DNA of 64,000 bases from a virus. The stretch spans positions 56,615 through 120,614 of IMG/VR virus record IMGVR_UViG_3300020048_000048; one strand, 5' to 3'. The position numbers and the translations under genes are program-made. Below are positions 1 to 64,000 of the stretch, one piece after another; positions within the stretch are counted from its first letter, which is position 1; each line of letters opens with the position of its first letter. A model generated the notes under the pieces. It had not been told where the DNA came from, made no database searches, and worked only from the letters and a program-made list of their open reading frames with translations.

Positions 1-210
1 GTTATAACTGATGTAAGATTTAGCAATGAAGCAGAATTTGTAAAGAATCAGGGTGGCATTGTTATTCAAATTAAAAGAAATGGGTTTGGAGGATCTGGAC
101 ATGCGTCTGAAAAGGGGATTGATGATAAGTTAGTTGATTTTATTATTGAAAATAACGGGACTATGCAAGATTACGAAAGAAGTATTAATAATTTTCTAAT
201 AAATCTTTAA
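1..210 (+). CDS. Deoxynucleoside monophosphate kinase, C-terminal fragment (5' partial)
   Basis: Frame 1 reads VITDVRFSNEAEFVKNQGGIVIQIKR...GHASE...IENNGT...TAA(208-210). The DVRFxNE and HxSE motifs are typical of phage dNMP kinases. Not in the supplied ORF track. Confidence 0.8.
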   Translation, partial: VITDVRFSNEAEFVKNQGGIVIQIKRNGFGGSGHASEKGIDDKLVDFIIENNGTMQDYERSINNFLINL

Positions 211-739
211 TATAGGTATAATTTTTAGGCTTTTCCTTAGTTAACAGATAAATTCCATATAAAAGAATGCCTACCGAATCAACAATATCTGACGGCAATT
301 GTTTCTTTCCTAATTTTTCAGGAAATTGAATCCCCCAATCCTTATCTAAAGCTTCTTGGATGAATTTTTTATTAGCTTTAGTTTTCCAAAGTTCCTTTTG
401 CTCTTTAGTTGGTGTGGATCTTGTCGAAATGTATTTTTTCCATTCTGAGGGAGAACATTCAAGGATGGTTGTATTACTTGTGTGGCAAATCATTTGTGTA
501 ATACCTCTTAATACAAAATTAACATCAACGCCTTGGCAAAATTTTCCACTGGTAAAAAAAGACTCCTGAATTATTGCGTCTGGAGTAAAAAGCATTATTT
601 TTGCAATCAGTTGGTCGTACCACTTTTTGTAAACTTCTCCTTTTTCACCTTCTAATAAAATTAAACTACTTGTTATTTTTCCATCGTTGTAAAAGCTTAT
701 ACCCGTTGATTTTGAAGGATCGATTGCAATCAGACGCAT
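185..739 (-). CDS. ruvC: RuvC-like Holliday junction resolvase
   Basis: Acidic RuvC motifs IAIDPSxxTG, IIQESFF and C-terminal DIVDSVGI; 184 aa; AGGAG SD upstream. Confidence 0.75.
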   Translation of the reverse strand: MRLIAIDPSKSTGISFYNDGKITSSLILLEGEKGEVYKKWYDQLIAKIMLFTPDAIIQESFFTSGKFCQGVDVNFVLRGITQMICHTSNTTILECSPSEWKKYISTRSTPTKEQKELWKTKANKKFIQEALDKDWGIQFPEKLGKKQLPSDIVDSVGILLYGIYLLTKEKPKNYTYIKDLLENY

Positions 740-768
740 AAAAAATCTCCTTTTTTGTTGAAATATTT

Positions 769-795
769 TAAAGTTATTTTTAAAAGTTCCGTTAA
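769..795 (+). promoter_or_regulatory. Sigma-28-like promoter (representative of 34 copies)
   Basis: TAAAGTTA-N11-TCCGTTAA upstream of recA. The full list of copies is in the first finding. Confidence 0.8.
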
Positions 796-824
796 GTAAT
801 TATAATTTGAAAGGAGGATTTTGA

Positions 825-1961
825 ATGAGTTTTCAATCATTTGCAAAAAATATGAAGCAAAATATAGCTTCTTATGCAGTAAAGCAACAAGTGGAACAAT
901 TTGTAAGAACAAATGAACCATCGTTAGATTGGATTTTAGGTGGTGGTTTTAATATTCATAAAATCAATGTATTGTCTGGACCAACGGGAGTTGGAAAAAG
1001 TTTTGTTGCAATTAAAACAGCAATGGAATTGTTAAAAAATGAGCCAGATGATGTTGGCGTTCTTTTGTTGGACAGTGAATATTATTACCACAATCAGCCA
1101 GAAAGGTTAAAACGATTAGAAAGAATGGGTGTTGACCTGAATCGTTTAATGATTATTTCGGAAAACCGAATTGATCAAGCGTTTGAGGTTTTAAAAGAAG
1201 TAGAAAATAGTAATTCAAAGGGTAATCGTGCTATTTGTGCAATTATTATTGACAGTATTAATGGTTTTGAAGAACCAACTGCATCTGCAAAGGCATTAAA
1301 TGGAGAGTTGTCAAAATCGGCAAACACGTTTAGTGGACTAAGTAAAATTTTAAAAAACCTTGCAAAAATTCTTACAGGGATTTCTGCAAGAGGTGGAATT
1401 ACCACGTTTCTTGTTGCACATTGTTACTTAGATCAAACTTATATTGGAGCTGGTAAAAAATACATTGTATCAGGAGGAGACCAGTTTAAATATTTTGCAG
1501 ATAACATTTTGTTAATGACAAATGTTGAACGTAAGGATGCAAAAATTGGATTCTCTGGAGAGACTTTGGATAAGGACAAAGAGAAAGGAAGTGACCTAAT
1601 CTTTCAAGGGAAAACCATCAGAGTACAGGCTCAAAAGTCAAGAAATGTGGTTGAAGGTCGTAAGTGTGATGTTAAGATTAACTTCACCACTGCTGAATTT
1701 ATTGATAAGGAAAGTTCTCTTTTTTATCTTGCTTTAAATCTTGAGGTAATTAAGAAAAAGTCAACACAAATTTATTTTGTTCCAAAAGGTGATAATGCCA
1801 CATTGGAATTAAAAGCAACTGATTCAATAAAAGCTTTAAGAGATAATGAAGATTTGTTTAAATATGTTTTAAACAAGTGTATGTCGATAACTCAAAGAGA
1901 TGCAATTGATGTTAGTCTTGGGTCTGATGATATTATCGAAGAATTAACAGAGGAGGCTTAA
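825..1961 (+). CDS. recA: RecA/UvsX-like recombinase
   Basis: Walker A GPTGVGKS, LLLDSE, Walker B IIIDSI, SGGxxxKY and KSR motifs. Confidence 0.85.
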   Translation: MSFQSFAKNMKQNIASYAVKQQVEQFVRTNEPSLDWILGGGFNIHKINVLSGPTGVGKSFVAIKTAMELLKNEPDDVGVLLLDSEYYYHNQPERLKRLERMGVDLNRLMIISENRIDQAFEVLKEVENSNSKGNRAICAIIIDSINGFEEPTASAKALNGELSKSANTFSGLSKILKNLAKILTGISARGGITTFLVAHCYLDQTYIGAGKKYIVSGGDQFKYFADNILLMTNVERKDAKIGFSGETLDKDKEKGSDLIFQGKTIRVQAQKSRNVVEGRKCDVKINFTTAEFIDKESSLFYLALNLEVIKKKSTQIYFVPKGDNATLELKATDSIKALRDNEDLFKYVLNKCMSITQRDAIDVSLGSDDIIEELTEEA

Positions 1962-1962
1962 A

Positions 1963-2529
1963 ATGCAAGCTGATGATTTTCTAAACGGACTTAATGATGA
2001 TGTAAAACCTGTTAAAAAAGAGAGTATGTCTCTTACAATTGAACATGAATATTTAAATTTACCAGAGTTAAAAGTTCAATTTTCTCAAATTCAAAAAAAA
2101 CTTGCACCGTATATGAATGTTACAACGCAACAGCACACAGTAACTTCTGAAAACGCTGGGATTGTCCTTTCTACTTTATCAGAAGGTTTTTTAGAGGTTG
2201 TAAAATATTTATCTCTATCAAATAATCAATTATCGTCTTTGGAAGTTGAAAAGAAAAGAATTGAGGCAAAAGTTGCCATTGAAGATTACAGTGTTTATAT
2301 AAAAGAAACGGCACAAAAAGGAACTGAAGAGTTTCGTAAAAGTTATGTAAATATGCATCCTGAGGTTGTTGACATTAGATTACGATGTGCATTCGCCGAA
2401 TCTATTAAAATAGAGCTTGACAATTATAAATCATGCTTGTTTATGTCACTATCGTCTGTAAAAGCTATAGCATTTTCGCAAAGAAGCAGTGATATGTTGA
2501 GTGGTGGGTTTAGTGGTGTTTTTAGTTAA
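1963..2529 (+). CDS. Helical protein, possible UvsY-like recombination mediator
   Basis: Coiled-coil character and position immediately after recA. Function inferred from synteny only. Confidence 0.4.
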   Translation: MQADDFLNGLNDDVKPVKKESMSLTIEHEYLNLPELKVQFSQIQKKLAPYMNVTTQQHTVTSENAGIVLSTLSEGFLEVVKYLSLSNNQLSSLEVEKKRIEAKVAIEDYSVYIKETAQKGTEEFRKSYVNMHPEVVDIRLRCAFAESIKIELDNYKSCLFMSLSSVKAIAFSQRSSDMLSGGFSGVFS

Positions 2530-2590
2530 ATAAAATTAAAGTTTTTTTTATTTATTCCGTTAAGTAATGTAAGGCAGAAAGGTAGGTGTT

Positions 2591-2962
2591 ATGGAAATAC
2601 ATGTTTGGGCTTATAATAAAGCTCCAAAAGATAGTATAAAACTGGTTAATCCATTTAAAAAGCCAGTTTTAAGAAATGAATTTTTAAAGACGTTCGTTCT
2701 ATGGATGAATGAACATGATGCAAGGTTGAAAGCAATTTCTCATTTTGATTTAATACCTCTACAACCAACTGTAGAGAGAAGTATTTTTTGGGAAATTCTT
2801 TTTTCTCAAGATATTTTTTTTCTTATGATGTTGTTTAAGAACACATCTAAAGCGAATAAGAAAATTAATATCGCCATGGTTACTGATGAAGAAGTTATGA
2901 AGCTACTTGAATTAAATATGCTTCGTTTTAATATAAAAGTAATGAAAGGACAAAAAGTATGA
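2591..2962 (+). CDS. Hypothetical protein
   Basis: ORF with an SD, downstream of the sigma-28-like promoter at 2537-2563. Confidence 0.6.
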   Translation: MEIHVWAYNKAPKDSIKLVNPFKKPVLRNEFLKTFVLWMNEHDARLKAISHFDLIPLQPTVERSIFWEILFSQDIFFLMMLFKNTSKANKKINIAMVTDEEVMKLLELNMLRFNIKVMKGQKV

Positions 2963-4011
2963 GTTTTTTGGAACAAGCGTCTGCGAATTTAGCCCCTGTT
3001 GAAATTGATAGTTTATTCTTTGAGAACATTCCTCAAGGAACAACAATTTTAAAATTATTCCCATTGCCTTTGATGAACGAGTATGGGCAATACTTGTCAT
3101 TCTTAAATATCACAACATTCCCGTTTAAAAACAAAATGAAAGACGGTAGCGAGAAAGTTTTCTACCGATACGCAAAAAAAGATGACCCAGTATTAGGCAT
3201 TCATGATGGGTATATGGAAAAAATAAAACATCTTCCAACTGAAGAAAAAAAGGTTGAAAAGGAAAAGGTTAAAGAACTTTTTGCACCAAGGTTTAGAATT
3301 ATATGTTTGGCGTATAATTATACGTCAAAAAAACTTTCCCTTGTTGAAATGCCTTACACTCTTCGTAAAGATATTTACGGTGAAAACGGCGTTGCAACTA
3401 AAAATAGGAATGTATTAAATCCACACTCAGAAAGTGGATGGATTGCTATTACTAAAACAGGTGAAAGATTTGAGACAAAATATCATATAGAAATTGCTCA
3501 TGTGCAAAAACAAATAAAAACTGAAAGTGGAGAAATTGTTGAAGCTAAAGTTGAATTAAAAGAAAAAATTCCAGATTCAATTTTAAATCAACCATTAGAG
3601 TTTTTTCCAAATCCAGAAAAAAAGCTTGAGAGGCTTTATTGGTCTCTTGAAATGATACAAGAACATATTAAGAGTAAGTTTAGGCTAACAAGGAATGGTA
3701 TTTTGGAAAAATTAGGGATAAAAGAGGAAGATTCTAAACCAGTTGTGGAAGAATTGAAACAAGAAGTTGTTGCGCCTACAGTTCCAGTTGCAGAAGTTGT
3801 TCAGCCAGTAATTTCTCAACCAGTTGTTGCACCTACAATTCCAGTTGCAGAAGTTGTTGTGCAACCTGTAGTACAACCTGTAACACCTCAGTCCGAAGTT
3901 GTGGTTGTAACTTCAACAATTCAACCAGTGGCTCCACCAGTTGAACAAAAAACAGAAGCACCAAAGTTTACTTCTGTTTCGGCTGATGATTTTCTTAATG
4001 ATTTAACTTAA
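2959..4011 (+). CDS. Single-stranded DNA-binding protein (gp32-like)
   Basis: ITKTGERFETKY motif, long Pro/Val/Gln linker, acidic tail SADDFLNDLT, located in the recombination operon. Confidence 0.65.
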   Translation: MSFLEQASANLAPVEIDSLFFENIPQGTTILKLFPLPLMNEYGQYLSFLNITTFPFKNKMKDGSEKVFYRYAKKDDPVLGIHDGYMEKIKHLPTEEKKVEKEKVKELFAPRFRIICLAYNYTSKKLSLVEMPYTLRKDIYGENGVATKNRNVLNPHSESGWIAITKTGERFETKYHIEIAHVQKQIKTESGEIVEAKVELKEKIPDSILNQPLEFFPNPEKKLERLYWSLEMIQEHIKSKFRLTRNGILEKLGIKEEDSKPVVEELKQEVVAPTVPVAEVVQPVISQPVVAPTIPVAEVVVQPVVQPVTPQSEVVVVTSTIQPVAPPVEQKTEAPKFTSVSADDFLNDLT

Positions 4012-5798
4012 ACTATTACTAAAAATGTTCCATGAACTTCTAACGTAACACTTCCACCTGCGATTTTAATATCAAAGGTGGTTCCGCTGTTTTGAAATGT
4101 AAACCCAGAAGGTGCATTAATTCGTATATAATTGGTTTCACTTGCCGTTGCAGTGTCGGTAATTCTATACATAGATTCTGAACTACAGTTTGACAAAGTT
4201 ACAGTTCTAACTCCAGTTCCACTTGTAATTAATGCCCACTCTTTGTTATTACATGTAATTGTTCCGTTCGTTTTTGTCGTTTTTGTCCAAACAACACCAC
4301 CAGCAAGACTATCAAGTTTTGTTTTATCAGTAGAACTCATTAACCCCGCAACTGAAGTTGTTGCATTGTCAATTGTGACAACGCCTGTTTGACCGTTTAC
4401 AGAAGTAACGCCTGTTGTTGGCGTTAATATCTCTTTCCAATCTGCAAGTGTTGAGTAACTGTTTGTTGCAAGAATGAACGTTTTACTTAGGTCTGTACGG
4501 ATAGCAACATCACCCTGACGAGCGTCAGTTAATCCTAACATTGCTAATTCCGTTGACACTGTAAATGTATCGGTGATTGCTATACTAGGAAGTTGTGATT
4601 GTGGAATCTTTCCTGCACTGTCTAAACTTGCATATCCGCTGGCAATTCCTTTATTTGCTGACTTTTCATAAATAGAAGGGATTTGTGATTCAGGAATTTT
4701 TGCACTTGAATCTAAACTTGCATAACCATCAGCAACACCCTTTTGCGAAACAACTTGAGTATTGTCAAGTTTTTCTTTATCAAGGGCACTCATTAAACCT
4801 TCAGATAAGGTTGTTGCAACTGAGGTTGCGTTTATATGTTGAGTTTGCGTTAAATGATAGCGTTCTGAAGCACTTCCTCCTTGGATACCTGATTTAGAAT
4901 TGTGATCAAGGGAATTAACTGCACTTGAAAAGTCAGATATTGTTGACGCAGTTTGTGTTCCCGTGTGATTTGCACGATTCCTGTCTACAGAATGGAAGTG
5001 TAAGGTAGAATCTCCAGACGCTGTTAAATCAGAGAATTGGCTTGCAGTTAAGTGTTTGTAATCACCTGCATTAAGGTTTGTTAAACTATTGTGTTCTTGT
5101 GTAATTCCACCAATTTGGGAATCCACATATCCTTTATTTGTAAGGTCACTTGGAGCTGACGGGGCTGACGTTTGGGTTATTTTAAAATCACCCATGTCAA
5201 AATTACCCTCAGCAGTTTCACTTCCGTCTTTTGGGAAACATGCCAATCCTCTTGCGGTATTTGATGAAATGGTCGAATCCATGTCACTAATTTTTGCATC
5301 AAGGAATGTTAAACTTTCACTTAATACAAAAACAATCGACCCAACGATTTTAAACATCACATTTTTGTTTTTATTTATAACAAAAGATGAAGTTCCATCT
5401 TGGAATGTTATTCCAGAAGGGGATAGTATTGTAATTGCGTTTGTTCCAGCATTTTGTGCCAAAACTGAAAAACAAGACCCATTTAAAGGACTTGTTGGAA
5501 TTGACAGAGAAATTGGAGAAGTTGCCGTCACTCTTATGACGGAACCTAATGTAATTTGAGAAGAAACTGAAGCAGTCGCACTGCTTGTTAGTTGCAAATC
5601 TGCCACGTCTGATAGATATTTTATCCATTCATATGTTGACTTTCCTAACCAGTTTACCCATTCCATAACTGGCTTTTCACCTTTTGCAGTTTCAACATAC
5701 GCCCAACCCATTTCCAACTTTTCATTAGAAGGCTCTACAACTTTAGCTGTTGGATCTATTGCCCATTTGGGCATTGTAATCGAAGGTTTTTGTGCCAT
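4008..5798 (-). CDS. Tail fibre protein
   Basis: N-terminal PKWA...EP...GW...EKP...NWL fibre anchor; fibre repeats NHTGTQTASTISDF, KGxAxGYASLDS (x2), VTSVNGQTG and GLMSxxDKxKLD (x2). Confidence 0.85.
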   Translation of the reverse strand: MAQKPSITMPKWAIDPTAKVVEPSNEKLEMGWAYVETAKGEKPVMEWVNWLGKSTYEWIKYLSDVADLQLTSSATASVSSQITLGSVIRVTATSPISLSIPTSPLNGSCFSVLAQNAGTNAITILSPSGITFQDGTSSFVINKNKNVMFKIVGSIVFVLSESLTFLDAKISDMDSTISSNTARGLACFPKDGSETAEGNFDMGDFKITQTSAPSAPSDLTNKGYVDSQIGGITQEHNSLTNLNAGDYKHLTASQFSDLTASGDSTLHFHSVDRNRANHTGTQTASTISDFSSAVNSLDHNSKSGIQGGSASERYHLTQTQHINATSVATTLSEGLMSALDKEKLDNTQVVSQKGVADGYASLDSSAKIPESQIPSIYEKSANKGIASGYASLDSAGKIPQSQLPSIAITDTFTVSTELAMLGLTDARQGDVAIRTDLSKTFILATNSYSTLADWKEILTPTTGVTSVNGQTGVVTIDNATTSVAGLMSSTDKTKLDSLAGGVVWTKTTKTNGTITCNNKEWALITSGTGVRTVTLSNCSSESMYRITDTATASETNYIRINAPSGFTFQNSGTTFDIKIAGGSVTLEVHGTFLVIV

Positions 5799-5800
5799 TT

Positions 5801-6265
5801 TTACTCTCCTGCTGTTTCGTTAAAGAAGAAACCACCTTCTTCACTTAACGTTGTTTTGAATCCCTTATCTTCACTGTTAAAACCAAACCATACAAAAGGT
5901 TGTCCAGTGAAGTAAAAACTTGTAGTTGATGAAAAAATACTCCAAATAGTATTCTCAACTTGGTATCTTATTTTAACATAAGTTTGACCATTTGACTTTA
6001 GAAACGACTTTGTGAGAATCTCAAAATCGACTAAATTATCTAACGGGTCAATATTTATAACATAATGAATAACATCAGCACTAAAATTTTCATTTTGACA
6101 GATGTAAAGGTCAATAGAACTTGGACGATCTCCTTCCATTTTTGATTTAAATGGGTAAAGAAATATCTTTACCTGCCCTGTTAGGCTTTCTATTTTCTTT
6201 ACCATAGGTGGGTATACATAACTTCCCCTACCTATGCCAGTTTTAATGTCCGTAAAAATTTCCAT
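5801..6265 (-). CDS. Tail/baseplate-associated protein
   Basis: Lies in the fibre operon; C-terminal WFGFNSEDKGF motif is shared with 25881..28349. Confidence 0.5.
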   Translation of the reverse strand: MEIFTDIKTGIGRGSYVYPPMVKKIESLTGQVKIFLYPFKSKMEGDRPSSIDLYICQNENFSADVIHYVINIDPLDNLVDFEILTKSFLKSNGQTYVKIRYQVENTIWSIFSSTTSFYFTGQPFVWFGFNSEDKGFKTTLSEEGGFFFNETAGE

Positions 6266-6266
6266 C

Positions 6267-6752
6267 TCACCCTCCTACTTTGTAAAAAGTTGTGTTCACC
6301 AATCGTAATGTAAAACTTCCATTCATATCAACAATCCCATCAAGACTTCCGTCTTCAAATGTGTAACCTAATGGTAATATAAATGTTATCTTTCTTGCAG
6401 AAGAAGCTTTGCAAATAAATGTGCATTTTTGATTTTCCACAAGGTTTAAAGAGTTTACGTTTATTTGAATTTCTTCAGAAGATGCGTCTATAAAGAAGGC
6501 ACCTCCAAAATAGATATTGCTTGAGCTGGATATTTTTGTTAAAGTTGTGTCGTTAAATCTTGTTACTTCGTCTAAATATTCAATCCATTCATAAGTTGTT
6601 TTATGAAGCCAGTTTTGAATATCCATGATAGGTTTCTCGCCTATAGTTCCATAAGCATATTCCCACCCTGATTCTTTTTTTGTTTCTAATGGTTCTGCAA
6701 CAATCGCTCCAGACGCTGTTGCCCATTTTGGCTTTTTCAATGGTCTATCCAC
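6267..6752 (-). CDS. Short paralogue of the tail-fibre N-terminus
   Basis: KPKWA...EP...GW...GEKP.M...NWL.K.TYEWI.YL aligns with the N-terminus of 4008..5798. Confidence 0.7.
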   Translation of the reverse strand: MDRPLKKPKWATASGAIVAEPLETKKESGWEYAYGTIGEKPIMDIQNWLHKTTYEWIEYLDEVTRFNDTTLTKISSSSNIYFGGAFFIDASSEEIQINVNSLNLVENQKCTFICKASSARKITFILPLGYTFEDGSLDGIVDMNGSFTLRLVNTTFYKVGG

Positions 6753-6755
6753 ACT

Positions 6756-7229
6756 TCACCTCGCAATGAGTACAAAATACTCACCAATTAATCTAAAAGT
6801 TAAACAGTTATTTCCAACATCTAAGATACAATCTGTTGAATCATCTTCAAATTTATAACCAAGTGGCGTTAGTATTTGAACATAATTTGTTTCACTAATG
6901 TTTGGTCCTAATTTTATTAAAAAATAATCTCCTTGTTGCCACCCTTGACTTTCAATTTGAAGTTGACATGGAGAAGGAACAAATATATAATAGTTTGGAC
7001 TAATTGTATCAACACTTTGACTTACAGCTTTAACCTTATTTGCCCATCCGTTGGATATACAGAAGGTATTGTGTTCATGTCCTATATATGCTCTTTGGTT
7101 TTGTGCATACATATTCATCGCTTGTTGTTCTGGAGTTGGAGGTGTAGGAACTTCAACAACCCTTAAAGTGGATTTTGTTGTTAACCTATCTCTTACTATT
7201 TCCATGAAACGCCCCTCCGATAATTTCAT
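6756..7229 (-). CDS. Tail-fibre-associated protein
   Basis: C-terminal SETNYxxIxxPxGxxF module shared with the fibre C-terminus; first gene of the operon. Confidence 0.55.
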   Translation of the reverse strand: MKLSEGRFMEIVRDRLTTKSTLRVVEVPTPPTPEQQAMNMYAQNQRAYIGHEHNTFCISNGWANKVKAVSQSVDTISPNYYIFVPSPCQLQIESQGWQQGDYFLIKLGPNISETNYVQILTPLGYKFEDDSTDCILDVGNNCLTFRLIGEYFVLIAR

Positions 7230-7325
7230 TTATTTTAAACAAAATTAAAGTTTAAAAAAAAAGAACCGTTAAGTTAAATAGAGTGGGATTTTTTAAATCT
7301 TTCGACTCTTTTTTAGGAGGTTTTT

Positions 7326-10300
7326 ATGGAAATCACGAACGGGTTTCATGCCCACAGTGAGTATTCACTAGACGGCGCTTGCACTGTTAAACAAATGATT
7401 AAAAGGTGTGAGGAGTTAGGGAGATCTCATTGTGTTATAACGGACCATGGGGTCATGTCAGCTCTTGGTGAACTGTACTTTGAAACAAAAGGAAGTAAAA
7501 TAAAGCCAATTTTTGGCATAGAGGCTTATTGTATTAATAAAAATTGGAGTGAAAAGTCACACCATGTTACTATTCATTTTAAAACTTACAAAGCTTATCA
7601 GTATTTTTGTAACAAGTTTCCAGAAATGGTCTCTACAGCTGAGGTGAAGTATGGGAACTTAAAACCTATTCTTCAGTATGAAGATTTATTTGAAATTAAA
7701 AACGATATTGTTTTAGGCTCAGGATGCTTTACATCATGGATTCAATCAGCTTTAAGAGAAAATAATATCTCAAAAGCTGAAAAAATTTATGATGAATTAG
7801 AAAGTTTAGTTGGAAAGGATAATTTTTTTATAGAAGTTATGCCTCACGTTTTAGATAAAAATTGGGTAAAGCCAGAAGTTGATAAAGAAACAAAGTTAAT
7901 CTTAAAAGAAGGTTATTTTGAAGATTTGGGAAGAGATCTTCAAAAGGATGTGAATATCCTTCTTGTAAAATTGGCAAGAAAAAAGGGTGGTAAAATTATT
8001 TGCTCTGAAGATTCGCATATGACCCATGAGCATAAAAAATTTATCCAAGACGTGAGAATTGCAAATGGTGAAAAAACTACTTGGAAATTTTCTGTCGCTT
8101 ATTCTATGGAGCCTATTGACAAATGGATGCCAGTTTATGAGGAATTAGGCATTTCCAAAGAAGAATTAGTTGAAAATTCAATTAAACATGCTTCTTTATT
8201 TGACGACTTTAAGTGGGAAAAGAAGTTATATTTAGTTGATGAAACCTTGATTAATTATACCCACGACTCTTTAACAAAAGAGTTAGTTTCAAGGTTTGAT
8301 TTAAGTTTAATACCAGTTGAAAAAAAAGATATATACATGGCAAGGTTTAAGGAGGAGATTGACGTAATTACTAATAATGGTTTGGCTAACTTTATACCTT
8401 ACATATTGTTAATTCATGAGGTTGTACAGTATTCAAGACAACATAATTGTTATATTTCACCAAGAGGGTCTGCTGGGGGGTCTTTAATACTGTTTTTATT
8501 AGGAATTTCAATTGCAGATCCTATTAAATATAAATTATCTTTTGCCAGATTCTTAACAAAAGGTAGGATTATGTCAGGGAACCTTCCTGATATTGATATT
8601 GACTGTGGATCAAGAGATCTTGTTTTTAATTATTTATTTACGAAATATAAAGATAAGATTTGTTTAGTTTCAACAAATCAGGTTCAAAAAATGAAAAACG
8701 CTATTAAGGATTGTGAAAGGATTTTAAGAGGCAAGGTGTCTGATGAAACTGTTGAAATGACGAAGGGATTGCCAGATTTTAGATGTTCTGTTGATGAGTT
8801 TTTCAACGGATACGAAGATGAAGACGGGACTCACCCTCCTTATGAAGATACAAAAGATGGTCTTAATTTTAAAAACTGGAAAGAAGTTTACCCTGATGTG
8901 TGGGAGCATGCGCATCAGTGCTTAGGTATTCAAAGGTCAAGAGGGGTTCATGCGTGTGCCACTTTAATAACTCCTGAGAGAATAAGTAATATTATTCCAA
9001 TATCAAAAACAAAAGACGACTATCCTTTGAGTGAGTATGTTGCCAAAATTGCTGAAAAATTAGGCATTATTAAATATGATTTTTTAAGTTTAGACTGTTT
9101 GTCTTCAATTGGTAAAACTATTGATATGATAAATAGAAATTATGGGAAAGATTTGAAATGGGGAGAATTTCCTCTTGATGATAAAGTTATGGAGTTTGTG
9201 TATAGAAAAAATAATATGGCAGGGATTTTTCAATGCACAAGAATTACAATTCCTTTTATAAAAAAAGGAAATGTTAAAACCATAATTGACTTGTCAAACT
9301 TTATTGCACTGGTGAGACCGGGGGCTTTAGACGCACCGGCTCCAGATGGAAGTGATCAAACTGGTGCTCAGTTTTATTTGAGTGTTGCTCAGGGTGAAAA
9401 ACAACCATTTTCTCTTCATAAAAAACTTGATCCAATTCTTGAAGAAACTTTTGGGATCATTTTGTATCAAGAGCAAATTCAAGAAATTTTTAAACAATTA
9501 GGGGGCATGGACGATTCTGAAGCTTCAGAAGCTATGAGGGCTGTGTCTAAGAAAAATAAAGAGTTATTGGAAAAATACTGTAACATTTTAATTGAAAATA
9601 TTAAGGGAGATTTTACAGAAGAACAAATAAAAATGTTAATCAAAAGTATTATGGCTTCAGGAAGATATGCCTTTAATAAGTCTCACAGCGTTTGCTATGC
9701 TGTAAATAGTTATGCGGAAGCTTGGTTGAAGTTTTATTATCCATTAGAATTTTGGGTATGCAAGTTGAATGAAAAAATTGACAAGTTGGATGATATTTAT
9801 GACTCATTTTACCCTGAAGTAAAACATTATATAAAACCAATTCATGTTGGAAATAGTGATGGGAATGAGTTTATTATTAAAGATGGATCAATTTACCCAC
9901 CTCTAAATGTTGTTAAAAGGATTTCAAATGGAAACAAAATTAAAGAACTTTACGACCAAGATTGGGGTAAATTTTTAGATAATTTAAAAAACCAAAAGCC
10001 AAAGCAAAAAATATCTGCCACAGAGTTGTTTACAGCTTTGTATTGCGGTCTTTTAGGTGATTTTAGTATAGAAGATACTACTAAAAAATTGGAAGAAATT
10101 AAAAAAGCAATGGGAAGTAAAGCTTCTGGCGGGAAAAGTAAAGCCGATAAAATAGCAATAGGTGATATTAAAAGTAGTTTAGATTTAGTATTATTTAAAA
10201 CTCAAAACAACCCAGTCTATAGGTTTTGCTATGCTGATGAGAATGATTTGAGTAAAAAAGGTTGGGATAGAAAATCTCATGAATGGGTTGCATATATGGA

Positions 10301-10637
10301 AGGTAATAATATGTTGTTTAGATCATTAAGAGGAATAACTCAACAACACGTTCATCAATTTAAAGGTTTTGGAGTTTTTGTTTTAGGCGTTATTAAAAAA
10401 ATAGAAAAAAAACCAACAAAAAACGGAAGTTGGTATAAGGTTGTGGAGTTTAGTTTGGGAGTTGAAACCTTTCGATTTAAGGTTTGGAAAAACAATATTT
10501 ACAGCGATTTTATAGACGATTTGAATGAATTGTTACTGGTAGAGGTTGTTCCTGAAATTTATAACGAATTTGTGACCTACACGTTAAAAAAAGTTAAAGT
10601 TTTTTTTGAAAATGACGTTAATAGTATAGGTGTGTAA
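7326..10637 (+). CDS. dnaE: DNA polymerase III alpha subunit (family C)
   Basis: PHP domain HAHSEYSLDG and TDHG, RGSAGGS, catalytic PDIDID, KYDFL, YAFNKSH. Confidence 0.95.
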   Translation: MEITNGFHAHSEYSLDGACTVKQMIKRCEELGRSHCVITDHGVMSALGELYFETKGSKIKPIFGIEAYCINKNWSEKSHHVTIHFKTYKAYQYFCNKFPEMVSTAEVKYGNLKPILQYEDLFEIKNDIVLGSGCFTSWIQSALRENNISKAEKIYDELESLVGKDNFFIEVMPHVLDKNWVKPEVDKETKLILKEGYFEDLGRDLQKDVNILLVKLARKKGGKIICSEDSHMTHEHKKFIQDVRIANGEKTTWKFSVAYSMEPIDKWMPVYEELGISKEELVENSIKHASLFDDFKWEKKLYLVDETLINYTHDSLTKELVSRFDLSLIPVEKKDIYMARFKEEIDVITNNGLANFIPYILLIHEVVQYSRQHNCYISPRGSAGGSLILFLLGISIADPIKYKLSFARFLTKGRIMSGNLPDIDIDCGSRDLVFNYLFTKYKDKICLVSTNQVQKMKNAIKDCERILRGKVSDETVEMTKGLPDFRCSVDEFFNGYEDEDGTHPPYEDTKDGLNFKNWKEVYPDVWEHAHQCLGIQRSRGVHACATLITPERISNIIPISKTKDDYPLSEYVAKIAEKLGIIKYDFLSLDCLSSIGKTIDMINRNYGKDLKWGEFPLDDKVMEFVYRKNNMAGIFQCTRITIPFIKKGNVKTIIDLSNFIALVRPGALDAPAPDGSDQTGAQFYLSVAQGEKQPFSLHKKLDPILEETFGIILYQEQIQEIFKQLGGMDDSEASEAMRAVSKKNKELLEKYCNILIENIKGDFTEEQIKMLIKSIMASGRYAFNKSHSVCYAVNSYAEAWLKFYYPLEFWVCKLNEKIDKLDDIYDSFYPEVKHYIKPIHVGNSDGNEFIIKDGSIYPPLNVVKRISNGNKIKELYDQDWGKFLDNLKNQKPKQKISATELFTALYCGLLGDFSIEDTTKKLEEIKKAMGSKASGGKSKADKIAIGDIKSSLDLVLFKTQNNPVYRFCYADENDLSKKGWDRKSHEWVAYMEGNNMLFRSLRGITQQHVHQFKGFGVFVLGVIKKIEKKPTKNGSWYKVVEFSLGVETFRFKVWKNNIYSDFIDDLNELLLVEVVPEIYNEFVTYTLKKVKVFFENDVNSIGV

Positions 10638-10657
10638 AATTTAGAAAGGTTGGAAAA

Positions 10658-11713
10658 ATGACGTTCAAAATTGCAATTGTGGAGGATGAAAAAACCATTT
10701 CAACTTTAATTGAAATGGAGCTTTTGGACTTAGGTTATGAAGTTCTTGTTTTTGGTAATGCTGAAAAGTATGTACATAATGATTATGATGTGGTTCTATT
10801 AGACCTAAGATTCGATGGAAACAAAACGGCTTTAGAATTGATAAGGGAAGTTAAAAAGTTCAATACAATGACTCAAATTATTGTAATGACAGGTCATGGG
10901 AATAAAGCGACTGTTGTAGAGCTTTTAAGATCATCTATTGCTGACTATATTGAGAAACCTTTTTCCATTGGATTAGATTTAATGCCAGCAATTCAAAGAT
11001 CATTAGACAAAAAGAATCATATTCAGTCAAATATTGAAAAGGAGAAATTGGTAAGTAAAATAAAAGACTTAGAATTAAAGTTAGAATTTTCAGACCTTAT
11101 TCGTGGGTTTATGCATGATGTGAGGAATAGTCTTGCTACTGCAAAAATGGCTTGTGAAGATCTTATTGAAGATGGGGTTGAGGCAAAGCAACTTACAATT
11201 GTTTTAAAGAGCCTTAACTCAATTATTCAAACGGCAAACTCAATAACTGCAACAAACAGCAAACAATTTTCATACAAAGATTTGGATTTTATAATAAATG
11301 AAGCATTATTTTTTAATAACAGTAAAATAAAAGATGTTAATATTATTGTAAATATTGCAAATGTTTTCATATATGTAAATTCACAAATAATAAGTGTATT
11401 TTACAATTTAATTTCAAATGCAATTGACGCAATGGATAAAGATTACAAAGAGGTTAAAATTTTCACAATAATTAGTGATTTAGGTGTTGAAGTTTGTGTT
11501 CAAGATAATGGATCTGGGATCCCAGAATATATTCAAAAGAGTTTGTGGGTTGAGTCATTAACTACAAAAGCAAATGGAAGTGGATTTGGAAGTAAAACTG
11601 TATATTCAATAGTCAACAATCATGGATTTAAAATTTCTTACGAAACTTATCAAAATGTTGGAACTACATTTAAAGTATTTATCCCAAAAACTTTAGTAAA
11701 ATCAATAAATTAA
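10658..11713 (+). CDS. Hybrid response-regulator receiver / histidine kinase
   Basis: REC domain (IVEDE, LLDLR, MTGHG, EKP), H-box HDVRNSL, N-box NLISNAIDA, G1 DNGSG and G2 GSGFG. Confidence 0.9.
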   Translation: MTFKIAIVEDEKTISTLIEMELLDLGYEVLVFGNAEKYVHNDYDVVLLDLRFDGNKTALELIREVKKFNTMTQIIVMTGHGNKATVVELLRSSIADYIEKPFSIGLDLMPAIQRSLDKKNHIQSNIEKEKLVSKIKDLELKLEFSDLIRGFMHDVRNSLATAKMACEDLIEDGVEAKQLTIVLKSLNSIIQTANSITATNSKQFSYKDLDFIINEALFFNNSKIKDVNIIVNIANVFIYVNSQIISVFYNLISNAIDAMDKDYKEVKIFTIISDLGVEVCVQDNGSGIPEYIQKSLWVESLTTKANGSGFGSKTVYSIVNNHGFKISYETYQNVGTTFKVFIPKTLVKSIN

Positions 11714-11791
11714 ATACAAAAATAAACTAAAGTTTTTTTAAAAAAATCCGTTAAGATAATTGTGAGTGCAATTAAAAAGGAGCAAAAAAAA

Positions 11792-14584
11792 ATGAAAACA
11801 AATGAATGGTTTAATGAGTATTTGTCACAAAGTGACTGGAGAGTTAAGGAAAACAGTAATAAACCCTTTTCATTAGGTGGTTTGAATAGTTATGTGGTTG
11901 GAAAAGCCTCTGCCCTAAAGTGGGCAGAAATTTACAATAAAGAAAACCCAGAAATTATTGAAGGTCATAATCGTGGCGACTACCACATTCATGATTTAGG
12001 AAGTTACAGTAGCTATTGCTTCGGAGCTTCTTTAAATGACCTTTTGTTAGAGGGAATCCATGGGATAAAGAACATCTCAGTATCAAAACCTGCAAAAAGG
12101 TTAAGAAGTATTTGCTCACAGATTGCGAATATTGCAACGATTTTTCAAAACGACAATGCTGGAGCTATTGCGTTTTCAAGTTGGAATGTTTATTTAGCTC
12201 CTTTTGTATACTTTGATACATTAAATAGAAGAAAGTTAAGCTCCGACAAGTATGAAGAAATTGAATATGATGAGAATGATATTGAAGACATAACACAAAG
12301 TATACAAAACCTTATTTTTGCACTCAATTCTAATTCTCGTCAAGGCTCTGAACCAGTATTTTCCAACTTTACGTTAGATTTCCATGTGTTAAAGCCAATG
12401 CAAGATCGAAATGTAATCATTGGTGGGAAAGAAATTGAAGGATTTACTTATAAAGATTTTCAAAAAGAATCAGAACTTTTAATAAAAATATTTAGCGAAA
12501 TTATGTTTGAGGGTGATGGTGTTGGAAAACCTTTTGCATATCCTATTCCTACTTTTAACATTGGTAAAAACATGGATTGGGATAATCCTAATTTTCAGAT
12601 AGTGTTTAAGTTGGCATCAAAAACTGGAGCACCTTACTTTGGAAACTTCGTTCAAGGGGTTTTAAATGAAGAGGATGTTTTTTCAATGTGTCCTTTAACA
12701 GGAGATACTGAAGTCTATACAAGGAGTTGTAAGGGGGTTACAATTCAAAAAATTAATATTGTTGTATCTAACCTTAAGAAAGGTAAGGATATAGAGGTTT
12801 TAACTCCTAATGGATGGTCAAAGGCTATCCCAAGAAAAATGTGTATGACTAAAGTATTCAGAATACACCTATCTAACGGATGCTTTGTTGACATGGGTGA
12901 GAACCATTTACAACCTGTTAAAGACTTGGGAACATTGTCCGCTAAAGATTTGCAAGTCGGCATGTGGCTACCAGCTAAAAAAGATGTAAATCATATTAGT
13001 AGTATCCTAGGAAGTAAAGAACTAGGTTTTGTTGTAGGGGCTTATATTGGCGATGGGTCTCATGACGAAGGTGCTTTAGTGTTTTCTTTAGATGCTAGAG
13101 AGAAGGATAATGAAACAGAGTCACGCATTGTTAAATTCTTTAATTCTGTCGGATTTGGAACCAGTGTAACTATAGAAAGTGATAAAAGCTTAAGAACAGT
13201 AAGAGTTAACGGTAACGCTTATGCTTTAATAAGCCTTTTTGTTTCTGGTGATAATGTGTTTACTAAGAGTATAAGTAAAAAGGTGTATGCAATGTCTTTA
13301 AAGTTTATAGAGGGATTATTTGAGGGATTTGAAGCGACCGACGGTTCACGAAGTAAAAAAAGGTTTTACACATCTTCCTTAACTTTAAAAAGACAAATAC
13401 AACAGATTTGTAACTACTTTGGAATAAAATCTTTATCAACCTATAAGGATTCTCGTGATAATAGGTATAGTAATAGACCAAACTATCGAATCGATTTACC
13501 TGAAAGGGGGAATTATGGCGACTTTTTCAAGTCTGACGATAGTTTTAATTATTATAGCATCACGAATATTGAAGAGATTGAAACAGAAGATCGTTTCTTA
13601 TATTGTTTTGAGGTTGAAGATGACAGCCACTTATTTCTACTTGGTTCTGGAATTTATACTCACAACTGTCGCCTCCGTTTAGATAAAAGAGAACTTCAAA
13701 AGAGAGGTGGTGGGTTATTTGGAGCTTCAGAAAAAACTGGCTCGGTTGCAGTATTTACTGTAAATCTTCCTGCTATTGCTTATCGAAACAAGGGCGATAA
13801 AGAAAGTTTTGAAAGAGAGCTTGAACACCTTATTCAAATTGGTGGTCAGCAAATGGAAATAAAAAGAAGAGTTCTTGAACAAGAGTTAAAAAATGGACTT
13901 TTTCCTTCACTTTCTGTTTACTTGAAAAGTTTTAAAACTTTATTTTCAACTATAGGTCTTGTTGGTGGTCATGAAATGTGTTTAAATTTTTTAGGCAAGG
14001 GGATTGAAACAAAAGAAGGAAGAGATTTTACTTTAGAAGTTCTTCACTTTATGAGAGAAAAAATTCAAGACCTACAAGTAAAATATCCAAACACGATGTT
14101 CAATTTAGAGTACACTCCAGCAGAAAGCACCTCTTATAGATTGGCTCTTAAAGATAAAAAACGTTATCCAGATATTATCACAGCAGGGAAAAACGAACCT
14201 TATTATACAAATTCAGTTCATTTACCAGTTGGCATTAAATGGTCTTTTAAAAAGATCTATGAGCATCAAAACGGGCTTCTGTCGCTTGCAACTGGTGGGA
14301 GTGTGTATCACAATTACATAAATGGATCAACCACTACAGCGAGCGTTAAACACTTTCTGAAGCAAGCTTTTAGTAATTATGACCTCCCTTATATTTCATT
14401 TTCACCCGTTTATTCTGTGTGCCCAGAACATGGGTTTATATCAGGTAAACACAAAAAATGTCCACAGTGCGATAAAGAAACCGAGATTTATCAACGAGTG
14501 ACTGGTTATATCAGACCAATCTCAAGCTTTAACAACGGCAAGTTGGAGGAGTTTGAAGAACGTTATCAAAATAGCATAGATTAA
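11792..14584 (+). CDS. nrdD: Anaerobic (class III) ribonucleotide reductase with intein
   Basis: HIHDL, YPIPT, SM/CRL active-site loop, TPAES, YYTNS, CPEHG and CPQC zinc site, glycyl-radical motif RVTGY. Likely start is ATG 11792 after an AAGGAG SD; no ATP cone. Confidence 0.95.
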   Translation: MKTNEWFNEYLSQSDWRVKENSNKPFSLGGLNSYVVGKASALKWAEIYNKENPEIIEGHNRGDYHIHDLGSYSSYCFGASLNDLLLEGIHGIKNISVSKPAKRLRSICSQIANIATIFQNDNAGAIAFSSWNVYLAPFVYFDTLNRRKLSSDKYEEIEYDENDIEDITQSIQNLIFALNSNSRQGSEPVFSNFTLDFHVLKPMQDRNVIIGGKEIEGFTYKDFQKESELLIKIFSEIMFEGDGVGKPFAYPIPTFNIGKNMDWDNPNFQIVFKLASKTGAPYFGNFVQGVLNEEDVFSMCPLTGDTEVYTRSCKGVTIQKINIVVSNLKKGKDIEVLTPNGWSKAIPRKMCMTKVFRIHLSNGCFVDMGENHLQPVKDLGTLSAKDLQVGMWLPAKKDVNHISSILGSKELGFVVGAYIGDGSHDEGALVFSLDAREKDNETESRIVKFFNSVGFGTSVTIESDKSLRTVRVNGNAYALISLFVSGDNVFTKSISKKVYAMSLKFIEGLFEGFEATDGSRSKKRFYTSSLTLKRQIQQICNYFGIKSLSTYKDSRDNRYSNRPNYRIDLPERGNYGDFFKSDDSFNYYSITNIEEIETEDRFLYCFEVEDDSHLFLLGSGIYTHNCRLRLDKRELQKRGGGLFGASEKTGSVAVFTVNLPAIAYRNKGDKESFERELEHLIQIGGQQMEIKRRVLEQELKNGLFPSLSVYLKSFKTLFSTIGLVGGHEMCLNFLGKGIETKEGRDFTLEVLHFMREKIQDLQVKYPNTMFNLEYTPAESTSYRLALKDKKRYPDIITAGKNEPYYTNSVHLPVGIKWSFKKIYEHQNGLLSLATGGSVYHNYINGSTTTASVKHFLKQAFSNYDLPYISFSPVYSVCPEHGFISGKHKKCPQCDKETEIYQRVTGYIRPISSFNNGKLEEFEERYQNSID
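12689..13666 (+). mobile_element. Intein with LAGLIDADG homing endonuclease in nrdD
   Basis: Begins CPLTGDT and ends GIYTHN before the +1 Cys of CRL; block B GENH; two LAGLIDADG-like helices (VVGAYIGDGS, FEGFEATDGS); 326 aa. Confidence 0.92.
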
Positions 14585-14603
14585 TAATTTTCAGGAGAAA
14601 TTT

Positions 14604-15077
14604 ATGATATTACGAGGACCATTTTTTCAAAGAAATAACAACGAAGATCAGCCTTACTATTCTTTGCTTTTTATTGCACCTTCATGTGATTTGAAGTGTG
14701 GGTCTTGTTGTCACAATTCTCAGCTTATGAAGAAAAATAAGATTAAGAATTGGACAAAGAAAGAAATAAAACAAAGGTATGAGGTGGATTTTTTTGAAGG
14801 GATTACTATTGGGGGATTAGAGATAACTTGCAGTAATTATATTTGGCTTAAAGAGTTATGTCAAATTATTGAAGTTATCCAAATTCCTAATGTGACCATT
14901 TACACAAGGGAAGAGTTAACACATCCTAAGATAAAATATCTTATTGACAATATAAATACGAATCTTTACATAAAAACAGGAATGTATATTCCAAATATGC
15001 AGAAAAAAACAGTAACAATTGGAGATTGGGAGATTGAACTTGCATCTGATAATCAAAATTTTCAAAAGGTGAAATGA
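14604..15077 (+). CDS. nrdG: Anaerobic RNR activase (radical SAM)
   Basis: CDLKCGSCCHN cysteine cluster, GITIGGLE, IKTGMY and LASDNQ; adjacent to nrdD. Confidence 0.85.
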   Translation: MILRGPFFQRNNNEDQPYYSLLFIAPSCDLKCGSCCHNSQLMKKNKIKNWTKKEIKQRYEVDFFEGITIGGLEITCSNYIWLKELCQIIEVIQIPNVTIYTREELTHPKIKYLIDNINTNLYIKTGMYIPNMQKKTVTIGDWEIELASDNQNFQKVK

Positions 15078-15667
15078 TGAAGGAAATGTTAGATTTTGTC
15101 GATTCAAAAAAAAGTAGTTTAGGACCCTATTATCAACACCTTGTCAAGAAGATTGAAGAAGGTGCGGACTTGTATTTTTTGGGAGAAGAATACCAAAGAA
15201 CAGCTAAAGAATTGTTAGATTCTGGTCATACTTTGGAAAAAATCGCTGAAATACTTAGTTGTCCAATCGAAGTAATTATTTTAACTGGTCAGAAGTATGA
15301 ATGGGTTGTGTCACCAAAAGATTTTACAGAAGAAATTAAGAAAGTTTCTTGTAATTTATTAACAATATACCAAATGGCGGTTCAAAAGGAACTTACTGAA
15401 ATAATGGCTGGGAAGAAAGATCCTCGTGAAAGTAAGTTTGTTCCAAAAAACCCTCAGGACTTGAACATTTTTATAAAGACGTTGTTTCAAGCACAAAATG
15501 TTACAAATCTGTTTACGATATCTCAGCCTAAAGTTGCTGTTCAGACAAATGTTGTGACAGGTCAAAATGTTCAAGAAAAAATAGAACACAAAGATGAAAA
15601 ATATTTAGACTTGCCAGAAGATAAAATAGAAGCATTGAAACAATTGGAAAGTTTAGATTTTAAATAA
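15074..15667 (+). CDS. Hypothetical protein with HTH-like segment
   Basis: GHTLEKIAEILSCPIEVI resembles a helix-turn-helix. A small terminase is possible but unsupported. Confidence 0.4.
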   Translation: MMKEMLDFVDSKKSSLGPYYQHLVKKIEEGADLYFLGEEYQRTAKELLDSGHTLEKIAEILSCPIEVIILTGQKYEWVVSPKDFTEEIKKVSCNLLTIYQMAVQKELTEIMAGKKDPRESKFVPKNPQDLNIFIKTLFQAQNVTNLFTISQPKVAVQTNVVTGQNVQEKIEHKDEKYLDLPEDKIEALKQLESLDFK

Positions 15668-15721
15668 ATTAAAGTTTTTCTTAAAACCTCCGTTAAGTAT
15701 TAAACAAAGGGGTTTTTTTTT

Positions 15722-16690
15722 ATGGATAATTTCGAGTTTAAAATGAAAAAATCTGGTAGAGTAACTTATGGGATTCCTTATAAAGGAAGTAAACAAGGTA
15801 TTATTAAAGCACTTGCTGAGCAATTTCCTAATGCTGAGAACTTTTATGATCTATTTGGAGGCGGTTTTTCCGTAACCCATTTTATGTTAGAAAATAAGCG
15901 GGATAATTTTAAACATTTTTATTATAATGAAATTGATAGCGGATTAGTTGAGCTTGTAAAAGAAGCAATTGATGGAAAGTTTAGCTATGACAGATTCATA
16001 CCAGACTGGGTTTCAAGAGAAACTTTTTTTAAAGAGAGAGAAAGGAATGCTTATATAAGATTTTGCTGGAGCTTTGGTAATAATGGAAGGGATTACTTAT
16101 TTGGAAAAAATATAGAAGGATATAAAAGAAGCATTCATATGGCTGTAGTTTTTAATGAATTTGACGATTTCGCTTTCGGTATATTTGGGTTTAGGAAATT
16201 TCCTGAAGAAGTTGATAGTATTACAAAAAGGAGACTTTATTTTAGACAAAGAGTGTCTTACTTAAATAAACAACAGGAAACTCCCCTAAAAAGGGAAGAC
16301 CATGAACGACTTAAACGACTTCAACAACTTCAACAACTTGAACAACTTCAACAACTTGAACGACTTCAACAACTTGATACAAAAATTTTATCAATTACTT
16401 CAAAAGATTACAGAGACATTGAAATTTTACCAAACAGTGTTGTTTATTGTGATATTCCATATAAAGACACTAACAAGTATAATATGGAATTTAATCATGA
16501 TGAATTTTTTAATTGGGCTTCATCGGTAGATTTTCCTGTTTTTATCTCAGAGTACGAGATACAAGACAATAGGTTTGAGTTGGTTTTTGAGATTGACAAG
16601 AGAAGTCTTATTCAGTCTAATGGTGATAATAACATTAAGAAAGAGCGTCTGTATTGGAATAAGAAAGGGAGGTTTTTATGCGGTATTTAA
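15722..16690 (+). CDS. Dam-like DNA adenine methyltransferase
   Basis: PYKGSK, SAM-binding DLFGGG and catalytic YCDIPY (DPPY-like). Confidence 0.8.
   Translation: MDNFEFKMKKSGRVTYGIPYKGSKQGIIKALAEQFPNAENFYDLFGGGFSVTHFMLENKRDNFKHFYYNEIDSGLVELVKEAIDGKFSYDRFIPDWVSRETFFKERERNAYIRFCWSFGNNGRDYLFGKNIEGYKRSIHMAVVFNEFDDFAFGIFGFRKFPEEVDSITKRRLYFRQRVSYLNKQQETPLKREDHERLKRLQQLQQLEQLQQLERLQQLDTKILSITSKDYRDIEILPNSVVYCDIPYKDTNKYNMEFNHDEFFNWASSVDFPVFISEYEIQDNRFELVFEIDKRSLIQSNGDNNIKKERLYWNKKGRFLCGI
16304..16375 (+). repeat. 9-bp tandem repeat (x8) encoding (E/Q/K)(R/Q)L
   Basis: Units (C/G/A)AAC(A/G)ACTT, in frame within the methylase gene. Confidence 0.9.
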
Positions 16691-17604
16691 TAATCGGAGA
16701 TACACATATAAAAAATATCAATCAAAAGAAATTGATTGACGAATTAATAAGAGTTGCACAAGAAGAACATCCAGATAGAATTGTTTTACTGGGTGATGAT
16801 TTAAATGATCATGAAAAGGTAAAGCTAAACTCTTTGCAATTAGTTGCTTATATGATAAAGTCTTTAGCAAAAGTTGCACCTGTTATTAAGCTTATAGGGA
16901 ATCATGAAAGGAGTAATAATAAAGATTTTTGTTCAGGAATACATCCGTTTCAATTCCCAATCAACAATACAACCATTGTTGAGTGTCCTATGGTTATTGA
17001 GAATATTGCATATATTCCCTATGTTGAAAACAATAGGTTTCAGGAGGCAATGTCTCAGATTGAATTAAACAATTTTGAAAGAATTTTTTGTCATCAAGAA
17101 TTTGCAGGTGTGCAAATGGGTCATGTAATATCAAAATCAGAAGATAGCCCTAATTTAAAAGTTCCTGTCATTTCAGGGCATATTCATACACGATGTTCTG
17201 TTGGGAATGTTTTTTACTTAGGCTCGCCATCACAACATAATTTTGCTGATGATGAAAATAAAGCTGTTTTGATTACAGATTTTAAAGGAAATGAAAAATA
17301 TATTAAATTAAATGTTCCAAGATTTATAACATACCATTATGAAACTTCTTCAAAAAAGATTCCTGAAATTCCTGTGGATGAAAATTTTCATCGATTGGTT
17401 ATTTCAGGAACGTCAGAAGAGATTTTTACGTTAAAGAAAAACGGAAAGCTGGACACTTTAATGGAAAATGGTGTAAAGATAGTTTACAGGATTAAAAGGG
17501 GTGAGATGGAAATTAAAAAGAATGTAAAATTTCTTTCTATGAGAGAAGTTTTGTTAGGAAGTGTCACTGATGATGAAAAAACTCTTTTTCAGGAGATTGT
17601 ATGA
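16678..17604 (+). CDS. sbcD: SbcD/Mre11 (gp47-like) nuclease
   Basis: Metallophosphoesterase motifs GDTH, GDD, GNHE, HQE and GHIH; followed by an SbcC gene. Confidence 0.9.
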   Translation: MRYLIIGDTHIKNINQKKLIDELIRVAQEEHPDRIVLLGDDLNDHEKVKLNSLQLVAYMIKSLAKVAPVIKLIGNHERSNNKDFCSGIHPFQFPINNTTIVECPMVIENIAYIPYVENNRFQEAMSQIELNNFERIFCHQEFAGVQMGHVISKSEDSPNLKVPVISGHIHTRCSVGNVFYLGSPSQHNFADDENKAVLITDFKGNEKYIKLNVPRFITYHYETSSKKIPEIPVDENFHRLVISGTSEEIFTLKKNGKLDTLMENGVKIVYRIKRGEMEIKKNVKFLSMREVLLGSVTDDEKTLFQEIV

Positions 17605-19643
17605 GAATTAAAATAGAAAATTTCAGAGGTATTAAGTCTTCTGTTGTTGATTTTCCAGAAACTGGACTTTGCCGTCTTTATGGGGATTCAGAATCAGGAA
17701 AGTCAACCACATTCAAAGCGATTGAATGGGTTTTGTTTGGCGATATGAAGAATTTGTCACCAATTGGAACTAAAAAAACTCCTGTTGTTGATTTGGATTA
17801 TTGTGGATTAAACATTCATCGTGAAAAGGGTATTTTGAAAGTTAATGGAGCTGAATTAGAAAACGCTCAATCAATTATAAACAGTAAGTTTTTAAATGCA
17901 AATGTTTTTAACATTGCTGGCGTTGTGAAGCAAGAGATGAAGTCTTGTTTTTTAACATTGTCACCACAAGAGAAGCATGATCTTGTGGTTGATTTGGCAT
18001 TAAGTCAAGATGATATTCCAGTTTTAAAGGAAAAATTAAACCAAAAAATAAAAAAGATTACTGAATCGTATGATAGTTATAATATGGCTATTGGATTGAA
18101 ACAAAGAGATATTGAAAGTTTAATTACAAAAGTCAATACATTTTGCGAAACTCAAGAGGAGTTTGAAACTCCAAATAGCCAAGATGGTGTTGATATTGAC
18201 AATGCAATTGAAAGTTTTAATAAGTCGATGAGCAAATATTATTCTGAAATTGGAGAACTAAATAAAGATATAAGCAACCCATTAAGAAAATTTAATGCAG
18301 AAGTTTACTTTGATCAGATCAAGGAACTTGAAAAAGAATTATCAACATTATCCTGCAAGGAAGTTAATGTTAACGACATTGTAAATAAAATAAAAAAAAT
18401 AGAAAATCAGTTTGAAATTTTCAAGAAAAATAAAGAGATAAATGAAAAACTTCTTACAATTGTTGAAGATAATAGTGATTATGATTCTAAATTGGAAAAG
18501 CTAAGAGAGTTTTACCAGCACACAAACAATTTGTTGCAGGAAGAGTTACTGGGGAAAGAAGTAAAACTTTGTCCTCATTGTAATGGTAAAGTTATAATTA
18601 AGGGTGGGAATATTGTAAAATCTGAAGTAAAGCCTTCAGATGATAGTGTTATTACAAAAATAAAAGAAGATTTGAAAAAGTTAGAACAAAAAGGAAATGA
18701 GATAAAGCTTTTAGTTAACAAACAAAAGCAAGATATAGAGATAAAAAATAAGCTTCTTGGATCAATTCAAGAGTGTAAATTAACGATTGAAAATTTTGCA
18801 CAAATCGAAGAAATGTTAAAGGATTTAAATGAACAATTAATACAAGCAAAGAATCAAGAAAAAATTAACGAAAAAATTAAGATACTAATGGATAAAAAAG
18901 ATAATTTAGTGAATAAGTTAAAAGTATCTCAAGAAGAAGTTGATAAACAAAATTTTAAACCAGTTGAAGAGTTAAGAGATGGGGTATTAATATTAGAAAA
19001 TCGCATTCAACAGTGTGAGGATGAAATACAGAAATTAAAAATTAAAAAACAAGAGTTTAATAATAAAGTAAACATTTACAACGAGTCTGTTAAAAAACAA
19101 GAGCAGATAAAGAGTTATAAAAATCTTGTAGAAAAAATTGAAGGTGAAATTGTTGATTTAAAAGTTAAGATTGATGTGATTTCAAAACAACTTGAAGTTG
19201 CAAAGTCACTTGACGAGAAGATTCAAATCGCTACCATGACAGCTATTATGAGTTGGCTTGAGAATCTTGATGAACATGCTAAGTTTTATTTAAGTCAGTT
19301 TTTGGAAGAAAATTCTATTATAAAATTAACAAATGAGAAGATTTTAAAAAATGGCAATGTTCAGCCAAAAATTTCATTAGACATTACACATAGGGGACTT
19401 CCTATGGGAATTGACAATTTTTCTGGGGGTGCTTACAATAGGGTTGTCCTTGCGTATCAGTTGGGCATTAGTGATGTTTACAACCTCCCATTACTGCTTC
19501 TTGATGAACCTTTAAATGGTGTTCATCAGTCTTTAAAAAGAGAATGCTACGAACTATTAAGAGAAGCTTCTTCTAAAAAGTTAATTATTGTCATTGATCA
19601 TGAAGTTGATAATGATATTTTTGATGAGGTTGTAAAAATTTAA
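17601..19643 (+). CDS. sbcC: SbcC/Rad50 (gp46-like) ATPase
   Basis: Walker A GDSESGKST, coiled coils with CPHC zinc hook, FSGG signature, LLLDE. Confidence 0.9.
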   Translation: MRIKIENFRGIKSSVVDFPETGLCRLYGDSESGKSTTFKAIEWVLFGDMKNLSPIGTKKTPVVDLDYCGLNIHREKGILKVNGAELENAQSIINSKFLNANVFNIAGVVKQEMKSCFLTLSPQEKHDLVVDLALSQDDIPVLKEKLNQKIKKITESYDSYNMAIGLKQRDIESLITKVNTFCETQEEFETPNSQDGVDIDNAIESFNKSMSKYYSEIGELNKDISNPLRKFNAEVYFDQIKELEKELSTLSCKEVNVNDIVNKIKKIENQFEIFKKNKEINEKLLTIVEDNSDYDSKLEKLREFYQHTNNLLQEELLGKEVKLCPHCNGKVIIKGGNIVKSEVKPSDDSVITKIKEDLKKLEQKGNEIKLLVNKQKQDIEIKNKLLGSIQECKLTIENFAQIEEMLKDLNEQLIQAKNQEKINEKIKILMDKKDNLVNKLKVSQEEVDKQNFKPVEELRDGVLILENRIQQCEDEIQKLKIKKQEFNNKVNIYNESVKKQEQIKSYKNLVEKIEGEIVDLKVKIDVISKQLEVAKSLDEKIQIATMTAIMSWLENLDEHAKFYLSQFLEENSIIKLTNEKILKNGNVQPKISLDITHRGLPMGIDNFSGGAYNRVVLAYQLGISDVYNLPLLLLDEPLNGVHQSLKRECYELLREASSKKLIIVIDHEVDNDIFDEVVKI

Positions 19644-19685
19644 TTTAAAGTTTTTTTAAAATCTTCCGTTAACAAGTCAACGGAG

Positions 19686-21110
19686 GTGTGGATGAAAAAA
19701 ATACATGAGTTTTTACCAAAATTTCTTGAAGCAGAAATTATTGACAACAAAATCATTAAGACAAAAAATGAAAAAGGCATAAAAGAGTATCTTACATATA
19801 AAGATTCGTCGATACAATATAGGATGAATCAGTTAATTCAACTTATAAACAAATATGGGCATAAAGAATGTTGGGAAGAGGAACTTTCTGAGTTAAAGGA
19901 AAAAGAATATAAATATTATTGGTATGAGGATGGAGATTTTATTTATACTCCAATTGGAACTTGGTGGCTGTTTTATAACATTAAGAACAGTCTTCATGAA
20001 AATAAGATTTTAAAATATTCAGACTATTTTGAGCCAGATCGTCCAAGATATTACCAAATTGAGGCAGTTCAGGAATTACTTAAATATAATAGGGCAATTG
20101 CAGTTCTTGCAACTGGTCTTGGGAAGACTATTATTACAGCACATCTCGTTAAGATTGGGTTAGAGGCTAATCTTAGAGTTTTAGTTATTGTCCCAACAAT
20201 TGAACTTGTAAAACAAACTTTGGGTTTAATTAAGAATTACTATCCAGATGCTTCTGGAATTGGTGGAACTTACAAATATAAACTTGGATGTAATATTGCA
20301 GTAGGAACTATTCACTCATCAAGACACTTTGTTGATAGGTTTGATATGGTCATTATTGATGAAACTCATCATTCCGCTTCAAGTATGTATGAAGAAGCAT
20401 TAACTCCATGTCATAATCAAATTGTTTATGGGTTGACAGCAACTCCATGTCGAAACGATGGTCTTATTATGGGAGTTCATGCATATTGCGGTCCTGTTGT
20501 TTATGAAAGAAATTCAAAATTTGGAGTTGAGAATGGGTTTTTATGTCCAGTAGAGTGTTGGATGGTAAGAGTTGTTACAGGTCTTTTTCTAAAAGCAGAA
20601 CTCAACCACAATATCGCCTACAAAGCATTATGTAAATCATTTATCTTTATTGAATTTTTAGAAAAAACTTTAAAAAAATTACAAGGGAAAAAGATTTTAA
20701 TTTTGTTTAAAAATAACAAACCAGCACAAGCAGTGGTTGAGTTTTTAAATGAAAAAGGGTTTAGTTTAGAAGTTGCACATGCTGAATATAGAAACCCATT
20801 AGTGAAGTTTCGGAGTGGTGAATCTGACGTTCTTATTGCAAATTCACCTTTATGTGGAGAAGGCGTTGACTTGCCAAATATTGAAGTTTTAATAACTGTG
20901 ACACAAACGTCTTCTGAGTCAAAAATTAGACAAGAACTTGGGCGTGGATTAAGAAATGCTCCAAATAAAACAAAGCTTCAACTTATTGATATTTCTTTGT
21001 GCGGGTATGAAGACCCGTCTGGTTGTGACAAGTATGTAAAAAAGTCAGATCAACGGCTGAAGATTTATGAAGAAATAACTTCTAACATTAAGTTTGTAAA
21101 TTACAGTTAA
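19686..21110 (+). CDS. SF2 DNA helicase (UvsW-like)
   Basis: ATGLGKT, DETHH, TAT, EGVDLP and QELGRGLR motifs. Confidence 0.88.
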   Translation: MWMKKIHEFLPKFLEAEIIDNKIIKTKNEKGIKEYLTYKDSSIQYRMNQLIQLINKYGHKECWEEELSELKEKEYKYYWYEDGDFIYTPIGTWWLFYNIKNSLHENKILKYSDYFEPDRPRYYQIEAVQELLKYNRAIAVLATGLGKTIITAHLVKIGLEANLRVLVIVPTIELVKQTLGLIKNYYPDASGIGGTYKYKLGCNIAVGTIHSSRHFVDRFDMVIIDETHHSASSMYEEALTPCHNQIVYGLTATPCRNDGLIMGVHAYCGPVVYERNSKFGVENGFLCPVECWMVRVVTGLFLKAELNHNIAYKALCKSFIFIEFLEKTLKKLQGKKILILFKNNKPAQAVVEFLNEKGFSLEVAHAEYRNPLVKFRSGESDVLIANSPLCGEGVDLPNIEVLITVTQTSSESKIRQELGRGLRNAPNKTKLQLIDISLCGYEDPSGCDKYVKKSDQRLKIYEEITSNIKFVNYS

Positions 21111-22984
21111 AACCTTGCTTTAATTCCAGATTTATTAATTTGTTTTGGACCTGTTGTTCCGCTGGAAACAATTTCATTAAGAAAACTATCTATTTGATTA
21201 TTGTAAAAATTATCACTTACTTCTTGTTGACTTAGTGTTTCTTCAGAGTCTTGTTTTTTAAATTTATCATTCATTTTCACTAAAAACGTTTCCAAAAATG
21301 GGTGCAATGCGTATCTTAAAGAGTCAAGACTGTGGTTAAACTTGTCAACGTAAGTCTTACCGTCAACCTCTCCCAAAGGCGTTACTTTGTGCTTGTAATT
21401 TTTAAATTCTTCAAACATAAGTTCCATATCTGGATAATCATTTGATTTGAAGAACATTATTTTTTGTTCTTGAGTGTCTGGTGCAAAAAGCAACATTCTT
21501 AAAAAACTTACTCCAGTTTCAATCTTGGATGGTTTTTTTGGATAACACGGAGCTTGTTGTTTCTTGAAATAACTTTTTGCATTGCTGTCTGCATGGTCAG
21601 GGCAATACAAAGCTGGGTTGAATTTTTTGTTTTCTTTTACCATAACTCTTGACCACGAAATATTATCATACCCGTTTCTAAACTTACTCCCAAGGATGAT
21701 ACAAGTATCTGTTTTCATATTGTAGGCAACAATTGAATACACGGCAGGGTCTGGAAAATTTCCATAGTCACCACCTATGTGAATTGTAAATCCGTTGGCT
21801 CTTAAAATTCTTGCCAAGTCAACAACTTTTTCAATTTTTTGACTAATATGACGAATGTTGCAAAAATCAAGTATTTTATTGGGGTCGTTCGTAACGTGTT
21901 TTAATGGGCTAAATGATTTAAAAACAATAACAGCATTTTCAGGTTTAAAATTACACACTTGAGATCCAATTTTAGCAGGATCTTTAATAGCTTGGATAAA
22001 AATTTCAGCAAAATCAGGATGTCGCATAAGTTGTGAAGATTTTATGTCGTTTTGGCTTACAGAGAGTCCACGGCATCCAAGCCATGCTTGACAAGTTTCG
22101 CATGTGGTGGAGTGCATATAAACTTTATGAATACTTGTGTCAACTTCTATAGGGTTCACATCCCACATTGTCACCATTGTGTCAAGATTTAATGCAGAAT
22201 ACTTATTGTGAGGCGTTTTTACCTTTGGACATCTTATAAGTAAATCTGCTAAACTCCATTTGTGAAGTTTTGTTTGAGTCGGATTCATTTCAGCATCGTC
22301 AATTTTTTTCTGTATCGGTCCATTTGGACTTTTTCGAGAAGATAATGCGAGAATAACTGGTAAAAAACCATTTTCAGTAGGGTCAATTGTAGCAGAAACT
22401 TCTGAAAGTATTTCTTCTGGAGTTAGATCTAATTCGTCAAGGATAAGGAAGTTTGAACGAAGGGAGTTTGCGCCCTCCATTGTCGCAGGGGTAATTACAA
22501 CTTTGCAATCATCTTTTTTTGTAAAACTGTTTGCAGGAAGACCTTCAAATTCTATTTCTTGTTTGTTGTAACTTTTTGCATATTTCCTAACCATAGGAAG
22601 CCTACAAAACTTTTTAAAGTATTTAAGACCAGCTTTCGATTGGCTTAGAATTGCTCCCATAAGAACGGTGTTTCGTCTAAAATGTATTGATGACAAGAAT
22701 GCCAAAATGGCACTCATTAAAGTTTTACCACCATTTCGATTCACAGCCACAACGTGATAAAAAGGCGCTTCATTTGTTAAAAAACATCGGTAGACGCTCC
22801 AAATTGAGTCTAATAAACAAGATGTAGAGTCGGGGTCAACAAATTTTGATGGCAGTGTTATTTTTAAAAACGTTTTTATGAATTGGTCAAGTTCTTCTCT
22901 TGATTTACATGGTGTGAAAAAAATCTCTTCTAATTTTTTAGATTCAACATCGTCTTTCTTTTCCTGTTTCATGTTAAATTCCAA
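21107..22984 (-). CDS. terL: Terminase large subunit
   Basis: RNGGKT Walker A, LILDE Walker B, nuclease motifs GGDYG and NHSLDSLRY. Confidence 0.85.
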   Translation of the reverse strand: MEFNMKQEKKDDVESKKLEEIFFTPCKSREELDQFIKTFLKITLPSKFVDPDSTSCLLDSIWSVYRCFLTNEAPFYHVVAVNRNGGKTLMSAILAFLSSIHFRRNTVLMGAILSQSKAGLKYFKKFCRLPMVRKYAKSYNKQEIEFEGLPANSFTKKDDCKVVITPATMEGANSLRSNFLILDELDLTPEEILSEVSATIDPTENGFLPVILALSSRKSPNGPIQKKIDDAEMNPTQTKLHKWSLADLLIRCPKVKTPHNKYSALNLDTMVTMWDVNPIEVDTSIHKVYMHSTTCETCQAWLGCRGLSVSQNDIKSSQLMRHPDFAEIFIQAIKDPAKIGSQVCNFKPENAVIVFKSFSPLKHVTNDPNKILDFCNIRHISQKIEKVVDLARILRANGFTIHIGGDYGNFPDPAVYSIVAYNMKTDTCIILGSKFRNGYDNISWSRVMVKENKKFNPALYCPDHADSNAKSYFKKQQAPCYPKKPSKIETGVSFLRMLLFAPDTQEQKIMFFKSNDYPDMELMFEEFKNYKHKVTPLGEVDGKTYVDKFNHSLDSLRYALHPFLETFLVKMNDKFKKQDSEETLSQQEVSDNFYNNQIDSFLNEIVSSGTTGPKQINKSGIKARF

Positions 22985-25185
22985 GTATTATTGAAATAAC
23001 TCAGTTCTAAAGACCCTCCCTTATCCTCTAAAGTAAAGGTTTTGTCTAAAATTTTAGCTTCAATTTTTTGATTCCAATCACAAAGGTTGTTTTTGTCAAT
23101 AATTTTTATAACATGTCCATTTACAGATTCTTTTAAATTTATAATACCTAACGTTGTCATGTACAAAATGTTATCATTATTTTGTTGAGTGTAGTTATTG
23201 GAAACATCTTTCCCGTTTAAAGTCACAACGCCAGAAAGTATAACATTTTGTGCAGTAATATTTCCATTTACTGTTATGTTTTTTTCAAAATAAACATCAT
23301 TAGTAAAGGTGATGCCATTTTCTCCAATTAAAGTTCCGTCAAAAAACAAAGCATAATGTTTTCCATTAAATGTTACATATTGTAACAAAAAGTCTACATT
23401 TTCTGTAGAAACTTCAGTGACGGGTGACATGAAGTTGCGTCTAACTTCAAATTGGTTTGTAACAAAACAACTTCCCTCAATTAAATTAATATCACTAGAA
23501 TAATTACTAGAATAATTTACCCAAACTTTGTCATTTTGATAATCAAATTCTATGTAGTCGTGAATGTTAAAAATCTTTGAGTCAAAATTTTCTAAACTAT
23601 TGTTTAAAACATCGTTTCTTTTAAATTGTTTTTGTATTTTTAAAAGTCTACTTCCACTTTCACTGTACAATCTGTATTTTCCACCAACTTGTTTAAACCT
23701 TAGGTCTTGTGATGGATAGATTAAAGATAAACTTCTGGTAGGAGTGTCGACAGATTCATTACCTAATGTAACCTCTTCCCCAACGGATAACATTCCATAA
23801 CCCTTAAAGAAAAACTCATCACCAATCCTTTTACCAATGTGGTAAAAATTTGGGCTTCTAAAATAAGACTCATTCCCAACATAAACATCTGTTGAAGAAT
23901 ATTTCGATCTCATCCATAAAAATTCTTCAGATGTTGATCCAAGGGATTGGCTTAGTAAAACTTCTTTACATGAATATGGTATTTCAGCATTTAAATCATT
24001 TATAACTAACCCATCGTAAACGTAAGCAACAATTTTAACATAATCGTATATAGTTTTACTTGATAGTCTTAAATAATCGCCTATTTTTATCCCTTCAAAT
24101 TCACCATCATTAATTGCAACAGCAGTTTTGCTGTAATCTACAAGTCCAGATGCTTTTGAAATATTTGAAAAATAACATACGCCTCTTAAATTTTCTCTTT
24201 CAAATCCAATATAAATATTTTGACCTTCTAAAACATTTACATCAATTGGTGAGACTTTCCATGTAAGATTGCTGTGGAGGCTTTCAAAAATTAACTCTCC
24301 ATTAATTCTAAAATGATTATCAGCCATTTTAGAAATAGGATTTTTACTCCATGAAACAACCTTGTTTTTACTTGGAACTAATAGTGTTGAATTGTAGTTA
24401 AAATTAATGTTTTGTAAAGAAAGGCTTTCAGACGTATTATTAAGCCAGTGTTCCCCTTTAATTGATTGTAAGGTTGTCATTATAGCATTCATCCATTCTT
24501 TTAGTGAATGAAAATTGCTTTCGTTTTTGCTTAAATTATTTAAATCAGCCTTTACAAAAGCTGAAGACTCTTTTCCGATATCTGAACCATTGCATGATAG
24601 TGGCGGTTGTTTAAATTCAGGAGATACTTTGAAAAAATTATTCCTACTTGGGTTTGAACCTCCATTCCATAGGCTAAAAAGCATATTTCTGCAATCTGTT
24701 ATTGTTTTTACTGTTCCGTTTTCAACATTGATTTTACAAATAGGTAAAGATCCTGTTGTAAAACCAACTAATGATTTGTTGATATTGATTTTTATTGTAT
24801 TTTCAACAGGAACGTCGCTGTCAAACATTTCACCTGCTGTTTGGTCGATAAAAGTTTTAGTGATAATAGTTGTATTTTCTCTTGTTGGAATTATTTCTAT
24901 GAACTGTAATCCCTCTTCTAGTTCAATATTTTGCTTAAAATCTCCATTAGCATGGTAGAAACACGAAACATCATCTAAAGGAAAAAATAGGTAAGAGTTT
25001 GACAGATCGAACGTTGCAACAAGTCCTTCCAATGCAGTAAGGTCACATCCATGGACAATGGTTGGGTCGTTGGTTATAAATTTACTTAAAATTTGAAGGT
25101 CTTTTGCTCCAAATAGTTCAATAGTTGTTAAGTCTTGTACATCTAACCTTTGACCTGAGTGAAAATTTACTTTAGATAAAATCAT
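22969..25185 (-). CDS. Probable virion structural (baseplate/tail) protein
   Basis: N-terminal VNFHSGQRLDVQDL, beta-rich with a fibre-like C-terminus; co-transcribed with terL behind a TTTAAAATAA motif. Confidence 0.5.
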   Translation of the reverse strand: MILSKVNFHSGQRLDVQDLTTIELFGAKDLQILSKFITNDPTIVHGCDLTALEGLVATFDLSNSYLFFPLDDVSCFYHANGDFKQNIELEEGLQFIEIIPTRENTTIITKTFIDQTAGEMFDSDVPVENTIKININKSLVGFTTGSLPICKINVENGTVKTITDCRNMLFSLWNGGSNPSRNNFFKVSPEFKQPPLSCNGSDIGKESSAFVKADLNNLSKNESNFHSLKEWMNAIMTTLQSIKGEHWLNNTSESLSLQNINFNYNSTLLVPSKNKVVSWSKNPISKMADNHFRINGELIFESLHSNLTWKVSPIDVNVLEGQNIYIGFERENLRGVCYFSNISKASGLVDYSKTAVAINDGEFEGIKIGDYLRLSSKTIYDYVKIVAYVYDGLVINDLNAEIPYSCKEVLLSQSLGSTSEEFLWMRSKYSSTDVYVGNESYFRSPNFYHIGKRIGDEFFFKGYGMLSVGEEVTLGNESVDTPTRSLSLIYPSQDLRFKQVGGKYRLYSESGSRLLKIQKQFKRNDVLNNSLENFDSKIFNIHDYIEFDYQNDKVWVNYSSNYSSDINLIEGSCFVTNQFEVRRNFMSPVTEVSTENVDFLLQYVTFNGKHYALFFDGTLIGENGITFTNDVYFEKNITVNGNITAQNVILSGVVTLNGKDVSNNYTQQNNDNILYMTTLGIINLKESVNGHVIKIIDKNNLCDWNQKIEAKILDKTFTLEDKGGSLELSYFNNTWNLT

Positions 25186-25272
25186 AATTTACTCCTTTTT
25201 GTTTATTATTTTAAATGAAAAGTTAAAGTTTTTTGTTAAAAATGCCGTTAAGGGGTTTAGGAGGGCATCGTT

Positions 25273-25728
25273 GTGATATTTATAGACTGGACGTTAATTT
25301 TTAAAGAAAATAAGAATGAGATTGATAAAAATTTTGTTGTTAATTTTTTATGGAGCTTTAAACGTGATGAGGTTTTGTTAGTTCTTCATTCTGGTGATGT
25401 AAAGATAATTCGAGACTGTTTGTTAAAAATGAGGATTAAAAATTCAGTTGTAAGTTATTCTTCATTACGAGATGATGATTTTTTAATAACATTGTACCCT
25501 GATAAAATAAAAAGCAATGGTGTTGTGGTTTTTGATTATTTTGAAAGGTTTGGAAGCCATATAACAGTTAGTAAAAAATATATAACAAAGGATATAATTT
25601 TGAAAATTTTAAACAAAGATCCTGTTAAAACTTGTATTAAAAATAACATTGTACTTATTAATGATGGTGATCATTTTATATCGCCTATTGTAAAGGACAG
25701 ATTAGACCGACTTAATTTGCTGTTTTAA
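25273..25728 (+). CDS. Hypothetical protein
   Basis: ORF with an SD, behind the sigma-28-like promoter at 25224. Confidence 0.55.
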   Translation: MIFIDWTLIFKENKNEIDKNFVVNFLWSFKRDEVLLVLHSGDVKIIRDCLLKMRIKNSVVSYSSLRDDDFLITLYPDKIKSNGVVVFDYFERFGSHITVSKKYITKDIILKILNKDPVKTCIKNNIVLINDGDHFISPIVKDRLDRLNLLF

Positions 25729-25880
25729 AATTGCAAGTTTTTGTAAAATTCTTAAACGTGCTACTAAAATTAACTCACTATCTAAGAAGTTTTTTGGAGG
25801 TTCTTGAAGTAATATTTCTATTTGACGAATAGTTTCAAATGAAGGTTCTTTATTTAGTAAAAGAATTATTTTAGTATAGT

Positions 25881-28349
25881 TCATTTGTATGGGTTTGTTG
25901 AAATATACTTCATTTCATTTACAAGAAGATTATTTTCAAATTCAATGCCAGTTGGTTTCATGTATTCTTTAAACATTCTAAATGTTGCGTAATATAAAGA
26001 TCTAATGTCATAAAGGTATGGATTTTTAACTGACGATTCTAATTCTGAAAGTGTTTTGTTAACAATATAAACTTTGTCATTTTGTTGAACCTGAGCTTTT
26101 GTTTCAAGAATAAAACTTCCTGACAGATGTGATTGCATTTTAAAATCATAAACACTATCTTTAAAAATTAAAAACCCATCTGAAATATATTGAGTTGTTT
26201 TTACAAGCACATAATTTTGCTTAATCGCTTCGACTGTAATGAAGTCTTTAGTCATGTGGTATTCTTTTTCATAGTTGAATAAAAAATCACCAAACCCTGA
26301 CTGGTATTCAGAACTTGTTAAGTGTTGTGTATTTTCTATAGTCATTGTAACAATTTCAACACCTTTTGTAATTTCAATTTTACAAATACCTGCAATTTCG
26401 GCATAATCTTGGAACTTTTCACTTTCAATAATTGCCGTTATGCTTTTTGTTTTATTTTTTTGATTCAAAAGGTCGATTGCTGTTATGTTGTAAAAGTTTC
26501 CATCATTGAAACCTTTATCATCTGGACCAAACCAATAATCATATTCTTCATTTAAAACTTCTTGAATATTTTCTGCTTCTAAAATAACCCTGTTATAAAA
26601 AAAACCATCTCCAAACCCAGAATCGTTTTCGTTAAATCCAATCCAAGGTCCATTGTCTTTTGTGTTTAAGTCTTTTTGAATCTTTTCAAAATTAAGAGCT
26701 TGAAGATTATAAAAACTCCCGTGATCATTAAATCCAAAATCATCATTATTAAATCCAAACCACATCTCAGGTTCTTCACCTAAAAGTTTTACTTTTGACA
26801 TCTTATATTTATTGACCAAGTATGGGTTTTTAAAATCACCACTTATTATTTTTAAAGAATCTCCAATATTTATGTTGCCTTTTGTTACAACAAACTCAAC
26901 ACCGTTTTTAGTAGCTATGATTTTGGAGCAGTTTATAACCTTCTTTGACGCAATATAATTTTCTACAATAAAGTAATTTTCAAACACTTGAGTAACTTTG
27001 CATTTTTGGCTACCTAATTTTATAGTTTGTCCAATAATTGGTTTAAATTTACTATAAACAATACTTTCTTTTAAATTATGCACGACCCTAACTTTCGTTT
27101 GAAGGTCTTTTACAATATCTGATTCATTTTTTGCTAATTTAAAAACATTGTCACCGTTTATTATTTGAGGAAATACATTAATTGCATTTTCATTATATTT
27201 ACTATCAATAAAGCTTGAATGAACAGCTTTATTAGGAATAACAAGTGGTGAATGTAAAGATATTTTTTCTTTTGACTCTTCAATTTGTATATGGTTTAAA
27301 GACGCATTAAATTCTTTGTTAAAAACAATATCATATTCATTTATTTCAATCTCTTGACCATTAAAGTAAATAGGGCAGTTAACTATAATATAGTCATACC
27401 CATTTTCAACAATTGGATATGAAGTTTCATTTAATATTGACCAATTAAAAGTATCTGAATATCTTTTTAAAACAACATTTGTTATTCCATTTTCATCAAA
27501 TGTGGGACTTTCGTATGAGTTTTTGTCAATATCTCCTAAAGAAGGTAGTCTTGCAAAAGAAACATATCCGTTTTCAAAAGCGGAAAATGGTTTTATAGCT
27601 TCTTCAATATTCCCCATTGCCTGAAGATTATAAAAGTTGCCATCAAATCCAAAAAAACTATCTCCAAATCCAAACCATTCTCTATTGTCACTCCTTTGTT
27701 TTTGAACAGCTGTTATTTTCAAACCATTTTTCACTGTTTTGAAAGAATATGTTGCAGGAGTTGTTTGAAATTTTGTTAGGGAAAGTTTTTGGCATAAGGT
27801 TCCAGATATAATTTTCAGGTCATTATTAACAGAGCTTAAAAGTAATGCATTGTTTGATCCTGTTCTTGCAGATACGTTAATTTCAGGGATTTGACTTTGA
27901 ATATCAAGCATGATGTTTTTAATTGTTGTTTTTTTTGAGTTATTAAATGTTATTTTCTTTTCAACACCACCGTCTTGAATAATAAGAAAGTCTTCATTTT
28001 GAACAAAAATGTTTAAATCGTTGTGAATTGAAATGTAACTTCTGATGTTATATATGTGTTTCAGAAAGTCTTCAAAATTTTCTCTTGTAGCGACTTTCCC
28101 CACCATGTGTTTAAGCAGTTTTCTTAAAATTTCAGGAGTAATTGCATCGGTATTTTTTACTTCAATACCATGCCTTTTTGCAAGAGAGGGTAGTTTTTTA
28201 GAAGGGCAACTGTCAATGTATCTTTCTTTAGTTTTTTCAGATAGTTCGTTTGACATTTGTTGGAACTGAAAAATTAACGCATCAACAAATTGATTTAGAT
28301 TTTCTTGATCTTTAGTTCGTTCTGGTAAAAATTCTTTCATAATTTGCAC
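25881..28349 (-). CDS. Probable baseplate wedge protein
   Basis: N-terminal IDSCP...LPSLA...G segment resembles P2 gpI-type proteins; C-terminal KPTGI; four W(F/I)G(F/P)..GF...FYN repeats. Confidence 0.55.
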   Translation of the reverse strand: MQIMKEFLPERTKDQENLNQFVDALIFQFQQMSNELSEKTKERYIDSCPSKKLPSLAKRHGIEVKNTDAITPEILRKLLKHMVGKVATRENFEDFLKHIYNIRSYISIHNDLNIFVQNEDFLIIQDGGVEKKITFNNSKKTTIKNIMLDIQSQIPEINVSARTGSNNALLLSSVNNDLKIISGTLCQKLSLTKFQTTPATYSFKTVKNGLKITAVQKQRSDNREWFGFGDSFFGFDGNFYNLQAMGNIEEAIKPFSAFENGYVSFARLPSLGDIDKNSYESPTFDENGITNVVLKRYSDTFNWSILNETSYPIVENGYDYIIVNCPIYFNGQEIEINEYDIVFNKEFNASLNHIQIEESKEKISLHSPLVIPNKAVHSSFIDSKYNENAINVFPQIINGDNVFKLAKNESDIVKDLQTKVRVVHNLKESIVYSKFKPIIGQTIKLGSQKCKVTQVFENYFIVENYIASKKVINCSKIIATKNGVEFVVTKGNINIGDSLKIISGDFKNPYLVNKYKMSKVKLLGEEPEMWFGFNNDDFGFNDHGSFYNLQALNFEKIQKDLNTKDNGPWIGFNENDSGFGDGFFYNRVILEAENIQEVLNEEYDYWFGPDDKGFNDGNFYNITAIDLLNQKNKTKSITAIIESEKFQDYAEIAGICKIEITKGVEIVTMTIENTQHLTSSEYQSGFGDFLFNYEKEYHMTKDFITVEAIKQNYVLVKTTQYISDGFLIFKDSVYDFKMQSHLSGSFILETKAQVQQNDKVYIVNKTLSELESSVKNPYLYDIRSLYYATFRMFKEYMKPTGIEFENNLLVNEMKYISTNPYK

Positions 28350-29275
28350 ACCTCTTTGGTTTATTTTAAAAAAAGCTAAAGTTTTTTAAAAAAGTTCCGT
28401 TAAGTTTATAAAGGAGGATTTTTTAATGTATATTGAAAAAATTCAAGTTATTGATAATCAGGTGGATGTGGAAAGCTTAAAAGAGCTTCCAGAGGGTTCA
28501 AACCTTTTGGACGCACTTGTAATTGAGGTTAAAGACCTCATGGAGTTTTCAGACCAAACTGACGAGGTTTGTAAACGTCTTGTTGGGATTGCTCTTTATA
28601 ATGACAAAGAGTTGTCAAAACTAAAGGATGAAATTAAACAGAACAAGATTTTCCAATATGTCTTGTTGGCGTGTGTAGTTCTTTTAATGGTTTTGATAAC
28701 TTTTAATTAAGGGGGTATTCGTGAAAGTTAAAGTAAACAATGTTGCTAAGACATTTAAGATCATTGTAGGTAATGTGATTATTTTAGCCGACATGGACTT
28801 TAAAGCTCTTGAGGTTTTAAGTGGAAATGTTAATAAATCACAAGCGCAACAAATTGTAAACAATTACAGAAAGAAGGTTTCATGAATGAATTTGAAATGA
28901 TCACTCGAATATTAGATAATCTGGAGAACATTACTCCAGCAGAACAATCCTTGAACGATGAAAGTTTTTACATCGTTAGGTTGGACAAAGTGTCCAATTT
29001 GATAAACGAATTAATCAATTCGGAAAGTAACGTCGCTTCTTTAGAAGTTGCACGTTTAAAAAAGAAACTTCCTCAAATAGAAAGGATTAAAAAGAAGTTG
29101 CAAAATCCATCAGAAGAGGTTCTGCTGTATCGTGCAATCTTGAATAAAGGTAAAACAAGTGTCGTTCAAAAAGACGGTAAAAATATTTACATATTGCGAT
29201 AAGTAAATTAAAGTTTTTTTGAAAAATTCCGTTAAGTGATTTAGGTTGACCGTTTAGTCAACAAAGGAGGTCTTT

Positions 29276-29872
29276 GTGAAATATTGTATACTTGATATCT
29301 TAGAACCCGATTGCTTTATCGAAATGGCTGATGCCATTGCAAAAGATCCTGATGAAGTAATTTTAATTGAAGTACATTCTGGTGGAGGAATCGTTGACGA
29401 AGCGGTTTACCTTGTTTCAGTAATTGAGCAAGTTAAAGCTTATGGTAAGACAGTCGTGACTTATTGTCCAGCAAAAGCGTTGTCAGCTGGTATTTATATT
29501 TTTTTAGCTGGATCAATTGTGATTGCCTCACCATTTAGCCACTTTATGCATCATGAAATTTCGTTACACCCCATGCCTTTATTAAACTGGTTTCATTTAA
29601 AAACCAGCAAAAACATGATCAAAAATGCAAATAAAGTTTGTAATAATATTATTGATTTGTCAATTTTAGAGGAAGATGTTAAGAAAATTCCATGGTGGCA
29701 GTCGAAGGATTTATATTACACTGCTGAAGAATTGAAGGAAAAACTTAAAGGTAAGGTAGAAATTAATATCGGATTTTTACCAGAAGAATTAACTGAGCTT
29801 GAGATTTGGGGATTACAACCTGAACAAGAAATTGACTTGTCAAGTTTAATGGGAGGAGAAGACGATGAATAA
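29276..29872 (+). CDS. ClpP-like serine protease
   Basis: HSGGGIV, ALSAG (catalytic Ser), FMHH and DLYYTAEE motifs. Confidence 0.8.
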   Translation: MKYCILDILEPDCFIEMADAIAKDPDEVILIEVHSGGGIVDEAVYLVSVIEQVKAYGKTVVTYCPAKALSAGIYIFLAGSIVIASPFSHFMHHEISLHPMPLLNWFHLKTSKNMIKNANKVCNNIIDLSILEEDVKKIPWWQSKDLYYTAEELKEKLKGKVEINIGFLPEELTELEIWGLQPEQEIDLSSLMGGEDDE

Positions 29873-30211
29873 GATTTTAACGGCGTTATTGTTGTTGTCA
29901 ACTGGGATTTTTGCAAAAACGGTTGTATGTACTGGAGTAAAAACGGTTGCATGTGACCATGAAAAATGTATGGAAAGAGATTTGACTAAATTTCAAATAA
30001 TTCTTACTGAAAAAAAATGTACCATCTTTATGGGTGATAAAAAGATTGATTGCATGGGGCTGATGTATGAACTACCTGATGCAAATTTGATCATTAAAAA
30101 TGCACTTATTATGTCTTTTGACAAACAATCTCCCATGGTTATAATTTATAATTTTTTAGGAAGTTATGAAGAGAAATATTATGGGATTTGTGAAGAAAAA
30201 GAAGGCATCTA

Positions 30212-30592
30212 ATGGATTTTTACACCGATGGGTCATCGTTTAGGAAGAAAAATGGAAACCATGCATTCATTGGTGTTATTGGTAATCAAATTGTTGTTGC
30301 AAATCGTTTTGAATCGAAGAAGACTTGCAATAATCAAGAGGAATTAAAAGCTGTTATTGAAGTTTTAAAGTATATTAAAAAAAACAACATTAAAAATTCA
30401 ACAATTTTCACAGATTCGATGTATGTTGTGCGTTCTATAACAGGAAATAGAATTGCTTTCCAAGAACTTTGGAATGAGTTTTTCAAATATTATGATGAAA
30501 AAAATGTTAAAATTCAATGGATTAAAGGTCACTCGGACCACACTTTTAATAAGAAAGTAGATATTTTTACAAGAACAGGCAAATTAATCTAA
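30212..30592 (+). CDS. rnhA: Ribonuclease HI
   Basis: YTDGS, NNQEEL, TDSMYV and WIKGHS...N..VD motifs. Confidence 0.9.
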   Translation: MDFYTDGSSFRKKNGNHAFIGVIGNQIVVANRFESKKTCNNQEELKAVIEVLKYIKKNNIKNSTIFTDSMYVVRSITGNRIAFQELWNEFFKYYDEKNVKIQWIKGHSDHTFNKKVDIFTRTGKLI

Positions 30593-30686
30593 AGTTTTTT
30601 TGAATTATTCCGTTAAGTATAGTATGAGTTGCTGAGGGTGGCTTGTTATTACAAGGTCTCAGCACTTTGTTTTTATAGGAGTTTTT

Positions 30687-31679
30687 ATGGAAAAGTCAAA
30701 ACTCGATCTTATAACTAAAATATTATTTACAAAGCAAAGAGTTTTTCAATTCCTTAAAACAGAAAAAGCTTATTTGAGCTTTTCTGGAGGAAGAGATTCT
30801 ACTATTTTGAGTCATATTTTAAGAACAAATTTTAAAGAAACTTATCCAGAAAAATTCCAAGATGTTAGTGAAGGATCTATATTGAATGAAGTTTTTGAAA
30901 TACCTCATGTGTTTTTAAATACAGGTGTTGAGTGGGCAAATATTGTTCACTTTGTAAGAAGCTTGAGTAAAAAAATAGAACTTATAGAAGTTACTCCTAA
31001 AATAACATTCTTTGAAATTATAAAAAAACATGGATACCCTGTTATCTCAAAAGAAATTTCTCAATATATCCATGAAGCAAAGGTCACTAATTCTAAAAAA
31101 CTTTTACTCAAAAGACTTGATGGTGAGAAAAAAGGAAATTATGTGTCTGGAAAAATTTCAGATGTTCATAGTGCTTGGTTGAGAGAAGATGCACCTTTAA
31201 TTGGTGCTAAATGTTGTCATTATTTGAAAAAAGATCCAGTTCATCGTTATGAAAAAGAAACTGGTAGGCGACCAATTTTAGCAATTATGGCTGACGAAAG
31301 TCGTTTAAGACAGCAAACAGCTAAAAATGGATGTATTTTTGAAAAAGCAAGTGGTCTTGTGTGCAATCCAATGATTTTCTGGACACATCAAGATATAGTG
31401 GATTATGTTGAAATGTTTCAACCTGAACTTTGTGATCTTTATACAAAGCATGGATTTGAACGAACTGGTTGTGTCGGTTGTCTTTATGGATGTTCTACTA
31501 AAAAACAGGCTGATGAGAAATTTAAATTCATGAGAGAAAATAGACCAAAACAATATCAAATTTATTTAAACAACGGACTTCAGGAAATTTTAAACTTCTT
31601 AGAAGAAAGCGATAAAATGTCAAAAGAAGAGAAAAAACAAATAAAAGAAAGGATGAAAAATGAACGTTGTTCCGATTAA
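30687..31679 (+). CDS. PAPS-reductase-family (PP-loop, Fe-S) protein
   Basis: SFSGGRDS, NTG, CCHYLKK and RTGCVGC motifs. Confidence 0.85.
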   Translation: MEKSKLDLITKILFTKQRVFQFLKTEKAYLSFSGGRDSTILSHILRTNFKETYPEKFQDVSEGSILNEVFEIPHVFLNTGVEWANIVHFVRSLSKKIELIEVTPKITFFEIIKKHGYPVISKEISQYIHEAKVTNSKKLLLKRLDGEKKGNYVSGKISDVHSAWLREDAPLIGAKCCHYLKKDPVHRYEKETGRRPILAIMADESRLRQQTAKNGCIFEKASGLVCNPMIFWTHQDIVDYVEMFQPELCDLYTKHGFERTGCVGCLYGCSTKKQADEKFKFMRENRPKQYQIYLNNGLQEILNFLEESDKMSKEEKKQIKERMKNERCSD

Positions 31680-31764
31680 CAAAAAACAAATAGAATTACA
31701 ACAGGATATTAAAGAACGCATTATTCGTTTAGAAAACCTTTATATTCAGTTAGGTTGCAATCCG

Positions 31765-31965
31765 TTATTCAAACTGGATCGTATATTTAGTTCCAGTAAA
31801 TTGTTCAATGTGTTCAATAAATTTTTCAATCTTACTTTCAGACATACGGAAGCACGTCCAAGTACATTTCCATGTTTTAAATGTAATAAAGTTAGAAGTT
31901 ATGTTAACCAAAAGAAGATTAGGATCTTCAAAAACTGGTTGTTTAAAAACTGTAAGATGTTTCAT
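31765..31965 (-). CDS. Small hypothetical protein
   Basis: AAGGAGG SD and TTTAAAATAA motif directly upstream. Confidence 0.55.
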   Translation of the reverse strand: MKHLTVFKQPVFEDPNLLLVNITSNFITFKTWKCTWTCFRMSESKIEKFIEHIEQFTGTKYTIQFE

Positions 31966-32046
31966 GTGAACCTCCTTTGTTATTTTAAAAAAGCTAAAGT
32001 TTTTTTAAAAAATTCCGTTAAGTAGTTAAACGAGAAAGGAATCATT

Positions 32047-33150
32047 ATGAGAGATTTTAAACCAATGGTTGTAAGTAGAAATAGTAAAATTTATTTCTTG
32101 GGATATATTCACAAGGATGATTTTGAAAACGCAATTCATGATTTTAGAAAAGCTTCAGACAAACAGTTTGAAATTGCAAGTAATCGTCTTCGTGCAATAA
32201 AGAGGTTTAGGAGAATATCTCCATCAGAAATGTTTAAATTTTCGTGGGTTTGTCACATAACAAGTACTAAGTGTGAGATACTTCTTCTGGAAAATGATCG
32301 TGAGATGTTCATTCAACATTTGTTGAAGAAATTCCCAAAAACAGAAAAAAGAGATTTTAATACTGTAGTTTCCAGTTTTTTTAATGTCATTGATGTAAAC
32401 ATGACAACTATATATAAAGAGTTTGACAAATGTTTTAAACCACTATTAGTTCGCAAGTTTAGTAAACTTTATTTTTTAGGATACATACACCAAAATGACC
32501 ATGATTATGTTATAAAATATGTAAAACAATTTAAAAATGCTAATGGTGTTTTTTACAAAAGTGGATTACAATCTAAGGTTTTAGAAGTTCCTAAGGAGGA
32601 TAAAGTACATGCTAAGTTTCTTTGCCATGTGACAAAAAAAGGACACACGATTTATTTATCTGAAAGTGATGCTGAAAGGCTTTCTATTTTAATTAGGGTA
32701 AAATATCCAGTTGGCGCTAAAAGGGATTATGAAGAGATAATTTCACAACTCTTTCCAATTGTCGACTGTGATGTAAATGATTTTGACGAAAGTTCTATAA
32801 AAGAATTTTTTGAGGTTAAAACTTTTGACGGGATTTGTTACAGTGCTGAAGTTACATTAAATATTTTTGAAGAAGAGATTCCTGTAAAGGAGCTTAAACC
32901 TTTAAAAGAAGATGACCTTTATTATTCCGTTTTTTGCATGAGTAAAATTGATGCCCTTGTGGAGTATGGTGAAGAAATTGTTAATAACTCTATAATGGAG
33001 TATAAAAGGCTGTATGATTTGTTTTTAAAAACAGAAGTAACGTTGGATGTTAAACCTTCTGTTTTGCAAAAATACAAGAGCGGTGAGCTATATCCGAGAC
33101 TTAACTTTTTAAAGGAGATTTTTGATGAATGTGATGTTGCACATAATTAA
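32047..33150 (+). CDS. Hypothetical protein with an internally duplicated domain
   Basis: FKPxxVxxxSKxYFLGYIHxxD...CHxT...KRD occurs twice. Confidence 0.65.
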   Translation: MRDFKPMVVSRNSKIYFLGYIHKDDFENAIHDFRKASDKQFEIASNRLRAIKRFRRISPSEMFKFSWVCHITSTKCEILLLENDREMFIQHLLKKFPKTEKRDFNTVVSSFFNVIDVNMTTIYKEFDKCFKPLLVRKFSKLYFLGYIHQNDHDYVIKYVKQFKNANGVFYKSGLQSKVLEVPKEDKVHAKFLCHVTKKGHTIYLSESDAERLSILIRVKYPVGAKRDYEEIISQLFPIVDCDVNDFDESSIKEFFEVKTFDGICYSAEVTLNIFEEEIPVKELKPLKEDDLYYSVFCMSKIDALVEYGEEIVNNSIMEYKRLYDLFLKTEVTLDVKPSVLQKYKSGELYPRLNFLKEIFDECDVAHN

Positions 33151-33931
33151 TAACCACTTATGTACAAAAGATTCTGGAGAATGGCTTTTTGACGTTGAAC
33201 CTGAAGATTTGGTTGAAAAGTTATCTGAAAAATTTAAGGTTACATTAAAAAACCTTAACAAAGGGGTTCTCGTTAAGGTAGAAAAACATCTAATGAGTCA
33301 AGATGGAGTTTTTCGTATGTTAAAAAATCAGAAACCCTTACAAAGTGACATTTTTAAAGACGTTATGGATAATTTTGAAAGTCTTTTGATGGTTGATAAT
33401 ATTAGGATTGGAACTCGACTTTCTGATGGTTCGATAATATTTGCTAAAATGGGTGATCATTGGATTGCATGTGCACCTGCCACAATGAGAACTCAATCTT
33501 CATGGGGTTTGTGTGGGATTGGCACTGGTCTCCCTAATGTAACTTCAGGGAATGACCCAAATACTGGGTTTAGTAATAGTTCAGTGTTATATGAATACGG
33601 ATCATTGGCAGAGGCAAATCAGTGGTGTATGGATAAAGGCGGGTATTTTTTACCCAATAAAGAAGAGCTTTTGATTTTATATCAAAACAGGGACCTTATT
33701 GATGCAAATGATACGTCTGGAGGAACTTACACTTTAAATTACATCGCCACAAATGGAGTTGGTCCTAATGGAACCTCTCCCTATTGTTGGTCGTCTACAG
33801 AGTATGACTCTTACGACACTTGGGTTGTATACATGGGTCATGGGTACATGGGCAATGGGGTCTCCTACACCAACGGTAAGAGTGACCCGCACCTCTGGGT
33901 CTGCCCTTGTACAATGATTAAGGTGATTTAA
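33122..33931 (+). CDS. DUF1566/C-type-lectin-fold protein with a DGR-type variable C-terminus
   Basis: GYFLPNKEEL, YCWSSTEY...W.V.M..G and terminal WVCPC; NNC-biased codons at 33782-33910. Confidence 0.75.
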   Translation: MMNVMLHIINNHLCTKDSGEWLFDVEPEDLVEKLSEKFKVTLKNLNKGVLVKVEKHLMSQDGVFRMLKNQKPLQSDIFKDVMDNFESLLMVDNIRIGTRLSDGSIIFAKMGDHWIACAPATMRTQSSWGLCGIGTGLPNVTSGNDPNTGFSNSSVLYEYGSLAEANQWCMDKGGYFLPNKEELLILYQNRDLIDANDTSGGTYTLNYIATNGVGPNGTSPYCWSSTEYDSYDTWVVYMGHGYMGNGVSYTNGKSDPHLWVCPCTMIKVI

Positions 33932-34402
33932 TGAAAGATTATCGATGTTCTGTTTGCGGTAAAGTTTTTAAAGATCTTTTTCCAGAAGAGCTTAAAGAAT
34001 GTTGTGGAAAAATCCCAAATCCTTTAAGATGTAAAGTAAAAGTATCCCACAAAACGTCAACGATTTATGCAAATGAAGGGTGTTTTGACTCATGGTCATC
34101 AACTCATGAACTTGTTAATGAGATGAGCGGTGTGTGGAACAAGGAGCAGGAAGAAGATATGGTACAAAAAATCTTTGATGATTCTGCTTTGGGAGATAAG
34201 GTCGATGGAACATGAATTTGAAAGGTGTTATTTTTGTAACGATGTTTTGGAAACCAAAGAAGGTATTGTTCGTGGACATTTAGATATTGATGGTTTAAAA
34301 GTTTGTTCTGATTGTCTGGTGCAAATGCTTTTGAATCAACAATTTTCTTTCAAAGATGTTGTTTTATATAATAAGGCAAAGAAAGAAAAGCCAAAATTAC
34401 AC

Positions 34403-36229
34403 TTAGTTTAATTTCCAAGCTTTTTGCCCATGAAAACGCTTATCCACTAAATCATTCTCATCTAAATTTGTTTCTGTAGCTTTCATTTTTTTTGGTAAGT
34501 CTTCATAAATAATTTTAGCTTTAGGTCCATCTGTTCCTCCTTTTCTTTCAACAACTTCTGGTGATGCCATTTTTATATCGTAATGACCTAAACCTTTTTG
34601 ATGAACATGTGATAAAAACATATGTAAGAGTTTTTTAGGGTGATTTCCTTTACTAATTACAGACCTTAATCCCTCGTGACCATCCTTTCCCCAATCATGT
34701 TGGATCTCTTCAATGAATATTTTTTTCTTATTATGGTCAACATGGTAACGAACCCAACCTAGACCATCCTTTGTTTGCGGGTGTAAGTTTTTATCGTAAG
34801 AATTTATATGTTCATGACCTAATGCATTTTGCTCTTCTTCGTTCATAATTGGCGAAAAAACCATGTTTGGGATTTTTTCATTTACACGTTGAAGCGCAAG
34901 GTTATAATTGGTTGAAAGGTATTTTCTTTTAGGGAATTTACTATTTAAGTGATTTATTAGGTCAGCTTCATGTAAAACTTTACCTTTGACTGGATAATTG
35001 TCTTTGTAAATTTCTTGAGCATCTTTTGCATTTATTTTTCCACCAAGTTCTTTTGTTTTATTAAGAAGTTTTTGAGCCTCATAAGGAATATCGTGAAATT
35101 CTCCTAAATTGGCATCTTTATCTTTAAATTTAAAAGGCAGATTGTCTATTTTGTGATTACCTGATTGGTCATTATCTCCATCTGTTTCGTTTTTAAGGTG
35201 TTCTGAACGAATGTTACATAAATCTAAAAAGGGATTTTTTTTATACTGTTCAGTTGACATTACATGCCCTGTAAGTTGAGGGTAGTTTTGTGTGAATTTT
35301 TCAAGTCTATTTAGTGGCATTTCTTGAAGTTTGTTAACCATATTTGTGTCAAAATTAGGGTCAATTGCTTGATCAATCGTATACTGAGCTTTTTCCCAAA
35401 AACTTAATTTTTGATACATTTCGTCAAAGTCTGGTTGAGACATTGTATTTTTTAAGTGTTTAATAGCGTCAGTTAGTTTTTCATTTGGGGTTTCAAAAAT
35501 TTTAGAATTGCCTTGAATGTTTAAAAAATCATGTGGGAAATTTTTTAATATAAAAGCATGTAGGTCATTTTCACTGTTAATTTTTTCTTTCATATCGTTA
35601 TTTTTGTTCAATAAGTTTTTTGCTCTATTAAACTTCTCTAAATGATTCTTATGTAAATCAAGATTTTCAGTATATTCTTTAATGGTATTTTCAATATTAG
35701 AACTTTCTCTTGGAAAAGTTGCTCCAGATATTCTTTCTAAATGGTTAATATCGTCATTGTGAAATTTATGAACGTCAATTTCTCTATTTTTTAATTTGTC
35801 GATAAAATCACTTAACTGGTAAGGTTGAAAATGGTGTTCTAAATTTTCCCAAACTTCAGGATGAACTTTATCACCATTTTGAACATTCTTATTTAACTGG
35901 TTAATACTTTCTTCATCGTAGGGGTCTTTAATGGCTTTTATTAAGCTTTGATTAATATCTGATGGATCACCAATGTCTGTGTTATAAAATTTATGAATCA
36001 AGGTGTTTTTAAATGGTTCTAAGTTAGAACTAAGAGAAATGTTTTGCAACAGTTCTCCAAATGGTGAGTTTGGTTCCATCCTGTCTAAATGGTCTTGTGA
36101 AACTTCTCCATTTTTAATTGAACTAAAAAGGTTTGTCTGAACAAAATTACTTAAATTTTGATATTCTTTTTCATTTTTCACGTTTCCGATATTATTGTTA
36201 TAATGGTCAATTAGTTCGTGTAAGTTCAT
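34403..36229 (-). CDS. His/Asn-rich protein, possibly a virion internal protein
   Basis: C-terminal HP...LGWVRY...IFIEEIQHDW motif; TAAAATA motif upstream. Confidence 0.45.
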   Translation of the reverse strand: MNLHELIDHYNNNIGNVKNEKEYQNLSNFVQTNLFSSIKNGEVSQDHLDRMEPNSPFGELLQNISLSSNLEPFKNTLIHKFYNTDIGDPSDINQSLIKAIKDPYDEESINQLNKNVQNGDKVHPEVWENLEHHFQPYQLSDFIDKLKNREIDVHKFHNDDINHLERISGATFPRESSNIENTIKEYTENLDLHKNHLEKFNRAKNLLNKNNDMKEKINSENDLHAFILKNFPHDFLNIQGNSKIFETPNEKLTDAIKHLKNTMSQPDFDEMYQKLSFWEKAQYTIDQAIDPNFDTNMVNKLQEMPLNRLEKFTQNYPQLTGHVMSTEQYKKNPFLDLCNIRSEHLKNETDGDNDQSGNHKIDNLPFKFKDKDANLGEFHDIPYEAQKLLNKTKELGGKINAKDAQEIYKDNYPVKGKVLHEADLINHLNSKFPKRKYLSTNYNLALQRVNEKIPNMVFSPIMNEEEQNALGHEHINSYDKNLHPQTKDGLGWVRYHVDHNKKKIFIEEIQHDWGKDGHEGLRSVISKGNHPKKLLHMFLSHVHQKGLGHYDIKMASPEVVERKGGTDGPKAKIIYEDLPKKMKATETNLDENDLVDKRFHGQKAWKLN

Positions 36230-36292
36230 TTTACTAACTCCTTAAGTTTTCTTTATTTTACTTAAAATATTTAAAATTTAAGAGGTGTTAAA

Positions 36293-36883
36293 ATGGGTGA
36301 ACATACAGCTTGGTTTAAAAGTGGAACTGCAAAAAGGTTCCAAAAACTCAAAACAGAATTTGAACAAATAAAAGAATCTTGGGATAATCCTGAACAAGCT
36401 TTAAAAATGCCAGCAGTTGGAACTGGAGCTAGAACTATCATTGTTATTGGTGGAACTTTGCTTGCGTGGGCAAAAAGTATTCAGTGGCAAGTAATAGCTC
36501 CTCATCAAGAAATTCAAACCATTGACAATGCCTTTCCTTTAGATTTTTCATTAGGTCAAGTAAGGGTTCAAGCAACTCTTAGTCAAATTATGTTTCCTGA
36601 GAACTCTCCAGAAGAGTGTGGTCTTTTTTCAAATATGCAGACACTTTTGCATCAAGCGATGGTTGAAATTGCGGTTCAAGATGTAAGAGGTCAGCAGTTG
36701 TTTTTAAGTAGAGGTGTTTTTACACAAACAAGTGGAATGATTGACATGGGTTCTCCTGCAATTCGTCAAGCTCATTTTCAAGGCGTTCTGTATGCTCATA
36801 ACGTTTCTCAACAATTCAACGTTAATACAACATCTTCAGGAATTGGAGAAACACTTTATAAAGACTCAGGAGGTTTGGCGTGA
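36293..36883 (+). CDS. Tail-tube-like protein
   Basis: TGAR.IIVIGG..LAWA.SIQW.V.....IQTID pattern resembles myophage tube-fold proteins; TTAAAATA upstream. Confidence 0.5.
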   Translation: MGEHTAWFKSGTAKRFQKLKTEFEQIKESWDNPEQALKMPAVGTGARTIIVIGGTLLAWAKSIQWQVIAPHQEIQTIDNAFPLDFSLGQVRVQATLSQIMFPENSPEECGLFSNMQTLLHQAMVEIAVQDVRGQQLFLSRGVFTQTSGMIDMGSPAIRQAHFQGVLYAHNVSQQFNVNTTSSGIGETLYKDSGGLA

Positions 36884-37721
36884 TTTTTGGAACACTGGAC
36901 TTTGAAGCATTGAAAATACAACTTTCAAAAGGCAACTTTTTGCATGACAAAGAAACCTTGGAAGTAAGTGTGGGCGGAAAATTAGTTTTTTTAAAAGATA
37001 ACGTTTTGACGGTTTTGAAAGATGGAATGGTTGTTGAGAATATCGTTTTAAAGAAAGACCAGCTGAAAGAAATAAACAATATCACCTGTATGTTAGGAAT
37101 TTGCTTACTTTTTTAAAAAATTCTAAAGTTTTTTTAAAAACTTCCGTTAATAGATAATAGAGATCAACAACGGAGGTTTTTATGGAGTATCTAAAAAACA
37201 AATGCGATAAATGGTTGGAAAAGAAACTTCAAGAAGTCAATGAAAAATTGACTTTCTGTATAGACTGCGAAAAGAGACAAAGACTCTTAAACTTAAAAGA
37301 ATGTATCGAGGAGGATATTAAGAGCCTCAAAAACAACGTTGATAAGTTTAAACTTTGTGATAAAAATATCACTAAAGTTTGATAAAAAACAAAGGAGAAT
37401 TTTATGAACTTGAATCATTTAGTAAGACTGCAAATTGTCAATTTAAATAACAGCCCAGTGGTCGTTATTGGGAATGTAAGTGTTATAGGCGGTAATATGG
37501 ACGAACTTGAGGCGAATGTTCGCAATGAAGGCTTCTACCTGTTTGATAGAGTTGGAAATGCTCTGTATTTGATTAAAGAAGAATTTAAACACCTTTACAT
37601 GGAGAATTAATATGTATGTAGAGTTTTATTTCATTAACGATTTAGTGAAAATAGTAAGTTTTTGTAAAAAAACGGGAATTGAAATTTTTAGCTTCAAACC
37701 CATTGGGGGGAGTTTTGTTAA

Positions 37722-38162
37722 ATGGAAATAAGTCAAAGGTGGGTCGATTATTTTTTTAGAATAGTTGATGTTGTAAAAGTTAATTCAAGAGATGTTGAAA
37801 CGAAAGTCGGGTGTGTTATTGTGGATCAGGACAAAAGAATTATATCAACTGGGTATAATTCTTTCCCTGCTGGCTGTAATGACGATTTACTTCCAAGCAC
37901 TCGCCCTGAAAAATACGATTTCATGGTACATGCTGAAGTAAATGCAGTGATGTACGCAAGAACGTCTTTAAAAGGGTGTTCAGTGTTTCAAAACATCTCT
38001 CCATGTATTAACTGTACAAAAATGTTAATAACTGCTGGGGTTGCTAATGTTTTTTTTAAAACAAAGTATTCTGATTTCGATTCGACTTTAAAAGTTTGGG
38101 ATGCTTGTGGCTATTTAATTATTATACATGAAGATTGTTATTTAATGAAAAAGGGGGATTAA
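37722..38162 (+). CDS. dCMP deaminase
   Basis: KVGCVIV, GYN, HAEVNA and PCINC motifs. Confidence 0.9.
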   Translation: MEISQRWVDYFFRIVDVVKVNSRDVETKVGCVIVDQDKRIISTGYNSFPAGCNDDLLPSTRPEKYDFMVHAEVNAVMYARTSLKGCSVFQNISPCINCTKMLITAGVANVFFKTKYSDFDSTLKVWDACGYLIIIHEDCYLMKKGD

Positions 38163-38683
38163 TGGACCACCGTAAAGCTTTTTTAAAACTAAGATCGCAT
38201 CAGTTTGACAATATAGTTGAGAAGTTATATAATAACTCAGTTGTTGAAAAGGATGACTTTTCACTTTGGACTTTGGGATCATTAAATAAAGAGTTAAAAA
38301 AGTATGGGCATAAGTTAGAAAAGTTTGGGAGTCTGTATTGTTTTAAAAAACGTTTTAGCAAAGACGTTGTTGCGATGTTTGTACTAATGATATTGGCTAT
38401 TATTGGATATTTAGCCGTAATTTTTTCTTTATAGGAGATTTTATGTTGAATTGGATTTTAGGGTTGTTTAAAAAGTCTCAAAAAGTTCACCACACTCACC
38501 AATCGCATAAGTGGGAGGTGTTACATTATAATGAAATATCTCCAAGTTTCAATTGGGATTCCAGCATATCTCCATTTTTTCCTTTTAAAAAAGAGTCTGT
38601 TCAAGAGACTGCTTATTTTTTAGCACTTGAAGATGATTGCAAAGAACCACCTGAACATTATTGGTTTTTAGCGGAGGAAATTT

Positions 38684-39727
38684 ATGATAGAAATTGTTAA
38701 TGTTGCGTCTACGGCAGATATCCCTAATAGTGATAACCTTTTATTGACCCATGTAAAAGGCATTCCCTGCGTTGTTTCTAAGAAAGATGGGTGTGGAGAT
38801 TACGTTTATTTTCCGTTAGACTGCGTGCTTTCTGAAAAACTATACAAATTCATATTCCAAAAAGACGACTACACGGAAAAGAAAGCTTGTGTTAAAGCGA
38901 AAAAGCTAAGGGGAGTTTTTTCAGAAGGGCTATTAATTCCAGTACACAAAGTCGAGGAATGTTGTTCAGATATGAACATAAAAGACCTTGATAAGAGTTT
39001 GGGATGTAAAAAATACCAACCTCCAGAAGATTTGGAAGAAATGCAAAAACCTCAAGGGAAGAAAAAGCCTTGGTGGAAAAAAATCTTAAGATGGTTTGTT
39101 AAGGAAGAATATTTTCCAGAATACACTGATACTAAACGTATTGAAAAAGTGGAAATCCCAGAAAAGGAGTTTGTAGTTACAATTAAGCTTCATGGAACTT
39201 CTGTAAGGTATATGCTTCAAAAGAAAACAATTTTTAATTTCTGGAAAAGGATTTTTAAAGTTGGCTCAAGGAGGGTTTGTAATCCTAAACAACATTTGTA
39301 TTTTACTTTTTCAAAACAAGTTGAAAGTTTTTGTTTAAATATTGAAAAGAAATTAGAATGCAATGGAGTTATGGTTTTTGGAGAAATTGTTGGTCCAAAA
39401 GTTCAAGGAGCTTACAGTTATACAAAAACTCCAGAACTTTTTGTTTATGGGATTTATATCAAGGGTGGATTTTTAGGATATTGGGGCATGGAAAATCTTT
39501 GCAAAGAGTTTGGAATGAATTGTGTACCACATATTGACGCATTAACGATAAGTAAGGATTCACCTTTTGAAAGATGGTGTAATAGAGATTTTTACCCAAA
39601 TAAAATTGACAAAAACGTGCCATGTAGAGAGGGTGTTGTTTTACACCTTCCTGAAGATGAAATATGTAAGCCAGAAAAAAGAACAATTTTCAAATATGTT
39701 TCAGAAGCTTTTAGGCTTCAAAAATAG
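38684..39727 (+). CDS. RNA ligase (DRB0094/Rnl2-like, with N-terminal OB module)
   Basis: KLRGVFSEGL, motif I KLHGTS, FGEIVG, EGVVL and FKYVS. Confidence 0.85.
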   Translation: MIEIVNVASTADIPNSDNLLLTHVKGIPCVVSKKDGCGDYVYFPLDCVLSEKLYKFIFQKDDYTEKKACVKAKKLRGVFSEGLLIPVHKVEECCSDMNIKDLDKSLGCKKYQPPEDLEEMQKPQGKKKPWWKKILRWFVKEEYFPEYTDTKRIEKVEIPEKEFVVTIKLHGTSVRYMLQKKTIFNFWKRIFKVGSRRVCNPKQHLYFTFSKQVESFCLNIEKKLECNGVMVFGEIVGPKVQGAYSYTKTPELFVYGIYIKGGFLGYWGMENLCKEFGMNCVPHIDALTISKDSPFERWCNRDFYPNKIDKNVPCREGVVLHLPEDEICKPEKRTIFKYVSEAFRLQK

Positions 39728-40037
39728 TTTTTAAAACATGTCCTTTATTTTCTAACATATCTTTAACAATTACTTCAAAAAGAAAAGGGGGCATTGCGTT
39801 TATTTGTTGTTTTAATATTCTTGTTTCAAAACTTTCTGGCATTTCGTAAATGATTTTACTTGAAAAAGAATGAGTGCTTTCTAATCTGAGAATTTCAGAA
39901 ATTATTGGAAAGCTTTTAACAAACTCTTCGTTATAAATATATATTATGTGGCATTCTTTTTTATGCCTTATTTTCACACACACAATACTTTCAGCGTCGT
40001 CTTTTTTAAAAACCACAAAATTTTCAACTTTTATCAT
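39711..40037 (-). CDS. Hypothetical protein
   Basis: GGAGG SD and a minus-strand sigma-28-like promoter at 40060-40086. Confidence 0.6.
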   Translation of the reverse strand: MIKVENFVVFKKDDAESIVCVKIRHKKECHIIYIYNEEFVKSFPIISEILRLESTHSFSSKIIYEMPESFETRILKQQINAMPPFLFEVIVKDMLENKGHVLKTIFEA

Positions 40038-40104
40038 AAAGTCCTCCTACTTTATTTTATTAACGGCATTTTTTAAAATAACTTTAATAAAAAAGGGGGA
40101 TTTT

Positions 40105-40734
40105 GTGAAAAGAAGAATTTTAGCCATAGTTTTATTGTTCGGTTGTGGTGATGTTGGACTGTTACGAATTGTGAAACCAACATTTGATAATGAAATTCCA
40201 ATTCCAACTGTTTTACCAACTGAAGATGTAAATGTTTCGCCAACTGAGATTGCGGATGCAACTGTTTTGCCAACTGAAACATCTCCACCTACTCCAACGC
40301 AAACTGTAGAACCTACCGTGTCGCCTACGCCAACAGTGCCAGCTTTAACGGATGTTGAAGTAAATCAACAAACGTTTGAAGCTTATACAAGACATTGTCA
40401 GCAAAACAACGATGATTCTTATAATATTTTCATCATGGCAGATTATGGGGATGAGAAAGATTTGTTTGTTTATCTTTTTGTGCCAGTTGAAACGCATTCA
40501 GGAACACATTACGACAATTTGCAAACTGGTATCCAAGTTCAACCAAGGTTTGAAGAAATAAATTATACACCAGAAAGGTATGTTGCTTCTATGACGGGAT
40601 CGTGTGTGTGGGCTTTTAACAGAACAACTCAATCTGGATCAATTGCTTGTGAATTTTTTTTAGTTAACAACGATCCTAGAGATTATTTTGGCAATGAAGT
40701 TACCCTTCACACTGTTAATTTTACTTGTGATTAG
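40105..40734 (+). CDS. Lipoprotein with Pro/Thr-rich linker
   Basis: Likely start GTG 40105 after a GGGGGA SD, giving KRRILAIVLLFG-C lipobox, then PT repeats. Confidence 0.7.
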   Translation: MKRRILAIVLLFGCGDVGLLRIVKPTFDNEIPIPTVLPTEDVNVSPTEIADATVLPTETSPPTPTQTVEPTVSPTPTVPALTDVEVNQQTFEAYTRHCQQNNDDSYNIFIMADYGDEKDLFVYLFVPVETHSGTHYDNLQTGIQVQPRFEEINYTPERYVASMTGSCVWAFNRTTQSGSIACEFFLVNNDPRDYFGNEVTLHTVNFTCD

Positions 40735-41078
40735 AGACCAAAACTTTTCATTTTTTTATCAATTAAAATCATAACAAACTCTTTCATTTCAAAGTCTTCA
40801 ATTACCTTGTCAACTTCGTCAAGAACAACTTCAACTTCTTTCTGGGTGAAGTTGTTCGAGATTGTTTCGCTTAGTTTTTCATGGAACATTTTTTTATCCA
40901 CATGAAAACTACTTTTTTTAACTCGATAACCAACTGAACTTTTACACTCCATTAATAAGGCAATCATAACTTTTCCCTCCTTTCTTTTATTTTCGGTAAA
41001 ATTTAAAAAAACTTTAGCTAAAAATAAATTCAAGGTTTCTTAAAAAATTCCGTTAAGTATGTTAGAAAGGAGGTTTCA

Positions 41079-42236
41079 ATGAAAGCGCACAAAATAAGAA
41101 TTTTCCCTAATAAAGAACAAGAAGCTTATTTAATAAAAGCTTGTGGAACCTCCAGATTTGCTTATAACTGGGCGTTAAGCAAATGGAAAGAACAGTACGA
41201 AGCAGGGTTAAAACCAAATGTAAACCAACTTAATAAAGAACTTAATTCTGTTAAAAAAGAGCGGTTCCCATGGATGTTGGAAGTGACTAAATGTGCCCCA
41301 CAAAGGGCTATAAAAGATTTAGGAACGGCTTTTGACAGATTCTTCAAGAAACAAAACGGTTATCCTAAATTTAAGAAGAAAGGACAAAAGGACAGTTTTT
41401 ACATTTCTAACGACCAGTGTGAAATTATTGGTAAGGAACTATTTGTTCCTAAGTTAAAGATGCCTATTAATTGTTCAGAAGAACTTCGTTTTACTGGTAA
41501 GAAAATGAGTTATGTAATTAGTAGGGATGTTGACAGATGGTATGTTTCAATTACGGTAGAAACTGACCATAAACTTCAAAGAAAAGAATCTCGTGGTACG
41601 GTCGGCATCGACTTGGGCATTAAAACACTGGCAACTTTAAGTGATGGAGTTATTTTTGAAACGAAGAAGTTCTATCACAAAGCAGAAAAAAAGTTAAAAA
41701 AATTACAAAGAAGGTTAAGTAAGAAACAAAAAGGGTCAGCTAATAGAGCAAAAGCCAAGCTTAAGTTAGCGAAACAACACCGAAAGATTAGATTTGCTCG
41801 CAAAGATTACCTACATCAAATTACGACATTTGTTGTTACTCATTATAACAAGGTAGTTATTGAAGACTTAAATGTGAAGGGAATGGTTAAAAATCACAAA
41901 CTCGCCAAAGCCATTAGTAATATGGGATTCGGAACTTTCCGATCCATGCTTGAAACAAAGGCTAAAGACTGTGATTGTGAAGTGATTGTTGCCGATAGAT
42001 TCTTTGCTTCTTCAAAGCTTTGCAGTAAGTGCGGTAATAAAAAAGTAGATTTAAAACTTTCCGATAGGATTTATAAGTGTGAGTGTTGCGGTTTGGAAAT
42101 AGACCGAGACCTTAACGCATCGATAAATCTAAGGGAATTAGGGTCTCGCCGACCCGATGAGCCTGTGGACTCGACAGAGGACCTTAGCAATAAGGCAGTT
42201 GGGAATGAAGCAGGAACTGGAGTTAACTTATGTTAA
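41079..42236 (+). CDS. tnpB: TnpB RNA-guided endonuclease (IS200/IS605/IS607 family)
   Basis: N-terminal HTH (KIRIFP...RFAYNWAL), RuvC motifs GIDLG, IEDL and DRDLNA, zinc ribbon CSKC/CECC. Confidence 0.93.
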   Translation: MKAHKIRIFPNKEQEAYLIKACGTSRFAYNWALSKWKEQYEAGLKPNVNQLNKELNSVKKERFPWMLEVTKCAPQRAIKDLGTAFDRFFKKQNGYPKFKKKGQKDSFYISNDQCEIIGKELFVPKLKMPINCSEELRFTGKKMSYVISRDVDRWYVSITVETDHKLQRKESRGTVGIDLGIKTLATLSDGVIFETKKFYHKAEKKLKKLQRRLSKKQKGSANRAKAKLKLAKQHRKIRFARKDYLHQITTFVVTHYNKVVIEDLNVKGMVKNHKLAKAISNMGFGTFRSMLETKAKDCDCEVIVADRFFASSKLCSKCGNKKVDLKLSDRIYKCECCGLEIDRDLNASINLRELGSRRPDEPVDSTEDLSNKAVGNEAGTGVNLC

Positions 42237-42265
42237 CTAAAGAAAGGCATTTTGTGAGTAAAAAA
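42140..42265 (+). ncRNA. Putative TnpB omega-RNA (scaffold plus guide)
   Basis: Overlaps the tnpB 3' end. Hairpins GGGTC/GACCC, CCTTA-GCAA-TAAGG and AGTTAAC/GTTAACT, plus CCTG...GAAGCAGG pairing. Boundaries are approximate. Confidence 0.55.
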
Positions 42266-44170
42266 TAGTTCTAAAGTTTTTTTCCAAAGTTCCGTTAAGT
42301 ATATTAGGAGGTGGTGTATGAGCTTGATTTTTATTTATTTGGTGGGAATGTTCTGTTTCCACTTTGTTTTCGTATTGTTTTTTAAAGACCTTTTTGAACT
42401 ATTACAAACAAGTAATCAAAAAGCTAATATCGACGACCTTTTGGTTGCTGGTTTGATTTTTGGGTTTTTAAGCTGGATTGGTGTTGTGTTATTATTTTCA
42501 TTAATCTCTTGCGATAAGGAGTTTCAATAATGGGAGCACCTGAGTTTTTTCCTTGGGATGATTTTGAAGAGTTTGAAAATGAAGAAATTTTAGAACCACA
42601 AGGGGGTTGGGATGAATGAGTTAAACCTTAATGAAATTATTGTTCAAATTCGCAAAGAAAGAACCTCTCAAGTGGACATTCTTTTAGCACAGTTATTTTG
42701 GGACTTGAAAGAGGTTTGTGATGATATTGAGGCTCACTATTTGCAATCTTATCTTCAAAACGACATTTATTTTATGACTCCAAGTTTTGAAGACGTGAAA
42801 ATTCCCTGTAAAGAAGACCCCTACACAAAACGAAAAATTGTCAGTAGGATTTTAACCTACAAGCCAGATTTTAATTATATTCAAGTTGATTAGGAGGCAT
42901 TTATGTTTTTTATAGACATTTTCAATGGCAAAGTTATTGTTAAGATGGGAGACGAATCAATTTGTGCTCCATATAGTAGTAGTTATTTTAAAAGTGATAA
43001 CTTCACTATTGAAGATGTTGTTATTAAGGGTCAATATGTAAAATTTTGTAATTTTCAAAAAGTTACTGACGATAGTTGGAGTATAACTATTGGATATTGC
43101 GTCAATAATTGTATTACTTCGTTCAAAACAACCACAATTAGTGACGAAGATTACATTTTGGAACTGGCAACTTTTAACCAAGGTCTAAAACTTGACATTA
43201 AATCGCAAGAAAAAAAAGTTCGTCAAGAAATGTTTAAGCAACTTTTTAGGAAAACTGCATAATGTGGAAACTTTGCATAAACGGTGTTCATAATTTTCAA
43301 GAAGCTTTAGATGGCTTTGTAAAAGTATTTGACGTTAAGACTTATTTAAAGCTAAAAGAACAAGATGATCATTACAAAGCTATGTGTAATGGTTATTGTT
43401 GCGATATTTGGGTCAAAGGTGACTGTTTTGTTTTTTTAAATTTTGCTTATTTACCTTATCCTGATGAAGACGACAGGTTAATATTTAATGAAAAAATTGA
43501 AGAACTCGTTTATGATGTAATAAAAATAGAATCATCTAATCCCAAAGATTTTCAGTTTGTTGTTAATTTTCTAAAGAAAAACATTACAATCGCAAACATG
43601 GACCGAAATTTTAACTTGCGAAAAAAAGTTCTAAAGTTTTTTCCATAAAATGCCGTTAAGTATAGTATGGAGGTGCTTTATGGACGTTTTTGAAGTTCTA
43701 AAAAAATCTAAAAATACAACAAGAAGTTATATGAATACCGTTGTTGTGCAAGACGGATATGCTTGCGTAACAAACGGCGCTTTAGTTATGTGTGACGATA
43801 GTTTTTTAAAAGATGGTCATTATGGTGAAAATAGAATGAAAGCTTTCCCAGAATTATTTTTAAAGTATGAAGAATATCAGTCAATATTTAAAAAAATAAA
43901 ATCGTTGTCTTTTGAAAAATTTGAACTCAATCCTTTTTTAAAGAATGTTAGTAAATGTGCAGTTATTGAAAACTTTTGGATTGATAGTGTTGTTACTCAA
44001 GAATTTAAAAGAAAACTTTCTGTTGACTTTCAGTCATACAAGTTAATCAAGAGTTCTGAGGAAGTTTTTCTTTCTCAAGACGGGCGGTTTTTAAGCAACT
44101 CAAAAAATCCTTGTAAATCTTTTGAAAATAAAGAACTGGTCTGGATTTTGCCAGTTTTTGTGGAGATAAA

Positions 44171-45013
44171 ATGATCACTTTGCCAATAATTAAGGGGAAT
44201 GTTTCAAAATCACTTGCATCTTCAAGGGCAAGTTTTGAAGATAAAACGAAGCTGACGGGTGAACATTATGCTTATTATAATAAAGTTATTCCAGAGATTT
44301 TATTAAAAATGTTTAAGTCAACCGAAATTGCCGTCCAAATGTCTCAAGGTATTGCTCTAGGTTCTGCTGGACCTCAAGCTGTAATTAAAGGCTCAATCCC
44401 ATTTACAACTACTTCTAAAATGAAAATTGGAATGGATAAACAGAAGCTTACTGACGAAATGATTGAACTTCATTTTGCATTTTTGTCAAACTTAATAAAA
44501 CCAACAGTAAACCCAAAACATTTAGAAGGGATTTTAGTTCCTCCCGAAACAAAGGCAGAAAGAGTTTTTTACAAAGCATTTATTGATGGAATTATAGATT
44601 CGGTTAATCAGGCTGGTTTTGTGGATTTAATTTTTAAATTAGGAATAATGCCTCCATATATTTTAAGTGTCGCTAATGCAATTCCTCTTCTTTACAAGGA
44701 AAGTCGAATAGACGGACCTTTCTTAGATGTAAAGATGGAAGCTTCCCAAATTGAAAGTATGTGGTTTCAGGAAGTTCAAGATTTTTACGGAACTGATCAG
44801 CCACCTTTTTCAAATACGCAATGGACAGCCTATGCTAAGTCACTTGGAAAAACGTTAAAGGCTGTTATGGAAAAAATTAGTTTGGACACGAAAACAACCA
44901 TCAACGGAAGTGTAATTGTTGGTGCAATTGGAATGTCACCAGATATTGTTGTTAGTATGACGAATGCCCCGAATTTAGTGTTGGTGAAGAAAAATAAATT
45001 CAAGGTTTCTTAA
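44171..45013 (+). CDS. Hypothetical protein
   Basis: 280-aa ORF with a GGAG SD; no motif recognised. Confidence 0.6.
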   Translation: MITLPIIKGNVSKSLASSRASFEDKTKLTGEHYAYYNKVIPEILLKMFKSTEIAVQMSQGIALGSAGPQAVIKGSIPFTTTSKMKIGMDKQKLTDEMIELHFAFLSNLIKPTVNPKHLEGILVPPETKAERVFYKAFIDGIIDSVNQAGFVDLIFKLGIMPPYILSVANAIPLLYKESRIDGPFLDVKMEASQIESMWFQEVQDFYGTDQPPFSNTQWTAYAKSLGKTLKAVMEKISLDTKTTINGSVIVGAIGMSPDIVVSMTNAPNLVLVKKNKFKVS

Positions 45014-45046
45014 AAAGTTCCGTTAAGTAAAGAAGAAGGGGGTTTT

Positions 45047-45835
45047 ATGGTTGAAATTTTAAAACTGTATGACAGTTATACCGAACAATTACTTGCATTA
45101 GCTGGTAATTCAAAGTCGTTTGATTACCCTTGTCAAAATGTTCCAAAAGCAATTGACAATTTAATACAGTCTGAACCATATTCGGGTCATGATTTGGTTA
45201 CGGGGCTTCTTCCCGTCCTTGTTAATTGTGAACTTTCTAAGCCAGAAAGGTGTTTGTTATTATTTAATTATGGCAAATATATGAATGTTAGTTCACAAAG
45301 TTTAATGCACAGGAATTTGGCAAACCTCCCCTTAGAAGAGGTTGATACGAGTTTTTCATATGGATTCAGTTTTGTAGCAAACGTTAGGTTGTTTAAAAGA
45401 ATGTTAATGGATTTTCCAATTACTGGTCAAGAAAATAACAAAGGGCTTGATGACTTATTAACATCAATAAGTGAATTTTTAAGGTCACATTTTGATATTA
45501 ATATAAATCATGTAGAGAATGATTCTTTTAATTATTTTAAACATGATGGTGTAAGTTTTCAAATAAATTCAAGAAAAGTAAATAAGAACGCTTGGTACAT
45601 ACGTTTTAATGGTTTTGACTTAAGTTTTATAGAACAATTGCTGAGGTACTCAAGTGGAACTGTTTGGACTGGGCTTGGCAAAAACCTTTTTAGGAAAGGA
45701 AAAATTACTGACACTCAATATGGCGTTGAAGGTGTTTTTACATTAAAGCAAATTCAAGTTATTATTAGTCAAAGAATAAACCACAAACTGCCACAATGGC
45801 AATTGGTTTGTGAGAAACTAAAGGAGCTTGTATGA
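45047..45835 (+). CDS. Hypothetical protein (weak ThyX-like resemblance)
   Basis: Has its own sigma-28-like promoter; lacks the RHR motif of ThyX. Confidence 0.45.
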   Translation: MVEILKLYDSYTEQLLALAGNSKSFDYPCQNVPKAIDNLIQSEPYSGHDLVTGLLPVLVNCELSKPERCLLLFNYGKYMNVSSQSLMHRNLANLPLEEVDTSFSYGFSFVANVRLFKRMLMDFPITGQENNKGLDDLLTSISEFLRSHFDININHVENDSFNYFKHDGVSFQINSRKVNKNAWYIRFNGFDLSFIEQLLRYSSGTVWTGLGKNLFRKGKITDTQYGVEGVFTLKQIQVIISQRINHKLPQWQLVCEKLKELV

Positions 45836-46365
45836 TCTATATTGATATTGACGGTGTGTTGACTTTGTTCGCATCAACTGTAAATAAAGTCTGTGGAACG
45901 AACATCACCAGAATTAACAGTTATGGTTTGGATGATTTTGAAAGTCCTACAAAAGAAAAAGATTTTGAAAAAGTAAAAAATACTTTTGCAGACCCTGCTC
46001 TTTATGTTGAAAGTTGTGTTGCAAATTGGAACCTTATTACTAAACTTAGACCGTTAAAAGATAATTTTAAAATATTAACGGCAAGGCGTGAAGAAAATGC
46101 TGAGCTTACTAAAAAATGGTTAAAATTTGTTGGGTTAGACGGTGTCGAGGTTTTTTATCAAGTGAACAAGCATGAGTTTTTATTGCCAGAAGATATTCTT
46201 ATTGACGATTGTGTAAAAAATGTGGCACTTTGTTTAATAAATAACCGTAAGGCGGTGTTGTATCAAAATCCTGAGTGTATTTTTAAAAAAGAAAAAAAAG
46301 AATTTGGTATTAAAAAAACTGTCAACGATATTGAAGTTGAACTTTTATTGAAGAGGAGTTGTTAA
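45832..46365 (+). CDS. HAD-family 5'(3')-deoxyribonucleotidase-like protein
   Basis: DIDGVL, ILTAR, K and LIDD motifs. Confidence 0.8.
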   Translation: MIYIDIDGVLTLFASTVNKVCGTNITRINSYGLDDFESPTKEKDFEKVKNTFADPALYVESCVANWNLITKLRPLKDNFKILTARREENAELTKKWLKFVGLDGVEVFYQVNKHEFLLPEDILIDDCVKNVALCLINNRKAVLYQNPECIFKKEKKEFGIKKTVNDIEVELLLKRSC

Positions 46366-47665
46366 TCATGGATTTGGTAAAAATTGCCCATAAAGTTAAA
46401 GAAATAGAGAAGATGGTTGTTTTAGTTCCTCAAGAAAACTTAACAGAAATTCAAAATCTTATTCAAGAAAAGGAAGAGCTTTTAGAATTTATCTTAAATT
46501 GTAAAAAGAAGTATTACGGAGAAGACGCATTAAAAAGAAGACAACAGAGAAAGGAAGAATATCTTTTAAACAAAAAAAGGAAATATAAGAAATGTTAAAA
46601 AGAAAAAGTGCCATTAGGAGTTATTGTAATCATATTCAAAATGTGTTGATTTTTTCAAAGTGTATTTACTACAAACACACTTTTGTTCATACAGATTGGG
46701 ATAAGTTTGCAATAACTGATTTTCAGTATGACAGTTTGGAGAACGTTTTACAAAGATATTATGAAGTTTATGGCGATAAATTTCCCGTTTTAGAGTATGT
46801 TGGGTTTGGCGATTTCAATTATGTTCAAGACAATTACATTGACGAGTTAGTTATAAGGTCCATGTCAAGTGAAATTGCCGAAATGTGCTCCAAACCTTAC
46901 AAAGAAGTTGCACACAACCTTTTTACCATTAACACTCTAAACTCTTTCTGGTGGCTTTTTCGTGAAACCAAGAAGGGTTTGAAACTAAAGGAGTTAAAAT
47001 TTTGATTTTTTTAATAACACTTTTAATTGATATTTTAAGACTACTTGTTGAATATAAAAAAGCTGGGAAAATGAAAAGCTGTAACGTTTTTCACCCAGTT
47101 TCATTATTCTTAGAACTTGGAACATCTTTTCTCTTGTATTGGCTATTAATGCACTTCACAGGAATGATTTTACTTGTTATTTTTGTAGCAATGTTGAAAA
47201 TAACCGTTTCTTTAGTGTTAACAAAGGATGAAATGGTGCAATATCTTGAAGAAAAAAGTGAAAGTTTTGCAAAGTTGGGAATAAAATGAGAATTGAAAAT
47301 TTTATTATGAAAGCGAATGTTTTGATATTAAATAATGAAATGGTGAACATTTGTACCAGAAAAGGAATTGTCTGCATAACTATTGAAGAATATAAAGAAC
47401 TTGGAAAAATTGAAATAATGAAACGTTATAAACTGCAAGAAATAATTGAACAAACTATTCTTTTCAATGTAAAATTTTAGTCGTTATTGTATGCATCTAC
47501 TTCAAAGTGAATCATTCTGTAAGCTTTATTTATAGAACAAAGTCTTACCAAGGCAAGGCAACCAGTTGATAATTAAGAATATTAAAAAATAAATCATAAA
47601 AAACCTCCTTTTTTACTAAAGTTATTTTAAAAAATGCCGATAAAAAACATATAGGAGGTGATGGT

Positions 47666-48256
47666 ATGAGAGTTAGAATTACAAAAAAAGCTTGTATATC
47701 TTTAGATATCATTGATAACGAGGTAGTTCTTAGTCATCCAGATTTTATAAAGCCTGAAGTGATAGAGGATTTTTTAAAGAGAAACGCAAGAAGCGTTGAA
47801 AAGTTAGAAAAACATACTAAACTCATTCCATTTAAAGGCGTAGTTTTAACTTTTGTCGAAGGTTCTAATTTTGTATTAGGAGAAACAACTGTCACCGCTC
47901 CTACAACAAAAGATGCTTATAAAGGTCTTTTGAAAATTTTTAAAAAAGAAGTAGAGGCAATGATTTCTCACCATTGCCAGTTAATGGGAACAAGTGTTAG
48001 AGTTATTAAATTTTCAGATACCAAAACTAAATGGGGTTCTATGAGTGGAAGTGGAGAAATACAAATCTCCCACAAACTTATGATGCACGGGGTGGAATCT
48101 TGGAACCTCACTGTGGTTCATGAGCTTTGCCATCGGTTTCATTTTAACCATAAGCCAGAGTTTTACAGGATGTTAGAGATTTTTGTTCCAAATCATTTAG
48201 AAATTGGATTAAAAAGGGATAACTTTACTCAAGTTTACAACCAAATGTGCCGTTAA
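47666..48256 (+). CDS. YgjP/M48-like zinc metallo-hydrolase
   Basis: KTKWGS and VVHELCH...NH...FY motifs. Confidence 0.8.
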   Translation: MRVRITKKACISLDIIDNEVVLSHPDFIKPEVIEDFLKRNARSVEKLEKHTKLIPFKGVVLTFVEGSNFVLGETTVTAPTTKDAYKGLLKIFKKEVEAMISHHCQLMGTSVRVIKFSDTKTKWGSMSGSGEIQISHKLMMHGVESWNLTVVHELCHRFHFNHKPEFYRMLEIFVPNHLEIGLKRDNFTQVYNQMCR

Positions 48257-48876
48257 GTATAATAGGAGGTGTTTATGAAAGGTCAATACGATTCGTTAAA
48301 AAGTGCAGACAGGATTTTAGCCAGAGAAAGGTTGAAAGATGTCTTAGTTTTTATTGAAATTTACAAGGGAAAGTTAGAAACTGAAACTTTGGAAAAAAAG
48401 AAAAAATATATCGTCAAGCACTTGAAAGAACTAGAAAAAGAAGCGAAAAAATGGAAAAAGGAGGCTGACTTATGGTGAGATTTGTTATTATTATTTTACT
48501 TATGGCTTTATTTTCGTATGTTATGAACTTTTATGTATTCCCATGGCTCTTGTCCAGTGGAATACTTTATGCAATTTTTTTAATTATTACAGGAGGTTGA
48601 TATGTGTACTATTGTTTATGTGGAAGAAATTCCAATTAAAGTTAGGTTTCGTGGTGACTTCGCTATACTTTCAGTTTATGGTTATGTCTTTTCAAGAGTT
48701 AGTTGTTATAATTTAGATTATGAAGAAATTCGGTCTGAATTTAATAACCACAAAGAGCGGGTTCTTGAAATTTTAGAAAACCAACTTGATTACAAAATTG
48801 AAAGTTTGTCTTTAATTAAAAATACAATTCAAAATTTAAACACTTTAGAAAAAATTAAAGTGTTAAAGGGAGTTTT

Positions 48877-49254
48877 ATGAAAGTTGCTGTAATAGGTAGT
48901 AGGAATTTTAATGATTACGACCTTTTAACAATGGTTTTAAAAGGTTTTAAAGTAAAGACAATTGTTTCAGGAGGTGCTTCAGGAGCCGATTCTTTGGCTG
49001 AAAGATTTGCAAAAGAGCACAATATTCCTATTAAGATTTTCAAAGCAGATTGGCAAGATTTTAGTGAACCTTGTGTTATAAAGGTCAACAATTTTGGAAA
49101 ATATAATGCATTAGCTGGTCATAAAAGAAATGAAAAAGTTGTTTCTGACGTTGATGTTGTGATTGCTTTTTGGGACGGAAAAAGTTCTGGAACAAAAGAT
49201 GCTATAAAAAAAGCTGAAAGTAAAGGCATCACTGTAACTATTGTGAGGTTTTAA
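48877..49254 (+). CDS. SLOG-family (DUF2493/YspA-like) protein
   Basis: VIGSR, VSGGASGAD, AGHKRN and AFWDGKSSGT motifs. Confidence 0.85.
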   Translation: MKVAVIGSRNFNDYDLLTMVLKGFKVKTIVSGGASGADSLAERFAKEHNIPIKIFKADWQDFSEPCVIKVNNFGKYNALAGHKRNEKVVSDVDVVIAFWDGKSSGTKDAIKKAESKGITVTIVRF

Positions 49255-49731
49255 ATGATCTTCTTTACAGCAGATAATCACTTTGGGCATCAAAATATTA
49301 TTAAATACTGTAAAAGACCTTTTGCAAATGTGGAAGAAATGGATCAAACAATGATGAAAAACTGGAATGAAGTTGTTAAAGATTGTGATACTGTTTATAT
49401 TGTTGGTGACTTTTCTTTTTATGATGCTGTAAAAACAAAAGAGATTATTGACCAGCTAAAGGGTGAAAAAATTCTCATTAAAGGTAACCATGACCGTAAT
49501 TATGTTGTAAAACTGTTTGAAAAATCTTACACACATTTGTTTGTTTCAGGGATTCTTCTTGAACACAATTCGGAATTTAAAAAATTATTTCATGGAGATG
49601 TTCGGTGTATTTGTGGACATGTTCATGATCTGTTTTTATATCGTGACGGATGCTTAAATGTTGGAGTTGACTGCTGGAGTTTTAAGCCAGTAAGTTTTGA
49701 ACGTGTATTAGAACTTTTTGAAAAAGCTTAA
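49255..49731 (+). CDS. Calcineurin-like metallophosphoesterase
   Basis: DNHFGH, GD, GNHD, GHVH and NVGVD motifs. Confidence 0.88.
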   Translation: MIFFTADNHFGHQNIIKYCKRPFANVEEMDQTMMKNWNEVVKDCDTVYIVGDFSFYDAVKTKEIIDQLKGEKILIKGNHDRNYVVKLFEKSYTHLFVSGILLEHNSEFKKLFHGDVRCICGHVHDLFLYRDGCLNVGVDCWSFKPVSFERVLELFEKA

Positions 49732-51602
49732 AAATGCCCTTGGTTGAGTTTTTAAATAATTTGTGAATCTTTGTTCAAATGCGTTTGTAAAATTCAATGT
49801 AGGTCAATTTTGAATCATCTGTGGGTATTTTTTTAAATAAAAATAGTTCTAAAGTTTTTAAAAAAAATGCCGTTAAGTAAAGTAGGAGGTTTTTTTATGA
49901 TTGATGTTGAAAAATACGAAGCAAATAAAGAATTTATTTCACCAAACGTCTTTAAGATTGAAAGATTTAGTGAAAGAATTTTTGTGTACGATAAAAAAGT
50001 TCACATTGAAATATTGCCAGATGGTTTTTTGTCTTTTAAAAAAGGTGGGAAATCATTCAACCCTCAATTGGTGACAATGTTAACTATATCTATAGCATTA
50101 AGACATTTTTTACAACTACAGGTTGATTTAGATGAGGAACTTATTGAAAAAATTCACATCATGAAAGGATGTCAATAATGGAATGTAAACTTGTGTTAGA
50201 ATTTTGTGAAAGTAATTGGCGTTGCTCTTGTGATTCTTTTGACTTTATGGGCGAACCTAATTATTCCTTTGGAGACACCCCAGAAGAAGCTTTAGAAAAC
50301 TTCAGCAAATACGTTTTTGATTTAGAAATTTTAACAAAAAGATCAAGAGCTTTAAATTTAGGGAGTTATAAAATGGAGGTTTATCGTTTAAAAAATTTAT
50401 TAGAAGATCTTAACTCTTCTGAAGAATCTAAATATCTTAACATTGAGGCACTTTGGGATTTAAAAATAGAGATCGAAGGTTACATTGAAAGGTATGAAAA
50501 TGTAATTAAGCTTGGAAATTTAGGAAACATTAAGTTTTCAATTGAAACAACTATAGGAGAGCTTAAAGAATTAGTGGCAACAATTAAACAAACAAGAGAC
50601 AATTTGAAAAATAATTTCATACAGGAGGTAGGAAAATGAACGATGAAGTAATTCGCTCCATTTTTAAACTTAATTGTAATGGTGAACTTTTTGGTAAATG
50701 GCATGATGGTCAATTTTGTCAAAATGGCGATTTTATTAAAGTTGAAATGTGGAAAGGTTTTTATAAAAGTCTTCTTGTTGAAGGTGAAGAAGTTTTCTTT
50801 CCAAGGATTGTTTATTTGGCAAAAAACCCTTATTCTTAAGGAGTTAGTATGAATCACAATGAACTTTTAAGCTTAATCAAAGCATCTCAAAACTGGGAGT
50901 TGTCTTTTGATGAAACTCTTAATAGTTACATGGGAGATGAAAATAAAGCTAATGTTACGGAATTGTTAAAAAACACTGATTTTCCTTATCAGGAAAAAGA
51001 ATTTTATTATAATTTTTATTATTTCCCAGTAGAGGAATTTTATATCTGCCTTAAAGCGTTCGTTCCTTATGAGGGGGAAATTATGTTTACGGACATTTTT
51101 CTAACTGAAAGAAAATGCACTTTAAGTTATTGTTATGCAAGGAAAAGACCATGATAAAAATTTCAGGAGGGACACGGTTTCAGTATGTGAAAAATGTAAA
51201 CAGGAGCGTTTTTATAACTGGCTTCAATCACTGTTTACAAATAAAAAATGAAGCGATTGACGCAATTACTACCTTTTTAGAGAAAAATTGCTTTAACGAA
51301 AACGTAAAAGAAGTTTTTGGTGATTATATTTTTGAGATAAAAAACTATGAACTTATTATTCAAGAAGGTTGTGTTTCCAAATACAAGCTAAAAGAGCAAC
51401 AAGTGATTCACTTTTTGTATTTTTTAAAGGAGGTTTGCGATGACGATAGCGATAATGTGGGATAATGTCCCAAACGCAAAATTTTTTGTAAAGTGCTTAA
51501 ATGATGAACAAAAAAAGATATTCAACAATTATTACAATTTTAGAAAGTTTTTTTAACAAAAGCGCTAAAGGTTTTTTAAAAAGTTCCGTTAAGTATAATA
51601 TG

Positions 51603-51719
51603 ACCAAGATCGTCTAAGGGCTTAGGACAGCTTTTACTGTGAAGTGCAAGTTCAATTCTTGCTTAAGAGTAGGAACTCATCACGACAAGCAAATGGAAGT
51701 TCAAATCTTCCTCTTGGTA
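51603..51719 (+). ncRNA. tRNA-like RNA with an expanded anticodon arm
   Basis: Acceptor ACCAAGA/TCTTGGT plus discriminator A, D arm GTCT/GGAC, T arm GGAAG-TTCAAAT-CTTCC. A 53-nt insert with a second T-arm sits in the anticodon position. Own promoter at 51566. Confidence 0.75.
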
Positions 51720-51729
51720 TTTTTTAACA

Positions 51730-51766
51730 GTCGCTAACTTCTTGTTATAAGTTGGTGACATTTTTT
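51730..51766 (+). terminator. Intrinsic terminator-like hairpin after the tRNA-like RNA
   Basis: GTCGCTAACTT/AAGTTGGTGAC stem (with G-U pairs) followed by ATTTTTT. Confidence 0.6.
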
Positions 51767-52496
51767 CAAGGAGAATGTTATGGAAATGACTTTTGATTTT
51801 ATTACAAAAACGTCTCAAGTTCCTCATTTTTCTGTGTTGGCAAAAATTCGTATGGAAGACGTGGAGGATTTTACAGAAAGGTCTTTCGCACTTATCGAAG
51901 ACGGTACGGGATTGTATGTGTTCATGAACGCAATGTTTACCAAAGACGGATGGCTTGTTTCCAAACGTATTGAAGGTGCTGATTGTAGAATTATTTGGAC
52001 GAAAGCTGGACCAAGAGTTTCTGCCTTGTTGAACAGGGGGCTAAGATGAAAGTGTTCCATTACTTTGGAAGATGTTATATTTTATTAACGCCACAAGGTG
52101 AAGAATACGCCATGGTAAGGAAAGTTATTGACTGGTGGATTATTAAAAAAGATGAAGAAGTTTGGCATAGGGTCGGACCTAAGGTAGTTGAATTTTTAGA
52201 AAAAGAAATTTCTAAAGAAACTGAAGTTGAAAACATCTCTTTAAGTGAGGACAATATTCTCAATTACTTAAAAATGGGGCTGTTATGAATATTAATGTGT
52301 CGTAATCGTCATAATATTGACCTACAAGGCGTGTTAAATATTTATTAAAGGCATAACACCTAATTTGTATAAAAAATCATTGTAAGTCAAAATTAAACGT
52401 TTTTTTTAATACAAATTTTTAAACGGAATTTAAAAAAACTCCTAAAGCTTTTTAAAAAAGTGCCGATAAGTTGTATATACAAACAAGGAGGCACTT

Positions 52497-53552
52497 ATGA
52501 AAAGAATTACAATAAAAAGTTTAAAAGACCTTTTAAAATCCCTTGAAAAATTTGATAAAGAAATTTACACACTTGAAGTAAGTGCTCCTTACTTTTATAC
52601 AAAAGAAACTTTTGAAAAAATGGAAAAAGGAGTTAAGCTCCTTTACTGGGAAGAAATTGAAGTTGTGGATGTTGAGTTAAAAATTAAAAAAATTGAAGGT
52701 TTTGAATACCTTGGTAAATTTGAACAAAAGGACGGAATAGAAGTCGCCTCTTTTGAAAACACAGTTCCTCAAATACAAGACAAATACCACTGCGACCATT
52801 GCAATACGAACCGCCAAAGAAAGACCGTTTACATCTTTAAAAAAGAAGACGGCACTTTTTTCCGTATCGCAAGCTCTTGTGTTGTGAAATATTTTGGAAT
52901 ACAAGGGGAAAAAATCATAAGCGCAATGCATGTGCACGACGCATTTTTAAAATCCATTGAAGCTAATGATGATTTTGAAAACTGTGTCGTAAAAACATTT
53001 CGCTTAGAGGACATTATTGCAACTGGACTTTACTATAACATGAGCTTCACAAATGCGAAAGAAGACATGGGATTCACTTACAGAAACATCCAAAGTGCAG
53101 AAACACGTCAAGAAGAGGTAAACATGGTTAAGGCTTTTGTTGAATCTCTTGACCAATTTTCTTCAGACTGGGCGTTCAATTTAAAACAAATTATAAACAA
53201 TGAAAGAATTACTGAAAAACATATAGGGTTAGTTTGGAGTGCTTCAGTTGCCTTCTTAAAAAATCAAGTTAAGCAAAAATTGTTAAATAAGAAAGATGGA
53301 TTTGTGGGTAAAGTAGGTGATAAAATGGAAATGGAACTAACATTTGTGTCAATGGTTAGTTTTGAGAGTAATTTTGGAATGACAAGGATTTATAAGTTTT
53401 TAACAAAAGAAGGTCAAGTAATTGTTTGGAAAACCAGCACTTTAGTAAATTTTGACAAACATTCACCTGTAAAGGCAAAATTTACAGTAAAGGAGCACAG
53501 TGTGTATAAAGAAGAACAACAAACTTTAGTCTTGAGATTGAAGATCCAGTAA
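52497..53552 (+). CDS. Hypothetical phage protein (CxxC plus possible C-terminal OB fold)
   Basis: CDHCNTNRQR...ASSC and FVGKVGDK...VWKT...TVKEH motifs; near-consensus TAAAGCTT-N11-GCCGATAA promoter. Confidence 0.6.
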   Translation: MKRITIKSLKDLLKSLEKFDKEIYTLEVSAPYFYTKETFEKMEKGVKLLYWEEIEVVDVELKIKKIEGFEYLGKFEQKDGIEVASFENTVPQIQDKYHCDHCNTNRQRKTVYIFKKEDGTFFRIASSCVVKYFGIQGEKIISAMHVHDAFLKSIEANDDFENCVVKTFRLEDIIATGLYYNMSFTNAKEDMGFTYRNIQSAETRQEEVNMVKAFVESLDQFSSDWAFNLKQIINNERITEKHIGLVWSASVAFLKNQVKQKLLNKKDGFVGKVGDKMEMELTFVSMVSFESNFGMTRIYKFLTKEGQVIVWKTSTLVNFDKHSPVKAKFTVKEHSVYKEEQQTLVLRLKIQ

Positions 53553-54066
53553 TTCCTCATAGTATACAAATTTTTCCACATATTCACCATTTGAACTATG
53601 CTCATTAATAATATGACACAACTTGTACCCAATACAAAAGGCGTTAGTCATCTTAGTAAATTTTACACTTTCAATACAACCGATATTATTACTTAATAGT
53701 TTCCCAACACCGTTGATGTATTTTTCGTAAATATCTAATGACGTTTTGTCAATCTCATGATGGATTTTATTTCCAGTAAATTTCACGGAAACATAATGCA
53801 AATCCCTGATTACCTCAAAACCTAAACTTTCTAAAACATCTTCCGTTAGATGGTATAGTGGTTTTGAAAAAGAATAACACATGATGTTAAAAACAACATG
53901 TAACAAATCTTCAAGAACTTTTGAAGACACTGGTAATTCACTATAACGAGTCAGAACACTGTTTACAAATGGTTCCATAGAACCTCCTTTAAAAAATGAC
54001 ACCACTACCAACACTGGAGGGGTCCTTTTATATAACGGAACTTTTTTAAAAAACTTAAATTTATTT

Positions 54067-54457
54067 CTAAAGTTTTTTTAAATTGCTCCGATAAGTATAA
54101 TAGGAGGTGATTTATGAATGAAAAAACATATTGGAATTATTTGGACAAAGTTATTGCTCACGAAAGTGTAGAGCATCCAATATTATCCGTGGTTGTTATT
54201 GGTAACAAGTTGCAATTTAACTGCCCATTTGGTAACTCTTCACGTTATTTTTCATTAAGACGACGATACCAAGAAGAAATAGGTGAGCCAATCGATTTAC
54301 CTCTTGAAATAAGGGGAATTTACAATTTTCATTTACATGGGAAAGTGGAAAAGTCAAAAATTGAACAAGAGTTTAAAAAATTAGGCTACACGGTAGAATT
54401 TTTGTAAAAAGTCCTAAAGTTTTTTTAAATTGCTCCGATAAGTATAATAGGAGGTGA
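54067..54457 (+). repeat. Two identical 44-bp promoter+RBS cassettes (54067-54110, 54414-54457)
   Basis: CTAAAGTTTTTTTAAATTGCTCCGATAAGTATAATAGGAGGTGA occurs twice. Confidence 0.9.
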
Positions 54458-56438
54458 CTTTATGAACGAACTTATGATACAACAAGCTTTAGACCAAGTA
54501 AAGGTTTACAGAAACATTGCATTGGGAAGAGGCGATTCTGAGGCAGTAAAAAGACTTGACCAAAGAATTAAGGAATTAAAAGAAATGCTTGAAATTTTAA
54601 GAATGGAGGCATTATGAGTTTTTATAGAGGGGAAACCCAAAAAGAGCAGTTTTGTCCAACAGCACAGGAGTCACAAGACTGGTATTTGAAAACCTATTTC
54701 AAAGAAGTGGAAAGAGAAGAGTTTTATGCAAAAATGGACTCTTACAGTGATAAAAACATAGATATCATCAGGTGTATGTTCCAAGCCAAAGGTTGTTACG
54801 ATGCAGAGTGGCGATTCAGGTATGGTGGTAAAGTATTTGGTTTTGATTTATCTGGACCAAGTAAACAAACCCGTTATTTTCTTCACAATGACGTTTTAAG
54901 TTAAAGTTTTTTAAAAAAGGTCCGTTAAGTATAATAGGAGGTGTTTATGGAAGATTTGGTAAAAGGTGATATCGGAAAACTGTTAGAAAAACTTAACAGC
55001 CCCTGTGTAAAGAAGAGTACGGAGGAGTTGTTAGAAATTGAAAAAGACAAGTTTCAGAGGTTAGAACACTTACTTTATAAAATTGAACAAGTTTTATACG
55101 GAAGTAAAGATCTCAAGGACATTGCAGAGATTGTTTTTGATCCGTGGATCTTCGACCACTGGGTGGAACATTTCTACAAAGGAAGTAATAATGAGAACCT
55201 TGTTGAATGAAATGACCAATATTGGACTGAACTATGGTAATGGTGGGCCTAAGAACGTAGAGTTGAACATCGCTATTGTTTTAAAAGAACGATACGATGA
55301 TATTAATGGCTTTGTTGCTGAATTGGTCGACCATTGTATTGAAAACCACAAGACAATCCAACCCTCAAAAGTATTTTTAAGCGGGACTCCTTTAAGGGTT
55401 TGGAAAGTTATTTGTTACAAGGTTTTTAAAGAAACGCAAGACCTTAGGTGGAAAACTAATGTTGAAAAAGGTCCTGAAGTTGTTATTAACAATGCGTTTG
55501 CGGTAAAAATGCGTGGCTATGATGAAGACTTTTTACTGTTCAATATTCTTACAGCAAAACAAACTCGATTTAAAACTAAAAACCATTGGAGGATGTATGA
55601 TGGAAAATGAATGTGTTGAGGTGTTTCTTGAAAATGAAGAGCTTGTAATTGAGTATAGTTCTGGCTTAAAGTTTAAGCTTGATAAGAATGTTACTGATAA
55701 GGTTTTAAAAACTTGTTTTAGCTTATTTGAAAGGTTGGGGTGACAAAGTGAATGAAGAACTTCAACAATCGCTGGGAGAGCTTGTTACTTTGGTAAAAAG
55801 TGGGATAAGCAACCTCCCACCATTTTTAGAAAAACTTTCAAACGAACTTGCCATAAAGAGTGTTATAAATGGTAGTTTGGGAATGCTTATAAGCCTATTA
55901 TTGTTTATATTTTCTGCATTTATAATGAATAAAATTTGTAGAAAAGAAGATTTAGGGGAAGGGGACGTTGCACTGGCTCTAACGTTAGGTATAGTTATGT
56001 TTATTTCAGCTTTTTCATTTATTGTTGGCATTCAATCTGTGGTTCAAGGTTTATTTGCTCCAACAACGGTGCTTATAGACTATCTACAAAGCCTCACAAA
56101 GTAAGGAGTTTTAAATGAAGGCAATTGTGTCTGTCAATAAAGATGAGGTGATATTGTTCCCAAATTGTATTACTGAGTTTATTGATAACGAATTTAAATA
56201 TTTCGAGTTACCTTCATGGAAAAGGCGTGAGATGAAAGAATGGTTTGAACAAGTATGTCAAGTTTACGATGAAGACAAAGATTCTGCATTCTTACTCCTT
56301 GATGAAATGAAAGATGCTGATTACAAAGAATGTTCTTCATTCCTTAGGGGCGAAATCCATTTGATGGACACTATTTTGATAAGGCATTAATTCTAAAGTT
56401 TTTTAAAAATCTTCCGTTAAGTAACGCAAGGAGGTCTT

Positions 56439-56894
56439 ATGAACATTTTCATTTTAGACGAGAACTTAAAAACATCAGCTGAAAAACTTTTTGAATTAGA
56501 CCCTGTAAGAGCTAGAAAACAAATTGTGGAGCTAACACAAATGTTGGCTTGTTGCGTTGATGTAGAACTAAAGAAGAGTAATGGAGATGTTTATAAAACG
56601 CCTAAAAGTATTTGTAACCATCCAGCTACGATTTGGGTAAGAGCTAATATTAGTTATTGCATTCAATACTTGCAAGAGCTAATATTCGCCTATGGCAAGC
56701 CTCACGGATGTGACGAAGCGTTAGCTCAACTATTGTTCTTAAGTGACTTTAGAGGCGATGTAAATCTGGGTTGGCACACAAAGAAAGTTACAGCGGAAGA
56801 GTTGTTAGGTAGAGTTGTAAAGTGTAATGCTGACATTTGCGAAGCTAACACACTTTACATTAAAGAAAAACTAAAGGGCAACTATAAGAATTGA
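56439..56894 (+). CDS. Pyrimidine-dimer DNA glycosylase-like protein
   Basis: MNIFILD...KQIVE..QML...YK......HP.TIWVR pattern. Confidence 0.65.
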   Translation: MNIFILDENLKTSAEKLFELDPVRARKQIVELTQMLACCVDVELKKSNGDVYKTPKSICNHPATIWVRANISYCIQYLQELIFAYGKPHGCDEALAQLLFLSDFRGDVNLGWHTKKVTAEELLGRVVKCNADICEANTLYIKEKLKGNYKN

Positions 56895-58958
56895 GGTGAC
56901 TTATGTACAGGTTTATTGAGAACTATTCAGGCAATGTGGTGTTCTGTTACAACTTTGAGGACATCGGTGTTTATAATCCAATTGAGAACATTGACAAACC
57001 TGATTTTTTAAAAGAAGGTTTCCCAGAGCTTGAGGAGATGGTAGAGAAATTAAAAACCATGGACAAAGATGATTACTATTACCCAGACTTGTTAGAAGAG
57101 TTTTACAATGAGGCTTTAAAGTTAGAAGCCTCAGAGTATATTGAAAACTGCACTGTGCATAGGGGGTTTATCACAGTTCCTTACAGTGACGGAGTGGAGT
57201 TTGAATGGTAATTCATTTCATAAGGAGTTTAGATTTTAAAAAAACCTGTAAGCTTGAAAGAGTTGATGCGGGTATTGCAGGAAGGGAGTTTGTAATCTTT
57301 GAGCTTGGTGGTGAATATTTTCGTTTCATCAATCATAATGAAGTTATTAATCAAAGGTTTAGTAACTTAACAAAAAGTGAACAGCTACAATTTGAAGTTG
57401 AGTTTTACGACACTTTAATGCATAGCGAACATTCATTTTTTGATTTTCTAACCAAGCATGAAGATGTGTTGTTTTACAAAGTGATTTTAGGAACCATTAG
57501 AAACAGGAGGGGTAATGAACGTAAGTGAAGTAATTAAAGCATTTAACGACTTGGCTGAAAAGTTGAAGGAGTATGAGAAAGAGAATGGCAGGACCATTTT
57601 TATTGTGGACGATGATGTTGTGGACACGATTCAAAACCAGCTTAATGAAATTGCTCTTTCAAATGTGGCAATGAATCATTTTACAGCGAGGAAGTTTGTG
57701 TGGAAGAAGGGTTGAGATTTGCGTACTTCCTAATGGAAGACGAAGTAAAGGTTTGCCTAATTACAAAAGGTGGTACTGTAATAAACTACTTTTACCACTC
57801 TACTTTAGCAGATATTGAAAGCGTAAAGAAAAGTGCTAAAGAGTTATATTTAGAATTTTTAGACAAACAGTCAGAAGAGTTGACAGAAGCAGAATTGCAA
57901 CAACTAAATCCAGAAAACTGGAAGGAGATTTGAATGATTTGTAGCAAGTTTACAGTTTTATTAGTTTCAGGTGAGCGTATTGCAATTTACACACTCTCAC
58001 AAGATGCACGAGACGACGTTAACCATAAACTTCACAGTTTAGCTTGTTTAGCTCACACATTTGAAGAAGAATGTAAGTTCGACAAAACAACGGATATTAG
58101 CATTATGTACAATCACGACTCACTGTTAAGAGTGTGTTTGACAAGTAGAGGGTTTGCAGGGTATACTGAAGAAGAGACGGTGTTGAGGGAAAAAGATGAT
58201 AAAGATGTAGCTGAGTAAAAGTTTAACTAAAATAACGATCCTTTGCTTGTAGAATTAATCTTAACACCTTCTCTTTTTCATAACCAAGTTTTTCAGATAT
58301 TAACCCTGCCAATATTTCATCCGTTATGTATAAATCCGTGTCCAACTTATTCAACCCATAATAATCATACTTCAGCTCTAAGGTAAACTCTTTCATATGG
58401 CAAGTGACAGATGAATCACTCCACATACTATTTTCAAATGGAACCCTTTTCATAAATTGGCAGGTTAAAATTTCATCATTCCCCATTCTTGTAAAATATA
58501 TTTTCATACGACCTCCTTTTGGTTAATAGCTAACGTAATAATGAGCGTCATTAATCAAGTTTAACTTAACAATTACTGGGCGGTTAATTTGTCTATCAAT
58601 AGCCTCCTCAATTTCGTGCTTTAATGTTTGCACAGGATAACTATTAATGCTGTACTTTTTTAAAAGGAATTTAATCGCATCTAACAGCTCGTTTACCTCT
58701 TCGTTTTTAAGCTCGGCAACTTTGCAGATTGGTCCGTTCATGATTCCTCCTTATTTATTGATTCAATCAAGAGGACTAAGACTCCTCTTCCTCACCATAC
58801 TGTTGTTCAAACTCACCATACTGTTGTTCAAACTCTTCATAAGCTTCACAGTACCCACTCCAATTGTCAACACCGTGGCATACAAGTGTATAAAGGAAAT
58901 CACGACCCTTTATTAATGCGTCGTATTCTTTTTTACTAATCGTAACAGTCACTTTTTC

Positions 58959-59294
58959 CATACATCACCTCCTATATTATTCTTATCGGCAGTTTTCTAA
59001 AAACCTTTAGTTTATTTTTAGGCAAAAGAGGACTAATGAGCTATTAAATGGTTTTCCTCTAACAGCTGTCGTTTTATAGCCTCTTTCCCATAGATCGGGA
59101 TTCCACCTATAAACAGGCATGGAAACTTTTTTACAGTGCGAAATCTTGACTCAGTTACAATTACAACTTCAATGCTTTGTTCCTCTAACCATTTCACAAT
59201 TTCCGCACATGCCTTACTGTTTTCTTTGATTACTAATTCTAACATACATCACCTCCTATATTATTCTTATCGGCAGTTTTCTAAAAACCTTTAG
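58959..59294 (-). repeat. Two identical 52-bp promoter+RBS+ATG cassettes (58959-59010, 59243-59294)
   Basis: On the minus strand, CTAAAGGTTTTTAGAAAACTGCCGATAAGAATAATATAGGAGGTGATGTATG occurs twice. Confidence 0.9.
59033..59245 (-). CDS. Glutaredoxin-like small protein (CxxC degenerate)
   Basis: SKAC...FPCLFIGG.PIYG resembles a thioredoxin fold. Confidence 0.45.
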   Translation of the reverse strand: MLELVIKENSKACAEIVKWLEEQSIEVVIVTESRFRTVKKFPCLFIGGIPIYGKEAIKRQLLEENHLIAH

Positions 59295-59302
59295 CTTTAT
59301 TT

Positions 59303-59869
59303 TTAACTTTTCAAAACTTTATAAACAGAATCTCGTGTTACATTAAATTGTTTGGCAATATTAATAACACTTAACCCTTCTGCTCTTAATTTCAAAACTT
59401 CTTCTTTATTCAATACAGACTTGCGACCAAATTTAACTCCCTTCTGTTTGGCACGCATTCTTCCTTCATTCGTTCTTTCTAAGATACGACCTCTTTCCAT
59501 TGTTGCTATTGCTCCAAGTATTGTTAAGGTCAATTCCCCTACAGCAGAGCTTGTATCAATTCTTTCGTCCAAAAACTCAACCGCCACATTAAGTTCTTTA
59601 AACTTTTTCATAATGTTTAAAAGGTCAAGAGTGTTTCTTGCCAACCTATCTATTTTTGTAACAACAACTTTATCTCCTGCTTCAACCTTGATCAAAAGAG
59701 TTTCTAACTCATTGCGACCTTCAGTGCTTTTTCCAGAAGCGTGTTCAAAGAAGATACGAGATTCTTGCACGCCTGCTTCTAATAATCTACTTTTTTGTGT
59801 TTCCATGCCATTTTTCTGTCCATCAGTTGAAACTCTAGCATATCCAAAAATTCTCATAACGTCCCCCAT
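59303..59869 (-). CDS. Serine recombinase (Tn3 resolvase/invertase type)
   Basis: YARVS catalytic motif, KIDRLAR, ERT.EGR, GRK and a C-terminal HTH. Likely start is ATG 59857. Confidence 0.93.
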   Translation of the reverse strand: MGDVMRIFGYARVSTDGQKNGMETQKSRLLEAGVQESRIFFEHASGKSTEGRNELETLLIKVEAGDKVVVTKIDRLARNTLDLLNIMKKFKELNVAVEFLDERIDTSSAVGELTLTILGAIATMERGRILERTNEGRMRAKQKGVKFGRKSVLNKEEVLKLRAEGLSVINIAKQFNVTRDSVYKVLKS

Positions 59870-59982
59870 GTATAAAAAATCGAGTGTATAACTTCAACTC
59901 TGTATACTTAATTCATCGGCGACTTTTTATACAAACTTTAGGACTTTCTTTAGGTGTATAAAATTCTACAAGTTTTTATACA
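59869..59982. promoter_or_regulatory. Putative res site
   Basis: Repeated TGTATA(AAA) half-sites, including a 28-bp inverted repeat TGTATAAAA-N10-TTTTATACA at 59955-59982, directly upstream of the recombinase. Confidence 0.65.
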
Positions 59983-60031
59983 TCAACTTTTTTAAAGCTT
60001 TTTCATTTTCTTCCGTTAAGGAACTTAAGAG

Positions 60032-61078
60032 GTGTTTCAAATGTGGAAAGAAGTTATGTGCATTTTAGGATTCGACTCAATCCCTTGGGATTATTTCCAA
60101 GTGATCATGATCGTCAATCCGCTAAATAAAGAAGATGAAGAGTTCATCAAAAAGGTGCTCCCTGAAAATTACGAAAATTTAGGGGTATATTACCCTTACC
60201 AATGGAACAACAACACCTCACAGGGCGAATTAAAAGCTTTTTTCAATAAGAATTATGAAGCTCATAGTACTTGGTTTGGGGATATGCCTTTTCATCACGC
60301 TCAGGTTGCGGACTGGGTGAATAGCCACAGGTCTTGGGTAAAAGATGGAGTTGTTTATTGTAAGGGTTGTGTGAATCATCTCATCCCCCCAAACTTACTT
60401 AAGGTGCTTTGTTTGTCTTCGGCGATATACCATGCCGACTGGACTTTTGATAGGAAGAAAGATACTGACATGCAACGCATGAGGGTTTGGATAACCTATT
60501 GTCACATGCCATTAGAAAAGATAAACAAGTACCCTGCGATCATGAATCGGGTGAGCAGTATGCGGATGTACACGACTTACTTTATTGATGAGGAAGAAGA
60601 CCTGAAAGCTGAGATTGAGAGACTGAAAGAGAATTTGCTTTTAAAAGAAAATGAGGTATTGGGATTGAAAAAGGCGCTGGATGAAATGAAGGTTGAGTGG
60701 GATTGTGCAAGAAATAGAGTTAAGGAGAAGTTTAAAAAACAGAAGGAGGAGTATCTGGCTTTAAGGGATGAACTTGAGACTTGGAAGGTTGGAGCACCAG
60801 TGGAAAGACCAGTGGAAAGCAAAATCATTGAAGAAATTAAACCAGTGGAAAGACCAGTGGAAAGCAAAATCATTGAAGAAATTAGATTCCCCAAGTTGGT
60901 TAAAGAAGTGGTCGAGTTACTGTTGGAAGGTAAAAGTCAACACCAAGTAAGTGAATTGTTAAAAATTCATCACTCAGGGGTGGAAGTTAAAACAAAACAA
61001 GCTAAAGAGTTAGGTCTTATAAAAAACATTGGGTCAAGAACTAACCCCAAGTGGATTAAAGGAGAGAGTTATGTGTGA
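60032..61078 (+). CDS. Hypothetical protein with coiled coil and C-terminal winged HTH
   Basis: SQHQVSELLKIHHSGV...GLIKNIGS...W; 45-bp tandem duplication at 60796-60884. Confidence 0.6.
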   Translation: MFQMWKEVMCILGFDSIPWDYFQVIMIVNPLNKEDEEFIKKVLPENYENLGVYYPYQWNNNTSQGELKAFFNKNYEAHSTWFGDMPFHHAQVADWVNSHRSWVKDGVVYCKGCVNHLIPPNLLKVLCLSSAIYHADWTFDRKKDTDMQRMRVWITYCHMPLEKINKYPAIMNRVSSMRMYTTYFIDEEEDLKAEIERLKENLLLKENEVLGLKKALDEMKVEWDCARNRVKEKFKKQKEEYLALRDELETWKVGAPVERPVESKIIEEIKPVERPVESKIIEEIRFPKLVKEVVELLLEGKSQHQVSELLKIHHSGVEVKTKQAKELGLIKNIGSRTNPKWIKGESYV

Positions 61079-61428
61079 CTTTTTTGAAGGCATGGTGAGT
61101 ATGGAATGTTATAAGGATTATTACGATAGTTTACTGAATACTGGAGAAAAAAAGAACCCTGAATTGGTTAAAGAAGCTGTTACGAATGACTTTTTAGCAG
61201 ACTTAATGAATACAGATTTTCCTAAGAAGACAAATATAGAAGTACTCCTTGAAGGTACAGAGGTTCTAATTGTCACAAATGGTCAACACATAACTCTTAG
61301 CATTAACGATATACCAGATTTACAAGAGTCATTAAAAAGAATAGAACGTAGCCATAAATTTATAGACTCGAAAGCTTTTTTGAAAAGTTTGGTATAAAGA
61401 ATACAAGAGTCCAAAGTGGATTAAACCC

Positions 61429-61820
61429 TAAAAAGTTTTTTAGGACGTACAGAAATGTTTTCCCCCATAGGAGAATTTCAGCCCGTTTCACCAGCTATCA
61501 ATAGGTTATGTTCTTTTACCCTCTAAAAAGTAATTTCCCCCGTACAGGAATTTCAAAATGCTTTTGGTGAAAAAAGGTGGTTCATGTAATATCAATGAGT
61601 TAAGGTTTTAAGTTCCTAAAAAGTTATTTTCTCCCCAGAGAAATGTTTTCCCCCTAAGGGAGGATTTGGGTTCAAAACTATGACTACTAATAAAATCAAT
61701 GGGTTAGTTTTTTATGAGGTTAAAAAGTTATTTTTGCCGTACAGGAATTTCAAAAATGACCCGCACGGGAAGTATTGATGGGGTTTGGTAGGGGTTGATG
61801 GGGTAATATTCCTGTACGGG
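61429..61820. repeat. ~100-bp-period imperfect repeats with IHF-consensus sites (candidate origin or packaging site)
   Basis: TAAAAAGT at 61429, 61524, 61617 and 61721; WATCAANNNNTTR at 61496, 61590 and 61694; CGTACAG(G/A)AAT as direct and inverted copies. Confidence 0.7.
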
Positions 61821-62334
61821 ATTGTGGTTATATTATACTTATTGGAATATAGCATAAAAAACTTTAGCCCTTTTTCTTGTGAGGGAAAAAAGACTGGATG
61901 ATTTTTGGGGGCTAAAAGATGGGGCTAACTTTTTACTGGTATCACGTCCTTATGTCCAGTTACCCCTCTTCTTAGCAAGGCTTTGATATTCTTACACTTA
62001 TTATATCACCCTTCTTACTCCTCATTCCCCTCTTTATTCTTTGTTTTTCCTATGCTTTTCTTCTGGTGTTTTTCCTTCTTAAAATCCCTCCTCCTAGCCT
62101 ACACTCTTTCCCCTTCTAAAACCTTCCTCTCTAATTCTTCCTTCCTCTAATCTTATCCTGAATTTCAATTCCTACTTAAAATTTCATTCTGGTGTTTCTT
62201 TTACTTTGAAGATTGTTTATCCCTTAATTTGGCTTTCCTCTAACCTAATACTTCTTTTAAAAGATTCCTAATTACAGAAATATTCTTTTGCTTTTAATTT
62301 TCATTCTCTTCCTGTTGTTTACTCTTGGTTGATT

Positions 62335-62664
62335 TTAAACTGTCAACTCCCAAACGGTCCCGTTCGGCTCTACTTCCACATAATTGAACCCCCGTTTTGG
62401 TAGCATTGCGGTCACCGTTCGGATCGCATCCACATGGCTATCGGTGGTGCGGATCTGCAAAACCGCATGACCGAAGCTGTTTCCCATAATGACTAGCATA
62501 TTTTTATCTGCCTTCTTTGCTAAGGCAAAAGCATGGGCGACAGCGATATTCATATCCGCATAATTTTCTTTATACTCTTTTCGAGTTGCCGTTTGAGACA
62601 ACACGCCCTTTTTTTCCCTTTTTGAAGGAGTATATGTCACTTGGGGATTACTCATTGTTGTCAT
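62335..62664 (-). CDS. Hypothetical protein
   Basis: AAGGAGG SD and a sigma-28-like promoter at 62719-62745. Confidence 0.65.
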   Translation of the reverse strand: MTTMSNPQVTYTPSKREKKGVLSQTATRKEYKENYADMNIAVAHAFALAKKADKNMLVIMGNSFGHAVLQIRTTDSHVDAIRTVTAMLPKRGFNYVEVEPNGTVWELTV

Positions 62665-63110
62665 AAAGCCTCCTTAAAAAATCCGTTAAACCAAGGGCGT
62701 TCTTCCCTCATATTATACTTATCGGAACTTTTTAAAAAAGCTTTAGGATTATTTTTAACTAAATTTTTCATCAAGAAATTTTGAAACTCTTGGACCACAT
62801 ATAGTCCAAAAATCACCGTACTTCTTAGAATACCAAACGTCGCCTTCTTGTTTGTATTGTCTGTGCCATTTTTCCGTAACACCATTGTGATTCCAAGGGT
62901 TTTCTTTGTGTTTATAATACGTCCATAACGTGAACACGATTCCTTGAACTCTCATAAAATACCTCCTAAGATCTTACACCTTAACTCTTTCACCAGTACC
63001 CTTTTCCTTTTCAATTAAATACTCCACTTCCCATGTCGGGTGTACATAAGAGCATTTTTTTTCGTTCTCAAATAAAACTTTAAGGCTTGCGTTCTTTGCC
63101 CCTTTAGTGA

Positions 63111-64000
63111 CTAATTTAGCCCATCACCTATAAGATAATTAAAGTTGGGAGTAACGTATTTAGAACTATCATCCAGTCCTATATTCATAGTGACTCTTGA
63201 ATTAGAAATTCCAACAGAACTGCTACCCAATAGGTTTCCACTTATAGTGAAAAAACTTATTCTTATAGAGTGATTGTCTTGGTAATGATTCTGATTACAC
63301 ACACCATCAAACCTAAGCTTGAATTTTGATTTATTCCATTCATATATGGCTCGTCTAATAGAATGCATGGCATAACTATTTTCGGAAGGTGGGTAATCCA
63401 CAGTACAAACTGGAACATCGCTATAAATCCTAAACATCCATTCGGTTTCAGGTACAATAGGAAGAGTTAGGTTAATAGATTCAATAAACACATAATGTAA
63501 AGAGTTTACTTCGATTATATCTTTTGAAGTTGGTGTTGCGTCATAAATATATCCTTCACGACAAACATCATACTGCATGATGCTTTTTGTGTCATAGGTA
63601 AAACTAGAGTCATAGTCCCAGTATTGAGTGTCTCTATTGATCATTTGGTCTCTAATATAGAAATTGATAGCTGGATCAAATTTCTTAAGTTTATCCCTGC
63701 AATTATATCCATAGTTTACACTATCGAACGGATGAATCAGTCCAAGTGCATGACCGAACTCATGCACCATTGTGGTATCCAGCATGTCCTGATAGAAGTT
63801 AAACATAGGAACCAAAGTAGGAACCAAAGTAGGAACCAAAGTAGGAACCAAAGTAGGAACCAAAGTAGGAACCAAAGTAGGGGATGGATTTACAGGACTT
63901 GGTGTAACAGTTGGTGATGGATTTACAGGGGGAGCTACTGGAATCTGTAAACTTTCACTACCGCAACTAATCAAACACATAAGAAGAATACTCTTATTCA
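63111..64000 (-). CDS. Lipoprotein zinc metallopeptidase (metzincin); start codon at the window edge
   Basis: HEFGHALGLIH and Met-turn SIMQY. The frame is open to the window edge (xTG-NKSILLMCLIS-C lipobox), followed by a Pro/Thr linker. Confidence 0.8.
   Translation of the reverse strand, partial: NKSILLMCLISCGSESLQIPVAPPVNPSPTVTPSPVNPSPTLVPTLVPTLVPTLVPTLVPTLVPMFNFYQDMLDTTMVHEFGHALGLIHPFDSVNYGYNCRDKLKKFDPAINFYIRDQMINRDTQYWDYDSSFTYDTKSIMQYDVCREGYIYDATPTSKDIIEVNSLHYVFIESINLTLPIVPETEWMFRIYSDVPVCTVDYPPSENSYAMHSIRRAIYEWNKSKFKLRFDGVCNQNHYQDNHSIRISFFTISGNLLGSSSVGISNSRVTMNIGLDDSSKYVTPNFNYLIGDGLN
63806..63877 (-). repeat. 12-bp tandem repeat x6 encoding PTLV
   Basis: TAGGAACCAAAG occurs six times on the plus strand. 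Confidence 0.95.

What the first reader, a model, noticed from the sequence alone, without database searches (positions are those of the whole stretch)
51566..51766. tRNA-like RNA whose anticodon loop is replaced by a second T-arm ('double-elbow' RNA)
Seen: the outer cloverleaf is canonical (7-bp acceptor 51603-51609/51712-51718, D arm, T arm GGAAG-TTCAAAT-CTTCC, no encoded CCA). The 4-bp anticodon stem GCTT/AAGC encloses 53 nt that fold as TGTGA/TCACG, then a perfect second T-arm GCAAG-TTCAATT-CTTGC (51646-51662), then a hairpin GAGT-AGGA-ACTC. The insert thus looks like a permuted T-arm/D-arm pair. The RNA has its own sigma-28-like promoter and a terminator-like hairpin, so it appears to be a dedicated transcript. 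Inference: a non-decoding tRNA mimic, such as a decoy for tRNA-targeting defences or an elbow-binding scaffold, or a tRNA with an unusual intron. An RNA ligase is encoded at 38684.
Basis: partly seen in the sequence, partly recalled or inferred. Interest (0 to 1): 0.75.

Follow-up and report, generated by a model that had tools for sequence, protein, structure and literature searches.

The report
Phage tRNA-Glu look-alike with two T-arms
An uncultured lake phage carries its own small gene for an RNA that has the body of a glutamate tRNA but, where the anticodon should be, a second tRNA-style T-arm module, a design also seen in phage T5's long-known but unexplained "RNA2", so it cannot read codons and probably works by imitating tRNA shape.

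Summary

- **Above chance:** only 3 such T-arm hairpins occur in 120.6 kb (both strands). Two lie 49 nt apart in this element; shuffles give 0.4 per genome.
- **Own transcript:** one copy of a 16-member sigma-28-like phage promoter lies upstream, and a terminator lies downstream.
- **Not a decoder:** ARAGORN (default) and Rfam find no tRNA, and no 7-nt anticodon loop remains.
- **New here:** the outer body is glutamate-type. Its D arm and variable loop are identical to those of a bacterial tRNA-Glu.
- **Same layout as phage T5 RNA2** ("tRNA-like stable RNA with unknown functions"). Direct model tests of membership were inconclusive or negative.
- **Bridge:** L318, an element in a 359-kb phage contig, matches a model of this RNA (47.9 bits) and a model of the T5-type inner module (34.7 bits). 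It keeps 31 of 34 pairs, 17 through changes on both sides.

**Verdict:** a real, non-decoding tRNA mimic and a new Glu-bodied variant of the RNA2-type design. Its target is unknown, and expression is untested. The scan had noted similar "double-elbow" RNAs on other DNA.

The parts
51566..51599 (+). Phage promoter of sigma-28 type: TAAAGGTT, 11 nt, TCCGTTAA, then GTATAAT
   Evidence: The 17-mer core occurs 16 times in the genome with at most 3 mismatches, and blastn finds 26 matches. In most other copies AGGAGG and a start codon follow at once, so transcription should start near 51600. The sigma-28 consensus itself is recalled, not taken from a call.
51603..51719 (+). 117-nt tRNA-like RNA gene (whole)
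   Evidence: Found by ARAGORN in intron mode at exactly these ends. It is the only tRNA-like gene in the 120.6 kb.
51603..51609 (+). Acceptor stem, 5' strand (pairs with 51712-51718)
   Evidence: 7 of 7 Watson-Crick pairs.
51612..51628 (+). D arm of glutamate type: U11-A24, U13-G22, GG in the loop
   Evidence: The 19-mer TCGTCTAAGGGCTTAGGAC is identical to that of a bacterial tRNA-Glu(CTC) gene, L281.
51630..51633 (+). Anticodon-type stem, 5' strand (pairs with 51687-51690)
   Evidence: 4 of 4 pairs. All four are changed on both sides yet still paired in L318.
51638..51642 (+). Inner helix P, 5' strand (pairs with 51680-51684)
   Evidence: 5 pairs, also 5 of 5 in L318 with 2 changes on both sides. 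Not significant on its own.
51646..51662 (+). Inner (second) T arm GCAAG-TTCAATT-CTTGC
   Evidence: The matching arm covaries in T5-type RNA2 relatives.
51667..51678 (+). Small hairpin GAGT-AGGA-ACTC with GG in its loop
   Evidence: The A51668G change in lake relatives keeps the pair as G.U. L318 keeps 3 of 4 pairs.
51691..51694 (+). 4-nt variable loop AAAT (A46 present, no residue 47)
   Evidence: Identical to the variable loop of the tRNA-Glu gene in L281.
51695..51711 (+). Outer T arm GGAAG-TTCAAAT-CTTCC
51730..51766 (+). Terminator-like hairpin (11 pairs) followed by a T run
   Evidence: Two changes in lake relatives (C51732T, T51756C) both keep pairing.

Best explanation
This is a real phage gene for a small RNA that cannot decode. 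It has the core of a glutamate tRNA (acceptor stem, Glu-type D arm, 4-nt variable loop, T arm). The anticodon loop is replaced by a three-way module: a short helix, a second canonical T arm, and a small hairpin with GG in its loop.

**Inferred steps**
- It is transcribed from its own sigma-28-type phage promoter, starting about 3 nt before the acceptor stem.
- It is trimmed and given CCA by host tRNA enzymes.
- It then acts by shape. It binds one or more proteins that read the tRNA body, most likely one that reads the glutamate-specific core such as GluRS, while the inner module offers a second elbow-like surface.

**Shown:** the anatomy, the above-chance T arms, the promoter and terminator, the Glu-type body, and conservation of the fold in a distant relative.

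**Inferred:** expression, processing, the partner and the benefit to the phage.
For: - **Two T arms:** two perfect T arms lie 49 nt apart, against 0.4 per genome in shuffles.
- **Own signals:** it has one of the phage's 16 promoter copies and a terminator.
- **Stems:** all 34 proposed pairs form.
- **No decoding loop:** ARAGORN by default and Rfam find no tRNA.
- **Glu-type body:** the D arm and variable loop are identical to those of a bacterial tRNA-Glu. All four 'augmented D helix' features listed in passages of PMC9976931 are present.
- **Recurring body:** a pattern search gave 35 viral hits, 26 of them distinct short Glu-type bodies of 63-69 nt. Of these, 19 have an intact acceptor stem and T arm, and ARAGORN calls only 4 of the 26.
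- **Same layout in T5 RNA2:** it has two T arms. Across T5-type relatives the inner T stem covaries, with 5 different paired stems and an invariant loop.
- **Bridge through L318 (2741-2858):** a model built from this element alone scores it 47.9 bits, E 2.6e-10, full length. A model of the T5-type inner module scores it 34.7 bits, E 2.9e-8.
- **Covariation with L318:** 58 of 117 aligned columns are identical. L318 keeps 31 of 34 pairs, 17 of them changed on both sides.
- **Alignment A6:** 92.7% of cells are paired, against 34-47% when partners are slid. This alignment was fitted to the model.
- **Lake relatives:** in strains about 95% identical, the changes shown inside the RNA are one deleted D-loop base and A51668G, which keeps a G.U pair.
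Against: - No RNA data exist for this phage, so expression and processing are not shown.
- The model of the T5-type inner module does not hit this element at E up to 10. The conserved AATGGTT...CGTAA motif of that family is absent.
- The full T5 RNA2 model scores the element 30.2 bits, but ordinary tRNAs reach 32 bits with the same model.
- The model built from this element scores some ordinary tRNAs (up to 40.7 bits) above the T5-type RNA2 elements.
- An alternative long hairpin for the inner part is slightly more stable, -12.7 against -12.0 kcal/mol.
- In L318 the transferred fold scores -18.9 against an MFE of -28.1.
- Only one close structural relative (L318) and one looser one (L317) were found.
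- 72 differences in the lake relatives were not listed by the tool, so conservation cannot be quantified.
- The acceptor stem (A1-U72, C2-G71) lacks the weak GluRS determinants G1-C72 and U2-A71. The strong anticodon determinants are absent, so productive charging by GluRS is doubtful.
- No GluRS, Ro60 or CCA-adding enzyme gene was found in the 120 kb held, which is 73% of the estimated genome.
Confidence: 0.65

Rival explanations
1. It is a decaying or recombinant tRNA-Glu pseudogene. A phage tRNA-Glu gene lost its anticodon arm to an insertion or a partial T-arm duplication, and it is transcribed only because a promoter happens to sit in front.
For: - The body is clearly derived from tRNA-Glu.
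- The inner and outer T arms match at 14 of 17 positions, as a duplication would give.
- GCTT occurs twice (51630 and 51661), like a duplication junction.
- The phage has no other tRNA gene in the 120 kb held.
- Helix P is not above chance on its own.
Against: - All 34 pairs are intact.
- The difference between the two T stems is compensatory (C-G against G-C).
- L318, only 50% identical, keeps the same segment lengths to within 1 nt and 31 of 34 pairs.
- The changes shown in lake relatives are neutral to the structure.
- The same design recurs in T5-like and T4-like phages, with covariation in the inner T stem.
Confidence: 0.12
2. It is a cis-acting leader. The tRNA-like fold and the following terminator form a processing or attenuation signal for the downstream genes (51780 onward), not a trans-acting RNA.
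For: - No other promoter copy lies between 51600 and the next one near 54085. Genes 51780-53552 may therefore depend on read-through of the terminator at 51730-51766.
- tRNA-like structures are known cleavage points for RNase P (recalled).
Against: - Relatives of the design (T5 RNA2, L318) sit inside tRNA clusters and not in front of protein genes.
- T5 RNA2 is annotated as a stable RNA.
- I saw no convincing antiterminator pairing.
Confidence: 0.1
3. It is an intron-bearing tRNA that is spliced, perhaps with the help of the phage RNA ligase, into a decoding tRNA.
For: - ARAGORN in intron mode proposes tRNA-Ala(TGC) with a 22-nt intron.
- An RNA ligase gene lies at 38684.
Against: - That solution needs a roughly 30-nt variable arm, a stem with G.U and T at position 37.
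- The body is Glu-type, not Ala-type, and there is no G3-U70.
- By my reading of the sequence, there is no bulge-helix-bulge motif.
- The insert is too short for group I, and no Rfam intron match was found.
- Removing the whole insert leaves no loop at all.
Confidence: 0.03

Closest known systems
Phage T5 RNA2 (gene rna2, NC_005859 32959-33083, annotated 'tRNA-like stable RNA with unknown functions') and its relatives in T5-like and Acinetobacter T4-like phages
   Same: - tRNA-like outer frame with no anticodon loop.
- 4-bp anticodon-type stem, then 12 nt, then a canonical inner T arm.
- Then 24-26 nt with a GG-containing segment.
- Then a 4-5-nt variable loop, the outer T arm and the acceptor stem.
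- Linked to this element through L318.
   Different: - T5 RNA2 has a different (non-Glu) D arm and a 5-nt variable loop.
- Its conserved AATGGTT...CGTAA motif is absent here.
- The inner-module model does not hit this element.
- T5 RNA2 lies in a tRNA cluster, whereas this gene stands alone with its own promoter.
- T5 RNA2 matches 436 phage records. This element matches none.
Bacterial and phage tRNA-Glu (Rfam RF00005)
   Same: - D arm and variable loop identical to an Acidobacteria tRNA-Glu(CTC) gene.
- D arm near-identical to a T5-like phage tRNA-Glu(UUC).
- U11-A24, U13-G22, A46 and no residue 47.
   Different: - No anticodon arm.
- Acceptor stem is A1-U72, C2-G71 and not G1-C72, U2-A71.
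- No RF00005 match even at E 10.
Short anticodon-less tRNA-Glu-body RNAs of phages (26 distinct sequences found here in IMG/VR)
   Same: Same Glu-type D arm, variable loop of AAAT type, intact acceptor stem and T arm, no decoding loop.
   Different: Those carry only a short capped hairpin (12-19 nt) in place of the anticodon arm. This one carries a 53-nt module with a second T arm.
YrlA (tRNA-like Y RNA, Rfam RF02553; PMC4201824, seen as search listing and start of abstract only)
   Same: A non-decoding RNA that imitates a tRNA body.
   Different: - No Rfam match.
- No Ro60/TROVE gene in the 120 kb held.
- The ends form an acceptor stem, not a Ro-binding stem.
- YrlA has one T arm (recalled).
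mascRNA (passage in PMC9976931)
   Same: A tRNA-like RNA without a conserved anticodon loop that is not aminoacylated. It binds a synthetase (GlnRS) and stabilises it.
   Different: Mammalian, cut out of a long non-coding RNA, with a single cloverleaf. It is offered only as a functional precedent.

Membership tests
Canonical decoding tRNA (Rfam RF00005) | 7-bp acceptor stem, D arm with A14 and G18G19, T arm with a TTCRANN loop and a G53-C61 pair | tested here: met
   Read directly. ARAGORN in intron mode uses these arms.
Canonical decoding tRNA (Rfam RF00005) | 5-bp anticodon stem with a 7-nt loop (U33, purine 37) | tested here: not met
   A 4-bp stem encloses 53 nt and no 7-nt loop can be drawn.
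Canonical decoding tRNA (Rfam RF00005) | Scores above the Rfam gathering threshold, or is called by ARAGORN with default settings | tested here: not met
   No match at gathering or at E up to 10. ARAGORN by default finds 0 genes.
tRNA-Glu body | Augmented D helix: U11-A24, U13-G22 with A46, no residue 47 (PMC9976931 passages) | tested here: met
   T51613-A51627, T51615-G51625, A51693, and a 4-nt variable loop. The D arm and variable loop are identical to a tRNA-Glu(CTC) gene.
tRNA-Glu body | Acceptor stem determinants G1-C72 and U2-A71; anticodon determinants U34 U35 C36 A37 | tested here: not met
   The acceptor stem is A1-U72, C2-G71, and the anticodon is absent.
T5 RNA2-type double-T-arm RNA | Two canonical T arms within one acceptor-closed frame, the inner one about 12 nt after a short anticodon-type stem | tested here: met
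   12 nt before the inner T arm in both, then 24 nt here against 26 nt in T5.
T5 RNA2-type double-T-arm RNA | Full-length match to a covariance model of T5-like RNA2 that stands above ordinary tRNAs | tested here: inconclusive
   R1 scores it 30.2 bits, E 2.5e-6, full length. Ordinary tRNAs score up to 32 bits with R1.
T5 RNA2-type double-T-arm RNA | Match to a model of the inner module, including the conserved AATGGTT...CGTAA segment | tested here: not met
   R2 gives no hit on the element at E up to 10, and the motif is absent.
T5 RNA2-type double-T-arm RNA | Linked through an intermediate sequence | tested here: met
   L318:2741-2858 scores 47.9 bits with R3, the model of this element, and 34.7 bits with R2, the T5-type inner module.
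YrlA / bacterial Y RNA | Rfam match; Ro60 (TROVE) gene in the genome | tested here: not met
   No Rfam match. No PF05731 match in the 120 kb held, although the record is only 73% complete.
Intron-bearing tRNA | A group I core or bulge-helix-bulge motif, and a canonical anticodon arm after excision | tested here: not met
   The insert is 53 nt, with no Rfam intron match. By my reading, the loop next to the stem is a 4x2 internal loop and not two 3-nt bulges. ARAGORN's spliced form is non-canonical.
tmRNA | tRNA-like ends plus a tag reading frame | tested here: not met
   ARAGORN with tmRNA search on finds none.

The most novel reading that the evidence does not exclude
Phages carry a portable 'second elbow' module (helix, T arm, GG element) that can be grafted onto different tRNA bodies. 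Here and in a 359-kb phage it sits on a glutamate-type body; in T5 it sits on another. On the glutamate body it makes a two-surface mimic that captures a host factor reading the tRNA-Glu core, for example GluRS or a defence protein that attacks or senses tRNA-Glu. It would then act as a decoy or a switch during infection.
Probability: 0.15. Interest if true: 0.8.

Novelty: new variant of a known kind. Interest (0 to 1): 0.58.

Why it matters
Phage tRNA genes are now linked to escape from tRNA-cleaving defences, but RNAs that keep the tRNA body and discard the anticodon have no assigned role. This element ties three things together:
- a glutamate-specific core;
- a second T-arm module;
- T5 RNA2, annotated in the T5 genome record as a stable RNA of unknown function and never explained.

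T5 grows on E. coli, so the class can be tested directly by deleting rna2, by pull-downs and by structure probing. If the module proves to be a general protein-binding device, it would be a new way for viruses to exploit tRNA shape. It would also be a natural counterpart of the engineered 'tRNA scaffold' (recalled, not searched here).

Tried and rejected
**Searches for close relatives of this element**
- blastn of 51300-52000 against 50,697 phage records found no match.
- The exact outer T arm plus acceptor strand (25-mer) was absent from viral contigs.
- The neighbouring 351-aa protein and DnaE gave no relative by the search for related loci.
- The 351-aa protein has only 9 distant homologues, at 24-40% identity.
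- The promoter motif gave 7 single hits in viral contigs and no phage with many copies.

**Sequencing runs**
- No RNA holder was listed.
- Contigs from three other lake or freshwater studies carry strains about 95% identical. The tool did not list 72 of the differences, so I make no claim about the rate of change.

**Two-T-loop pattern search**
- Most hits were coding repeats.
- L009/L105, L012 and L018 have two or three T arms, but none of my three models hit those elements.

**Other attempts**
- RNAalifold on the MAFFT alignment of T5-type RNA2 did not recover the inner T arm, because one row was misaligned by 1 nt. I used the T-arm listing instead.
- MAFFT alone misaligns this element against L318, so I used the model-based alignment A6. 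That alignment leans towards the model's structure.

**Literature**
- Five full-text searches found no paper describing a tRNA-like RNA with a second T arm, a nested tRNA, or T5 RNA2.
- PMC10690425: passages only. It mentions tRNA-like candidates in IMG/VR without describing this design. Its supplementary list could hold such RNAs, but supplements were closed.
- PMC13056530: passages only, nothing relevant.
- PMC9976931: passages only.
- The older T5 stable-RNA literature is recalled only, not seen.

**Rejected readings**
- Intron-bearing tRNA, YrlA and tmRNA: see the membership tests.
- A link to the RNA ligase at 38684: no evidence either way.
Full report
**What is there**

The outer parts are:
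- a 7-bp Watson-Crick acceptor stem (ACCAAGA / TCTTGGT);
- U8;
- a D arm GTCT-AAGGGCTTA-GGAC;
- a 4-bp stem GCTT / AAGC;
- a 4-nt variable loop AAAT;
- a T arm GGAAG-TTCAAAT-CTTCC;
- discriminator A, with no encoded CCA.

The 4-bp stem encloses 53 nt holding TGTGA / TCACG, a perfect second T arm GCAAG-TTCAATT-CTTGC, and the hairpin GAGT-AGGA-ACTC.

The window is part of a 120.6-kb IMG/VR virus record, estimated 73% complete, with 32% G+C. ARAGORN finds no tRNA or tmRNA by default. In intron mode it reports exactly this stretch, and nothing else in the whole record. Rfam has no match at gathering thresholds over the window, and none to any tRNA-related family at E up to 10 around the element.

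**Is it more than chance?**

The genome has 22 GTTCRANNC sites on both strands. Only three are flanked by a 5/5 stem, and two of those are the arms of this element, 49 nt apart. Block shuffles give 0.4 such hairpins per genome, with a maximum of 2.

The other two inner helices are not convincing on their own. After shuffling the flanks of the inner T arm, a helix of 5 bp or more appears in 73% of trials, and a 4-bp hairpin with GG in its loop in 3.8%.

The inner part can also form one long hairpin, -12.7 against -12.0. Energy therefore does not decide the inner fold.

**Transcription signals**

The sequence upstream is TAAAGGTT, 11 nt, TCCGTTAA, then GTATAAT. Its 17-mer core occurs 16 times in the genome with at most 3 mismatches, and blastn finds 26 matches. 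In most other copies a Shine-Dalgarno sequence and a start codon follow immediately, which places the transcript start near 51600, about 3 nt before the acceptor stem.

The motif fits the sigma-28 consensus as I recall it. A sigma-70-region-2-like ORF lies elsewhere in the record, just below Pfam's cut-off. A terminator-like hairpin with a T run follows at 51730-51766.

**The body is glutamate-type**

A covariance model built from this element alone (R3) scored highest, among ordinary tRNAs, a T5-like phage tRNA-Glu(UUC) with an almost identical D arm.

The exact 19-mer TCGTCTAAGGGCTTAGGAC occurs twice in 185,579 species genomes. One copy is the D arm of a tRNA-Glu(CTC) gene whose variable loop is also AAAT.

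[quoted passage not shown] All four are present here. The weak acceptor determinants (G1-C72, U2-A71) and the strong anticodon determinants are not.

A pattern for a Glu-type D arm followed too soon by a T loop found 35 viral stretches, 26 of them distinct. Of the 26, 19 have an intact acceptor stem and T arm. They are 63-69 nt long, too short to hold an anticodon arm, and ARAGORN calls only 4 of the 26. Phages therefore repeatedly keep the glutamate tRNA body without a decoding loop.

**The second T arm and T5 RNA2**

Earlier notes of this scan pointed to phage T5 RNA2, and I checked this. The T5 record annotates rna2 as a 'tRNA-like stable RNA with unknown functions'.

Its sequence has two T arms and the same order of parts: a 4-bp stem, 12 nt, the inner T arm, 26 nt (24 here), a 5-nt variable loop (4 here), the outer T arm and the acceptor stem. 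It matches 436 phage records, mostly T5-like, with weak matches in Acinetobacter T4-like phages. Across these the inner T stem takes five different paired forms around an invariant loop. No Rfam family covers it.

**Formal tests of membership gave mixed results**

| Model | Built from | Result on the target | Control |
|---|---|---|---|
| R1 | 5 T5-like RNA2 sequences | This element: full length, 30.2 bits | Ordinary tRNAs reach 32 bits, so inconclusive |
| R2 | The inner module of 7 diverse RNA2-type members | This element: no hit at E up to 10 | The family's AATGGTT...CGTAA motif is absent here |
| R3 | This element alone | 4 of the 7 distinct RNA2-type elements searched hit full length at 21-29 bits | Some ordinary tRNAs score higher, up to 40.7 bits |

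**A bridging sequence**

A last pattern (Glu-type D arm end, early T loop, second T loop) found two viral stretches.

L318:2741-2858 lies among 17 tRNA genes of a 359-kb contig.
- R3 scores it 47.9 bits (E 2.6e-10), full length with one 1-nt insertion.
- R2 scores its inner part 34.7 bits (E 2.9e-8).

In the inner module 12 of 14 pairs are kept, 6 through double changes.

On the model-fitted alignment A6, 92.7% of cells pair, against 34-47% with partners slid. That alignment leans towards the structure and includes two ordinary tRNAs.

As I read L318's sequence, it cannot form the alternative long hairpin. Against this, L318's transferred fold scores -18.9 kcal/mol against an MFE of -28.1. L317 is a looser second example at 27.3 bits.

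**Close relatives**

Contigs from three other lake or freshwater studies hold strains about 95% identical. Inside the RNA, the differences shown are one deleted D-loop base and A51668G, which turns A-U into G.U. Two changes in the terminator also keep pairing. The tool did not list 72 further differences, so I do not claim reduced divergence.

**How it most likely works**

The anatomy, the signals, the Glu-type body and the conserved fold are shown. The rest is inferred:
- the RNA is made from its own promoter;
- it is trimmed by RNase P and 3' nucleases and given CCA by the host, since no CCA-adding enzyme was found in the record;
- it then binds proteins that read the tRNA body.

Because the part that phages keep is the glutamate-specific core, a reader of that core, such as GluRS, is my first candidate. 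mascRNA, which binds and stabilises GlnRS without being charged, is a precedent for this kind of action. The phage record holds no GluRS and no Ro60 gene. A decoy role against a defence that attacks tRNA is possible but untested.

**Rivals**
- **Pseudogene:** argued against by intact pairing, by the compensatory difference between the two T stems, and by L318.
- **Cis-acting leader for the downstream genes:** possible, because the next promoter copy lies only near 54085. However, the relatives sit in tRNA clusters.
- **Intron-bearing tRNA:** rejected.

**Novelty and score**

The design is not in Rfam, and five literature searches found nothing on it. T5 RNA2 is, however, already annotated in the T5 genome record as a stable RNA, and this scan had already noted similar 'double-elbow' and tRNA-Glu-body RNAs on other DNA.

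I class the element as a new variant of a known but unexplained kind: a glutamate-type body with an RNA2-type layout, its own inner sequence, and a stand-alone promoter. Interest is moderate to high, because the class is testable in T5.

Noticed in passing
window 28394, 30607, 41047, 42289, 43650, 45017, 48247, 51583, 54085, 54432, 54919, 61848(-), 62728(-), plus 3 copies upstream of the window: A phage promoter family of sigma-28 type (cTAAAGTTTTTT..N..TTCCGTTAAGTATAAT), with 16 copies at 3 or fewer mismatches. Most are followed at once by AGGAGG and a start codon.
   Followed up: partly
window 30624-30690; 62728(-) and 61848(-) downstream regions: A few promoter copies are followed not by a ribosome site but by a hairpin or non-coding-looking sequence (e.g. 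GTTGCTGAG...CTCAGCAC then a T run at about 30630). These may be further small RNAs or attenuators.
   Followed up: no
G000:C1:5324-5470 (-), outside the window: A 267-aa open frame with a sigma-70 region 2 match just below Pfam's cut-off (22.7 against 24 bits). It is a candidate phage sigma factor for the promoter family.
   Followed up: no
L009:660-790 (+), identical in L105: Another stand-alone RNA with two T arms, an 8-bp closing stem and its own sigma-70-like promoter, in a 44-kb viral contig. None of my three models matches it, so it is a separate design.
   Followed up: partly
L102:1740-1905, L054, L138, L061, L075, L098, L087 (metagenome contigs): 'A tRNA inside a tRNA'. An outer acceptor stem, D arm and T arm are joined by a long G+C-rich stem whose tip is a complete canonical tRNA: Thr (CGT, GGT or TGT) or Gly (TCC). 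For L102, RNAfold's MFE is the nested double cloverleaf. One search for 'nested tRNA' wording found no description.
   Followed up: partly
L018:11517-11669 (-); L012:262-450 (-): Between tRNA-Ile and tRNA-Pro of a 158-kb viral contig lies an element with three T-arm-like hairpins closed by an 11-bp stem. It shares a GGRAGACAAATAG-plus-hairpin motif with L012.
   Followed up: no
L282-L316 (viral contigs): 26 distinct short (63-69 nt) RNAs with a tRNA-Glu-type D arm, acceptor stem and T arm, but only a 12-19-nt capped hairpin where the anticodon arm and variable loop should be. ARAGORN of the 26.
   Followed up: partly
L280:6375-6450 (+): In an Oscillospiraceae MAG contig, a tRNA-Glu 5' half (acceptor strand and identical D arm) runs straight into a terminator-like hairpin, just after a tRNA 3' end. 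It may be a truncated copy or an attachment-site relic.
   Followed up: no
L317:6152-6209 (-): An Rfam DUF3800-IX sRNA match (46.4 bits) lies about 320 nt upstream of the double-T-arm element of that viral contig, on the same strand.
   Followed up: no
window 51557: One lake strain (run X5) carries a 20-nt insertion just upstream of the promoter. Contig ends pile up at 51565/51566 and 51597-51603, because the promoter is repeated in other contexts.
   Followed up: no
window 41079-42236 and 38684-39727: A TnpB-type gene (OrfB_IS605 plus Cas12f-like TNB domain) and an RNA ligase (PF09414 plus PHA02142 OB domain) were confirmed by Pfam.
   Followed up: partly
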